Assembly (NCBI GenBank): GCA_030141605.1
Contig: JAQGDQ010000327.1
Coordinates: forward strand, 204,147 to 268,146
DNA from: Tubiluchus corallicola
Lineage: Eukaryota; Animalia; Priapulida
DNA length: 64,000 bases
Reading direction: 5' to 3'
Part shown: piece by piece, positions 1 to 64,000 of the stretch
Layout of the letters: the number at the start of each line of letters is the position of its first letter
How positions within the stretch are numbered: the first letter of the stretch is position 1
Program-made: the position numbers and the translations under genes
Notes under the pieces: generated by a model
Seen by the model: only the letters and a program-made list of their open reading frames with translations
Databases searched by the model: none
Told to the model about the DNA's origin: nothing

Positions 1-611
1 AAAGCTGTTGCCAGTTTGAAAAATTAACGAGAAGGAGTTAAAAATGCAATCAACAAAATGGCTGCCAAGTTTTTGCACAAATTCAAACTCAAATTCAAAA
101 TAATTTATTGATTTAACAAATCATAATCACATAAATTGGCACACAGTTTTGAAATACAATATACAATCAGTAAAAATGTGAAAATGAAAAATGTGACGAT
201 GAAGGGAAACTTAAGAAGCCATGGCTTATGGGAGGCCTCCTATAAGTATTTTTTATAATAATTTTATGAAACAGTATACTTTAGTTGTTAGTGGTTAGTA
301 ATTTTGTGCACTACTATCCTAAGATTAAAAGATGCTCCCTGTTCCAAGGAAACATTACACAGTTGAGTAGTACAGATTGTACATGTTTGTGTGGTTTAAG
401 GACCCGTGAGTATAAGGACCCACTATGAACCCACCCCTATTTTTAATAATGAAATTAGTGGTGTACTATTGGTTACCTACCATCGCAAAGGTTGCGAGTT
501 TGAAACCACAAACAGAGAATTTTTCCCTGGAAAAAACACCAAAACACACACACTACAACACAAACGTGGAAATTAACATTATAAAGGTGGACTGTTGTGA
601 CCAAAGTTCTT

Positions 612-614
<3 letters not shown>

Positions 615-698
<84 letters not shown>
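615..698. repeat. (GA)n microsatellite
   Basis: Pure GA dinucleotide run; source of the spurious RE/LS ORFs. Confidence 0.98.
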
Positions 699-699
<1 letters not shown>

Positions 700-702
<3 letters not shown>

Positions 703-1400
703 CTGGTCCACATAACAAAAGTATTTATGCCATTAAGAAACACTACAATAGCGGAACTGTTGACTGAACTCATACCAGTGCTAGAGACGTTTTGTGGTGG
801 TTCTGTATGTACGACAAAGCTAGTAGATTGATGTCAATTCGCAAACGTTTTTTGAAGGCAATTTCTCCAACATGTGTAACAATATCATCGTTTGACTCGG
901 GTTGGAAGAGGTCCACTGAGCTGACATGGGAACTACAATAGACATTAAGACATGAAGCATGTCAACAACTTATTAGATGTTGCAGCCAGCCAGCCAGCGG
1001 CGTGCTGTAACAGAAAATTGTCCAAGGAAATCTTGTTTGCACAGCTCTGTGAAAATGTGGTGGTGAATGTGACAGATTGCTAAATGTGGTAATGTTATCT
1101 ATGTCATCTGTAATCAAGGATAATATGATCCATAAATTCTGGCTTGAACAGTTCGTTTTTTATTGCTGGCCTTTGGCAGCCATCTTGGCAACCATCTTGA
1201 AATCCCAAATAGGTAGTCTTATTTTTCGAGCCAGCAACAGCTTTTTGGGGATTCAGCATAGTCAAGTTGATAAGACTAATGGACTAATGATAATGCTCTA
1301 ATGGCGACCATTTTTTGAATAAAATTAACAGAAATGGATTGCTTAAAGCACAAGAAAACTCTACTTACACAAAAAAATTCGTCTTGAAATTTATACCACT
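700..1400 (+). mobile_element. Possible decayed DNA-transposon 3' relic with a Cys-rich (CXC-like) C-terminus
   Basis: Broken reading frames around 920-1075 give ..LIRCC..CCNRK..LVCTALC..CGGEC, a C-terminus typical of large invertebrate transposon ORFs. No termini could be defined. Confidence 0.3.
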
Positions 1401-2558
1401 TACATACTGCCTTTTTGTATATAGGCTTTGTGTCAGCAGTAATGCTGTATAAAACTTGTAAGTTTACACTCCTGTTAGGCACAGCCATTTTAATGGTGGT
1501 TCATCTGAAACAAGTTTAGATAACATTGCGTGAAATTTGAAAAAAATGAACAGAGCTTTCATAGCACACATGTCATCAACTAAGTAAAATTTTACATTTC
1601 CGCATCTTGTCAATAAGATTAAAAATACGTTTCCTGTTTGGTGATTGTGTGGGTGGAGGGTAAGCCATTTTTTGGGACATAGTTTAACAATGCCTTTTCT
1701 TCTCCTGATTTATGTGTGAGTATATGACGTCATGTAATGGCGCCGTCGGAACAGTATTGCGGGAGATTAAAAGTGAAAGCAAACAAATATGAGTATGATA
1801 TATGCATAAAATTGGTGTAAAGTAATATAATTTTTAAGGAGATTTTTCTGAAACCTACTTCAGGTTCCCGTTTTCTTGTGCTTTATGTCAAACTGTCCCG
1901 GAATAGATGTTGCAATTGCTTCTTAAAGTTAATTTTCTGGTAATTTTTCAAGCAGGCAACAGCATTTTTCGAATTCAGCATAGGCTAATTGACTGACTAT
2001 GTTGCTCACTTTTAGAAAAAAATCCCCGCAGAACATTATAGAAGCACATTTTCAAGATTTGAGCTTAGACTACAACAGCATTTTACTTTTATAATGTTCA
2101 CGTGCGTCCATGTACCTTACTGTCACCTGCTGCCATCTATATAACAAAAAGAAAAATTACACGACGTCTCCCTTCTTTAATGTTTCAAAACTGCAAAATA
2201 TACAGGGCTCAAGAAACTTCAGCAAGAACTATCACATTGAGAAGTGTGAACTGAATTAAAAAGTATGCCTGTATCTTAAAACACATTGAGATACAGAACT
2301 AACAAAATTATTCGTTAGGAACGTTCGTTACTAATGAAAGTTCGAATACTGAATTGCCTAGTTACAACTCAAATATGTGTTTTGGCTTTTGCAGCACGAC
2401 CCAAAAGAATAACAATTACTGGTTTGCCAGACTGATCAGTTTTGCCTTGGCTAAGGATGTCTTGACTATAACTTGCAATACCTTCATTACTATCATTAGA
2501 AACCAAACGGAAAGAAGATTGAAGTTTTTATCTATGAAATAAGCAAAATACCAGTCAC

Positions 2559-2641
2559 CTTTTGCAGCACTCTAGTCTTGACGAGTTCTGTCTGTAAGTG
2601 TGGTGGAGTCACTTGTAACAAAGTCAAGACGGATATCTTTA
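2559..2641 (-). CDS. ZnT1/SLC30A1-like zinc transporter, coding exon 6 (end of TM6, start of cytoplasmic domain)
   Basis: ttttag|TA AAG ATA TCC..: (L)KISVLTLLQVTPPHLQTELVKTRVLQK|gt, matching the CDF 'ILLQTVP' region. Phase 1 start fits exon 5. Alternative donor at 2552. Confidence 0.8.
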
Positions 2642-3464
2642 CTAAAAAATTAATGCAGGAAAGTAAATAATTAAAACTTGGATAAGAATTTTAAATTACT
2701 ACAAAACTGCAATTTTCACAACATGTAATACGTCGGTTCATTTTTTACTTTTTCTCCCCCAAATATGCCATTTTGCATGCGTCTGAAGTGTTAACTGAAG
2801 AGGTGAGGTTGTACTGCCATAACAAACCAGGAAATCAAAACTGTCACACTTCTGGATGCATCCTTTAAGTGTCTTGCAGCTTTTTCAGGCCTAAAATATA
2901 TAGACAATCACATCTGGAGTAAGAAGTGAGCATGCGATTTGAATAAGTTTTTAATCCGAAATTGATTTGAACCTAAAATTATGAATTCCAACAATTCACC
3001 ATTTCCACGGCATACTTTCTTTATCATTTAAAACGTCTGAAACATCATGCAATTAGCACAATTTTGACCACTCTCTGAGCACATTTTCTAATAAATTATT
3101 GGTTTTTACTGCAGAATAAATTCAAGTAATCTTTGGGAGACTGATTTTTATTTGTTATTCAAAAATTTAAACGAAACCTTACAAACTGAATTCGTTTCGG
3201 ATTCCAAATGTTGAAATTCAGTTTGGTTCAAGCTCGACAGACAAAAATTCAATTTGATTCGTATTCGTTTTCTGATAGAGAATGCTCATCCCTAATGCTG
3301 AAGAGGTCAAATGCTGAAGATCGAGCTTCCCTTCTACTTTACTTTTTTCGTGATTTCAAATTAACACTCATTCGTTACATAGCTTTAGTGTTGTAATTAA
3401 TAACGAATGAAAGAACTATCTAATGAGGAGAAATGAAACTTGGTTGAGATTTATAACAACTTAC

Positions 3465-3508
3465 GTAAAGGAGCAGCAGTCGTAAACATGATGCAACAGA
3501 GAAGTAAA
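3465..3508 (-). CDS. ZnT1/SLC30A1-like zinc transporter, coding exon 5 (44-bp TM6 exon)
   Basis: ttattccag|T TTA CTT..CCT TTA C|gtaag = (S)LLLCCIMFTTAAPL(L). Phase 2 start and phase 1 end exactly bridge exons 4 and 6. Confidence 0.8.
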
Positions 3509-3799
3509 CTGGAATAAAACAAAAATACATTCACAAATAAAACATAAATATGTATCATGTATACCTGTACATCAGATTGAAAAAGAAAATTAAACTAAGT
3601 TAGCTCTTAGTGGCACTATGTACACTATGGTGGTAACTTAATTTCCACAAGATGAGAAACATTGAGTACATGGATTTGTTGCACAAGATAAGCTCATGCA
3701 GCCTAATTTTTTGTGTATGTTACATTTGAATTTATTCATGACCTGATCTATCTGTGTATATTCTAATTATCTGTTTGCTTATACTGATGTTTTTTTCTG

Positions 3800-4900
3800 A
3801 TTTTATTTATTTATTTATTAAATATATCCACAATGATCATTACAGCATTGTACACAAAAGTATTTAATAATATATTTATTATTATGTGCACAAGATGCCA
3901 AGCCGCAAATGACCCGTGGGGTACTCAAGAAGTAATTACTTGTTTAGAGTATCCCAAATGAATATGGACTGAGTGTAACAGTAAAGGAGTAGAAAGAAAG
4001 GTTAATAGAGAATAGAAACAAGGAGAAAGATGTGATGGTATCTGTATGAAGTAACATGAACTATAGAAATGTAAAAATTGACATAGCCAGCAACACAATG
4101 GATTCCGACAGGGACAGCAGTGTAATTAATCAAATTGATTTATTCTGTATAATTAGAAAAGATTTCACTTTTAAAATTTCTTTTGAAGTTATTTATAAAT
4201 AGAGAATTTTTTATGTATTCGTTGATGTTATTCCAAAGTCTAGGGCCAGTGTTAGTGATGAAGTGCCTTGCCATGTCAGTCCTGCAATACTTAATATGAA
4301 ATTCGTTAAATCTTGTTGAGTAATGTCTTATGTTAATAGATAATGGGTTTAAAAAGAAAGCGGGGTGAAGTTTATGTTTGGTTTTGTAGATGTACACAGC
4401 GGCATTCAGGTTTATTAGATCATTTAGCATTAGGATAGAATAATTCTTAAATTAGTGGTTTTCACTAAGGCTTTAAGATCCTTGTTCAGTAATTTCTAAT
4501 CTGGCTAAGGCGTTGTCATATATCATACAAAGATTATCATATTTAGTTTCCAAAGATGTTTGTCCTGCCTTAAGTTCCTTCAAACCAATTTGTATTTTGC
4601 CCATTTCAGACATCATTTCTGCTCTAAAGTTTAACAATTCAGACAAAAGGTTTATGTCAGTATTATATTTCATTTTACCTTCATGTTGTCTCCCTTACTT
4701 GCACTTTTTGACATCGTTGCAGTTGTAATTTCTACAGTTGATTCATGACATTTTGTTTCCATAAGTGATTTTGACTTGGATCTTGTTGTAATGGACATCA
4801 CATGCCACCATTTATAACTTTACTGATCGAAAATGCACCATCGTAACATGAACTTCGAACTTGATCACGTAATATTTATAAACATGAGATTTATCAGTAT
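3800..4900 (-). mobile_element. Internally deleted CR1/L2-group LINE (ORF1 5' part fused to ORF2 3' end)
   Basis: 4473-4798 encodes an ORF1 N-terminus (MSITTRSKS..LKELKAGQTSLETKYD) similar to 52637-53584. 4140-4430 encodes the ORF2 C-terminus (RTDMARHFITNTGPRLWN). (TAAA)n tail at ~3802-3820. Confidence 0.7.
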
Positions 4901-5219
4901 AAATATTATTCAAGATCGTTTAAGTTCTTATATAGGTAACATGACTGGCTTCATGTGCGTGTATGTAAACTTAAAACATAAAATTTTTGCACTCAGTCTT
5001 ATGTTATAAGCTAGCATGGGAGCGAGCGTAAAAGACGTGCGCTCGCTGCAAAACCAGTTTGACCATTTGACATCTTTTAATATAAAGTCCCTGGGTGGAG
5101 TGTGCGCCATTTTATTCTTCTGGCAGAATTCGATTTTACGTGTGATAAACATATTATAATTTTAAATAAATCTTTTTGTATTAGATAATTGCAATTTATC
5201 CGTGATTATATTTATATTT

Positions 5220-8200
5220 TGGTGCCTAACTGCCGGGAAAAGGGAAACTTTCTTGTGAGTATGGCTGAATGTGACAAAATTAAACACTCTAAAAGTAGAT
5301 AAAAAGGTCGGGTGAAGACTGGCATAAAATAACTGAAAGAGGTTGTGTCTAGTGAAACGTCTAATGTTCAGCAAAAATTAGAGAACCTTGGAAAATATAT
5401 TGCCACCTTTAATGAAGCAGAAGTGCAACTAGATTTATTTAGAAGGTGAGAAGTTGAACAAGTGATTACAGAGGCAAGTGAATTAATCAACACAGCATAA
5501 TTTATTTCTGCTCGGGCATTAAATTTGCTAAAACCAGATTCAAGACCATGTAGTCCTAGTGATTTCCAGGGACATGCAAGCTATATCAACTAATAACTCA
5601 GTCGGTGCAGAAGTCACAAATGTAAAACTACGTAAATTGCACCTGCCAACTTTCAGTGGTTACCCATTAAAGTTTTGTGAATTTTGGGACATGTCCATTG
5701 CGTCCGTGGATGCTAAACCTATATTAGACGTTCATAAACCTGTTTACTTGAAAAGCTTACTTAAAGGTGAAGCTGCTCACGTGATAGATGGCCTGCCGCG
5801 TGTAGACGGCAATTATAAGGAAGCTGTTGCTTTGCTAAAGAAGAGATTTGGTGAAAAAGATGCAATCGAGATGTCATTATTAAATAAACTGTGGCAGTTA
5901 GATGTGGCTGAAGCCCATTACTGATTCAAAAAATACTGAAGTGCAGGGAAATTTTGTAGACGAGCTTGAAGTTGTTATAAGAGGCCTCACTGCAATGGGA
6001 CTTAGTACAGAAGAATTAGATAAAACCCTAAAACCTCTCTTTCTAGCAAAAATTCCATATGACTGGCGTGTTGAATGGGAACGAATGAGAAGGCATGAAG
6101 ATGACACAACATGCTTTGTAAAGTTTCGACGGTTCATGAAAAGCGAAGTTGATATTAGACAAAGGCTGCTTTATATACTCGTCATAGAGAGTCTAGTGAA
6201 TATAGTCGTTGTGCTGGGTGTAAGAATTTAGGTGTGAGGAGCACCCTTGATTCAATTTCAGTTCTTCAGTCTAGTGATTTTAACGAAAATACTTAATAGG
6301 CACCTTCAGCTTCAAAGAATTCCCATTGTTTACTATGCGGTGGAATTCAACATATGTGGCGTGATTGTGCTGCCCTTGCTACTATGACTTTGCAAGAGCA
6401 AAAGCAAAAGTATGCCGAGCAGCACCGTTATTTTTTGTGTCTTGGTTTAAACCACAGAGCTGATACTTATCGTAAACCTCCATGCAAGCGATGTAGTAAA
6501 CGGCATCATTATTTATTGCGCAATTCAGTTACTGGCAGCTCCCAGGTGAGTCCTTATGTTACAAGAGGTTCAAATGCTTCTGATGCAAATATTGATTTCC
6601 ATCAGTTCATTTACAGTCTTTTGGTACGAATGTTATATTCTTAATGACTGCCACTGCTGTTTTGGAAGGTGCCAAATCGTCAATAACTGTTTGTGTTTTA
6701 ATAGATGTTGGTGCCACTACCTCTCTTATTTTATGTGATGTTGCAGAGCGAGCAGGCTGTGAAGTTATAGGCGACCGTAACCTTTCGTTAGCTATTATGG
6801 GTGGACTTAGCACACCGCAACAGAAATGCCACATTGTTCATGTTAAACTTCGAACAACTTCGAATCTTTAACGCCACCACCGAAGATAAACTAGTGAGAC
6901 CCTTTCCAACATGTTCTGAGGGTGATTGGTTAGGAGACTTAAAGGGCATGATCCTAGGTCATCCTGAGATTCTTAGTGGCAATCCACGACAAATTCATTT
7001 GCTTGTTGGTAGTGATGTTTATCAGCAAATAATGGGCTGAAAGCATTCCTTTACGCTGCAAAACGGCCCCACAGCTGTTGATTCAATATTTGGGTGGATT
7101 TTGCATGGTCCCTGTACCGGAAAACAGAACAAACATGATGGTGATTTAGTTTGCTGTATGCAAGTGATTGATGAATCTGCACCCGTAAATGATCTGGCAG
7201 CGATTCTAGTCCTTAGACGGTGTTGATAGTCCTACTGATGAGCTTTTCAGTGTAGTGATTCTTTAGTATGGCAGCACTTTCAAAATAAGATACTTTGAAG
7301 ATGGACGATAAGCTTCACTATTAAATAACTGACAGTCTGCTGAAATACGAAGGTGTAAATTAGAATCTAAGTTGACTGTGAAATTGCACGTGCAATATGA
7401 TTTAGAGATAAAATCTATAATTCAGTTGGGTTTTGGAAAACCAGTGTCACATTTAGCCTACAGTATACTATTTGCCTCAGCGACCCGTTGTTCGTGAAGA
7501 TAAGGAAACAACAAAGATTCGACCTGTTTGCAAGTGCTAAGGGTCCTAGTGGTGTGTCTTTAAATACATGTTTTAAGATCGGTCCTAATTTAATGCCTGA
7601 GCTACCAGATATTATGTTGCAATTTTGTGCCAATCCAGTTGGATTTTACAGTGATTTAGGAAAATGATTTTTAATGATTGCAGTGTCTGGCGAAGATCAG
7701 AATGTTTTGCAATTTTTGTGGCATGGGAGTGAATATAAATTTGTGAAGCTTCCGTTTGGTGTATCCAGTTCTCTTTTTCTTTTGATGGCTACCATTGCTA
7801 CACATTCAGATTTTGAAGGCAGCAATCTTTCAGCTGAGATGAAACGTTGCATGTACATGGATAACTATCTGAATGTTGCTATAGACAGTGAACAAGCATT
7901 AGTGAAGATTAAGCGTACTATAAATGTGATGCAACAAGCTGGCATGAATTTGCGAAAATGGCACAGTAATGATCAACAAGTCAAACAAACCCTGCTGACA
8001 GAGAGTGAATTTGTAAAAATTCTAGGCTTGCATTGGAATACTAAGTTTGGTACATTAGCTACAGCAGTACGTATGCTTGATGCAAATATAACTAATGTGA
8101 CGAAGCGCCATATACTCAGTGTAACTATACCTTTGTTTGACCCTTTAGGAATGGTCTGCGGAATATTGCTAGGTGGGAAATTAATTCTCTAGGATCTTTG

Positions 8201-8472
8201 GAGAAGTGGCATAGGTTGGGATGCATGTATCGTTAAAGCAGTTTGATTCATTTTGTGTGCAACTTAGGCAACTGTCTGACCTTAAAATAGCATGGTACCT
8301 TAATGTATGTAGTAATTACTCTGTACATGTGTTCACTGATGCTTCTGTCTTAGGCTATTGTGCTATATGTTATGTTCGCCCTGAAACTGACTGCGAAGTA
8401 CAAGTTTACTTTGTGTTAGCTAGAACTAGAATTAACCTGTAAAACAAATTACTTTTGCCTCGCTTAGAACTA
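5220..8472 (+). mobile_element. BEL/Pao LTR retrotransposon #1, 5' part (degenerate gag, protease, RT, RNase H)
   Basis: Gag KLRKLHLPTFSG..FWD..YLKSLLKGEA; Cys/His knuckles 6330-6515; protease LIDVGATTSLI; RT LPFGVSSS..YMDN; RNase H FTDAS..Y..PRLEL. Many stops and frameshifts. Confidence 0.9.
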
Positions 8473-8530
8473 TTCAATTCAATTTATTTATTAACTCCGC
8501 AAGTATTATCAAAATACAGTAGTAGAAATA

Positions 8531-11500
8531 GTTTAGTTTAGTTTAGTTTAGTTTATTCACCGTAATGATTTCACATAACATAAGTAGGCAACGATAACTA
8601 TATAACTAACGAAATTAAAATTTAACTACAAAACAAAAAATCATATACAGAGGGCAAATTTCTTTACCGAATCAACAAAAATATTGCGTTTTAATGTAGG
8701 GGCACAATAGTTCTGCTCTCATACGTCTTAACACATCTCCAACAATATTTCATTAACGACGTTAAATTTGGGGAGTGCATAAGGTTATAAATGCTAGAAA
8801 AGTTCAACTCAGAATGTTCAATTCGTAAATCTTCTGTCACCGGACATCTCAATAAGACGTGGGCTTCTGTTTGAACTTCTTCCCCACATGTACATAATCT
8901 GTCTTCTCTCGGTATTCTGGACCAACGTCCGGTTTTTATCATGAGATTATGCGATGACGTCCTAAGTCTGGTAAATTCAACTCTTTGGTAGTCCGGGATT
9001 TCAGATTCCATATCATTATAGACTTTATGAGGTTCTAAACATGGGTTGAGTTCTATAAATGTCAAAAATTTTGTTCCCGTTTTGTTACGAATTTTTGCCG
9101 GAACATCGTCTTTGATATCAGTAGAAAGGATTTTTTGGAGGTACTTGTATCCTTTGGTATTGTTAGTTTTACATAAATTCCAAACAAACATAAATGGATC
9201 ATCCACCATACCAGTTCTTTGACTTATCAGTTTCAATAGCAAATTTCTTTGTGACTGCTGTATTCTATTCTGGAGGCTGGGAATTCCAGCTTCCGCTAAA
9301 CAAATCAAATTTGCCGTCGTTTTCCGGACTCCAAGTAACGCTTTTACTGCTGTCATGTACACAGTGTCCAAATGACCGTACGTGTCACTGAGCCAAGATT
9401 CACTACTATACAATAATGCGGGTAGAAATGCAGCTTCGAACACTTTCATTTTTATCCATATCGGGAAGTCTACGTTTTTTGATACAAAGGCAATGAACTT
9501 CCATAACTGGCCTTGTTTACCAGTACAATGTTCGTCAATTGAAGACTGGACTTTTCCATCTTGGGTAAATGTGGCTCCGAGGTACACGTACTTCTCACAA
9601 TTTTTAACTTCGATATTGCGAACGATCATAGTACATTTATCTTCAACGTCACCGTTGATTACCATAAACTTTGTTTTAGAAGCATTTATTACCATTCCGT
9701 ATTGTTCGCAAAAGTCCAGTAAAATGGAAAATTTGTATTCGGCCTTCTCTCGAGTCGTCGCTAATAATACCGTGTCGTCCATGAGCAGCAATGAGTGCAG
9801 CCAGCCCAAATATCCATCAGGATCACATCGACGTTTTAATTCTCTAATTATTTTGTTTACGTAACACGTGAACAAAAAACAGCTGGTTGGGCTCCCCTGA
9901 CGTACTCCAATCGCCGCACCAAGAATAAACTTTGTGTCCGCGTACAGTTCAGCAATCGCAGCTAACATCGTTCCGCCACATCCAAGCGACTTCAAAACTT
10001 CGAGTGAGGCTTGTCTAGGCACTCTATCGTAAGCTTTAGAAAAATCAATATAGGTAACATATAATTTAGTCCACATCCAAGCGACTTCAAAATTTCGAGT
10101 AAGGCTTGTCTAGGCACTCTATCGTAAGCTTTAGAAAAATCAATATAGGTAACATATAATTTAGTCCGCTTAGATTTCGCATAATTAATCAGTAATCTCA
10201 ACGTTACAATGTGCTCTGCACATCCTCGACCGGGCTGCGCACCAGCTTGTTCCCGCTCCGGACGGTACCACTTCTCTAATCGCTTACACAGAATGACGTC
10301 ATACAACTTAGCTAAAGTGTCCATGATACTAATACCCCTATAATTTCCACAATCAACTTTATTTCCTTTTTTAAATAAGACGATTAATCGCGAGAACACC
10401 CATCCTGCTGGGACATGAACAGTTCGAAATATTATATTAAAGAGTAGCGTTAAAAACATTATCCAGTTCACTGGCAGCCATTTTATTATCCCAGGTGGGA
10501 CTCCCGACGGTCCACCGCTCTTATCGATTTTTAACAAGCTAATGGCATCATCCACCTCAGTAGGAGTAAAAGGATCATCCAAAATAGGAATATTCGGGCA
10601 GTCATTTACACCATCAAAACGTACAGGTGGTGTATCCGACGGATTCAACAAGTTCTCAAAATGACTTTTGAATTCTTCATCTGTAGGCTGCTGTTCACAA
10701 GTTTGTTCAAAGTTTTTCACGGTTCCGTTCCAATCTATCTTACTCCATATTGTTTTTGAATCATTACACTTCCCAAGTTCGCTCCAATTAGGTTTCGCAA
10801 CTTGTTCTTGCTTTCTACGGTTATTTGCTGCATTATTTCCACAACCATACAGTATCTCGTTAATTCGAGACGTTATTTGGCTCACGTCGGAATCTACTAT
10901 ATCGAAGATGTCAAATGGATCGGGTAGATTTTCTACAAACTTCGCCTGATCGATTCTATCACAACGCAGTTGCCTATTCGGTTTTGTAGCATCAATGTCA
11001 ACTTTACCCAACTCAGCCAGGCGAGCTATGATATTTAGCGGATCAAATGTGTCTAAAGAAAACGAAGCGGTAATAGGCGCATGGTCAGAAGGGAGAGACA
11101 GATTTTCCTCCACTAAAAAAGATCGTATGGTCGGAATAAGGTTCGGCGTAATAAAACAATAGTCCAGCTCCGATATCCACTTTTTTCCCTGCCGGTACGT
11201 TGGCTTTGACGGGTACCGCGTTCCACTAATTTTCAAACCATTCAACAGTATCATTTTTGAAAATGCACTGCAACCAGTTTCGCATTGTGATTAGGATTAT
11301 TTAACAGATCCGTTACACCTTCATACGACGAACAACATTTCAGCTTTTGATCCGATATAGCCTCTAAGAATTTAGGGCGCAAATATCCGAAATGGCAATA
11401 CAAGTCACCGATGGCGATCACTGACAAATCAGGATTCCTATTCAACTCGCCACTAATCCGGGACAGACATTCGGTGGTTGCGTACGGAGAATCACTAGGG

Positions 11501-12945
11501 GCAAGATAGCAGCACACAATCATCAAATTCGGTAGTGATCTCAGTTGCAACGTAATGAAGTCTGAGGTGGTACAATCTATTCCGTGTATATCATATTTCC
11601 ATCTATCACTAACCATCACCGCACAACCTCCACGATGACTATGTTCTCTATTAGTTTGAAAGCAACTATACCCAGGTAACTTTAACAAAACAGGTGTCTT
11701 AATTTCATTTAAGCAAATTATATCATAGGACTGTAAATGTATATCCAAATTATCCAGTTTATTTTTGGCGCCATTTATGTTCCATGAAAATATGGATAAA
11801 TCAATAGAATTGTTCAATAGTTTATCGTTGCCACCCTTTAAAAATCCCCAAAACGAGGTCGCCATCTATCTACAACAACATCATCACATAAAATCAATCG
11901 TTTATCTTTATCGAAAATGACGTCTTTGGTCGTATTTGCCGGGTCTTTTTGCCATTTTTCGAAATTCGCATATAGACGCCCCCATTCCCACCTAACGGCG
12001 GGATTGGAGTCCTTACGTACTTTAAGGTTCGCGAACTGATGACCATGTTGCGATATATCTCTCATTTTTGTAACCGTTTGGTTACGTATACTCACGTTTT
12101 CCAACTTCACCAAAATCGGTCGGGCATTCTGTTGATCAACACGTTTCTTTCCGATGCGCTCTACTATAAAATTTCCCATATCACAATCCGATGTTACTGC
12201 CATCAAAGACACTTTGTCTTTGTCAGTGGATTTATTCTGCCAAACCTTTTCCGGTACTCCCTGTATTACTAGGTTATTCGAGCGCTGCCGACTGTCCGCT
12301 TTCTCTAAGTAACGTACTTGATCGTCTATAGCCGACCAGATCATTTTGTTTTCTTCTTTTAGTGCTTGATTTTCCTTTACCAAATGGTCTATCTTTTCAT
12401 CATATAACTCTAATTTTCCTCGATTCGGTTAATTGACGTCAAAGTCGTGATATTTAGCTGCTTTATCTCAGCGAGTGATGGTTGGTCACTGTCCTCAGTT
12501 CCATCGCTTCCCTCACCGCGGCACTTCTGTCCCAGGTAGACTTGCCAGCAATGCTTCTTCCAATACTTTAGCTAAACTTGCTTTCATTTTGAATTTCCGT
12601 TCCAGAGCCGTAGCGTCTAATCCTAGGCATTCATCGAGCTCAGCCATTATCCAATGTTAAATACGGAAATCACTCACGTGAATCCAGGTCACTGGTGAAT
12701 AGGTGAAACAAGCAGGTTTCACGCCAAAAAGTCTAAATTCACCACTGTATCTGATAAAAACGAAAAACGTTTTATCACAAAAACTCGGAACTGCTGCTTC
12801 AAAGAAATTTGAAAGTGTCACTATCACCTTTCTTGAGTTTTCACAATCCTGTTGATATAACTTGGTATAAAATTTGCGTACAAAAAATGACAAAAATCGC
12901 CAAAACGTGGGAGACCCAAAACCTACGTGTGCGCTCACTACATCT
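8531..12945 (-). mobile_element. Near full-length LINE (RTE-X-like) nested in the 3'UTR of the outer LINE
   Basis: (ACTAA)n tail with AATAAA at 8531-8558; ORF1 ~11838-12646; ORF2 8691-11865 with APE (SWNING, CLNE, SDHAP), RT (YIDFSKAYD, GVRQG, LMDD) and C-terminal RLCTC..EAHVLLRC. Broken by a few frameshifts. Confidence 0.88.
9976..10165. repeat. 95-bp tandem duplication inside the RT
   Basis: ccacatccaagcgacttc...ataatttagt at 9976-10070 and 10071-10165 with 2 mismatches; causes a frameshift. Confidence 0.95.
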
Positions 12946-14766
12946 CACTACATACATAGTCATGCAATACTATGTAATACATACATACACAATACATGCA
13001 ATACTATGCAACAAAGGAGAAGGCCAGCGAAGAACCCATAGGTTATCTAGTCAGATACCCTTAAATAGGTAGGATTAAATAAAATTAATTTTGGCACCGT
13101 TCTCAATTTAAATTTAAATTCTGTTGACGTATGTAATAGGCAATTAAATGATGGGAAACGCAATACTGTAGAACATTATAATTTAAATAACCAAAAATTT
13201 ACAATTCTAAAATGCTGTGAATATGCGAAGCAAACAAAATAAAAATAACTTAAGATTTTTAACATAACAGAAAATGCATAATTTGAGCATTAATTTCAAA
13301 ATCCGGCAAAAAACAAAAAACAGTAGAATGATCAACCAAAGATGTCGAGAAGAAGAATATAATAAATTAAACCAAGGAAAAATAAGGCAAATATAAATCA
13401 TACAAAACAAAAAAAAAACAGAAGCAAATAAGAAAAAGCAAAACTGAAGTGTTGTAATAATAACATCAATGACTGAAGCTGTCGAGAAAGAGAATATAAT
13501 AAATTAAACAATCGAAAAACTAAATCAACTGTAAATAAGACAGAATGAAATCAAAATATGGCAAAAACTTAAAGTGTCCTAACAATGAAAAAATGTATAG
13601 GTATTCCAAGTACATAAGTAAAATATCTCATTCATTTTTACCCTGCAATAAGTTGTTTTCTATAGTTTAGAATTAACTTATTGTAGTTACTTGACTTTAA
13701 TTGATCAGATAATGAATTCCACAGTGAAGATCCTTGGTGTTTTAAAGAATTCTGGCCTTTAGATGAATTAAATCTTTCAATAAAATAAGATTAGGTAGTA
13801 GCAAACCTAGTAGAATGGTGATGCATGTGACATGCTAAAGTATAATAATTGCTGAAGAGATCCGGGAGTGAATTATTTTTGAATTTATATACAAACTTGA
13901 CCAGTTCTAATTTATACAGATCATATACTTTTAGTAGATTTAATTGCAAATACAAAGGTGCTACATGTTCTCTTTTACTAGTAAATGTATGAGTTTGATA
14001 ATCTTGTTTTGTTTAGAAACCAATGATTTTAAGACCGACGCTGAAGCACTACCCCAGACAAGAATGCCATAACCTAGCTATGGCTTGACAAGAGAAGAAT
14101 ATAAGAGTCGTAATGCATTTACATTTATGTAGTGTATTCTAGCTAAAACACACCTTGATTTGCTAATTTTGTTGATTATATGCTGTACATGTGTTTTCCA
14201 AGTAATTCTACTATCTATAAATATACCAAGATATTTGATTTCTTGGATAGATTGAATATTACAACTGCCGATACTTTGCTTAAACTATTGTTATGTTGCT
14301 TGTTTCCAATTAACATATATATATATATTTTTTTTTATAATTTATCGATAGCTTATTTGCTTGCATCCATTTATTAATTTTGTCCAGTTCCACATTCACT
14401 GAGTCTTCTAATGTTTTGATATTTTGGTGTGATAAAAATAGGTTTGTATCATCTGCGAACAATCTGGTGTTAAATTGCAAACAAGATGGCAGATCATTAA
14501 TATATAAAAGAAATAACAATGGACCCAATGTAGAACCCTGTGGGACACCACAGGTTATATAAGCAAGTTTAGACTCTGATGAGTCAAAAGGTAAGACGTG
14601 GAAGAGGACATCTCCTGACACCATAACTTATACAAAAATAACAAAATGTCATGTTGTACCGTGTCGAATGCTTTCGATAAATCTAAAAACATAGCACAAG
14701 TAGTTTTCCCCTTATCAATATTCGCTAAAAAGTTTTTAATTATTCAAAAATCTTTGATATGGGTGA

Positions 14767-15677
14767 TGTAACGTGCCGAGGGTTATTTGGTTTAAAAACA
14801 AAATAACTACTGTCACTATTGTAACGTTTTGAGGGCTATTGCATTCCTAATTTTTATATAATGATCAGGAAAATATACTACATGTATTTTCACGGGTTCG
14901 TCTGCTGTTTTTTTAAGGCTGTCTAGTTGAAAACAAAACAAGATGAAACATAAATTTTAAAGCTATAATTATTACAAAAGAAGAGTACAACAACAAGTCA
15001 ACAATAAGAGCTCAAAATTACTAGTAGTGGCTTGCTGTGAAAACCCCCAAGGAAAAATGAGGATAGGAAAATGAATGCGCATAACTTATCTGAATGTTCA
15101 TGACGATGTTGTGCACAACTTGACGATCCTCCCAACATTACGATCCTCCATGAGCCATAACAATGCAGATGACGCCAGCTAATCAACAGCTTCCAGCAAC
15201 CCTCTTGTAGTCTACAACACCAACGTACCAACCGCTGACTGGAATGGAATAACATCACACTTCTGTGGCTTCACCAGCACTTCAGACCATGTAATAGCAA
15301 CGAAACTGAGAAAGACAGGCTATACAACAGGAACACTGTCCTTTTGGCCAAAACAACACTTAGCTCAGCTCTCCATGGTAAAGAAGTTACATCACAGATC
15401 GTGTACCAGCCTTTTCAGACAAATACGTTAACTACAGGTATGCTGGAACATGCCTACTGGTCAGACCAACAACGAACGTCTGTACCAGTGAACAGTAGCA
15501 ACTCAACTGTTCAGAACAGGTATTGCTTTTCCTGCATAAGAAAACGAAGGACTCCAACAGGTAAGCACAAACCATTTTAAGTGACAGGGGTGAGGAGGTG
15601 ATGAAACGAAAGAGCACATACAGCAGTGCAAGCCAAGCAAGCCATTTACTATCAAAATTAGCAACATGCACCTCACA
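14767..15677. mobile_element. Solo LTR (911 bp) inserted in the RT of the outer LINE
   Basis: TGT...ACA termini and a perfect 5-bp TSD GGTGA (14762-14766, 15678-15682). LINE RT sequence lies on both sides. Confidence 0.85.
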
Positions 15678-18600
15678 GGTGATAAAATAGATATTGGCCT
15701 ATATAATTAGTGGAATTAATGGGAGAATTGTAAATCGGGATTATTTTTGCAATTTTCAACATCACAGGATAGATAACGTTTTCATTTGTTGAACAGCATA
15801 GTTAATAATGGAGTAATAACGGACTGTGAAATTTTAAAAAATTGATTCGAGATGTTTTCGGGTTCTGCTGATTTATTGGTTTTTGATGCAGCAATAGCAG
15901 AAGAAACTTCATACTCGATAATTGGCGCAAAAAAGGAGTTCTGATTAAGCATTCTAAGGAAAAAAATCACATGTTATTGGAGTAGGTGGTACTGATTTAC
16001 CATATCAGAACCAACTGATGCAAAGTAATTATTCATGAATTCACAGATAGCAATGGGTTCCGTAATCTCAGCATGATATGTTACTAGTTTGGTTGGAGTT
16101 ATGCGCTGCTTGTTTTGTCCATTGATCAAATCATTCAATGTTGCCCAAGTCTTTCTAATATTAGTTTTATTATCATGTAGTAAAGTACTATAATAATTTC
16201 TTTTGGCTACATTTATGAGACGATTAAGTTTATTAGAAAATTGTTCATATTGATTAATTTTTAAGATACTATTTGTAGTCTTACAGTCCTTGTTTAATCT
16301 ACCTTTTGTTTTTATTGACACAAGAATACCTTTACTTAGCCACGGCTTAGAGAAAGTTACTTTTTCAGTTCTTGACAATGTCTTAAGTGAGGCATGTTTA
16401 TTAAGAACTTCTTCATATATTTGAAAAAAAGTAGAGAAGGCAGAATTAGTTGGCACGTTGGAAAAGTCAACAGCATCGATCTTATTTTGTAAATCCTCCA
16501 GAAATGAATTCAAGTTAAAATTCCGTTTATTCCTGATTTTAATTTTCTTTTTAACAATCAAGTTACCAATATTTTTAATAATAGCAAACACTGGCAGATG
16601 ATCCGACACTTCATAGAGTGTAATACCAGATGTAATTGGATTAGATAAATTATTTGTATATATATATGGTTAATAAGTGTCTGAGAATGTTTGGTTATTC
16701 GAGTTGGTCGTGTTACTAATGGAAAAAACTGATTAGAGTAAAGTAAATTCAAATAATCTGCAATGAATGTTTTCTCTTCCTATTTGCACAAGAATAAGAT
16801 TAATATCGCCACAGATATAACAAGTCTTTCCTGACTTGTTAATGGCTGACAATATAGAGTCCATCTCGCTGTGAAAATGATGGACATTGGTATTTGGGTG
16901 TCGATAGATCACACCAAATGTGATTGGTTTCTTTTTACCAGGTACTTCAACATCAAGCCACTTATCCTCAACTTGTATATGAGATTTTTGAGTAATACTA
17001 TTACCATTCTTATTTCTGTATTACAATTAATTTTGTACTCATCTTTTACTGTATACCTCAAGCCCGATTTAAGATAAATAGCTACGCCACCTGCGCAAGT
17101 TTTAGAATCAACATGCAAGAAAGTATAGTTAGGTAAACTCGTTATAAAAGATTGATTAACTTCATTCAATCTTGTTTCAGATATTCCAATAATATCGGGA
17201 GGAACAGTAAAATGCATGAGTACTTCAAGCATATTAGAAAATGTCTTCTGAATACTATTGGGATTGAAATGTACTATTAATAAATCATTATTGGACTTTT
17301 TTAAATTAGAATTTGTCTCTAGTGCATGTAAATTATAGTATTTACTATCAAACTTGGCAAGATGTGCATCAGGATCAGCATTATCCCATTTTGGTTTTGC
17401 GAGTGAAGGAAAATCAATTAAAGAAGACAGACAGTATACATTTGTTAGATTTGAAAACAGTTCGCATAATTCAGCATCATCAATACACTGAAACGGCAAA
17501 GATTCATTTATACATTTAAAAAAAGTAATTAGCGGAAGACGGAGCATAGTGATATTAAATTCATTCACACTCAACATGGTACACTTGAGGTGTACCCACA
17601 TGTTACAAACGTCACAAGAGATACATTTTTGATTTTTTACAGGGTTTACAACAGGATACGCAGGGAAATTTTTCCATTAATTAATTATGCTAGAAAATAA
17701 AGTTTGTGATGCATTAACACCTTGTAGTGAGTTTTAAAGTTTACCTAGGTCCTCCTCACATTGAATTTCAATGACTTGGCTTGAATCATCTTTCCGTAAG
17801 AACATTTTCCCGTATTTTGTCCAGCAGTACTTCATTTTGTGGTCCTTAGCATAGTCCCTACATTGTTTGTGTAGTTTTCTCCTTTTATTTATGTAGGATT
17901 CATTTGTGTAGATCCGGTTATCAGTATACGATGCATAGTCAAGATTTTTAGTGCTTCCAGCATTTCTTCTAGTACCATAGAGTTCATCCCGTTTGTAGCG
18001 TCTTGTGAACTTTACAATAATTTGTGGAAGCCTTCAATTTTTAGGTGCTGCCAGTCTATGTGATGTACTGATATCTTGAGGGTGCAATTCTACTCCCATA
18101 TTTCTGGCTACGCTTAGCACTATGTCATTTGTAACTTCATGAGGAATTCCAACTGTCTCCAATGTGTCTCGTCTCATGTGAACACTCATATTGTTCTAGT
18201 TTGTCTAGTTCACTTTCCGTAGCTTGTAGTCTGTTTTGTAATGTTTTAACAGTGGTTTTCAGTACCTTGTTTTCGTCTCTCAAATGTCTTGTTGATATTT
18301 GTTCAGTTGTTCTTGAAAGCCATCAAATTTGTGGCTTCGAAAATCTTGCGATTTGGTTTCCTCAGCAACTTCTCCCATAAGGTCATCAATCCCCACAACT
18401 TTGCTACGTCAGTTGCTTCTGGAATCTTTCTACAAATTTTTGAATGTCTGGAGTAGGCTGCACTTGTCCAGCTAAAGTAGAGGCTCAATCCAAGGTTATT
18501 TCCGACCCGATCTAAACATAAATCTACAGATGTTTTGGTTGCCTGGCGTGTTAATACTCCTACTCGATTTGGCATTAGTCTTTGCAAAGTAAAATCTGTT

Positions 18601-18694
18601 TGAATTATATGCTATTCCACTTAATTTTAACATTTTTTTTGTCTTTTTGCGGTAATTTTAAAAAAACACAACAGCCATGTACGACAGCTCAGCC

Positions 18695-19698
18695 AACTAA
18701 ATGTTTGTTCACTGAGGTTTCATGTTAGCAATGGAGAATACACAACTGTATCTTTGAACGGATTCAATGAAGCACTGCATTGGATAAATGGTGATTGATC
18801 GAAACGAGATTCTTACGTCAGATCCAGAGTGAAGAGTGACTTGATTCCAAAGGAGGCTTGGGGTCATGTGCCTTGAGCAAAATCCAGCAAACTTGGGAAC
18901 GATACCAGTGACTATGAATCAACTTCTTCTTTCCATGTGACTCACAGGCCCTGCTTGGTTATACCTGCCTCATGCTAAATGGATGTGAACTTTGCTTTGG
19001 AAGACCCCAACATTAGTGTTCAGAATATCACACAAGTAACTAACGTTAGCTGTTTTCGTAAATTGTGTAAATTGAGTGACAGCCTGGATGATGCATTTTG
19101 TATCTAACTTGAGGAAACTAGCTAGTGATAGACAGCTCAGTGATGTGATTACTGCTGATGAATTGCGTAATGCTGAGAGATTATGGTGGTTTTCTGTACA
19201 ATAGATTCATCATGCAACTAATATAAGGTATTTAATTAGGATAAACATGTGAAAAGGGATTCAAAGCTGTATTTACTTGTGCGCCTCTTCCTTCTACTTG
19301 TATTACTTCTGAAGGGGCATTTGGGGTGTTTGGCCTTGATTATGCTGGACCATTTCATATTGCTAAAGATGAAGTTGAAACTCGACCAAAAGCCGTATGT
19401 TGCAATTCTGACTTATTCTACTACATGTGCTGTACATTTTGAACTGGTACACAGCTTATCAGCAGAGGATGTAGTTGACATGCTAAAGCGGGTTTTTGGT
19501 CGATGTGGCTATCCAAAGCACATCATAAGTGATAATGCTACTACTTTCAAGAATGAATTAGTTCAAAAATTTGTAAGTGATAAAGGTACAATATGGCAAT
19601 TTAATGTGCCCCGTGTTCCCTGGTGGGGTGGTTTTTTCAAGAGAATGGTCCGGTGTCTTAAAACTACATTGAGAAAAGTGCTGGGGCGTGCAAGTTTG
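18695..19698 (+). mobile_element. BEL/Pao #1, 3' part (RNase H end and integrase core)
   Basis: TDS..ALHWI and HVP..NPA.LGT relics; integrase AVHFELVHSLS..IISDNATTF..PWWGGFFKRMV. Continues briefly after 20170. Confidence 0.88.
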
Positions 19699-20170
19699 GG
19701 CTTCACGATTCACCCGCCATAAGGAAGCCGAGGAGTAACCTAGTTAAAATAAAGTTAGTCGTTGAGTTGATATGAAAGAAGAAAGTTTATTGCATCTCCA
19801 CGAAAAAATAAATTGAGCATCATGGCAATAGGAAGAGTTCTTGTTTTTTGTATTACTGTCATCTCAAAAGTCACCACGACAATTGGCGCAAGGAAACCCG
19901 GGAATACTACGAACACTTAGATTCGTTTATTAGAAAGCACTTCAAGTGCAAAATAAAGACTATTTCAGCACAGAAAAGTAAACCGGCATCTACGTACGGT
20001 TTTACCTGGCTTCCAGCATTTGGGCTACAACTTTTGTTAGCGAAATCTATTTGGACTATGAACGACAATCAATGTAATATTATCCCGCATTCGTACGCAC
20101 CTTTGAAGATGGTCTTAGCTGTCAGGTTTTGAAAAGACTGCGCGTAATTAATGGGTGAATACGTGAAGTA
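19699..20170. mobile_element. MITE-like insertion in the BEL integrase
   Basis: Imperfect TIRs cttcacg-attcaccc (19701) and gggtgaatacgtgaag (ends 20168); flanks GTTTG/GTCTG. Confidence 0.55.
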
Positions 20171-20239
20171 GTCTGAGCCAACAATGAACTATTTTAGTTG
20201 CTGAAACCTGTCGATTAACATCGAAGTTTGACTTTATTG

Positions 20240-23200
20240 AGGTGGTTCATCATGCCAAACAAGGATCAAAAACCAGAAGGAAGTGTCCCAGCTAGCGCTA
20301 TATTAAACAAGCATATACAAAGGCGAGGAAAAGTTTGCAAGAGCAAATCTAGCTAGCTAACGAACTGGTGCGAAAAGATGAGTCAACTATTTAGAAAACT
20401 CAAAAAAATCCAACATTTAAGCAGCAAGTTAACAGGTCCTGCTCTTAGTGCAATAGAAGGTTTTTCACTCAGAAACGAAAACTATCTGCTTAAAAGCATT
20501 TTTAGTGGGCGAATATAAACTGCACTTATTTCAGATGGGTTTCCTGTAAGAAGTTCATTATTTTGTACTGTTCTCAACCACTGTACTTTACAAATTTATC
20601 AGCTTCTTTCTTACTGTATGTAAGATTTGTTCATCAACACATACATCCAAAGGAATCTCATTTCGAGCAATTTCGACACCTTTAGCAATACTTAGGAATG
20701 ATTTGGCTCGGGAAACATGCTTTGCTAAAGAATACCAGCAGCTACACCATGACTAAACAAGCTGTCCACCCCTTTGTACCTCTTGTTTAACTAAATCTTC
20801 TGCAGACTGCTTTAATACTTCTTAAACAAATTTACTAACTGATGTAGAAAACCAAATAGGTATTGGTGGCAGCTGCATATTAACTCTAGTTCCTTTTGAG
20901 GAGGGTTGTACTTATGCCCGTGGCTGTTTTCATTATGTCATACATGAGTTCCTCAGATGTGTGCCTTTGTTTATCTATATCTTTGTATGCTGTCGTCACA
21001 GCATACAGTAAAGTTGGCAGGACAATTACTTTTGCTAAGTTTATAATTGCGTCTATTTTAGGCCTTTATATTTGAAGCACAACTTTTTGATTTTTTGCCA
21101 TTTGTGTCATGCTGTTTGTTTGACCTCGGCTACATGACTGTTAAAATTGAGCTCATCGTCTATGTTTAAGCCTAGTACTTTATTTTTATCCGTGTAGTTA
21201 ACCTTTTATTGCCAAACCTAAAAAAATTGGGAGGGATTGGTTCGTATTTTAAATTAGACGATGGCTTATATATCACAGCTTCTGTCTTATTGAACGCACA
21301 ATTAATATTCATGCGCCATCGCCTACACCATTGAAACACTTTACCTCAGTAATTTTGTGCTGATACATATGCTTCGTACATAGGCTGCCACACAGAAGGT
21401 GCTATCGTCTGCATATTTAAATTTTGTAAAGTTATCAAATTCTTCAGTATCATTTAACATATCTGCTACAAAAAATAAAAATAAAACTGGAGATAACACT
21501 GAACCTTGTGGTAGCCGCACATGGCATTGATATGGCTGAGATTATTAACTTTAAAACATATTTTACGTTCTCGCAAAAATGACACAATCAGCTCTAGCAA
21601 CCTACCCTGGGATGCCTTACTGATATAGTTTCCAGATCAAGCGACCTAACCATACACTATCAAAGACTTTTTTAAAATTGCAATATACAGCCAAGCTGCC
21701 TTTTTTCTGAACCATTTGGCTTTCAATATTCGCAATTAACCTGATAAGGTAGCGAGTTGTACTCCTCCTTTCCTAAAACCTCCCTGCTGTATGTCTAACA
21801 AATTATTTGTGCAAAAAACCTGTCACAGTCTACTTTCAATGAGCTTTTCAGCTAGTTTGCCATAGTATGATGTGATAGTTATAGGCCTGTGGATACTAGG
21901 ATTACTATAATCTACTTTGCCTTGCTTTTTAAAGAAAATAACCTTATCATTCTGGCAGGTCCATATTTTAGTTTCCATAAACAAATTAATGAAGTTCACA
22001 GTTTTGGCCTAGAAACCCATATGGCGGATCATTAAAGGATGACATCCATCTATGTCCACGCTCTTGTTTGAGCTTTTTACAGCTAGGTTGATTTCTCCCA
22101 TTGTGAAGTCACTGTTGAACCATGTCCTGTCTGCATGCTGGTCTACGGGCTGATGGGTAAAACTTTGCACTTGTTGAAATCATCTATCGTCAAAAGTAAC
22201 TGCATCTATGTGTGATCACGTAAAGAATGTGTGATGTAAAATTTCACATTTTCCCTCGTCATTAATGTGATATCTGTTTTGCACTTTCAGCGTCTCAATG
22301 CCAACATCTGATTTCATGCCAAAAAGTTTTCTGTGTGTTTTCCAAAATTCTTTACCCTGTACTATGTTTAAGTTTGTGGTGTTCACATTAATCAACTCAC
22401 TTAGCACTTCCCTTTATTGCTTTTCAAACTTTCCTCCACATTCAGGTATGCTGCTTTACTAGGCAGATCTTTTGCGGGTCTTTTGATAACTGCGTGATTT
22501 CATTAGTCCAGTATAGTTTGCTGTGCTCTGTAATAGTTTTGTCTGCAGGATTGCTTCATTTGTCGCTTTTACCTTTACCAGCAAGAAATTCCAGGCACTA
22601 GAAGGGTCTCTTTCTTGCAAATGTGTTCATAGCGTTTGAAAGTCACTACGTATATTATTTTCTAATATATGCGACCAGTAAATCAATCCTCATTCTTGAA
22701 GTCATAGGTTTGGCGAGCATTTGCTGTGGTTTCCTTGTTGCATCTAATTGTTGTTATCACTGGATAATGGCCCATTAACGATGCCCCGCTAAAAAGTTTG
22801 ATGTCTTTGTCTACCATTTGCGACACAATACGCGTAGTTAACCCTCATGAAGCCTCATTAGATCAATTGTGCTATAACCCGTATGCGATGCTATTTAAAT
22901 GTTGAGTCTCTCGAGTTACTATTTCAAATTCACCATTGCTATTAATTTCCCAGTTTTGTAACTATTTCCCATGCACGTTATCTATTGCATCCCATAACAC
23001 AATGTGCGCATCAAAATCCGTTACCATGTAGTGGAGTCCATGTAATCTGGTAAAATCAATAACTTTTTTGTAGTCACTTAAAATTTTTCAGTTCTGGGGA
23101 ATTTGGCTTTATGTACACTGAGCATACCAAAAACTTGAATGCTTTCGTAATAATGACAACCCATATTGAGTTCTGAAGGGAACACTGCTACTTCCTGATT

Positions 23201-25700
23201 TATGTGGCTTGTTGTTGCAGTTTCATTTAATAGGCATTGTAAGTGACATCGAAAAAGCATTTTTGAACGTTGGTCTAAATTATGAAGATAGGAATGTCAG
23301 GCGATTCCTGTGGCTAAAAAATGTCAACAAACCCCCCTCAGAGCCGGGTAATTTGCATATATTCCGCTTCTGTTGTGCCACTTTTAGGGCTATAGGTAGA
23401 ACATTCTTGCCCTCGGGTACAGTGACTCATCATCTCAAACAAAAAGAACAGAATTTCCTGTTGCTAAACATATTTTGCGTGACATTTATGTCGACAACTT
23501 TATTTCAGGAACTTCCACTTTAGATGAAGCCAAAGTTCTTTACGTTCAGAGTAAACTGTTGTTTTCGTCAGCAGGCTTCAACCTTAGAGAATGGGGGTCG
23601 AATGGCGCAGATTTTTTGCATAGTATTTCAGTCTGTATTTTATATAAGATTGTATAAAAATCAAGCGTTATCAAAGTTTTAGGACTTCTTGAAACTTGCA
23701 AAAGTGGCACGTTGTCTATTGCAAAGGTAGGCCCTGATCTGTTGTTACAGGCTAATACAAAGATACAGGTATTCAAATCTCTAGCAAGCCTTTTTGATCC
23801 ATTAGGCATCGTAAGCATTATAACTGTTAATGTAAAATTGCATTCTGTATTCGATTTGCATCTTCCAAGATGTATCTTAGTGTCTAACGTAGGTGCATGT
23901 GGGTCTAACGTAGTATTTCATATATGTTTCACAGGTGCTTCTGAATCTGCTTACTGCGCAGTAGTTTATTTAAGAGAGACCAACACGGAATCTGATTTTT
24001 ACTGCTGTCAACTTAATTTTTGCTAGAATGCGCCTTGCAGGAAAAAATATTTCGATTCCTAGATTGCTTGCTCTTTTGATTGGGATGAGGGCATTAAATT
24101 TTGTACAAACACTTCGTGTGAACATAACCACGCGTATAATATTTACAGATTCGTTGTGCATACTTTATTGGTTGCAAACTCCTAAACAGCTGTCGATGTT
24201 CGCCGAAAATCGCATTCGTGAGATTCGAAAGCAGGTACACACTCAGTTTCGATACATTCTGTCTCAACTTAACCCTGTGGATGGTGCTACTAGGTCAGGT
24301 ATGTCACTAAAATAGATTCGTTTTAGTTACCCTGCCCGCACTTTCTCAATAAAAATGAAAGTAACTGGGCCTGAGAGTCAACTGCCACCTCTAGAAGGTG
24401 AACAACTGACAGATGTAAATAGCGAATTGAGAAAAGGCAGTAGCACACTTTACGAGACGCAGTTTTTAACACTCAATCAGCCCAGTCAAGTGCATGATCT
24501 GTCTATGTTTGATATATACCGATTTTCTAGTCTAAACACCACTTGCGGGTTCTATCATTTTAAAGGGAAAAGGTGTACTAAGGGCCCTAATGAACACTCT
24601 CGTGCTAAGTTAAACTAGATATAACACGTCGAATGGCAAACATACGTAGATACTGAAGGACGAGCGGGGTAGCAGTTAACCCCAGCATTATAACAGCTGA
24701 ACATTACTTTAGATGAACAAGATATTATCAGATGCTTAGCTAGGTTACAAAATGCTAATCTCGCACAAGGTGTCTCTAGACCCATTCTCCTATCTAAAAA
24801 CAATCAGTTTACACTTTTATTGGCAGAACATGGACACAAACTAAACCTTCATGCTGGCGTATCGCAGATGTTAGCATTATTATGTAACAAGTTTTGGGTG
24901 CCTTCTGGGAGGGAACTGGTCAAGAAAGCTTTAAAACTTAAGAAAATGTAAGGTGGCACCTATAAGTTACCACCAATGCTAGACTTACCCCCAGAAAGAG
25001 TTCAAAAATCTAACCCCTTTACACATGTAGGCCTCGATTACATGGTCCCCCTTTCAGTCAAACATTGCATAATTGGGAGTTGCAAACTATTTTATAAAAA
25101 AAGCTTATGTTTGTCTATTCACCTGTTTAACAGTGAGAGCAGTACATTTAGAACTCATCTTATCTGGACTTATCTGCTGAAACATTTATTATGTGTCTAA
25201 GACTTTAAACTATGTGCCAGTGTACACTAAATCCGAATTGGATTCCGATTATACTCCCAACAGGTGCAATTTTCTGGCCAGCATCTTTTCGAAATCTGGA
25301 AGAAAGGCGCTAGTTATTTAGATTCCTTTTGCAAAATTGGGCGGAATGAATATTTGCTCAGCCTCCAAGAAAGAATAGAGCACCAAGTATGCCAAAATCA
25401 TGTTAAGTCGAAACTTGAGCCTCGTGTAGGTGATGCAGCATTGATTGAAGATTCACTTCCCTGTGGACAGTGGAAAGTAGGGAAATTTGTTAATCTCATT
25501 ATTAGTAAGGACAGTAAAATCAGAGCTGCTAAAGTTCGTACTAGTAATGACAATATTCTGACTCAGTCAATTGTTTTGATTCTGATTCTGCGTTAATTGT
25601 TTCTTATTGAGTGTCCTAGGTCAGTTTGTGCAAGTGCAGATGCAAAAGCACTGATCCAGCACAGCATCAGCCCATTGAACCCTTGCATAAAATTTTACCC
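20240..25700 (+). mobile_element. BEL/Pao LTR retrotransposon #2 (degenerate; interrupted by a LINE)
   Basis: Gag relic LTGPALSAIEGFSLRNENY ~20430-20485; RT SDIEKAFL..FLWL, YVDN from 23200; RNase H SIPRL..FTDS..NPVD; integrase HVGLDY and QWKVGK..IRAAKVRT to ~25600. 25750-26583 may be its LTR. Confidence 0.85.
20500..23200 (-). mobile_element. Heavily decayed LINE (APE and RT relics) inside BEL #2
   Basis: Minus-strand relics PSIHRPITITSY, PQGSVLSPV, YADD (~21400-21520), and APE remnants at 22700-23150. Confidence 0.75.
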
Positions 25701-27575
25701 AAACATGCTGCTTGTGGAAAAATTAAACAACAGGCAACACGTTTGTAATTTTGTCAAAAACGTTTGATGTGATTGTTTAATTTTGTGTGACAAACACGTG
25801 GCATTTAACATGCAAAAATGGCATAGATTTAAAGTTAAGCTTTAACTTTAACTTATGCTTTGTTAGAATTTACTAACCAAAAGCATTCTTATGGATCCAT
25901 TGTAGTTATGCCCACCTATATTATATAGTGATTGCCAACTTGTTTTCCTGAGTGCTTAAACATATTCGATTTGGCCAATCAGATATGTGTTATGTATTGT
26001 ATCTTTGTGCATTGTTATTGATCCTGCATTATTTGAATTAGGTTTGTGTTAAAAGAAAATTAAAATATGTTGAGTGCAATATAAGTTAGAAAATTTTCCT
26101 CTTATTAGCCTACATGTAGTACATTCGAAAGCTATAGTGTGGTAAATTTATAAGGAAAACTCTGGTGCGAACCTGTGGTCTCTGTATGTTGGCAGAAGTG
26201 ACACTATATTTTCATTGTGTTAGTATTTTGTTTGTACATATTTTATTTTTTCTAGTTTGCATATTTTGATTTTGTTTCAAAGTGAGTCATTACTTTACCT
26301 AGCATGTTGATGTGTGAGTTTCACGTTCCCTTTTGCTACTGCTACAATTTTGGTAACACTATCATTACATTGCGTGCGTGTTATTTTCTGAGTTGATAAT
26401 AGAAAGAAGAGTATTTAATTTTGTTGACGTCTTGACATATTTGGATGATTATTTTTTGGACATTTTATACGATGACTTCCACTATCAATGTTTAGTAGTA
26501 ATAATACGAATTTGAGTAGTTTGTGTATTGTAATTCTAATACACACTTTTGGGAGCTCCACTATACGTCAAATCGTCATAACATCTTGGAGTTTGGGAGC
26601 ATTGTTGAACCTTTCGGACTGACGGGCATGCCTTGTAAGTTCAGACAGTCCTATTTATAGGGTATTTAACAGAAACACGTCTCGATACAGGGCTCGATAT
26701 AGGATCGCTGCACAGCAACTGTAAATGCATATTTATAATCTGTTAAAAACAGCTTACTTCCATAATTTCGAAACAGTTCTTTGCGACATCTTGATAGTCA
26801 TACCTAGAGTGCGGCCACTTAACATTTGTTTTTGAAAAATTCGTTTCAATCCAAGAAACTATAGATTTTTCAAAGAAATGTGTGATGCATGATCCGCGAT
26901 CTACAATGTATGATATGCATTGACTGTTGCTATGTGTCTGTGAATGCTGAATATCAACAAGGCTCACAGTGCTCTTTATATCATTGTTGATTCTTGAAAA
27001 TTGGAAGTAATAATTTATGACAGAGAAGCCATTTCTCTGTCACCACTATACCACTATACTGCTAGACAAAAAAATTCAAAAGAAAACACAGGTTTTTTGG
27101 TGTATATCATTTTTGAAGAAATTGCAACTGGATGAAGAACAACATAATTATACCTTTCTTCTACCACAAAAACTTAAATGGAAGAAATATATTGTGTATA
27201 GATCCTGAAGTGACTAAAACTCATCTTGCCAGGCAACCAGTGAAAATGGCCACCAAAAATGTGAAAAGTTCCTATTTCACCTAAAGCTAATGATACATCT
27301 GCGTTCGCGACTCGTGTGCGCATGTAGCAGCTGGTCGCGCCTCAAATAGATATACTTGCTCTCAAGTTTTAATGATACACAAAATGCGTTCGCAGCTTGA
27401 GATGTGCGAGTGCTTGCGAGAAGTAGAAAGCCCTTCTATTTTTCTATTTTTTGAGCAGCTGCTGCTCGCATCCGTGATGTCAGCAATGCAGCAGCCAATC
27501 ATCTGCCGAGATGACGTCACTTTTCTACAGTTGTCTGCAAATAGCAAACACTCGCTTGACACAGAAAAACAGAAA

Positions 27576-28813
27576 ATGGTGAGCAAAAGTGAAAGCGATT
27601 TGGCTTTGGTAGAACTCATTCAAGCCAGGCCTTGTTTGTGGAATTACCCACAGAAGAATATAGAAACCACACTCTCGTCATGAAGGCAAGGGTGGAAATT
27701 GGCTCTCAGCTAAACTTTATTTCAGGTAAAAACGTTAACTATTTATTTAATTAATAATAATTTTCTGCAGCAGGCTAACTATTGAATCTTTGGCTCTGAT
27801 GATAAAATGTTTAACTCACCAGTTGGTGAACACCCAATTTATTGAGTCCTTGGCTCTTATGATAATAAACGTTTATGGCAAATGAGCTGCGTAATTTACA
27901 TATTTACCTAGCTCCAAACAGTTCTGTGTGTAGGTCTTGGTCCACTGCAGTTTTATTGGTATTAATTTCGACAATGCCCTGAACAATATAAATAATGATG
28001 ATGATGGTGATGTTGTTGTTGTTAATGTTGTTGTTGTTGTTTCTGGAAACACTGGCAGTGGCGTCAATGACAACTTTAATGACATTTTGTTTTAAAAATG
28101 TTTTGACATTAGTGCTGATGATTAGTGCTGCATTGCTTTTGCACTTACACATTTTATTTTTCCTTTGCCAGTTGATGCACTGAAAAAAAGTTGGAAGGCA
28201 CTGAGGGACACTTACATTCGGAATAAAAAAATAACAAACTCCAAAAAGAGTGGAGCGGGTGCAGGAGACATTTATCAGCCAAAATGGCGCTTTTTGCAGT
28301 TATGAAATTCATTGACACAGTGGAAGACTTGAGGGAACATTCTGTGCATAATTTGCCTGGTAATTTTGCAGATACGACATGCAGTGATGACCTCTGCTGC
28401 AGTGAGGATGAAAATGAATTAATAATGAATCAGTATGAAGACATTGAAGAAGTGCAAGTTGCTAAAATGCAAATTGAGAAGCCCTTGCAGGACGGTGTTA
28501 AGAAACTAAGAGAACGTCAGAAAACCAAAAGAAGGGAATTAGAAGAGGCTGAAAATGAAATTATGAAACAAACTTTATTAGCTTTAAATCCACCTTCGGA
28601 TCCAAATAAAGCAATTGGGGAGTACATTGCCATGGAACTGTCGAATTTAAATGCTGAGCAGAGAGCACTTGCAAAATTATGAATTCAGGAAATTCTGTAT
28701 TCGGCTCAAACTGGTCAACTTAAGCCAAATTCGCCACCAAAAATGCCACAGTTTGATGCAGACTTTCCACATTACTGTGGACCATTGCCTTCTTTGCCTG
28801 AGCAGTACCAATA
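27576..28813 (+). pseudogene. Harbinger MADF (Myb/SANT-like) DNA-binding protein with a BESS-like C-terminus
   Basis: LVELIQARPCLWNY..; intron 27726-28171 (GT-AG); DALKKSWKALRDTYIR..KSGAG; IGEYIAMELSNL..AKL*IQEIL. Frameshifts and a stop. Confidence 0.8.
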
Positions 28814-28915
28814 ATATGTTTCTTGTATAAATGCAATCACCATTTACAAAAAAAACGTCTATTATTTGCTTTAATTATTTTAATTACTATACATGTGAAA
28901 AAATATAAAAAAACA

Positions 28916-30081
28916 TTAGCTGCATATTGACAATTGTCCATTGAAATAACCACAAAAATGAGTTCGGATAATTCTTGCACCCGTTGATGTTCTGTTGCTT
29001 CCTTGCCTACAAATATTTTCAAGCTTAATTTCTTGAGAAGTGCTGGTTTCGTTTATGTCTTCAGAAACCATGTATGCAGCAACTTTTCCACGTAGCAAAT
29101 TGTGCAATGCACAGCTTGCCCAGATAATTTTTTCAACTTTCTCTGAACTTAGCAATATTTGTCCCTGAAAAACTCTAAACCTCTGTACCATTATACCAAA
29201 TGCATTTTCGTAGGTTCTTCTAGCTCAGCTGAGTCTGTAGTAGTATATCCTCTTTTCATCTGACAGCGTCACAGTTACTATAAGGCTTCATTATGTTTTC
29301 CTTTAACAGAAACGCATCATCTGATACAATAAAGTATGGCATTTGGTCAGCATCATCTTCATCATTTGATAGTTTTCTCTTCATTGGTATGTTGATTCCG
29401 CTCGATTCCAAGACTTCAGATAATGGAGATACCTGAAAGGCTGAAAATACCAGCGTCATTCATTTGTCCGTTATAGCCCGTGTCTAAGTCAATGAATTTG
29501 TAATCTGCGTCAACAAGTGCAAGCATGACAACACTGTTGAAGTTTTTGTAATTAAAGTAAAGTGAGCCACTATTCAGTGGTGGTTTTATGCTTTCCATCT
29601 AGTGCACCTAGGCAATTTGGAAAATTTCACCTTTCCTCAAATAACTGTGAATTTTTTTCCACTTATTGACATCATTAGTAAATTTTAAATAGTCTTTTGA
29701 CAACACATGCACCAAAGCATCACACGTTTCAGGATCAATGCTGCCAATAGGCATTCTGTGCACACGAAATACATATTGTAGGTCAGAAAATGTGCCCCCT
29801 GTAGCTAAATATCACAGAGTCATTGCTAGTCTTTCTGCAGGTGACACACAATATCGAAATTAAGCATTCTGACGCTCAACGAAAGGCCAAATCAACTAAT
29901 TCACTGAATGTTTGAACATCCATTTATAATCACAAGGTTGTAAATCAGGCAACAGTTTGTGATAAGCGCCGTGTTTATACTTCTTAGCTAGTCATTCGTG
30001 CTGCCAAATTATCCTATTTCTTCTTCTCCTTCTTTTTCATCTAAACAATAATCATCAAACAAACAATTTTTTATCTTCCAT
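28916..30081 (-). pseudogene. Harbinger DDE transposase (HARBI1-like)
   Basis: FPNCLGALDG, YFNYKNFNSVVMLALVDADYKF, IVSDDAF, ENAFG, SCALHNLLR. Disrupted. Confidence 0.9.
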
Positions 30082-30344
30082 CGTCCGTAGTTAACGAGAT
30101 AACACAAATTCCCACCAAATAAGCAAGTACTGTATTTCTAGCATCACGCGCGTATGTGCCAATCCCATTGCTCTAATGTATCACCTTCAGCAGCGTGTGT
30201 TACCCGAAACACTGAATGCGCATGCGAGTTTCTAACGCAAATGTATCATTAGCATAAGCAATGGTGGTTTTCCATCTGTGTATTGCTGCATGATGCGTAT
30301 TTGGATGACATTAATAATAAACTTCAGAGCCTAATATGCAGTAA

Positions 30345-30652
<308 letters not shown>

Positions 30653-31201
30653 TAAGTGAGGAGACTAAAGGAATATAGAAAGTTGCATCTTTGTTGCTGG
30701 GATTTAGTCATTTTAAAGGGATGTGAGAATAATTAATAAGCAAGTAATTCAATGCTTCACATTTCAGTATTTCAGTCTAGTTTACAGGGAGATTTTAGTA
30801 GTTTCTTAATTAATTAATTTCCTAAGTTAATTAGTTTCTGGAAAAAATGATGTCTAGTGACCCTGCTTCATGGCATGATGAATCAAGGCGATATAAAAAA
30901 TAGACCAGTTTCAGTCACGGTCACATAGCGTATCCAGATACAGATATAATGAAGTGTTTAATTTTTAGTAGATTAAATTGAGCCATACTCTATTAATAAG
31001 CCAAGTATCTTTAGCTGATTATAGTACAACACAGCCGAGAAAAAGTGGCGACAAACAAAAATTGGTGACAGGAGGATAAACAGATAGACTGGCAGAATCA
31101 ATAATTGTATATTTACCAGCTTCGTTGGGACAACTGTAATAAGCCCAATTAAGCAGTACTTCACTAATGTGTAAAATAATATATACTATAGTACAACTAA
31201 C

Positions 31202-31352
31202 CTTAAGCCAGGATCTATTAGATATTTCCATTCATATTCCAACTTCCATATAGCAACTCCACTAATTATGACAAAAACCGAACCCAAAGCATCACCAAGA
31301 ACATGCAGGAACACCCCATGCATATTTAGCTGTGACGCTTTCTTTGAGCTCC
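31202..31352 (-). CDS. ZnT1/SLC30A1-like zinc transporter, coding exon 4 (TM5)
   Basis: (R)SSKKASQLNMHGVFLHVLGDALGSVFVIISGVAIWKLEYEWKYLIDPGL(S); AG/GT boundaries; HxxxD motif. Confidence 0.92.
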
Positions 31353-31999
31353 CTATAAAAATCAAAGCATTAATTGTTATACGATGGAATTTAACTAACT
31401 GCTTACTAGTGCTTAGCATGAACTTTTTAGGGCAACTATGAATTTTGCCAATACAGAATTGTGTAGCAAGCAATGAATTCATAATGACTCATTCCTATTC
31501 TATGTATGAATATAAAATATTAGTATAAACAGCTACTACTACTACTTCAGCTGTATCGTTCCTTCAACAGTTAATCTATATCTACTATAAACTACAGCAT
31601 TCTACTCAAGAACCAAGTTATCAAGAATGAATGTTTTTGATTGTTTCTGACTGCCATTTTTTATTAATTAAAATCATATTTTTTTCAAATGTTGTTCCAA
31701 ATTTTCTGTTTATTATTAATCATAGTAGTAATTAATCATAACAGTAAATCTCAGAAGCCACTGGATTGCACAAAAACACCTGTATAGAAGCCACCACTAT
31801 ACATGCACAGTGTACAGGTTAAGCCTAGAAGTAGTTTGCCCCCTGAGCCTTTGTCACGGACTAATATAAGAACAGCTCAATGCCAGAGTGTAATGTTATG
31901 GGTAGTTTTACTTGTTTGTTTGTTAGTATGTATATATATATATACATAGTCTATATATATATATATATATATATATATCGGGAGAGAGAGAGAGAGAGA

Positions 32000-32563
32000 G
32001 AGAGCTTCTGGCAACAGAAGACGACATATCAAGACGGAAGATAATAGTATTATTCAAAACTCAGAAAGGTTTTTGAGAAAGAATAGGAAGATTTCTTTGA
32101 AAACAAAAATTAGAATATTCCCAGCTTTAGTTGAAATTGTATTTCTGTATAACTCTGAGTTCTGGACATTAAAAGTAAATCACAAAGCTGAAATTGATGT
32201 GTACCAAACATTTTGGGTAAAAGTGCCAAAGAAAATCTCAAAAATACAATCTGCATGAAAAAATAAGAACCTTGGACAAGAAAAATAAAAAGCTGCCATC
32301 TGACATGGATTGGAAATATGCTTAGACTACCTGATTATAATCCTGTGAAGATAACTCTTCAACAAGCAATAGAACCAGCCAGAAAACCTGCAGGAGGACA
32401 AATGCTAACATATTTAGATTTTGCACAAAACGATTTAAACACTTCAGCACTGATCCTTAGAGATAAATGCACTTGGGACATTGCAGTGAGAAGGGAGTTC
32501 TAACATAAAGAGAAGAACAGAATCATGTTTCTGGATGTGTCTGTTGGATGATGATGATGATGA
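32000..32563 (+). mobile_element. 5'-truncated RTE-group LINE 3' fragment
   Basis: ISLKTKIRIF..FLYNSEFW; WIGNMLRLP; (GAT)n tail at ~32547-32563. Confidence 0.7.
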
Positions 32564-33202
32564 CATTTGACTAATACTAAAAGTAATTTTCGGCCAAAGT
32601 TGAAATTCGAATCATTTCAAAGTTTTTATCATCAAAGCTAAATTTAGTACAAAGTATGGTGATATAAAGTTAATATTATGATATTAACAAAGAGTCAGAA
32701 AATTGTGAGCCACGTAATTATAGGCATATTTAGAGGAAGTACTATGTGTTTGAAGCAAGCAATAAGATTAAATTGTTGCAGGCATGCCTCAATATTAGTG
32801 GTGCTTTTGTTAAAATTCAGTGAGTGTAAAGATAATCTAGTACAAAGGTTCAGCTTTTCAATGTGCATTAAAGTAATGTACATCATATATCAATATAATG
32901 GTAATATCTGCATATCTTAAATATTCAAGTTCAGGTTCAGTACCTCTGACCCCATTCTTACAGGGAAAGACTTAGGGTAATTGACAGACATAGTGAGTTT
33001 AAAACTGCTTGATGAATAGCTTCTATATAGCAGCCAGAAAAATATTTTGAAATGCAGTAAAATGTGTTTGCAGGCAGTGTTCCACTTCCGAAAGCAATAT
33101 GAAATGATACTATTACAATAATTTGTGTTGGTAATCACAATATTTCAATTCAAGTTAACAGTAATACAGTGATTGTCAAATCACTAAAGATGAAAATATT
33201 AC

Positions 33203-33439
33203 TTATGTGACTGTGCTCATGCTTCGTTTGTTGTGATAAAACATCAGTGGTTTCCATTATGCTTGTATTAGACCTTCTCAATATTTCATCACCAGTTAAT
33301 GTGCCAAGATACTTTAACGTATCGACATCCTCCACAACAACAGGAATCTTGCCCTCTTTTTCTTCTCTCTCAATCTGTGCCATATATTCCTCAGCAGTGG
33401 AAGCTTGGCAAGTATGCTCATGGTGAGGATGTCCATGTT
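33203..33439 (-). CDS. ZnT1/SLC30A1-like zinc transporter, coding exon 3 (His-rich loop)
   Basis: (K)HGHPHHEHTCQ...KHEHSHI; phase 1 to phase 1, 237 bp, canonical AG/GT. Confidence 0.85.
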
Positions 33440-34939
33440 CTACAAAAGCCATATTTATAACCTCATTAACAATGTAACTACACTTACAATGTTTTCTTTA
33501 CATTTTTGTGGTTATTTCAATTAGATTAGAAGAAAGCAACTGTTAGCCTCTCTATAGTCAGAAAAACTCCACACATGCATGAACATGCTTCACTGATGTT
33601 CAATGTCTTTTACCTGAAAAATTGATGCCTTAGCCCTGAGTGCTTCAAACACTGACATCTCACTACCCAATAAGAGAGACTGGGGGAAAACCAATGTTGC
33701 ATGGGCCACATTTGATTGTGCAAAGTGTGAGGGCAGTGATGAAAATCAAATGGGTGCATTCGGAATTTACTAGAGTACTGACTGAGCGCATACGCATACT
33801 GTTTAACTCTAGCTAAATGAAAGCTTTTAGAAGTTTATTGAGGATTGATTAATGCTTTTTGCCACATTAATAGTATAGATCATAGCACTTAAAGTCATTC
33901 CATATTATAATACCCCCGTTATAATGTCAACCTCACCTAACACCCATATTTTTGGTAAAACAAAATGTTTATATTTGCATAGACATGTATATATTAATGC
34001 AAGTCATTATAATGCCAACTTTTTTAGAGTTCCAAAGTAGGGACTACAAAAAGTATTGACTGTATTTGCTGATCATTTATAGAAACTTTGAAGCTCTCTT
34101 GCAATGTATTAAAAATGTAGTTTAATCTCCAGCCAAACGTACCACAGTCATAAATAGAATTCATCATAATACCACTATTTATCATTATCGGCTTTTTACT
34201 CTGTTATTCTGATTCAGCACTTTTAAAAATATCTGTCTCTTATTTGGCAGTACTAGTCAGCTGGTTATTTCTGATCAACGAAAGCTAGCCGATCTAACTT
34301 AAATTGCATAAGATGACATTAAATGCCTATACCTAGCTTAATATAGTTCAACATTTTATGTTGCCATGGACATTAAAGATTTAATTGACACAGTTAGGGT
34401 TGTTTGTTGAGCCTAAATTAAGTATGAAGTACCCATGTTGTTTAATCTTATTTATTTCAAGATTTAAACTAGAGAAATATATATATATATATATTGCAAA
34501 AACTGCTGTATACATGGCTTGTCACTTTAAACACTCACCTTTCAACTTTCTAGGCTTGTCCCAATTAATTATGCATCTTGTATTTGGCTTTTTTTGTAGC
34601 AAGAGGTTTAATTGTTTAACTGATGGCATTTTACTATTTTTATTCTTCCATTCCTGTTTTATATTTAAATGTTTGGATTCTTTTAAAAAAATTATTCGGT
34701 TTTATACTACACTGAGACTCTCTAAAGCAAATGTGCATTATAATGCATAACACATTCTGGATGTCTGGTAAATGCTGTTTTAGTGTTTTTTATTTGATTT
34801 AATGGCCAGACCCAGTGGCTATAGTTATACATTATTCTCTTTATTGTATACTGTATACTGTCAAGCGATATACTGTATTATTCTCTTTTACAGATACTTC
34901 AGAGTACTTGTTTGTTCGAAAAATATAAATCAGACTGCA

Positions 34940-35675
34940 TGGTAGAAATGGCACAGGAAAAAATATGACACAGGAAAAAAAAGCAGAAAACATGGCACAT
35001 ATGACATTTTGATACAATTGATTTCTATAATAAAACTAGAATGCAGACCTCAGTAGGAAGCAGACCTCTGACAAAGCCGAACAATCTCAAGTTTATTCAT
35101 CTGATTCTTTTGATTAAAAAAAAAACAAAAATAAACAAGCAAACGTATCTGTATTGGTATTACATAGACTAACAAAACTCAAAAAATTAATTTTTTAAAC
35201 AGAATTATAATCAAAACTTCACAAATATCCCACATAGTGTTTACTTACTTTACTTTAACAATTAATTTCGGCATTGGTAATAGACTGACATATATGCATA
35301 TTTACATACCAAGTCAGCTTATAAGGCCATACACATTAATAAGCAAAGGTTATAGACAGCATTACACTTTCTCTGTGACCTCCACAAAGTGCTTCACGAA
35401 TGTTTTTTGCATGTGGTGTTCGGTCAAGTTTAATGGAAAAGAGCGGGCAAAAAATGCCCCTTTTGGAAACTGATACCTGCCTTCTCCATAAAGTTTTTGA
35501 ATAATAGGCTTAGTGCTATAACATACAAAAACCAATCAGACAAACGAACTATGTTGAAGCATAACTTCCTTGGCAGAAGTAAAAATAATTAAAATAATTA
35601 TCCCCCCCCTGAATAACCCTAACCATAAAGTCATATTTTACCATGTGTGTCATTTTTCCTGTACTATTTATACCT
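34940..35675 (-). mobile_element. Composite repeat copy A: Helentron-associated (HINE-like) element inside a (GTGCCATTTT)-rich repeat
   Basis: Inverted homologue of 41498-42440; HINE-type ends ttacttctgccaagga..ttatg and ..ctgcattctagtt. Confidence 0.65.
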
Positions 35676-35777
35676 ACATTCAATCAGGCATGTGCCAAAT
35701 TCACATATCAAATATCAAGTATGAAAAGGCCTCTGATATGAATGCATAGTATGTATGAATGCAAGGTACAGACTTAC

Positions 35778-36003
35778 TATGGAACAGGAACAGTCCAACG
35801 ATATTGAGAAACAATCCTCCAGCTCCAATACTAAGCATAAGTACAGGTCTTTCTATTGGTTCTATGTCACTCAAGAACCTTTTCATAGCCTCAGTAAAAA
35901 TAATGAAACACAATGATACCAGAAAGACGGAATTGATAAGAGCACCAACAGTTTCCATCCTATACATTTCATATATTTTGTCGAAATTTTTCATCTGAGC
36001 AAG
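35778..36003 (-). CDS. ZnT1/SLC30A1-like zinc transporter, coding exon 2 (TM3-TM4)
   Basis: tttttcttatag|LAQMKNFDKIYEMYRMETVGALINSVFLVSLCFIIFTEAMKRF..PIERP..GGLFLNIVGLFLFH|gtaag; phase 0 to phase 1. Confidence 0.88.
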
Positions 36004-36832
36004 CTATAAGAAAAACATTTGACATGTTTTTATCACAAAATAATGAAATAATGTTAGTTTTATATAATGGGCATATTAAGATTCAGTCAAGTTTAATCAA
36101 CACATAGCAGGATCAATATAATGAAAAAAAGCCCTACCCCAAAAAATTGCAGCAAAACGTTTTTGCAGTTGTTTTGTAGTATTTGGTCCAAGGAATAACA
36201 TATCCCAGTTAGGCCAAAATTTGAGCACTGCAAAGGGTGTAATTATGATATCAAAAATATGGCTGTTTGGCTGCCACTTGACCAAATTAAATGGATATTA
36301 AATGGATATTCAGACTGCCAGAATGGTGAAAAAATGCTCATTTTGATTCAAAAGCAAGAAACTTTGCACAGTGCTAGAGCTCATTAAGGTGATTAATTTT
36401 GATTATGGAGTTAATCGGCCGGAATTTTCAAGATGGCCGACTATATTAGCTTACTAGGGCTATAACTTAGCTGTCAGAGCACACAGGATAATGATTTTGG
36501 TGTCTAAATATAGGTTTTCAAGGTCAACGAATGAACATCTAATGCTTATATGCTGCTATAATATCACCACATTTCAAGATGGTTGTTAAGATAGCAGCAA
36601 ATGTTCCAGAAAATGACAAAATTGCTCATTTTGCTTTTAAAGTATGAAATTTTCCAAAATGCTAAAACCCATCCATCTGAATAATTTTGGAAGTGGACCA
36701 ATTGAAAACTATCCAATATGATGCAGCATTTTTTGCTTACCGTAGGGGCACCACGGCATCGAGAATATGTGCCAAAAATGGCTGTAAACATTTTAATGTC
36801 ATAAAACTCTATCATAAAACAATTTTAATGTC

Positions 36833-39100
36833 ATGTTCTCTACATTTTTCTTGCAGCTGCCGCACTGCAAAGATCATATCAACTGTGCTGCGTCCCTGTC
36901 TAAATCCACACTGACTTTCAGGTGGCAGATCTTTCTCTAGGTGTGCGTTGAGACGATCTAGCAGAATTCTTGCCAGGATTTTGCCAGCAATCGATAGGAG
37001 CGAGATGCCCCTGTGATTGTCACACTGCTGTCTGTTTCCTTTCCGCTTATAGAGGTGGATGATTGTGGCATCTTTGAAGTCTTGTGGTAGTTTTTCTTGT
37101 TTCCACATAAATTGGAACAGCTCCGTCAGTTTCGTCTGTAGTTTAGGGCCGCCGTTTGCATATATTTCAGCTGGGATGGAGTCAGCGCCTGGTGCTTTGC
37201 CGCTGGACAGGCTCTTTATGGCTTTCTCAACCTCTTTCTCTGATGGGGGATTTTCAAGAGATCTGTTGGTAGGGACTTGGGGTAGTCTTTCTATGGCCTC
37301 ATCATTTATTGAGGATGGTCGATTTAGAATGATGTTGAAGTGTTCAGCCCAGCGTTGGAGAATCTTATCATTTTCAGTGAGAAGGGTTGATCTATCGGCA
37401 CTGAGAATTGGTGTTGTGCCAGACTTGGACGGTCCGTAAATAGCTTTGATAGCCTGATAAGAGTTCTTTTGATCCTTTCTGTCTGCAAAGGTTTGAATTT
37501 GGTCAGCTTTTGCACTTAGCCAGGAGTCCTGCATGGCTCTGACCTTCTTTTGGCATTGGTGAAGGCAGTTTTCTTTGCTGGACACTTGGGGTTGTTTATA
37601 AAAGCTCTGTGACATTGGTGCTTTTCATTTAGTAGGGTCTGGATGTGATCGTTGTTTTCATCAAACCAGTCTTGGTGTTTTCTGGTGCAGGGCCCAATGG
37701 TTTCTAGTGCAGAGGAGTAAATGGCATCACTAAGGGCTTTCCATTGAGTTTCAGGGTCTAGATAACTACTATCCAATGCCTCTAATCTATCGTCCATTCA
37801 TGAGTGATTGCCTGACGTTTTCCATTTTCAGCTTGGAGATATTCAGCCGCTTGGGTGCCCGTTTTCCCTGCGGTCTTCTTGAGGGGTGGATTCTGATGTT
37901 TAGTTTGGACAGTATAAGCCGGTGGTCTGTCCAACATTCTGCACCGGACATTGCCTTTGTCACTCTGACATCTTGTTTGTCTCTCTGCCTGACGATAAGA
38001 TAATCTAGTAGATGCCACTTCTTTGAACGTGGGTGTTTCCATGATGTTCTGTTTCGGTGGGGAAGACGGAATACAGAGTTGGTGATGAGCAACTCATGGG
38101 ATGCACAAGTTTCCAGAAGCAGAAGTCCATTGCTGTTGCAGTTACCGGTGCCGTTCTTTCCTAAGATGCCTTTCCATGTGTCATGGTCTTTTCCGACTCT
38201 GGCATTGAAATCACCTAGTATGAGTAGTTTATCTGCTCGTGGGACTGCAGAGGTGGCTTCATTTAGGTCGCTGTAGAATTTTTCTTTGGTGGCCTCTGGG
38301 TTTGTCATTGTGGGTGCATATGCACTTATGATGGTGGCGTGTCTCTTTTTTGACAGTGGCAGTCGTAGTGTCATTAGTCTTTCGTTGAAGCCTTTTGGTG
38401 GAGATTTCAATGTTTTTAGCAGAGATGTTTTGATGGCAAAACCCACGCCTGCCTCTCTGTCCTCATCTAGTTTTTTGCCAATCCAGAAGAAGGTGTAGCC
38501 TATTTTGTTTTCTGGCAGTTGTCCCTCTTCAGCAAAGCGAGTTTCGCTGAGTGCAGCTATGTCGACATTATGCCTAGCCAGCTCGCTAGCTATGAGTGCT
38601 GTTCTTCTGGCTGGTCTGTGAGATCCAGTCTTGTCTTGCAGAGTGTGCACATTTCATGCGCCAAGTGTTAGCGGTTTTCTCCGCTCGTTTCTTTCCTTTC
38701 TTTGTTTCTTAGCGCTAGGCTGGGATCCCCGCCAGTCGCGGCATGCTAGCCAGGGTGAGGTGAAGCAGGCAATGTTTGGTGCACTTTTTCTAGCCCTTTC
38801 CCCATGCTAAGAGGGGAAGCAGTGCAATCCTGAAAAGGGCTGCTTCGTCACTCAGGTGGCTGCCGAATTCCAACGCTGCTTTGGTTCGGTGGAAAGCGAC
38901 CCTATGGCCTGAGCCGCCTATGTGCAGAAGAGTGGCTACGGCTACCAGTGTATCCACACCTACCGCTTCGCCATGCTGTCCATCGCCGCAGGACTTTTTG
39001 TAGGTATAGGGGGTAGGGATGAAGTCATGACTTGCGCGTTAATTTGATTAAAGTGAGGGAGAGTTGCGCAATGTCGTCAGCACAGAGAAGCATGCAATAT
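36833..39100 (-). mobile_element. RTE-clade (BovB-like) LINE, 5' half only
   Basis: GC-rich 5'UTR; APE (ALSETR, ISAYAPT, LGDFNARVG, TDH); RT start (KAPGADSIPAE, HRGISLLS, QCGFR). Stops abruptly at QLQEKCRE. Confidence 0.92.
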
Positions 39101-39349
39101 TTCTTATGTTGATTGTATGTTTGGTAAGGGAATACCAGATACTAATGGTAAAATTCGAATGCAAGTAAAAATGGCACAGGAAAAAAATTGACACAAATAG
39201 AAAAGTAGGTAAAAATGGTAAAGATAAAATGGCACAGGAAAAAATGACATTGTAAAAATGGCACAAATGCAAAAGCAGATATATAGTGCAGATGATTAGT
39301 GTACCAAATTTTCAAACTAACACAATAAGAATTGATTTTCCAAAGAAAA

Positions 39350-41497
39350 CTAGAGAAAAGAAATCTTCAAGTAAACCAGTCAGAAACAGAAGAATATATT
39401 ATAGCAAGAGCTGATAATCAGTCTTGGAAAAAGTGCAAATACATGGGCACTTTTGGAACACCGAAGATGATATTAAAAGTAGAGAGCAACAAACAAATTT
39501 AATGCTTGTTTTCCTTCTGCACAATAATGTATTAACTAGCAAGAAATGAAGTCTTAACATAAGACTTCAATTATTTAAGATTCTGCTTAGAGCAGAAACT
39601 TCTTGATTTACCCCCGGTTTTTATTTTATTTATTTATTATTATTATTTGTCAAGTTTTGTTTCTTTAATAACTCAAGCGTGCACAGTGCTAGGGCCACGA
39701 AACTCACAGGACACACTCCCCACATAGGGGGATTTATGTTAGTATTTTAGTATATCACCCTTGGGTCAAACGTCGTGTAACGGGCAGGGCTTCTTGTTTT
39801 TTTCGTTAGGCTGAATCTCCTCCTACAGTTTTCGAGTTAGGGCCACAATTTTTGGTATGTGGCTAGGTGGTGTCGAGTTTTTGTGCAGTTGGTGTCGAAT
39901 ATGAGCCATTTACAAAGGGGAAAAATTTCTGGTAGGGGGCAAAGAACCAAAATCAAGGGGGTCGGGGACACCAATACTTCCAGTTTCGACATTTTGCTAA
40001 TGTGATGTATGTGGTAAACAAAATGTTTTTATAGTAATTTTGGACAGTAGATTATATGACTTTTCAAAAGACCAGCGGTTGCTATGGTGTACAAAGTCTT
40101 AATTTGGCAGTTGCTAGGGTGTAAAAATAACCATTTCTTCCAAAACATATAAAGTACATATTCTATGACAACTTTGAGGCCAAACAGATGCAACATACAG
40201 AAAACACTGTAATGCTAGAGTTCTCGACACTGCCAAAATTTTGGCCCACCCGAGGTCATCCAAAGGACATCAACAGGGAATATCTCAATCATATTGAGTA
40301 ATATATCAAATTAAAGCATGGGGTGAGGCGGGTTTGACACTAACAAATGTTGGCCCACCTGGAGTCACCTAAAGGGCATCTGCAGGAAATATGTCTACAT
40401 GTTGTGTAATATATCAAATTATTGCTTATGCAGAGGTGATTTGACGTGGTTAATTAAAACGTCAAGATTTGTTGACAAATGGCTTAATTGTCTTTATTTT
40501 GCCAGAACCTTTTGTCCTTCAAATAAATGTCGCAAACAATTGTGTAATAATTATAGGGTACTATAAGCTTAGAAACTCTGTACTAGAATCATAACTTTAA
40601 GGATCTGCTCTGGGCCTATTTAGGAAGCTCCGAAATGCAAAATTAATGGGAAGACAACAGCACAGCAGCATGTAACAATCCAGGGCATCATAGTTAGTGG
40701 CCCTATCACTAGGCACTATCAGAATTTTTTGACACTAATGCATTTGTCTACTAGTAAGATGTCACGGCAGTGTGATAACATATGACCCCCAATAAGCCAG
40801 TGTGCTTTTGTGCTTGAAAAATCATTCTACAACATGTCATACAAGTTCGTTGTGGTTATTGCAAATTTTTCTTCAGGGGACCTACACAGTCACTGACGGC
40901 CTAGTTAATTAGTTTGAAAACAATTTTTTTTGTAAATACAAAACAAAAGCTGTCAGTAAAGCATCTCCTGTCATAGAAGTAGAATCTTACCACAGTTTTT
41001 GACACAGATAAAAATGTCCACTAGTTAATTGCTTATTTTACCAATAATGTGTACAACAATGAAACTTGGGGTTTAACGATTGCTCAAGAAAAGCAGACTG
41101 ACACAATTCATAGAAGTCTTCTAAGGAAAGTTTTAAAGATAAGATCACCATATATAATCAAAAATGAAGATTTATACACCTGAACAAAAGAAATTTCTTG
41201 GAGTTCAAAAGTCAAGATCTGAAGATTAAGATGGCCAGGACACCTTCCAAGATTACCAAATGAGGGCCAGTAAGAATTGCCTTAAAGGAAGCCTTAAAAC
41301 TTTGCAAAACACCACCTGGCAAACCAAAAACAACCCGGATAGCTAAGATGAATAAAGATTTTGAACAAAATTCAAGCAAATCTATCTTTAGGAGTAGAAG
41401 AACTTATGCCGTTAACTGCAGATAGTAGTGGGTGGAATACTTTAATAAATGTTGTTGAGTCAATGCCTACAATAGGCGGAATGAGACTTTGAAGAAG
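39350..41497 (+). mobile_element. RTE-group LINE 3' fragment split by a ~1.45-kb non-autonomous (Helitron/Helentron-like) insertion at ~39591-41040
   Basis: KCKYMG..RLQLFKILL before the insert and YNNETWGLT..RLRWPGHL after it. The insert has several CTAGT-type ends. Confidence 0.55.
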
Positions 41498-42174
41498 ATA
41501 AAAATAGTACAGGAAAAAATGACACACTTGGTAAAATGAGTTTAGGGTTAGAATTACTATGGGGGACAATTATTTTAGTTATTTTTACCTCTGCCAAGGA
41601 AACTATGCTTCAACATAGTTTGTTTGTTTGTCAGGTTGTTGTCTGTTCTGGCAGTAACCCTATTACACAAAAACTACCAAACAAATTTCCTTGGAACTTT
41701 GTGGATAAGGTGGGTAGAGGGTCCAAAATGGGAATGTTTTCACTGAGTCTTTTTTGCAGAACTTGACCAAACACCACTTACAAAAAATATTCGTGAAGTA
41801 CTATGTGCAGGTGTGAGAGGGTGTATTTTGTACTTCTTTTTTATCTCCGCCAGGAGAAACAACTAAAGTTAGTTACAGGTTCCATTTCACGAAATTCTCA
41901 CTTGTAGCTGTCTATGGTCTTTGCTTATTAATATGTATAGCCTTATAAACTGATTTGGTATGTAAATAAACATATATCTGTCAGTCTATTACCATTGCCA
42001 AAATTAATGGCTAAAAAGGTAGATAAGCACTATGTACAATATATTTTGTAACAAACAAAATATTTTGTGTTTTTGCCATATATATATATATGGCTTATGT
42101 AAAATATTTATTTTACATAAAAATGTAAAATAAAAGTAAACAAGCAAACATACAGAAAATGTACCTGTTTTGAT

Positions 42175-42210
<36 letters not shown>

Positions 42211-42630
42211 ATCAAAACAGGTACATTTTCTGTATGTTTGCTTGTTTACTTTTATTTTACATTTTTTAATCAAATTAATCAAACAAATAAGTTTGATTTG
42301 GATTGTTCGGCTTTAGCAGAGATCTGCTTCATACAGAACGCATTCTAGTTTTTTATAGAAAACAATTGCATTAAAATATCATATGTGCCATATTTCTATA
42401 CTTTTCCATTTGTGCCATTTTCACCTCTGCCATTTTTATACATGTGCCATTTTAACCCACTTTTCCATTTGTGCCAATTTTTCCTGTGCCACTTTGATAC
42501 CTGTGCCATTTTAACCTACTTTTCCATTTGTACCATTTTCACCTGTGCCATTATTAGACCTGTGCCATTTTAACCTACTTTTCCATTTGTGCCAATTTTC
42601 CCTTTTTTATCTGTCATTTTTCCCGCACAC
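41498..42630 (+). mobile_element. Composite repeat copy B (HINE-like element within a GTGCCATTTT tandem-repeat element)
   Basis: ttacctctgccaaggaaactatg at ~41585 through cattctagtt at 42350, then a tgtgccatttt array at 42384-42600; inverted match to copy A. Confidence 0.65.
42119..42266. repeat. Perfect 148-bp palindrome centred on (TA)n
   Basis: aaaaatgtaaaataaaag..gatattg(ta)n caatatc..cttttattttacattttt; the arms are exact reverse complements. Confidence 0.95.
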
Positions 42631-43908
42631 CAGTTAGTTCAGTTAGAAACAGCATATCCTGAGCATGACATTGCATTGGAACATACAGTAAAATGTTTTG
42701 AACAGCAACCATGGTTAAACACATGTTTAACACTAAATGGTGCCAAGTGTGAAAACAGAAAGATCAAATTGGAATTTTTGGCATGGTTTTCTCTGTCCTC
42801 AAGTTTGGCAAGTGTTTTCCTAGACTAACCCACTCAAATTTTTGGAAAGTGGTGTGCACATCTTCTAGAAAAAAATCAACTTTTAAAACTGTTTCAGCAA
42901 GTTGGAAAAAATAAACATACTCCCAGAAAGATGACAAAATGTTCTATGAAATTGAATGTTTCAATTACAGGGATGCGTGCTTAATGAAATGGGAAGGGTA
43001 TGTTTCAGAGATTTTTTTCAGTGTTCCTATGTGGAAGTTGGTTCCCAGCTAATAACTGCATACTATTTGGAACAGCACTGTCATTGCCTTTTAGGAATGC
43101 GTACTGTTCAGGGCAACGCCAGAGGGAGGAGCATTAAGAAACTGGTGTTTTTGCCAGTTTTTTTGCAAAACTTATACAACTGATATCTGAAGAAAACTTA
43201 TACAACTGATATCTGAAGGTATTGCTACAGAAGGGTGCTATATATCATTGGAAAGAGCTTTCAGTGTAGGCTCTAACAGACATAATTCGGTTTCCCGGGA
43301 GCTTTACAGCTCACTGCAATGAGTACTTTTCCAGGATTTTTCAAACCACTAAATTTAGGATAACTACCGTCTAAAAAACTGGCTTTTGAAACTGTTTAGG
43401 TGACTTGGAAAAAATAAGCAGTTTAATCATACTCAGAAAGTGCATAGAATAGTCTATAAAGTGTAAATATTTCGTATAGAGAGATGCCTACTTAACAAAA
43501 TGGGAAGGGCTCGGAATATGTGGCTGTTCTGGGCATTGCTGTCATCCAATTTTCTACTGTTTTTAGGGACAGTTAGAAATATTTGTAAACCTACTCATCT
43601 CTAAAGGAGCATTAAGCAAAAACTTTTTAGAATGCTTGCACATTATTGGCTGTGAGCAAAACAGATTTGTGGAGTTTGGCGATAATATAATAACAATCTG
43701 CTGGCATTTGAAAATTTCAATAAGTCTGCAAAAAACCAAAGTTTTTTCGTAGTATATCCTTGATTTTTGTCATTTTTCTTATTTATTATTATGGTTATGC
43801 AATACTTGCAAGTTAATTTGCAAAAAAATATAGATTAAAAGCAGCAGGTGATGCAGCAGTGCAGGTTGGACTTAGTGAAGCTTATATTTTAGAAACGATT
43901 ATACATAC

Positions 43909-44085
43909 TCTTATTGCAAAAAATCCAATTAAAAGTGCAAAGACATCACTCATCATGTGAAACGCATCAGCAATGAGAGCCATTGAATTGGTTAGCAGGC
44001 CAACAACAATCTCCACTAGGAAGAAGCTTACTGTTAGCACTAGCATAGACACAAGGCGGCATCTCTTTCCAGTATAGCGCCCCAT
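43909..44085 (-). CDS. ZnT1/SLC30A1-like zinc transporter, first coding exon (TM1-TM2)
   Basis: MGRYTGKRCRLVSMLVLTVSFFLVEIVVGLLTNSMALIADAFHMMSDVFALLIGFFAIR|gtatgt, the classic ZnT1/ZnT10 N-terminus. An acceptor just upstream (~44098) suggests a 5'UTR exon. Confidence 0.93.
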
Positions 44086-45859
44086 TGTGTATGTCTCTGC
44101 AATAAACAATATCCTGAATTTTGTGAAAAATACAAAATGTGTGCCAAATAAATTCTTAACAAAATCTCGCCGATATGCATTGGAAATACCCTAGTTGAAA
44201 CAATAGCCTAATTATGGCATTATTACCATTACAATCACCAATGGCAACATGATTATCAGTGTCACATAATCATTAAAATTGTCATTCATTTTCATCCTTG
44301 TCATCAGAATCAACGACATTGATGGCAAAAAACAATATCAGCAATAAATTAGGAAGAGTAAATTAGCAAGTAAACACCCAGCTCCCTGTTATTACGATTC
44401 GCACATCTGTAAGAAATTTTTTAAATTTTAAATTTTTTCTACAGTAGCCACATTGCCAAAACCATGTCTTCAGTACTGAACGTACATTTTCATTAAATGA
44501 ACCAAAACCAAAAATATTCTAGGGTGCCACCAAACCGCAGCTTAAAAGAATGATTGGGAGTGGTGCCAAACCAAATTCCTAATAAAATATTAAGTACCGA
44601 ACCGATGCCAAACCGAATTTTCTTTTAATTCTAATTGAGAAGAAATATAAACTCTGTAATATTTTTTTGTTTTAAGCTAGTGGTGATTGGTCAATTGTGT
44701 ATAATTGTTATGATTACTAAATCTATGTTTGTTTAACATTATGAAGTAATGTATTTTAATACTTAAAAGTATTTTAAAAACAGTCCCAATTCTTTCAAAA
44801 AGCTGCTCAAACTATCTTGTATAACCAGTAATCGTTCTGATTACTAAATCTGTGTTGGTTTAAAGTAATGTAGTAAAGTATTAAGTATTTTAAAAGTAGC
44901 TCAAAATCTTTCAAACCATTCAAACTATTTTGTATAATCAATAAAAGCAGTACTTAGTACTGCAGTAGGTATAGCAGTGCAATAGTATAATTGTTTAATT
45001 GTTAGAGTTCTCGTTTTATTTCTTCCTGTGGAAGCCAATACGTTGTATATAGGTTACAGGCAATGTGTGAAATCGGGTATTCTGCAGAATGTATAGACAT
45101 TTTATAGATTGACAAAACAAACCAGGTAAAGTGTCTAAAATAATTCCTTCTACAATTTCCCTAAAACAAACCAGGTAAAGTGTCTAAAATAATTCCTTCT
45201 ACAATTTTTCTAGGTATTATATATAAGTCAAATGCTTGTCCTGCAAAGTGTGTAATTATTGGATTCTTTATATTTTTCCAAGGCATTTTATATAATGGCA
45301 ATTTTTTTTGTGTGAATTTGAATTCAGTTGGTTAGTTAGTTTGATGGTAGATAGATGAACGGATGGGCGTACAGAGACAGAAACACAGAGATGCAAGCCT
45401 TATGGCCTGCTATACCGGCATTACATTATAAATTGCTTTAATTTAAAGGTCTACTTTTAAATTATTGTGAAAATTTCATTCCCCTTACATAAAATTTCTA
45501 TTATTAATCTCTTCCTGATAGCACCACTCATAGCTATTTGAATTGTGCTCAACATGCAAAATTGCAAAAAAGATTTTAACAAAAACAGACTTCATAAATC
45601 CATATGCATGTACTGCTAATAGACTTTCTACGCACAAATAAGTTTACGAAAAATTTTCCTAAGAACTCCAATAAATCTACCCTCATGATTACTAGATACT
45701 GAAAGTGATCCACCTAAGTGAAAAATAGTGACATTGGCCCCAACCACCAGCTTAATTAGCACGTTAGGTAATGGCACATTCAGAGAAGAGTGTTTTCTCT
45801 TGCTAATCCTAACTTGTCAAGTAACTCGCCAGAATGTTCAGATTAGAGAGCCAAACATG

Positions 45860-48272
45860 AAGCTCGCTACTCAAACCCATCTTCCTGGCCTCATCGAAGA
45901 TCTTTACGATCGGGCGTAGCGGGTGGCAACGGGTCCGTAGCAAGGCTATGCCGTCTGGGGTTTTCTACTTCTTGAGGTCCAACCATGGCGGACAGGCTTG
46001 CTGCCGACGGTGAACGGCCGTGTCCCGGCTAAGTGAGGGAGCTCTGGTAACCCTGTGGGCGTGGTGGTCTCATCCCCGAAGAGACAGCCCCTCCGGACTT
46101 ACCGGCCAGTGGCATGCTAACAACTCGCCCTGGTGCTATATCTTGTTGTTTTCGAAACCAGTATAAGTACAAACCCGACCGGATTCTCAGGATTTGACCC
46201 TGGTATGATTACGGAAAATTCCCAACGATTGACGGAAAGGAGACACTTACTTACGGCAAAAACCAGTACTCGGATTGGCTCATGGAATGTACAGTCATTG
46301 AATGTGTTTGGCAGGCTGGAGGACCTAATATGTCAACTTGATGAATATAAGGTCGCTATCTGTTGCTTGAGTGAGGTACGGCGGCGGGAGTTTGGCAAGG
46401 AATGCATCGGTGATCACACCATCCTCTACTATGGATCGGACGTGCGGCACGCAGTGATACTCGCCGGAAGGAGAAGATCAAGCAACACACATCCGGGCCG
46501 GACGCTGTAGTTACGGGGCTTGCGAAGGCGGAATTGGAGCACTGGTGGAAGTCCAAGGCCAAGGAGCTAGAGTCAGCTAGCCTCAGAGGCGATATGAGGA
46601 AGATGTGTGGAGTACTTCGCCATGCGACCAAGAAATCGTCAGTTATTAGTGAGCGAATACAGGCTGCTGATGGACAGCTCATAGATAACTTGCTGGCCCG
46701 GTCGCGAGAATACTACTCGGAGCTGCTGAATCATGCGCCACCAGCTGAACTAGATCATGAGCTAGACGGTCTTGTGCTGAATGCTACCACCTCACAGCTG
46801 ATTTCTAGTGGTTCCATCACTGTCCACGAGATCCGCAGAGCAGACCACTGCCTAAGGAGTGGGTGGAGTCGCTTCTGATTCCTCTATTCAAGAAAGCTGA
46901 TAAGATGATGTGTAAGAACTAAAGAAGGGATATCTCTAATATCTATAGTCGGCAAACTGTACGCCACCATTCTCCTCCGGCGGCTCAAGCGTCATCGGGA
47001 ATCGACCACACAGTAGGAGTAGGCCGGTTTCCGCGAGGGCCGAGGCTGCCGAGATCAAATCTTCACACTTCGTCGCATCGTTGAGCAGCACTTGCAATTC
47101 CAACAACCTTTTGTGGCATGTTTCGTTGACTTCTCAGCAGCCTTCGATTCAGTTGACCGAGAGCGTCTGTGGAAGTTGCTTGCGCTAGACGGTGTCTCTG
47201 TTTCGATATTAGGTCCATCTATGCCGGCAGCAACAGCAGAGTCCGGGTGTACGGCCACCTCGGCAAGCCATTTGATGTAATCACAGGTGTCCGCCAAGGA
47301 TGCCCATTGTTCGCCATGCTCTTCAACTTCGTCATCGATCGAATTATGCACATGAGCTTCGCCGGGCTCGGTCACGAAGGTATCCAGGTGTCAGTCGGAC
47401 AGTCCCTTGCAGACGTGGACTTCGCAGATGACCTAGCATTGTTAGCAGACAACTCTGAAATCATGAATAAGTTCTTGGATATCCTTTCAAAGAATGCAGC
47501 ACTTTACGGCCTAATAATTAATGTCGAGAAAACAAAGGCGATGTACATCGGAGCAATGATGTCATACAGCTCCACGGGCACACCATCGAGCTGGTCGAAT
47601 CCTTTGCTTACCTGGACAGGCAAATCTTGAACGATGGTTCTTGCTCGATGGAGATTCATCGGCGGATCGGTTTTGCCTGCAATACTTTTTGGGACCTTGA
47701 CAAGTTTCTTTGGCAGCAACCCGCAATATCCATTGAGACTAAACTCCGCGTGTTCAAAGCCAGCATTCTATCCACGCTGATGTATGGCAGCGAAACCTGG
47801 ACTAGCCCAACAAAGGACGAAAGACGTCTTAACTCATTCGAAACCAAATTACTAAGGCGCGTTTTCGGCATTAGCTATTCAGATCACATTACGAACGCCG
47901 AGGTCTACAGACGTGCGGGTCTCATCGGCTCATTCGCAGAACGCATCAAACGTCGCCGTCTGGATTATCTGGAGCACGTCGCTCGTATGGCCAACTCCCG
48001 CCTACCGTTCACCTCCATGTTCGAGCCGACGCCGGCGGCAACAACACGCCGCTGCACGTGGAAGTGCTGCAGAGGAGGTCAACAAAAGCATTTCTGGCAT
48101 CAAATCAAGCACAATATTGTGTCTCCTCTTGGGCTGGACCACTACCACCAAGTTTCCGATGATCACACAGAGCTGTTGTCGTACTGCGAGGATAGGAAGC
48201 AGTGGTGTGCGATGGTTCAGGATGCTACCTATGCTGGCCTGCCTCCACCTGGTGGGGGCAGCAAGTAAGCAA
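45860..48272 (+). mobile_element. RTE-group LINE with internal deletions
   Basis: APE start (IGSWNVQSL, CLSEVR) truncated at ~46460; RT FVDFSAAFDSV, GVRQGC, FADD; C-terminal LMYGSETW; caagtaagcaag tail. Confidence 0.88.
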
Positions 48273-50689
48273 GTGCGCTGCAAATTACTCTTCAACAGTA
48301 AGTGTTAGCTGACACTCTTTTCTTTATTCACTGCGTGCGATATCAAGAGCTCGTATAGGCGTTCACTGTAGACAGTAACTCGAAACAACTATCGGACAGT
48401 TTGCAGTAACTTGCTGACAGTAACTTGCAAATCAATTTAACAGTTCAGAGAAAAAACTCGCGACAGAAAACTCACTAGTCTGAATGAGTCGTTGTATGCA
48501 TTTCATATAAAAAATATAAAATATATAAAATGTATAAAATATCTAGCAAAAGTTCCATTCTACAGAAATTGTTCATTTTTACTCATTGTCAAAGTATATT
48601 TACACATCATAAATAAATCCTAGCTACTAAACAAAAAGTCTAGACAAAGTATGGAATTTCACACTTTTCCCAAAATGCACAGGCATTATATGAAATCCCT
48701 AGAAATTTTATAAAATGCCTGAATTTTATACATTGCCTGTAACACATATACAATTACAGCACTGCCATGTTATTTCGCATTGATATGACTTATATACCGA
48801 TGGTGCATCCCATTCTTCGAGTTATCATACAGAAAGCACAATGGTGGCTGTTGTGCCGTGTTTGTCTACTATCACTTTTTTCGAATGATTTTTTTTCTAA
48901 GCAATATAGGGAATATTTAGTTTGTTTAATGTAATTTTCACCAAAATTTAAGTGACAATTGTTAAAAAAGTAATTTCAGTATACTAAACGTTTAGGAAAA
49001 AATATGAATATTCGTTGCATCCTTAGCTTTGAATAAAATGGGATACTGATTCTCATTTTCTCTAAAGCACATAATGAATTAGAACTTTCAACTAAAAATC
49101 CAAACAAACTGTCAATGATAATTCCTGTAGAGTTCATAAAATTCAATGCACTTTAAAAATTTAGCCATGGCAGTCACCTTTGGAAGCTTCTTGGCAGTCA
49201 CCTTTGGAAGCTTCTTCACCACAATGAACTGCTTAGAGATTTCACTGGTTGTTGACTAATTTAGCTGCAAAATAAACAACATTCGTATAAGAAATGAATT
49301 GTCCATAGCTAAAGGCACATTCCGTATAGAAAGCTTTCTTGCCAAATAATTCACAAGTGTGTTCAGACCAGACAGCAAATATTGTTGCAAGTTACAGAAG
49401 TTTCGAGAGTAACTCTCCGAGGTGCACAAACTAGAGAATAACTCACAGGAAATCAAACTGCAACAACTGTCGGAGAGTTTTCAATAACTTTCCAACAGTA
49501 GCCATTTATCTGGAATATTTTTGGCTTCTTTTAGCCTTTGTTCTGCATTGCTTGTATTAGTGTGCAAAATTATTTTACTCGATTCTTCTGGGTGATTATC
49601 TTTATCTGTTCATGCCCAACTGTTACCCCATATGGTAGAACAATATATTAAGTGTGCAAGATGGTAGTATTATAAGGCAAATTTGCTATTGACACACTTA
49701 TAAATGGTAGTGTTTTTTAGAGACCGCCGCTTTCTGAGCTATTTTGCCTTTTTATTTTGGAAAATGATCGTGTCACATGAGGTGTTTATCTATTATGACA
49801 CCAAGGTATTATTCTTGGTCGACTTCTTGTTCTATTCACCAAAATTTAACATGAGTACAAATATTGCAATAATTTAGCTAGTATTATCTATGTTCATTGT
49901 TTGTTTGGTGTGCTTTAAAATGTGTAAAAATGACCAGTAAAATCAAATAGTGAGACATAAAATGATGTGTGGTTATTAATAACAAGTTCAGCAGCAATTG
50001 TACGCATTTTAACTGTATCTCTTGCAATATCCACCATTATGCATGGACATGATCAGCTGCAATGTTCATTCATCTGCTAAATTAAGTGAGTTATACTATA
50101 CTTGTTTCCAGTTTTAATTGCACAATCATACAGATGTTTTACAAGTTCGGCAGTCACCAATCAGGCGCTGGGCGAGAATTCCCCCCCCCCCAAAGTTCAA
50201 CTTACCAAGCTGAGTAATTTGAGCTCCAGATCACAGAATCACGTAACACTGCTAATGAGCGTCTCGCACCCAAGTGAACCGGTGTCCAAGAGTCTTCTTT
50301 ACGTATTCTAGTTACGATCTAATTATAACAGGTTGACGATCATGAGAGAATGACCAAGATCATTAATGTTCTAAGCCTAAGGTCTACATTTAGTTAACTT
50401 CAGTAAAGCAATCTATAGTTAAACAACAACAACAATAATAATAATAATAAAATATACACTGATTTTTTGCGCAAAAATGCTCCGGTTAACTGACAAAGTA
50501 AAATGTGTCAAAGATCAGTTTTGTGAATTATACTGTGCCTTCTATAATAATGCACTGTGCACCCGATTTGTTTATTGTCGATTTACCTGCGTTTCTATGA
50601 GAGCTTACGCTGTGGGATATAGTGCGAGAATTAGCAATTCACTCGTTACGGAATGAACGAGCAGCGGATAGGAGAGTCTGCCATCAACA

Positions 50690-51640
50690 GGTTGGGTGCG
50701 CCATGGTTTAGATTATAAGCACGCAAACGACTAATGAACAAATAAAATGATTAGTCCGACAGTTACTGTTCTGGTAGCCAATTAGGTGGCACAATACTCG
50801 CGGATTAATAATTATTGCCGAACTGCGTTCATAGCTCTGATTTCCCAATTAAACACCGCCCGATTTGAAGCGTGAACTGTTTCACTATTAAGTGAATTCC
50901 AAGGGACCACAATACGAGAAGAGAAGAAATGAGTTCTGATATTAGTGCGAGAGTACTGTACAAATAATTTAGAATTGTGTCCACGTAAATCACGTAGTGG
51001 TCTAGAAAAAATTTTTTCACTACGCAAAATAGAACTACCACTAATGACTTTATAACAGCTAATAAGAGCTATTAAATCGCGGCGTTGTTCAAGAGAAGAT
51101 ACAGAGCCGGGTTGAACAGAACATCTTCAGTGAGTTTTATCTAAAGCATTTTTAAGAGTAACATACTGTGGTGACCAAGCAATGCACGCATATTTCAGTA
51201 TTGGCCTAACTACAGCTTTATAAAGGTATACTTTCCTTTCTGTGTGTTAGAAAATAAAGAAACCGAAGGCATAGAGTAGTTTTAAATGGTGTAATACCTT
51301 CCCGGAGAAATGTATCCAGTGGAATTCCTCAAGGGACTTTGTCGGGACCTTATTGTTTTCTTATTTTTATCAATGATGTTACCGAGTGTGTATCCCCTGA
51401 CACACGTATACGACTGTTTGTTTATGATATAAAACCTGTTGTATTAGGCACGTCATTTTTTTAACATTCTTTCTCTTAAATCCTAGGCGTACTGCACTGT
51501 ATGTCTGTGGCTCAGGCCACATGTGCATCAAAAGCTGTTTATATTTTAAATGTATTTATGTTATCGCAGATTCTAATATGTAGTGGAAGGCTATTCCAAA
51601 CAGTTGGAGCGGCATGGGAAAGGGATACGCGCACCTGAGG
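50690..51640. mobile_element. Cluster of short CR1/L2 LINE fragments on both strands
   Basis: LRGHNSKL..FFSSRIVVPWNSL (-); SGIPQG..GPLLFLIFINDV (+, ~51315-51420); HAAPTVWNSLP (-). Confidence 0.65.
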
Positions 51641-52636
51641 TTTTTAAGTGGTGCTGAAATCTAGTTTTTTTTGCTGGATTAATGATGTGTTTAACTGTCA
51701 TTAGGTCGGATTTCTTTGATTTTAGAATTTTGTTTGGGGCCGACTAAATGAAGCACAGCGGGATGAAACGGAAACATGGCAGAATATAGCATGTGCGATC
51801 TTAAATCAAATTAGTTCGGCAGGCTATTGGGGTACTATCATGATATTAGCCTTTGGCCCGTGAGACAGATATTAATATTATTAATGCAATGGATCTCTGA
51901 GGAAGAAATAGTTGCAAAACCGCGTGTTTAGACGACATCAACCTTTACTCCGTCAAACTCTGGTAATAGTTATTTTACCGCTCTTCTTATAATGGTAGTA
52001 CAATTGTTCAATTAATTGCCCACGGGAGCTTTGGCTGGGTCGGAATGGCTATGACAAATACAAGAATGACCTCAGATTGCGAAATACGCGTTGTCTGATC
52101 TCCCTAGTTTACTAGCTGGGCTACGTAATAAGCCGCTTCAGTGTTAATATGGTCTGTGTCAGATTCGTGCAACAGATAGCGTGTTTACAGGTTTGCAAAA
52201 CTTTGAAGTATTTTCCGTTGGTACAAATCAATGTAAGCGCTACACTAACAATGGTATATACGGTTTATTAATTTAACAGCTTTTGATCGAGCCTGGGAGC
52301 CGTCGAGGGGTCGAGGAACGCGAAGACGGCCGAGCAGTCAACCTTCGTATGTTATCAATTTGCAAACCGAGATATTTTATACTACTATTTTGTGTTAAGG
52401 TTATGTCGCCAATTTTGAGTCCCAATGTGGAAGAGTCCTGTTGTGAAAAGTTCCTGCTAATTAACTAGTATTAATTGGTATTCCAACCTGAGCGGACGTG
52501 TTTATACGCTGCTACGCTGGTAACGCTCACCTGTAACATGTTTTAAAATTTCGAAATCTTGTGAAGGCCGACTGATTTGCCGATAAAAATGTTGAAAATA
52601 TAAGTTAAAATTTTTATAATGCTGCAGTTTTGATAC

Positions 52637-53584
52637 TTGCCGTTATATGAGCAGAAAGTTAATTGTGATATGCAAACAAGATCAATGACTAAATCTAAAA
52701 CGGAAGTGAAAAGCAAAAAACAACCTGTATACAAGCCGACAAACAAAGAAAGCACTTCAGCAGCGATGGAAAATAACGATGTGACTTCAGGAATGTTTTG
52801 TTCGTTTTTGTCAGAGGAAAACGAAGGGACGACTACAACCCAAACCGAGGATGACGCTGTAGCTCAAGGTAAATCAAATCGTTCAGATGATAAACTTTTA
52901 GCTGCCATTCTTCAAAGTAAAGCCGAAATGAATGAACAATTTGCAAAAATTTCTGCTGAGTTAATAGAAGTTAAAACGAGACAAAAATCTCTAGAAACCA
53001 AGTACGATAAATTGTATTCTAAACTAGAGAATAAGGCAGTCAGGATTGATAATGCAGAAAAAATCAATAAAGAACTTGAGGCTAACCTTAATGATGCTCG
53101 TAGACAAATAGCCGTTTATAAATCCGAAATTGATAACTTGGAACAATACGTACGCAGGGACTGTCTGTTATTTTACGGCCTCCCAGAACAAAAAGAGGAG
53201 AACATTTATAGCATCATCAGCCGTATAATTACGAGCATGGGCTTGCAGATAAATGATATGGATATTAGTGCAGTACACCGCATACCGTCAGAAAAAGGGG
53301 TGCCGCCGATTATAGTGAAATTTACAAGAAGGTCAGTCAGGGATAACATATATAAGCAAAGGAAAAACCGTCCAAGACTTGGTGATATAGGGTTTTCGTC
53401 CAACAATCGTGTCCAGATAGGGGAATGTCTCACTCCGGCCAGGAAGGCATTGTTCAAAAAGTGTGTTGATTACAAAAAACAACGAGGCTATAAATTTGTA
53501 TGGACAAATCAAGGAAGAATCTTTATGAGAGCTAATGAAAAAATGGAATCCTTCGAAATAAAATGTGAAGAGGACTTAACCTAA
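52637..53584 (+). CDS. Intact LINE ORF1 (coiled coil, RRM and CTD; L1/CR1-type ORF1p)
   Basis: LEQYVRRDCLLFYGLPE, DISAVHRI, IIVKF, ECLTP, YKFVWTNQGRIF. Probable ATG at 52670. Confidence 0.88.
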   Translation: MPLYEQKVNCDMQTRSMTKSKTEVKSKKQPVYKPTNKESTSAAMENNDVTSGMFCSFLSEENEGTTTTQTEDDAVAQGKSNRSDDKLLAAILQSKAEMNEQFAKISAELIEVKTRQKSLETKYDKLYSKLENKAVRIDNAEKINKELEANLNDARRQIAVYKSEIDNLEQYVRRDCLLFYGLPEQKEENIYSIISRIITSMGLQINDMDISAVHRIPSEKGVPPIIVKFTRRSVRDNIYKQRKNRPRLGDIGFSSNNRVQIGECLTPARKALFKKCVDYKKQRGYKFVWTNQGRIFMRANEKMESFEIKCEEDLT

Positions 53585-54814
53585 TTTGAACTGTTGCAGA
53601 TTCTGATTATACTTATGTTCGTCTTTAACGCTAATCAAGTAAACAGGTATCTTTCTTATTTTAAGTTTCTTTGCCGTTTGTCAGATTGCCCGTTCGCCTA
53701 ATACAGTTCACGTGTGTACTAATTGTGTGTGCATGCCTGCGGGTGTATGTTATGTATTATTCATAATTGCAAGTTTATTTTGTATAAGTGAGCGAAAAAT
53801 AGCTCACATTTTTTTTGTATGGTAACTAGAAACATTTATCGGTACAGTCGTAATGCCTATGCAGGTTGGTACTGTAAGTGATTACAAAACTATGGATACC
53901 ACCGAGTAATAATTACAAACAGCTTAGTGTGGTTCAATGAAACCAGTTTTTTTGTCCGTATGTTAATTGATAACCTTGACTACATGGGTAAATGGTCCAA
54001 TGAATAAGCGATTCGTAAATGGTTGAGGACGAGATTTTGTCACGTATCAAGTATTTAATATATTAACCTGTTTACAGAAACTGATTACAGATTACCTTGA
54101 AGTGAAAACTTTAACGTACCTGGGTATAATCTATCACATTCACAGGTATGCTGCCTTGATTGCGAAATTGTGTTTTACCAATGAAGACAACAAGGGATGT
54201 TTTTGCATAGACCTATATATTCATTATCAATATAATAAATAATAATGAACAAGCACTGTTAGACACTAAATGAAACGTGAGCGTGTAATATTTTTAATAC
54301 AGAAGTGACTCTATTTTTTTGTATGGCGAGACAGCTTAACGTAAATTTATGCCTAAATTCATGCTTAACTCCATATTAAATTTAACCCTTTTTAGAAAGA
54401 TATGCATAAATATTAGTTACTTTGTTTCAATTTTCACTTATTAGCAACATGGATATGTAATTAAACTGTATTAATGCTACGTATCGCGATTAGTTAATAT
54501 CTGGCAAGTTATTTTCTGTCTATATATCATTAACAGTCAAATTTAAGTGGAACCATATTTCTAAATATGAGACTATTTTTGTGTACTTTAATGTATAATC
54601 AAAGAATTCGTACTACATCAATAATCCAAAATACATGTGCAAATTATATGCTCCAGGATATATTAATTTGATAATTTGAAGCAATTATTTCATTTATCTT
54701 TTTTTAAATCAAAGTGAAGATATAGGCAAATAAGTCGGCCCTAATTACTACCTTAGTCTTTTTGCATTTTTTTCTTTTTTAGCAATTACTCACCCTCTTT
54801 ACCTACATCATTCA

Positions 54815-54983
54815 TATGATAACATTCTCATGTCCCGCTTGCGAGAAACCTGTTAAACATAACCAAAAGGCTCTAGGATGTGACAACTGTTATAGGTGGA
54901 TTCACCTAAGATGCTCACCGTTATCTGTTGACGATTATAATGACCTGGCTACAGATGATAATGAATGGTTTTGCCATCTTTAA
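54815..54983 (+). pseudogene. PHD-finger start of LINE ORF2, truncated
   Basis: CPACEKPVKHNQKALGCDNCYRWIHLRC..WFC, then abrupt loss of homology. Confidence 0.75.
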
Positions 54984-55292
54984 AAAGACCTTTTTAAAAA
55001 CCCTGATGTATAATGTAGAATATAAAAGCTGATTATGACACATAACATTTATCATTTACTGTTGTATGTCATAATCAAGTTTTATATTCCAAATGATACA
55101 TTACAGTTTTTTAAAAATGTCTACATCTAAGAATGACTCCTGTAGGGGAGTCAAAATATCATGACTGAAAATTTTTAAATTATCTCTATATCTGTTCATT
55201 TTTGCTCAGGTAAAACAGTTTTATAGAAAATGTATTCTAAATATAAATCAAACAGTTTTTCCTGCTATATAATTTGTGGAAAATAAACCCAC

Positions 55293-55516
55293 GTTGTAGT
55301 TGGTTTCACGTCTACCGTTGGTTTTTCTCCTGAAGAAATTACACTAACTCCAGGCATTCTTTTTGGTTCTTCTAGTTTTTTCACTCCCGTGCGTTTCGTA
55401 TAACAGCAGACCAGTACGAACGCAATGAGTCCAACGATCAATACCAAGCAGAGTAATACAATGGTTATGATCAGATTTTGGTTTGGTGATTCTCTCACAG
55501 GTTCTTGTATAACTGG
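55293..55516 (-). CDS. Isolated exon of a single-pass membrane protein (TM plus juxtamembrane)
   Basis: ttgcag|PVIQEPVRESPNQN-LIITIVLLCLVLIVGLIAFVLVCCY-TKRTGVKK..|gtggg: hydrophobic helix, Cys pair, basic stop-transfer residues. Confidence 0.6.
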
Positions 55517-56319
55517 CTGCAATTATGGAAAGCATTTTGATAAAAATTTAGCATTTTTCAGACGACTGCAATGAAGTAATGCAAAGTTTTCACACTGACA
55601 AAGTAAACTAAATTCAATGTTTTTAACTAAATGATCAACTATGATTGTTCATCAAATTCTTACTAGCTATACGTTGTTAATGATTTTGTATTTTACCATA
55701 CATGGTAGTCAACCATCTGAATTTTTATACTTTACAAAATTCACTTGTAAAGATTCATCAAGGTGAGGTAAATAGCAAACTGATCACAATGTGTGCTTGG
55801 TAACTGAAGTTCAAGAATGCACAAGCTGATCATTAAATGGAAGAGTGACTGCCAGGCTCACTACTTGCTCTTGCTTTCGTTTACCACAATACTGATTCTG
55901 ACTGTCTACCTCATTGAGAATGGCTGCATTAACATACCATTGTGGTTAAAGCACCTCTGCTATTGTCTAGTCTTAACTAGGATAATGAACTAGATTCCCG
56001 TCTTGCTACAGCCATCCAAATTGAGTAGACCAGTGGGCCTGAATGCAAGAAACCAATTTGCAGTGTATTGATTTGTAAAACTTCGCACTTTATCAACCAC
56101 TCTTTTAGCTTATTTTATTATTTTTAATGCATTTTATACAGCAAAGTCCAACAAGCACCTAGAACTACAAATTATTCTGCGAAAATCTACCAAAGGCCCT
56201 GCAAAAAATTTTGCGTATAAATACACTTATAATCAAAAATATGCGAACATCCTACATAGTCCTCATTCATAACGCAAAGCGAGCAGCAGCTTTTACTGAA
56301 TTAAAGTTATAAACAGAGT

Positions 56320-56863
56320 ACAATAGAATGACGTCAGAACAATGTAAGATGTCAGCAGTTTTCCAAGCGAGAATTGCCAAAAATGGAACCTCCAATCAAC
56401 TCGTCGTAGCTCCTTTTGGTAGAGGCGTCCCAAAACGTAGCCCACATTAGCTTGTAGCCCAGTTCCTCCTCTTTCTAAAGAGCTATGTATCTCCTTCTGA
56501 GAATCCCACCAGGCCCCGCTAGAATAATTTTTCTACAGGCTGGGTCCAGGAAAATGCTTGTAGCGGGTATTAGTGTCTCCCGCTAAATCTAAATATGACT
56601 TTTACACCCACCGTTGAATGGCTATCTTACCATTACTGACACCGCCACCAGCACATTCCCATTCTCTAGAAATAAGCCGTATAATTTTTGCAAAAAACGG
56701 GCAAAAAAATGGCCATTTTTGGAGGTTCTTCGCCCTTTGTTCTAACCAGTTAACCCCTTCAAAAAATAAGCCCCCAGGTGCAAACCTATGGGTGAGGACC
56801 TTTCATTTGACATATAGATCATCGAGAATGGTGCCGTCGTCGGAGCCATAACCTCTTCGGCTT

Positions 56864-56900
<37 letters not shown>

Positions 56901-56930
56901 GCATGTATATATAGATATATATGCTATATA
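56320..56930. mobile_element. Non-autonomous Helentron/Helitron-like interspersed repeat ending in (TA)n/(ATGT)n
   Basis: Non-coding, GC-elevated block with ctttcatttgacatata-type motifs and a microsatellite end. Confidence 0.4.
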
Positions 56931-56974
56931 TTTACATTATATTAGATTATATTATTTAGATTATATATATTATA

Positions 56975-59745
56975 CAAGGACTACTATACTACAGGACGTG
57001 CACGCTGAAATCTCTGATTCGGCTAGCGGAGGCGATCAATACTTGCATGAACGTAATCTATAAATAGTGCGCTTTAGAGAGTAGTGATCTTGGAAATTAA
57101 AGAATGGGTGGATCGGTAGATAGCGAGTATTATTTTTCATTTAATTGGTTCTTTACATTACGGGAGAAAAGTACCAATTGTTTATTTTATGTATCAAAGG
57201 AAATTAGTGTTCATTTTTACTTCTTAAATAGCGCACTACTTTAGGCGTAAGTGTGTTTTACCGGAAGTAGTGCTTTGTCATTGTTAATGTGTCTGCTTGT
57301 GTTTGTTTTTTTGTGGATTATTTTCAAAATTTCTGGTGGATTTTATACATCTGTGCTCAGCAGCATGCCTAACAAGTGTGGTGTTGTTAAATGCAAAGGT
57401 AACTATGACACGGAGAACAAGTGTCGTGTGTTCAGACTGCCAAGAGATCATGTAGAAAAACAGAAATGGCTAAGTGTTCGTCCCCCACGCGAAGGCTTTG
57501 TTGTTGATCCAACGAAATTTTTCATTTGCGAAAAGCATTGACCATTTGATACTCAAATGGTCAAAATTCCAGGTGGTCACACCAGGCCAGTGGATCCACC
57601 CAGTATTTTCAACGTTCCAACATCATGCTTGCCCACTCCAAAGCCACCACCTCGCCCTCCAAAAACTGAGGACCAGCAGCTGAATTATTTCTTTAAAAAG
57701 GATAAAATAACTTCTCTCAATGACTTCACTCCTGAGAAAGACCTGCATAAGACGTATCAGAACCTCATTATATCTCGCACACAAGACAAATTTGTGTGCA
57801 TGTTCATGGAAGAGGACCACAGTCAATGTTATATGTCAATTATTGTTCACAATAAGCCTACCTTGTGTTCCCCTCTTACTCTGTATGCTTTCAAAAACGG
57901 GATCAGTGTGCCATTAAGTAAAATCCTCAGTCCGAACAATGGGCTGTCCTCTTACTCACAATTTTTCGCGGTTGTGAATTCTGTTGTCAACCACATTCAT
58001 CATGTTGATGATATTGTCAACAAAGTGACAAAGTCTCTTGAACTTGAACTAGCTCAAAATCGAGAACAATCTCCTAGTGTTAATGCTAAAGCCAAGAAGC
58101 TCAAATTTCTAACACGACAGCTTCGACTATTATGTGATAAGATTTTCACAGTGTCTGATTATTGCTTTGCAATAGAGTCATTTCCCCATTGCAATTACGA
58201 ACAACTGCGTGACTTGTCAGAGATTATCGTTTGACAAGAAAACTGTTGGCTCATTTGCTGAAGTAAAAAGTCTTTACAAAGCTGAGAAAGACAATGTGCT
58301 CAAGTCAACACCTTTGACATATTCTGCAGTCTTCCCATCGAAACTTCAGCTCCAGAATGTGCAACATGTCCTGAGGGTGTTCAACGATCGTGTCGTTGCA
58401 TCGCTGAGACTTCGAGGAGCCCAGGACACTGCAGAATTCATTCAGCAAGTGCTACGCTGGTGGAATGTGGTAAATGTTTCTGCCAGAGGTCAAGACACGA
58501 GGATGAGAGACCCTGATCGATCTGCTCAACAAGATACATCTGATACTCTTCAGTCGTTGTTGACTCTGTTTAAGCAAACCGAATCAGGACACGGACCAAA
58601 TAGAATTGAATGCCTGACACATGATACGCGAAAAGCTTTGATTCAGACCACGGAGGGACTCCTCGCTATCTGTAGGCACTTGTTTTCTGTTGGATTTCAC
58701 TACGTATTATTGCGTGAACTTCAGAGTGACAGAACAGAGGGTGAGTTCTCAGTTTACAGGCAGTCAAGGGGGGCCAATGCATTCATGCAAGCTGGAGATG
58801 TCTGTTCAGCATTCAAGCGGAGACTGGCGCGTTTCTCTGCATCATTCCTGGAGTTTGTGGACACAGACACATCATCCGAAAGCCAGTTGCACACATGCAA
58901 TGGGATTGATTTCGAGGATGCCAAAATTATGGAGATTTGTGTTGACGAGACTCTTTCCAAAACTGAACTGAACGCGTGTTCATATGTCGCAGGTTGGTTG
59001 GAGAGTAAGTGCCAAAATGACATTTCTTTTCCCGAGGATGAGCCTCTCCTTTCTGAGGAAATGAAAATGTTCACTGAAGAAGTGTCTAGGGGAGGTCTTA
59101 CAGTGCCCCACACATTCACGTTCGAATTCGTAACAACTGGCTTGTGTTTTGTGAAGAAGTCAACTCACACAGTCTGCTGCCGCAACAAGCTCATGAACAT
59201 CCTCTCCATAATCAATGCCTACTTTGATTTTGGAGAATTTTCAAGAAATGCTCTGAGACGCCTGGCGAATGTACTGCTGCATGGACTACACAATTTGGAG
59301 AAGGATCACCAGCAGAACTCAGCCCTTTACCAGACCTCCATTAAGAAGGCGCGACTAGCCGACTAATTGTCGCAAACATCTCTGTAAATGGTGAGTGCAA
59401 TAATTTCACGTATTCTAATTTACACAGAGGAACCTATGAATGAGTTTATATAGTCCTGACAAAATGGTGCAGTCTGTTTATTCTCTATAGAAAGTGACAG
59501 GTAATCTTCGGGACACAATGAGTTGCAGATATGGTGTGTTTTTTTTGGGGGGGATATCATAGGTACCACTGTTTTTAAATTACTAGATGAATGAGGAATA
59601 TGTTCTATGTGTATTGTGGCATGCTATATGTCACCATGGGGGGTAAATATGTCCAAATTATTAGCACTAAATGTTAAAAATAGATCGCCTCCGCTAGCCG
59701 AATCAGAGATCTGACCGTGCACGTCCTGTTGTATAGTAGTCCTTG
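56975..59745 (+). mobile_element. P-element superfamily (THAP-domain) DNA transposon, internal deletion derivative
   Basis: ~63-bp TIRs caaggactactatac..ggcgatc (56975-57037) and gatcgcc..tagtccttg (59683-59745). No clean TSD. Confidence 0.9.
57365..59366 (+). pseudogene. THAP9/P-like transposase, disrupted
   Basis: THAP MPNKCGVVKC..FRLP..W..ICEKH* (stop at 57539-41)..PSIF; C-terminal half QLQNVQHVLRVF, LQSDRTEGEFSVYRQ, YVAGW. The central region appears deleted at ~58215. Confidence 0.85.
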
Positions 59746-59749
59746 GTAT

Positions 59750-60658
59750 CATCTCATATATTAAGAAATTTCTGAACACCGAACATCTTCTAACATTATA
59801 CAACAGTTTAATATTATCATATTTAAATTACTGCACAACATTATGGGGCTTTACTTATACTACAAATTTAGAATGCTTAAGAGTTTTACAACGAAAATTT
59901 TTACGTGTCATCTTCAAACTAGACAAAAGGAGCACAATTACTACTACACATTTTAAGCAATGTCAAATATTACTTCTGGATGATGTTATTAATTTTAATG
60001 GATGTATATACATGTATAGAACCAACAACAACTTATTTCCAACTTTTTTTGAAAACCCAGTCAAGATAAATGTAAAAAAATACAATACCAGACATAATGA
60101 ATATATACCAAGACGTTGTAGAACAAATATGGCGAAACACTTCATTAGCTATATGGGACCAGTTCTATGGAACAGACTAAGCCGCAATTCGAAATGTAGT
60201 CACTCCCTTTTAACTTTTAAAAAAAACGTCAGAAAAGAAATATTTCAAAAGTACTAAGAGTAACACAATTTGATAATGGTAATAACCTGCATTTTTCCTA
60301 CAGTAATCTTAATATAACGTGACTATGTTTAACAGGATACTGAACACTTTGTAACCATGATCACAGTTTTTCTTAGTTCTCGCTCCATTTCATCTTTCAT
60401 TCACTACTCCCCCCCCATTTTTTTTAAGATTTCCACATACAGTTTGGCCTGTCAAGCTATGCTTTTAGGCAACTGTATGTATCAAAATTATTCTGCAATG
60501 AAATTTGCACATGTATATCCCGCATTCTGTAATTTCTCGATAATACTGCATTTATTCATATTTATATTTATATTTACTTAAATGGAAAATTATCTGCATT
60601 TTAATGCTAATTGTAAGATGCAATGTGGAAAATGAATAAACTCTTGAACTCTTGAACT
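59750..60658 (+). mobile_element. 3' end of a CR1/L2-group LINE
   Basis: RCRTNMAKHFISYMGPVLWN, similar to 4140-4430; AATAAA followed by a (ctcttgaa)n tail at 60635-60658. Confidence 0.8.
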
Positions 60659-60659
60659 T

Positions 60660-62281
60660 ATACTTAGTTTTGGTGTAATTAATTCAGATTTTGTTCGCTT
60701 TCATCCAGTCATGAAAGTTTTTTAGTTCGTTGTTAATGATAAGTTGTAAAGTTAAAGACTTGTGCCATCAGCGAAAAGACGAGTATTAAAGTCAGTAGCA
60801 AGAGACAGGTCATTCATATTGTAACGTACAGCGGATGGCGCCGATTCTTTCGCCTTAGCATAGCTGTGGAAAAAACGTAAAAACGCACCTGCCAGTGCTA
60901 GGCCACAACCGACTAGGCCATTCCATGCCAACCTACTTGTACCTGCTATTCAACGGCTTCGTAATGGATCGAACTATTACAATGTAGAGGGGGATCGAAA
61001 TTAAATGGTATTTCGCCCCCGTAACACTGCCCTCCTCTACAGAACCAGAACGAACCAGAATGAAGCACGCAGAAGAAATATTTTTTTATTGAAAAGCAAA
61101 TTTACAAATATCAAAGTTTACAAATATCAAAGTAATACAAAATTTCTGTTACAATTTGGTAAAACACGGTAAAACAAGCACGCATTAAACTTCAACGTAC
61201 CTGCTAATATGGACTCTGAGAGCTCCGATTTTTGAACAATCAATAAGACGTGTTGAAAACGCACACAAGACTACAGCTACCGGCGACGATGAAAGAAATC
61301 CGTCGTACTGCACATTGGTTCTGGCAGTTCCATGTCATAGAGGCTGTTCGGTGATGTGCTGCTGCAGATCTAAGGTTGCAGGTTCGAATCCACTGGGGAT
61401 AGCTTAGGATTACCCCCCCCCCCCCCACCGTACTAGAACCCAGTATAACACAGAGCGGATGGTGCTGATGCTCTCCGCCGTTGCATAGTTGTTAAGAAAA
61501 CGTAAAAAAGCAGTAGTAAGAGTAAAATTACACAATTAAGTAACATCTAAATATCTAATCCATTGTGCTCCATGCCGGTTGTCATTACGGAGCAGGTCCT
61601 GAGGTGGAAAACGCACCTGCCCGTCAGCCCACGAAACTGACTAGGCCATTCCATACCAGCTACTATAGCTGATATGCAATGGCTTCGTAATGGATCGAAC
61701 CATCACAATGTAGAGAGGGGTCGAAAATAAATTGCATTTCGCCCCGGTAACACTATAGATAATGAAAAGCAGTGGCCCAAGAGTGGATCTTTGAGGTACA
61801 CAGCAGTTTAAGTCTAGTAAGTCAGAACATGTATTGTTAATAGTGGTGAACTGTTGTCAATTAATTAAGCTTCAAAGAGATTCAACACAGGGCCTCTGGC
61901 CTCTAATTCCATAATAATGTAATTTATGTAGTAGAATATCATGTTAGACTGTTACAAAGGCTTTAGATAAATCTAAGAATATTGCAAAAATGATTAGTTT
62001 TTTTGTATAAATTTAGAAGCATATTTTCAAAAAACTCAGAAGTAGGTAATGAAGCAGAGTAAGTTTTGCGACAACCAAATTGAAATTTTGTTAGTATATT
62101 ACGTGAAGAGAGAAATAATAAATAATAATATACAAATAATATTTTCAAAAATTTTGGAAACTGGCGACAGGAGAGAGACTGGACGATAATTTGATAGGTT
62201 ATTTGGCGAATCATGTTTATAACCTGGTTTTACTTTTGTTACTTTTAGACATTTAGGAAAATTTCTTTCAGAAACTGCGAT
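60660..62281 (-). mobile_element. LINE RT fragment interrupted by the TRIM and cut by the Polinton-like element
   Basis: NYRPVSLLSPVSKIFE, QFGCR, PQRSTLGPLLFIIY|MND..FADG. Confidence 0.8.
60820..61752 (-). mobile_element. TRIM-like miniature LTR element
   Basis: Direct repeats 60820-61026 (TGTAAC..GTAACA) and 61444-61752; ~420-bp non-coding interior; TSD ATAT/CTAT; minus-strand purine tract gtagaggagggcag next to the left repeat. Confidence 0.8.
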
Positions 62282-62559
62282 AGTAGTGTAAAACACCCCT
62301 AAAAAAGTGCGAAAATCCGCGAAAACCCCTAAAAAGTGTGAAAACCCGCGTGAAAGTGCGCACGTGACCGAAATCTACGAAAAAGCGCGAAAAACAAAGA
62401 AAAACGAAGAAAAGGCGTGTGAAACGAGGGAAAAATTTTGCAGTTTTTCCCCTCCCGCATGGCTTTATTTGGATCGAATGACCTTGAACTCTAGGTCACG
62501 TGACCAAAGTTCATTGACCCCTAGATGGCTTCTTTTTTGACGCCCCATTTTAAACCGCG

Positions 62560-62645
62560 CGGAAGCGCGCGAAAGCGTGTGAAAGCGCGTGAAAGTGTGT
62601 GAAAGCGTATGAAAGTGTGTGAAAGAGTGTGAAAGTGTGTGAAAC
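62560..62645. repeat. 10-bp tandem repeat (GAAAGTGTGT-like) in the terminal region
   Basis: gaaagcgtgt gaaagcgcgt gaaagtgtgt gaaagcgtat.. about 8 units; related units at 62300-62430. Confidence 0.9.
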
Positions 62646-62909
62646 GAGGTAAAAAGTGTCTCAAACGAAGAAAAAGGGAGAAGTGGAGTTCCCGCCGAGG
62701 ACTAATTAGTGCTAATTGGTGCTAATTGGGGAGCCCGCTGGCTGCCACCCCTCCGTCGCGTGCAAGCGTCCGTCCCGGGGGTCGGGGACCCCCTGCAACC
62801 CACCCCTCCATCGCGTGGAATCGTCCACTGCAGGCAATGAGGGAAATCTTTTTCCCGCCACTCGCACAGTGCCGGCCCTTTTCCGCGACCACTTCTCTCA
62901 CGGGTTTAG

Positions 62910-62953
<44 letters not shown>

Positions 62954-62956
62954 GTG
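62910..62956. repeat. (TG)n microsatellite
   Basis: TG run. Confidence 0.95.
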
Positions 62957-63127
62957 GAGATTTATTTCAAACGTCAAAGTTCGATAAATGCATTTTCACA
63001 AATCTTTTTTATTGATAGATTACAAAAATTTTTTTTACATTTTTTATGCAAAATACATACGTGCTAAAACTAGATTATTATTATGGTGACATTTTACGTT
63101 TTTTTCGCAAATTACAGTAAAACTACA

Positions 63128-63745
63128 CTAATGAGTACATGGATTGTCGTCGATGTGATACAGGCAAACGTTATTGTTGTTAAAAACGAATTCGTTAAAT
63201 TTGCGGAAAACGCGAGAGAAATCCTCGACGTTTGTCCCGCCCATCATTATTATGCTTCCGGTGTGAAAAATGTTCAGAGTAATTTGCTCGCATTTACAAG
63301 TTAGTTTGGGAAGTAGCTCCACTTCGTAAAACACTTCTCTAAAAGAATGCGTCGAAGGACGAACGAGTTCTTCGTACAGTGCACCCAGTTTCAATCTGCA
63401 GCGAATTTTGGCTCTGGCGGTGATGGTGCGAATTGCGATCCCGTCGGCGGGCGTCAGTCCGAGACCTTTCGAGAGTTCTTCGATCGCATTTCGTAGTACT
63501 TTTTCCTCGGAAAAACCGTTGGCCACCACGGAGCCGGAGGCAAAAATCATCAGCGTCCCGCCCAGTCGCTTTAGCAGAAGCATTTGCAGTTTCCTTTCGT
63601 AGCGTCTTCCGCCCGTTCTCCGCTGGAGTTCGTTCAGATCGAAGCGCTGCGAGAACGAAGCCGTGGCGATGATGTTGACCATTTGGACTGACACGTTAGA
63701 ACGTAGTTGGCAATCGTTTTGGACGCCCGAATCGCTCTGCCTCAT
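63128..63745 (-). CDS. Divergent intronless TATA-binding protein (TBP)-like protein, 205 aa
   Basis: Two TBP repeats: VNIIATA..DL..LMIFASGSVVANG and IRTITA..L..YEVELLPKL..LNIFHTGSIIMMG. ATG at 63745; AATAAA downstream (~63007-63012). Confidence 0.85.
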   Translation of the reverse strand: MRQSDSGVQNDCQLRSNVSVQMVNIIATASFSQRFDLNELQRRTGGRRYERKLQMLLLKRLGGTLMIFASGSVVANGFSEEKVLRNAIEELSKGLGLTPADGIAIRTITARAKIRCRLKLGALYEELVRPSTHSFREVFYEVELLPKLTCKCEQITLNIFHTGSIIMMGGTNVEDFSRVFRKFNEFVFNNNNVCLYHIDDNPCTH

Positions 63746-63999
63746 CCGTTGCTCTGCCAACGTATGGCGGGCGGCGGGTGCTCGCTTTCCAGATCCTCTA
63801 CGCGTATGACCACGCGATTTTTGGGGAGATGTTTTTTGACGAAATCGTACATCTCTGCTCCCTTGACGTAGGTGATCCTGCCTCTGGTGGTCTGTCGTAG
63901 AATGTTTTCCAATTCTGCGTACTCGATCATTCCCTCCTCCCACGAGATGCTGTGTATGTGTCTGATTAGGTAGTTGTAGGTGGATCGCTTGTGCTGGGG
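63742..63999 (-). CDS. 3' end of an uncharacterised ORF (5' part outside the window)
   Basis: Open from the window edge: PQHKRSTYNYLIRHIHSISWEEGMIEYAELENILRQTTRGRITYVKGAEMYDF..; its TGA overlaps the TBP-like ATG (ATGA). Confidence 0.7.
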   Translation of the reverse strand, partial: PQHKRSTYNYLIRHIHSISWEEGMIEYAELENILRQTTRGRITYVKGAEMYDFVKKHLPKNRVVIRVEDLESEHPPPAIRWQSNG

Positions 64000-64000
64000 A

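Follow-up and report, generated by a model that had tools for sequence, protein, structure and literature searches.

The question raised by this locus is what kind of element begins where a decayed LINE breaks off in the genome of the priapulid Tubiluchus corallicola. The window, i.e., the whole stretch of DNA analysed, comprises 64,000 nucleotides of contig JAQGDQ010000327.1, and only 1.7 kb of the element (62282-64000) lies within it. The best reading, to which we assign a probability of about 0.8, is that a Polinton/Maverick carrying a TBP gene has its left end here, inside a dead LINE, and that the predicted role of its TBP-like protein is to direct transcription of the genes of the element. 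The element end carries an (AGT)2 motif at a junction with the LINE; the element is multi-copy, its composition is CpG-rich, unlike that of the host flank, and it contains an open frame with a TBP fold. The coordinates of the features are collected in Table 1.

Table 1. Features at the junction of the LINE remnant and the element (window positions)
Feature	Position	Strand	Basis
LINE reverse-transcriptase remnant, decayed, cut at 62281	61760..62281 (about)	-	Pfam, tblastn, contig ends
Candidate 6-bp target site, TGCGAT	62276..62281	+	Sequence; a duplicate would fall beyond the window
AGTAGT, an (AGT)2 motif where the element ends	62282..62287	+	Sequence, depth step, published motif
Non-coding terminal region, likely holding the TIR	62282..63127	.	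Repeat content, multi-copy in X1-X3
Two AATAAA hexamers, candidate poly(A) signals	63013-63008 and 62966-62961	-	Sequence
TBP-like frame, open and intronless (205 aa counted from the first ATG)	63128..63745	-	Pfam, PDB, AF2, Foldseek
Upstream open frame, 3' part only (85 aa up to the window edge)	63742..64000	-	Open reading frame

The objects for comparison were contigs from six public runs, four of which mapped on positions 56000-64000 and three on 62120-63200. Runs X1 and X2 represent one sample, possibly the source of this DNA, and X3 comes from a separate study. Contig depth is used here as a rough guide and not as a copy number; integrated and free copies contribute to it alike. Run X5, which carries the same species label and belongs to another study, gave zero cover of the terminal region of the element; this gap is uninformative because X5 barely covers the unique flanks either.

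The window has a GC content of about 37% and is rich in repeats, with many broken frames of LINEs, LTR elements, and DNA transposons. One DNA transposon, which we take to be P-element-like, occupies positions 56975-59745. Its inverted ends (CAAGG...CCTTG) measure 66 nt and are 92% complementary; a THAP domain was recognized with E 1e-4, and the transposase-like frame is interrupted near 57540 and 58200. The transposon is multi-copy (X3 depth 138-425), and no 8-bp duplication was found in its flanks. This transposon is adjoined by the 3' end of a plus-strand LINE at 59746-60660 with a short (AACTCTTG)n tail. An open 316-aa frame resembling LINE ORF1, with a coiled coil and a Baculo_FP_2nd domain (E 3e-12), is located at 52634-53584, and no ORF2 frame lies directly behind it. 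Nested long inverted repeats (34941-35606 and 41561-42588) surround about 6 kb that include a reverse transcriptase element, and a palindrome of 87+87 nt (94%) was found at 42106-42279; together they could represent a foldback element.

The LINE remnant to the left of the junction is spread over three minus-strand frames with frameshifts and stops throughout. The Pfam profile RVT_1 matched it with E 1e-5, its 25.8 bits falling short of the curated threshold (29.6). Other LINE frames of the window, used as tblastn queries, matched positions 61985-61929 (E 2e-6) and 61838-61710 (E 5e-7). Its motifs suggest that the remnant is L2/CR1-like; a search with this LINE piece found no related loci. A short repeat occurs in two related copies, at 60851-61028 and 61476-61754, the second of which bounds the remnant at about 61755. 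Local protein alignments to two distant reverse transcriptases of the window begin only at 62221 and 62191, and therefore protein homology alone cannot fix the point at which the LINE breaks.

This point was defined by contig ends and depth, which bore out the claim of the sequence-only reading that the LINE stops at 62281 and AGTAGT begins at 62282. LINE-family contigs from X2 and X3, i.e., from two studies, end at 62282. When four variant places at 62215-62237 were considered in each of the runs X1-X3, contigs ending at 62282 were found in 6 of the 12 combinations (4/4 for X3, 2/4 for X2, and 0/4 for X1, whose contigs stop by 62256); the reading of right-end distances was checked against one contig with a known end. 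Therefore, the similarity of other LINE copies to this one extends as far as the junction but not past it. Mean depth rose from 403 (X1), 5.2 (X2), and 0 (X3) at 62231-62267 to 60,098, 1,486, and 357, respectively, at 62268-62304, and the X3 value fits cover starting from about 62282, if the contigs there share the depth of the neighbouring contig. Since depth jumps and LINE-family contigs stop at the same place, a multi-copy element ends at 62282, and the earlier description of this position as an element terminus inserted in a LINE holds.

Repeated sequence lies on both sides of the junction, and no contig bridging this copy's junction was found among the contigs listed, which is what an assembly misjoin between a LINE copy and a repeat could look like. 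However, the join coincides with the end of the family and with a known end motif, and in X1 and X2 the flank is covered by low-depth contigs as far as the bin of the junction, at the depths given above for 62231-62267. We therefore regard a misjoin, or its companion explanation that the TBP-like gene is a host paralogue or retrocopy, as highly improbable. A PDB search with the frame crossing the junction returned no matches.

The motif itself occurs in the window at chance level: 35 occurrences of AGTAGT against 30.9 expected, a count reached by 24 of 100 shuffles. Its probability at a given base and strand is about 2.4e-4, and it carries weight here only because it sits at an independently defined boundary. 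At 62282 the element thus has the (AGT)2 or (AG)3 boundary motif expected of Polintons/Mavericks. In vertebrate Mavericks, according to the available part of Barreat and Katzourakis 2021 (PMC8097293), 5'-(AGT)2//(ACT)2-3' is the commonest end motif, the TIRs are 46-1,447 bp long, the target duplications are 6 bp, the sizes range from 12.7 to 24.6 kb, and accessory ORFs flank the core. The element resembles these Mavericks/Polintons, as described in that part of the paper, in its (AGT)2 end followed by several hundred non-coding terminal bases, in an intronless accessory ORF, and in being present in many copies. It differs from them in that the core genes, the second TIR, and the 6-bp target site duplication are not in the 1.7 kb visible here.

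The stretch behind AGTAGT had been described as about 700 bp of non-coding, repeat-rich sequence, and this description proved correct: no ATG-started frame above 76 codons is present in 62282-63127, and tandem arrays are. The region contains a duplicated AAAACCCCTAAAAA block near the element end, two CACGTG, a 10-bp tandem array at 62563-62644, (CTAATTGGTG)2.8 at 62702-62729, a GC-rich block, and (TG)23 at 62911-62956. Neither the commonest 6-mer nor the commonest 8-mer of the region exceeded the shuffle maximum (9 vs 17 and 7 vs 8, respectively), and no TATAA, AP-1, or CRE motifs were found in it. The two AATAAA hexamers lie 115 and 162 nt past the TBP stop in an AT-rich stretch, where they could occur by chance. 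The composition of 62282-64000 is unlike that of the host flank: a CpG observed/expected ratio of 1.33 was reached by none of 303 stretches of equal length to the left, and a GC content of 47.8% by 7 of the 303. Searches with terminal DNA patterns gave no matches in metagenome and viral contigs. The lone match in prokaryote genomes was rejected as an 18-base chance match, about 17 of which would be expected.

The terminal region likely holds the terminal inverted repeat, the inner edge of which was not found. No inverted copy of the region occurs inside the window, and the second end would fall beyond 64000. In X3, the depth of the terminal contig was 384 vs 536 for the contig with the gene (X1 and X2 are too fragmented to tell), which counts against a two-ended repeat, because the depth of such a repeat should be roughly double that of the interior. 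The undoubled value could stem from library bias, truncated copies, or split variants. The same value would suit another identity of the element, namely, a different large integrated DNA virus (a fragment of a giant virus, a mirusvirus, or a herpes-like virus) or a TIR transposon with a captured TBP gene as cargo, with AGTAGT present by chance. Against this identity stand the tens of copies, the compactness of the TBP, and the position of (AGT)2 right at a precisely defined end.

The contig carrying the TBP gene had a depth of 536 in X3 and 13,360 in X1, and the contigs of unique flanks had depths of 14 and 159-370, respectively. The element is thus about 39 times deeper than unique flank in X3 and about 36-84 times deeper in X1, which corresponds to roughly tens of copies; as judged by contig depth, it is multi-copy, as Polintons/Mavericks are. 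High depth runs on to the end of the window. Older copies of a subfamily are seen as low-depth contigs of X1, X2, and X3 covering 63315-63937, where they diverge by about 14% from the TBP region of this copy. In all three runs, other contigs match the outer terminal part and then, past 62335-62338, continue into unrelated sequence. This pattern suggests a sister, possibly non-autonomous, family sharing only the outermost end.

The existence of such sister elements with shared ends raises the possibility that the locus itself is a non-autonomous or deleted Polinton derivative, which has kept its ends and some accessory genes, including TBP, no longer carries PolB, integrase, or capsid genes, and moves with the help of other copies. 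Contigs also show several places at which this copy departs from the majority. However, its two frames are tightly packed and the TBP frame is open, the high depth persists to the window end, and the 14%-diverged relatives hold the TBP region too. We consider a derivative of this kind unlikely.

The first gene inside the element, which the sequence-only reading does not mention and which points towards the element end, encodes a protein with the TBP fold at residues ~21-189. Both TBP lobes were recognized by the Pfam profile PF00352 as two stretches (E 3.4e-21, 75.3 bits vs a cut-off of 22.9), and a PDB sequence search matched 31 solved TBP sequences, the best with E 8e-9. The AF2 model, built on a 17-sequence alignment, had a pLDDT of 88.6 and adopts the saddle fold; Foldseek matched it to solved TBPs with E 4e-11 and TM 0.65-0.75, the best TM of 0.75 being accompanied by 24% identity. 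Identity to solved TBPs is about 20-25%.

The start of the protein is less clear than its fold. In-frame ATGs at 63745 and 63682 precede the fold, and in this copy the stop of the upstream frame overlaps the first of them. All X1-X3 contigs read another letter at both ATGs and at the upstream stop, and therefore the start of the TBP-like protein is uncertain. Besides, the deepest X3 contig has 19 extra letters relative to the window at 63107-63313, apparently around the tail and stop of the TBP gene. The upstream frame had no match in Pfam, protein, or Atlas searches and no related locus, and its single-sequence model, with a pLDDT of 50.6, was of insufficient quality for searching by fold; the frame may resemble a small exonuclease-like accessory protein of Polintons.

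Canonical TBPs contact DNA with four Phe and two Asn. Alignment to the TBP of E. cuniculi showed that F68, F160, N24, E141, and E143 are kept, while L53/Q54, L145, and T107 replace other contact residues, so the canonical DNA-contact set is incomplete: one Phe per lobe (F68 and F160) is retained, and Phe at the outer positions and Asn of the second lobe have been replaced. The relative P0003 keeps Phe at the position of L145. The acidic pair contacting TFIIB is present, E141 and E143 being aligned with YEPE of a solved TBP. According to the available text of PMC7221094, one Phe per TBP lobe is near-universal, two glutamates of the C-lobe contact TFIIB, and the TFIIB-contact positions of viral TBPs are generally diverged; we infer the correspondence of the residues here to the position codes of that paper.

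A search of 1.84 billion protein representatives returned 88 proteins at E<=0.001, among which only P0003 was close (59-60%). In a quick tree of 88 rows, from which P0005 was left out for length and in which support of the deep forks was weak (81-90 SH-aLRT), the protein encoded here (P0001) and P0003 formed a long branch among divergent proteins, outside the groups of TBPs with canonical motifs. None of the four canonical motifs scored was found in the TBP-like protein; this and the multi-copy state argue against its being a paralogue or retrocopy of a host gene. The two best-ranked Atlas clusters for the protein are mostly viral, and 43 viral models match it at E<=0.001. TBP-like proteins are thus common in large DNA viruses, as the available text of PMC7221094 also indicates, which would suit a large virus of another group. 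However, the best of these models are just 16-20% identical, and an origin from such a virus, or from a transposon that captured a TBP gene, appears improbable. No loci related to the TBP-like gene were found in viral contigs, metagenome contigs, or prokaryote genomes, and searches via three more distant TBPs found no related loci.

Under the preferred reading of a TBP-bearing Polinton/Maverick, the life of the element could be reconstructed as follows. As in other members of the family, a retrovirus-like integrase would have inserted it, duplicating TGCGAT, and protein-primed replication would start at the AGT repeat; a matching ACTACT end would be expected some 13-25 kb away. The TBP-like protein would bind a TATA-like box that is likely non-canonical, given the loss of the outer Phe and of Asn in the second lobe, and it may recruit TFIIB and the host RNA polymerase II to the promoters of the element. 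Judging by its residues, promoter binding with altered specificity combined with TFIIB recruitment is the likely function of this protein.

Like the TBPs of cells and large viruses, as far as these are covered by the sources cited, the protein has a complete two-lobe saddle, one conserved Phe per lobe, and the acidic TFIIB-contact pair. Unlike them, it has replacements of the outer Phe and the second-lobe Asn and almost no N-terminal extension, and its gene is borne by a repeated mobile element. The TBP mimics of herpesviruses are much larger than the protein encoded here. Such mimics are the subject of PMC7498053 and PMC12529657.

TBP is absent from the eight core genes of Mavericks, and the word "transcription" does not occur in the main text of PMC8097293 as available. 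A precedent was found in the legend of Fig. 5 of Starrett et al. 2021 (PMC8502044), where TBP is named among the genes of MELD viruses with adintovirus-like PolB. TBP is thus common to the element and to the MELD viruses/adintoviruses of that legend; the visible 1.7 kb contains no PolB by which the element could be placed. The available text of PMC8502044 contains no discussion of TBP, its supplement gave 0 matches, and the available text of a coral polintovirus preprint (10.1101/2023.10.06.561300) gave 0 matches for TATA. No paper devoted to Polinton TBPs was present among the matches listed.

The end of a Polinton in a LINE is routine for a repeat-rich animal genome, and the insertion itself is ordinary. 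The interesting part is the TBP cargo, for which the legend of the adintovirus paper provides the precedent. The locus, itself without promoter or gene-order evidence, adds one more sequence-distinct example of such a TBP. Tentatively, and with somewhat less than even confidence, we propose an animal Polinton lineage with a private transcription switch, in which the element's own re-specified TBP would read a non-canonical promoter box on the element's genes and recruit host TFIIB and polymerase II, in the manner of herpesvirus TBP mimics, for a genome that encodes no RNA polymerase. The family found here, with its tens of copies, would be young and possibly active. A self-encoded basal factor would make the timing of Polinton capsid-gene expression testable.

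Follow-up and report, generated by a model that had tools for sequence, protein, structure and literature searches.

The 64,000-nt window analysed here (Tubiluchus corallicola, Priapulida; contig JAQGDQ010000327.1, positions 204,147 to 268,146) ends in a CpG-rich block carrying an open reading frame that resembles the TATA-binding protein (TBP). How did such a gene come to lie there, what DNA and which partners might its product recognise, and whom would it serve? According to the original prediction, made from the sequence alone, a mobile element carries here a divergent TBP with a remodelled TATA-binding surface, which may act either as the element's own promoter factor or as a decoy for host TFIIB.

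We found that the intact, intronless frame and the two-repeat TBP fold are both as predicted. An equal or longer ORF appeared in none of 500 shuffles of positions 62951-64000. The 205-aa protein matches PF00352 of Pfam over two stretches (E 3.6e-21, 75.2 bits against a cut-off of 22.9), and every one of its 35 solved-structure matches is a TBP or a TBP fusion (best E 8e-9). An AlphaFold2 model built from an 88-sequence alignment has a mean pLDDT of 90.5 and is weak over the first 20 residues; a second in-frame ATG, at codon 22, lies near the start of many short homologues. The model was matched by Foldseek to yeast TBP (1tbp, E 1.6e-11) and by VIA to human TBP (5fur_A, Z 18.6, rmsd 1.9 over 171 residues), as against Z 8.0 for the best non-TBP fold. 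The two-lobed saddle is thus shared with cellular TBP/TBPL2, whereas the first stirrup and a hairpin together lack three residues and the helix 2 region is also shorter. We conclude that this is a real, functional-looking TBP carried by an element. Viral TBPs are an already known kind of gene; what is new is the residue logic, namely a conserved polar DNA face combined with a canonical TFIIB dock.

The block around the gene differs in composition from the rest of the window, as had been noted (CpG o/e 1.33 and GC 0.48 over 62283-64000 vs 0.66 and 0.37 elsewhere), and a two-segment likelihood scan placed the change-point at 62282-62306 in three runs. The hexamer AGTAGT lies on this break (Table 1); it occurs 20 times on the plus strand of the 64 kb and by itself is a weak signal. 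Maverick/Polinton elements are described as having the edge motif 5'-(AGT)2 or (AG)3, with (AGT)2 being the one found most often in vertebrate Mavericks (PMC8097293), and the hexamer at 62282 has this form. On the outer side of the junction lies a decayed LINE. Its segment 61749-62012, read with X at stops, matches RVT_1 of Pfam with E 2e-6 and 28.1 bits, below the cut-off of 29.6, and 62135-62281 aligns with two other LINE reverse transcriptases of the window up to a few codons from the junction; none of five short stop-free pieces of the remnant, taken singly, had a Pfam match. This is a mobile, virus-like insertion, and its sharp edge with a Maverick-type end motif bears out the prediction that the gene is borne by a mobile element.

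Table 1. Features of the window (nucleotide positions unless residues are given)
Feature	Position	Strand	Remarks
Nearly whole LINE	8691-12428	-	in several frames; CpG o/e near 1.2
Nested inverted-repeat pairs	34941-42588		several, 6-7.5 kb apart
LINE with endonuclease and RT frames	36812-38653		enclosed by the 34941-42588 inverted repeats
Palindrome	42106-42279		87 nt, perfect spacing
304-aa ORF	52670-53584	+	intact; coiled coil and Baculo_FP_2nd domain, E 2.7e-12
DNA transposon	56975-59745		66-nt inverted ends, 92%
THAP domain	57365-57538		start of the fragmented transposon gene, E 2.7e-5
LINE reverse-transcriptase remnant	61644-62281	-	decayed; insertion target; homology stops at the junction
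TGCGAT	62276-62281		candidate 6-bp target duplication
AGTAGT	62282-62287	+	likely element end; on the composition break and LINE cut end
Likely terminal inverted repeat arm	62282-62956	none	GC/CpG-rich, non-coding, ~670 nt
12-nt palindrome GGTCACGTGACC	62494-62505		in terminal arm
10-nt tandem repeats	62552-62644		in terminal arm
CTAATTGGTG x2.8	62702-62729		in terminal arm
Duplicated 27-mer	62745-62771 and 62800-62826		in terminal arm
(TG)23	62911-62956		in terminal arm
AT-rich stretch 3' of TBP stop	62957-63127	-	two AATAAA, at 63013 and 62966
TBP gene	63128-63745	-	ATG to TAA, 205 aa, no stop or intron
TBP-fold core	~residues 16-196		first 20 residues of low confidence
Upstream ORF	63742-64000	-	85 aa visible, open at the window edge

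The long frames examined in the window are mostly transposon remnants; the host DNA had been described as intron-rich. The 304-aa ORF likely encodes a LINE ORF1-type protein, and the LINE near the start of the window is likely young because of its CpG o/e. Longer pieces of the transposon gene that begins with the THAP domain had no Pfam match.

No second copy of the terminal arm was found within the 64-kb window, and the partner arm would lie outside it. The arm folds no better than shuffled sequences (z -1.7). In it CACGTGAC occurs twice (region of 62357-62369, 62477-62507 and 62702-62729), once inside the 12-nt palindrome; TGACCT and AGGTCA half-sites stand 8 nt apart, and TAATTGG is repeated. 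We take these words to resemble E-box, nuclear-receptor and CCAAT/homeodomain sites, and they may be candidate host-factor sites of the element. The AT-rich stretch between the arm and the TBP stop is likely a 3' UTR with poly(A) signals.

The TBP gene is the last gene of the inserted element, about 0.85 kb inside its end, and has a virus-like layout: it is intronless, its start overlaps the stop of the upstream ORF (ATGA), and AATAAA follows downstream. The visible 85-aa fragment of the upstream ORF gave no match in Pfam, PHROGs, homologue, Atlas or fold searches, and its model has a pLDDT of 50.6; its YVKG..VEDL stretch presumably resembles a Maverick accessory protein. Scanning for this family with degenerate motifs yielded 0 and 111 matches; by eye no match looked related, and most were phage cyclase-like and terminase-like frames. 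A locus scan with the same ORF counted one relative among seven stretches and returned no locus. The element part inside the window amounts to 1.7 kb, with the window ending 255 nt upstream of the TBP gene, and these 1.7 kb show neither a second terminal repeat nor a gene for polymerase, integrase, capsid or ATPase. Judged by its end motif and layout, the element is in all likelihood a Maverick/Polinton, a class that we call likely, not proven, because the window stops short of the region where core genes (protein-primed PolB, integrase, capsid, ATPase and protease) would be expected.

Alternatively, the gene may stem from an integrated DNA virus of a different kind, for which giant viruses, nimaviruses, mirusviruses or herpesviruses would be the models. 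Large dsDNA viruses often carry TBPs, with 107 genomes counted (PMC7221094), and this origin is also favoured by the two nearest Atlas clusters, which are mostly viral, and by the lack of a Maverick core gene in the visible part. We nevertheless consider it unlikely, as a sharp edge that carries (AGT)2 and is followed by 670 nt of repeat-rich arm suits Mavericks, viral structure matches are at most 20% identical to the protein, and the three giant-virus-type TBPs in our tree stand apart from it. It should be mentioned that no relative of the 205-aa TBP was found in viral-contig and metagenome-contig locus scans, and that an alignment of four related short TBPs led to five loci, all with giant-virus-like gene content. 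Giant-virus-type contigs (L001, 5517-6068; L002, 10001-10546; L003, 9986-10543) carry TBPs that are close to eukaryotic TBP and unrelated to the protein of the window.

To place the protein among TBPs, we used the 88 matches found by a HMMER scan at E <=0.001. Only one of them, P0001, fell below 1e-10; this sole close relative is 59% identical, comprises 145 aa without the first 54 residues and lies on a 1.9-kb contig. A set of 35 divergent homologues was assembled from 34 of the 88 matches, picked by eye, and one from a profile search dominated by cellular TBPs; these are long-branch TBPs, mostly of 160-190 aa. The tree of 47 rows included 24 divergent, 11 eukaryotic, 8 archaeal-type and 3 giant-virus-type proteins (the last two are inferred labels), without TRF2 and without canonical invertebrate TBP. 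In this tree, whose bootstrap is not fully settled, the protein forms a pair with P0001 (100/96) and falls in neither the eukaryotic (98/93) nor the archaeal (100/97) group; it stays outside the eukaryotic clade when 18 DNA-face columns are dropped (97/95). Its grouping with two rodent TBPL2-type cores was rejected (AU p 0.0051). The protein and P0001 are identical at 29 of the 35 columns that are conserved in the 34 other divergent TBPs vs 52 of 104 elsewhere (p 0.0007), and their end branches (0.38 and 0.35) are not accelerated. By these alignment measures the pair is under constraint.

A host TBP-family paralogue or retrocopy carried passively is therefore largely refuted, and we regard it as exceedingly improbable. 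The composition of the tree, with neither TRF2 nor canonical invertebrate TBP, leaves some room for a TRF2 origin; the protein is, however, only 19-25% identical to 19 eukaryotic TBP-family cores, and it retains Phe where TBPL1 has Trp. The view that the gene is not a decaying TBP/TBPL2 copy is thus upheld both by the AU test and by the constraint seen against the 59% relative. TRF2/TBPL1 shares with it the loss of TATA-contacting Phe residues, and TRF2 still binds TFIIB; but TRF2 shares about 40% identity with TBP and carries Trp at N-lobe position L5.1, whereas the window protein is about 22% identical and has Phe there, F68 (PMC4422821, PMC7221094). A TRF2-like remodelling, to which the original prediction had alluded, does not agree with this residue. 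Statements on the four intercalating Phe and on TRF2 follow PMC3142196 and PMC4422821.

The DNA-contacting face was compared at the 16 positions of Table 1 in PMC12529657 (yeast numbering), with the residue alignment made to a rodent TBPL2-type core. This comparison revealed that: (i) five positions are identical to TBP (N69, F116, V122, P191 and F207); (ii) three changes are conservative (V71I, L114M and V213I); while (iii) the remaining eight are changed (F99L, A101M, T124N, N159T, V161T, F190L, L205N and T215M). The two inner Phe (F68 and F160 for yeast F116 and F207) are kept and the second conserved Asn is replaced by Thr (T107 for N159), as had been read by eye. The prediction that the other two Phe are Leu holds for L145, which aligns with F190 in the ELLP motif. 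L53 in place of F99 is likely; the shortened loop leaves the register uncertain by one residue, with HMMER aligning Q54 to F99 and another MAFFT run giving yet another placement. No alignment that we made places Phe at F99. Hence, where canonical TATA binding goes with four intercalating Phe and two concave-face Asn, the protein has two and one. The replacement of five canonical minor-groove positions alongside the two inner Phe suggests a changed DNA specificity.

Loss of two Phe is not the trait that characterises the family, and in this respect the original emphasis had to be revised. Phe at F190 is kept in P0001, in 31 of the 35 divergent homologues and in all 19 canonical rows; Leu stands in two divergent ones, so that in the alignment Leu is nearly private to the window sequence. 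We therefore rejected the two lost Phe as a family trait. The conserved change is instead a polar DNA face (T124N, N159T/S, V161T, L205N and T215M), common to four homologues. P0002, P0005 and P0025 (23-28% identical) have N124, T/S159, T161, a polar 205 and M215, with no Phe at F99, and P0001 equals the window protein at 11 of the 12 face positions it covers, the exception being its Phe at F190. The identity of 11/12 between these two exceeds that of other columns (69/124, p 0.015), and the comparison with other strand positions (33/46) gave no significant excess (p 0.26).

The five proteins (the window protein, P0001, P0002, P0005 and P0025) form a group supported at 97/95; we rejected it as a proven clade, since it dissolves once the 18 DNA-face columns are dropped. 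The shared face may reflect common descent kept at the face alone, or convergence, and either origin would imply selection on a non-canonical face. A partial polar face (Asn/Ser at yeast L205, Asn at T124 and Thr at N159) was also observed in six short TBPs that keep both glutamates (P0029, P0084, P0051, P0055, P0050 and P0040); these divergent proteins are part of a broad set of mini-TBPs.

The near-private Leu raises the question of whether the family is functional but this copy partly disabled. With the first Phe gone too, two of four intercalating Phe are left, and the wide retention of the C-lobe Phe among relatives points in the same direction; given L145, the copy may bind DNA poorly. 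Against such damage stand the intact frame, the absence of CpG loss (o/e 1.55 within the ORF), the unaccelerated branch and the two unrelated homologues that also have Leu at this position. We find a disabled copy rather improbable.

In the C-lobe stirrup, the residues E141, E143 and L144 align with human E284, E286 and L287 (the glutamates being yeast E186/E188, with L189 following), as in canonical and cellular TBP/TBPL2; the human numbers of the glutamates are those used in PMC7221094. The claim of a retained acidic stirrup beside an altered DNA face thus agrees with the residue alignment. Both glutamates are present in P0001 as well, and they are found in 29/35 and 32/35 of the divergent homologues, a conservation inflated because these were found by likeness to the window protein. 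For comparison, the first stirrup glutamate is reported in about 40% of viral TBPs (PMC7221094). The kept E141, E143 and L144 would be consistent with the use of TFIIB.

The N-lobe basic patch, which serves TFIIA, TAF1, Mot1 and Brf1 (PMC7221094), is eroded relative to cellular TBP: human R188 is replaced by G, R235/K236 by E/E, and the K243 region is deleted, whereas the R231 and R239 positions are still basic. In P0001 none of the positions R231, R235, K236 and R239 is basic. This erosion suggests that control by host regulators may be reduced.

The protein could also bend DNA for the element without recruiting host TFIIB, working with another element partner or binding the terminal repeats for replication or packaging. 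Most TBP-bearing viruses are reported to encode a TFIIB-like partner as well (PMC7221094), and herpesvirus vTBP bypasses TFIIB (PMC12529657). Within the element, the tandem 10-mers of the terminus are possible binding sites, and the translational coupling of the upstream ORF to the TBP gene favours a partner of this kind. However, the terminal repeats are not AT-rich, and the glutamates with the following Leu, kept here and in most homologues, are not required by a TFIIB-free model. We judge it unlikely, if somewhat less so than the other-virus origin or the disabled copy.

Retention of the stirrup while DNA contacts are changed, together with the replacement by Ser of two basic residues on the phosphate side (human K218 and K309), might also suit a decoy that titrates host TFIIB (or Brf) and dampens host transcription. 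The changed face is nevertheless common to relatives, TFIIB as a rule binds TBP well only on DNA, and animal Mavericks have no RNA polymerase; an element without its own polymerase depends on host Pol II. We found no positive support for the decoy half of the original prediction and consider it very unlikely.

With an element-serving TBP that uses host TFIIB as the preferred reading, three viral systems can be compared. KSHV ORF24, a herpesvirus vTBP, is likewise a viral TBP mimic working with host Pol II (such use being only predicted for the window protein) and, like it, has a polar-shifted DNA face, with Asn for yeast T124 and a polar residue both at V161 and at L205. ORF24 is a 752-aa protein in which the four Phe and the two Asn are all present; it is described as lacking the TFIIB glutamates and depends on a viral complex of several proteins, whereas the window protein is a bare 205-aa core with the glutamates present (PMC12529657). 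Giant-virus TBPs are also divergent, with the L5.1 Phe kept and the N-lobe regulator signatures lost, but in most of them the TFIIB glutamates vary, in co-evolution with a TFIIB of the virus (PMC7221094). As far as residues can tell, the canonical glutamates of the window protein argue against a giant-virus-style system with its own TFIIB.

The nearest precedent comes from Starrett et al. (2021; PMC8502044, Fig. 5 legend; also the preprint 10.1101/697771, cited with it), who label a TBP among MELD viruses whose PolB is adintovirus-like, thus a TBP-like gene in a Polinton-class element; in that section on non-animal datasets TBP stands as a label, and neither its residues nor its function are discussed. 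No TBP label occurs in the text taken from the maps of animal adintoviruses (PMC8502044, Suppl. Fig. S2), and a term search of 10.1101/2023.08.22.554363, PMC11161782, PMC11131425 and PMC12220804 gave no mention of TBP. In the literature outside subscription journals and Repbase we found no study of a TBP protein of a Polinton/Maverick.

Thus, it can be hypothesized, with about an even chance of being right, that the end-most TBP gene of a likely Maverick/Polinton acts as the element's own core-promoter factor using host TFIIB. The gene would be transcribed by host Pol II, for which the AATAAA signals 3' of it are the basis, possibly on a shared or upstream-started transcript; no TATA-like word was found in the 255 nt upstream of its start. 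Its product is predicted to bind the minor groove of a non-canonical AT-rich box of the element rather than TATAAA, gripping it by the two inner Phe and a hydrogen-bonding, more polar saddle. It would then present its canonical stirrup to host TFIIB and so recruit host RNA polymerase II, probably under less control by factors of the TFIIA/TAF1/Mot1 type. By analogy to herpesvirus vTBP, for which a late-gene role is reported (PMC12529657), it might serve late genes.

More tentatively, and with somewhat less than an even chance, such a protein could be a one-protein transcription switch of animal Mavericks: a bare TBP whose conserved polar code reads an element box, which docks host TFIIB and escapes the regulators. 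The value of a single locus is limited, since viral TBPs are already known and the element end alone is visible. If the switch is real, it would be a third viral solution beside the TBP/TFIIB pairs of giant viruses and the multi-protein complex of herpesviruses, and a natural altered-specificity TBP working with unmodified host Pol II. We found no description of Maverick gene timing in animals in the literature, and a small TBP with a polar face and an intact TFIIB dock would offer a testable answer to it. The conserved non-canonical face would at the same time be a natural experiment on the saddle residues that set TATA specificity.
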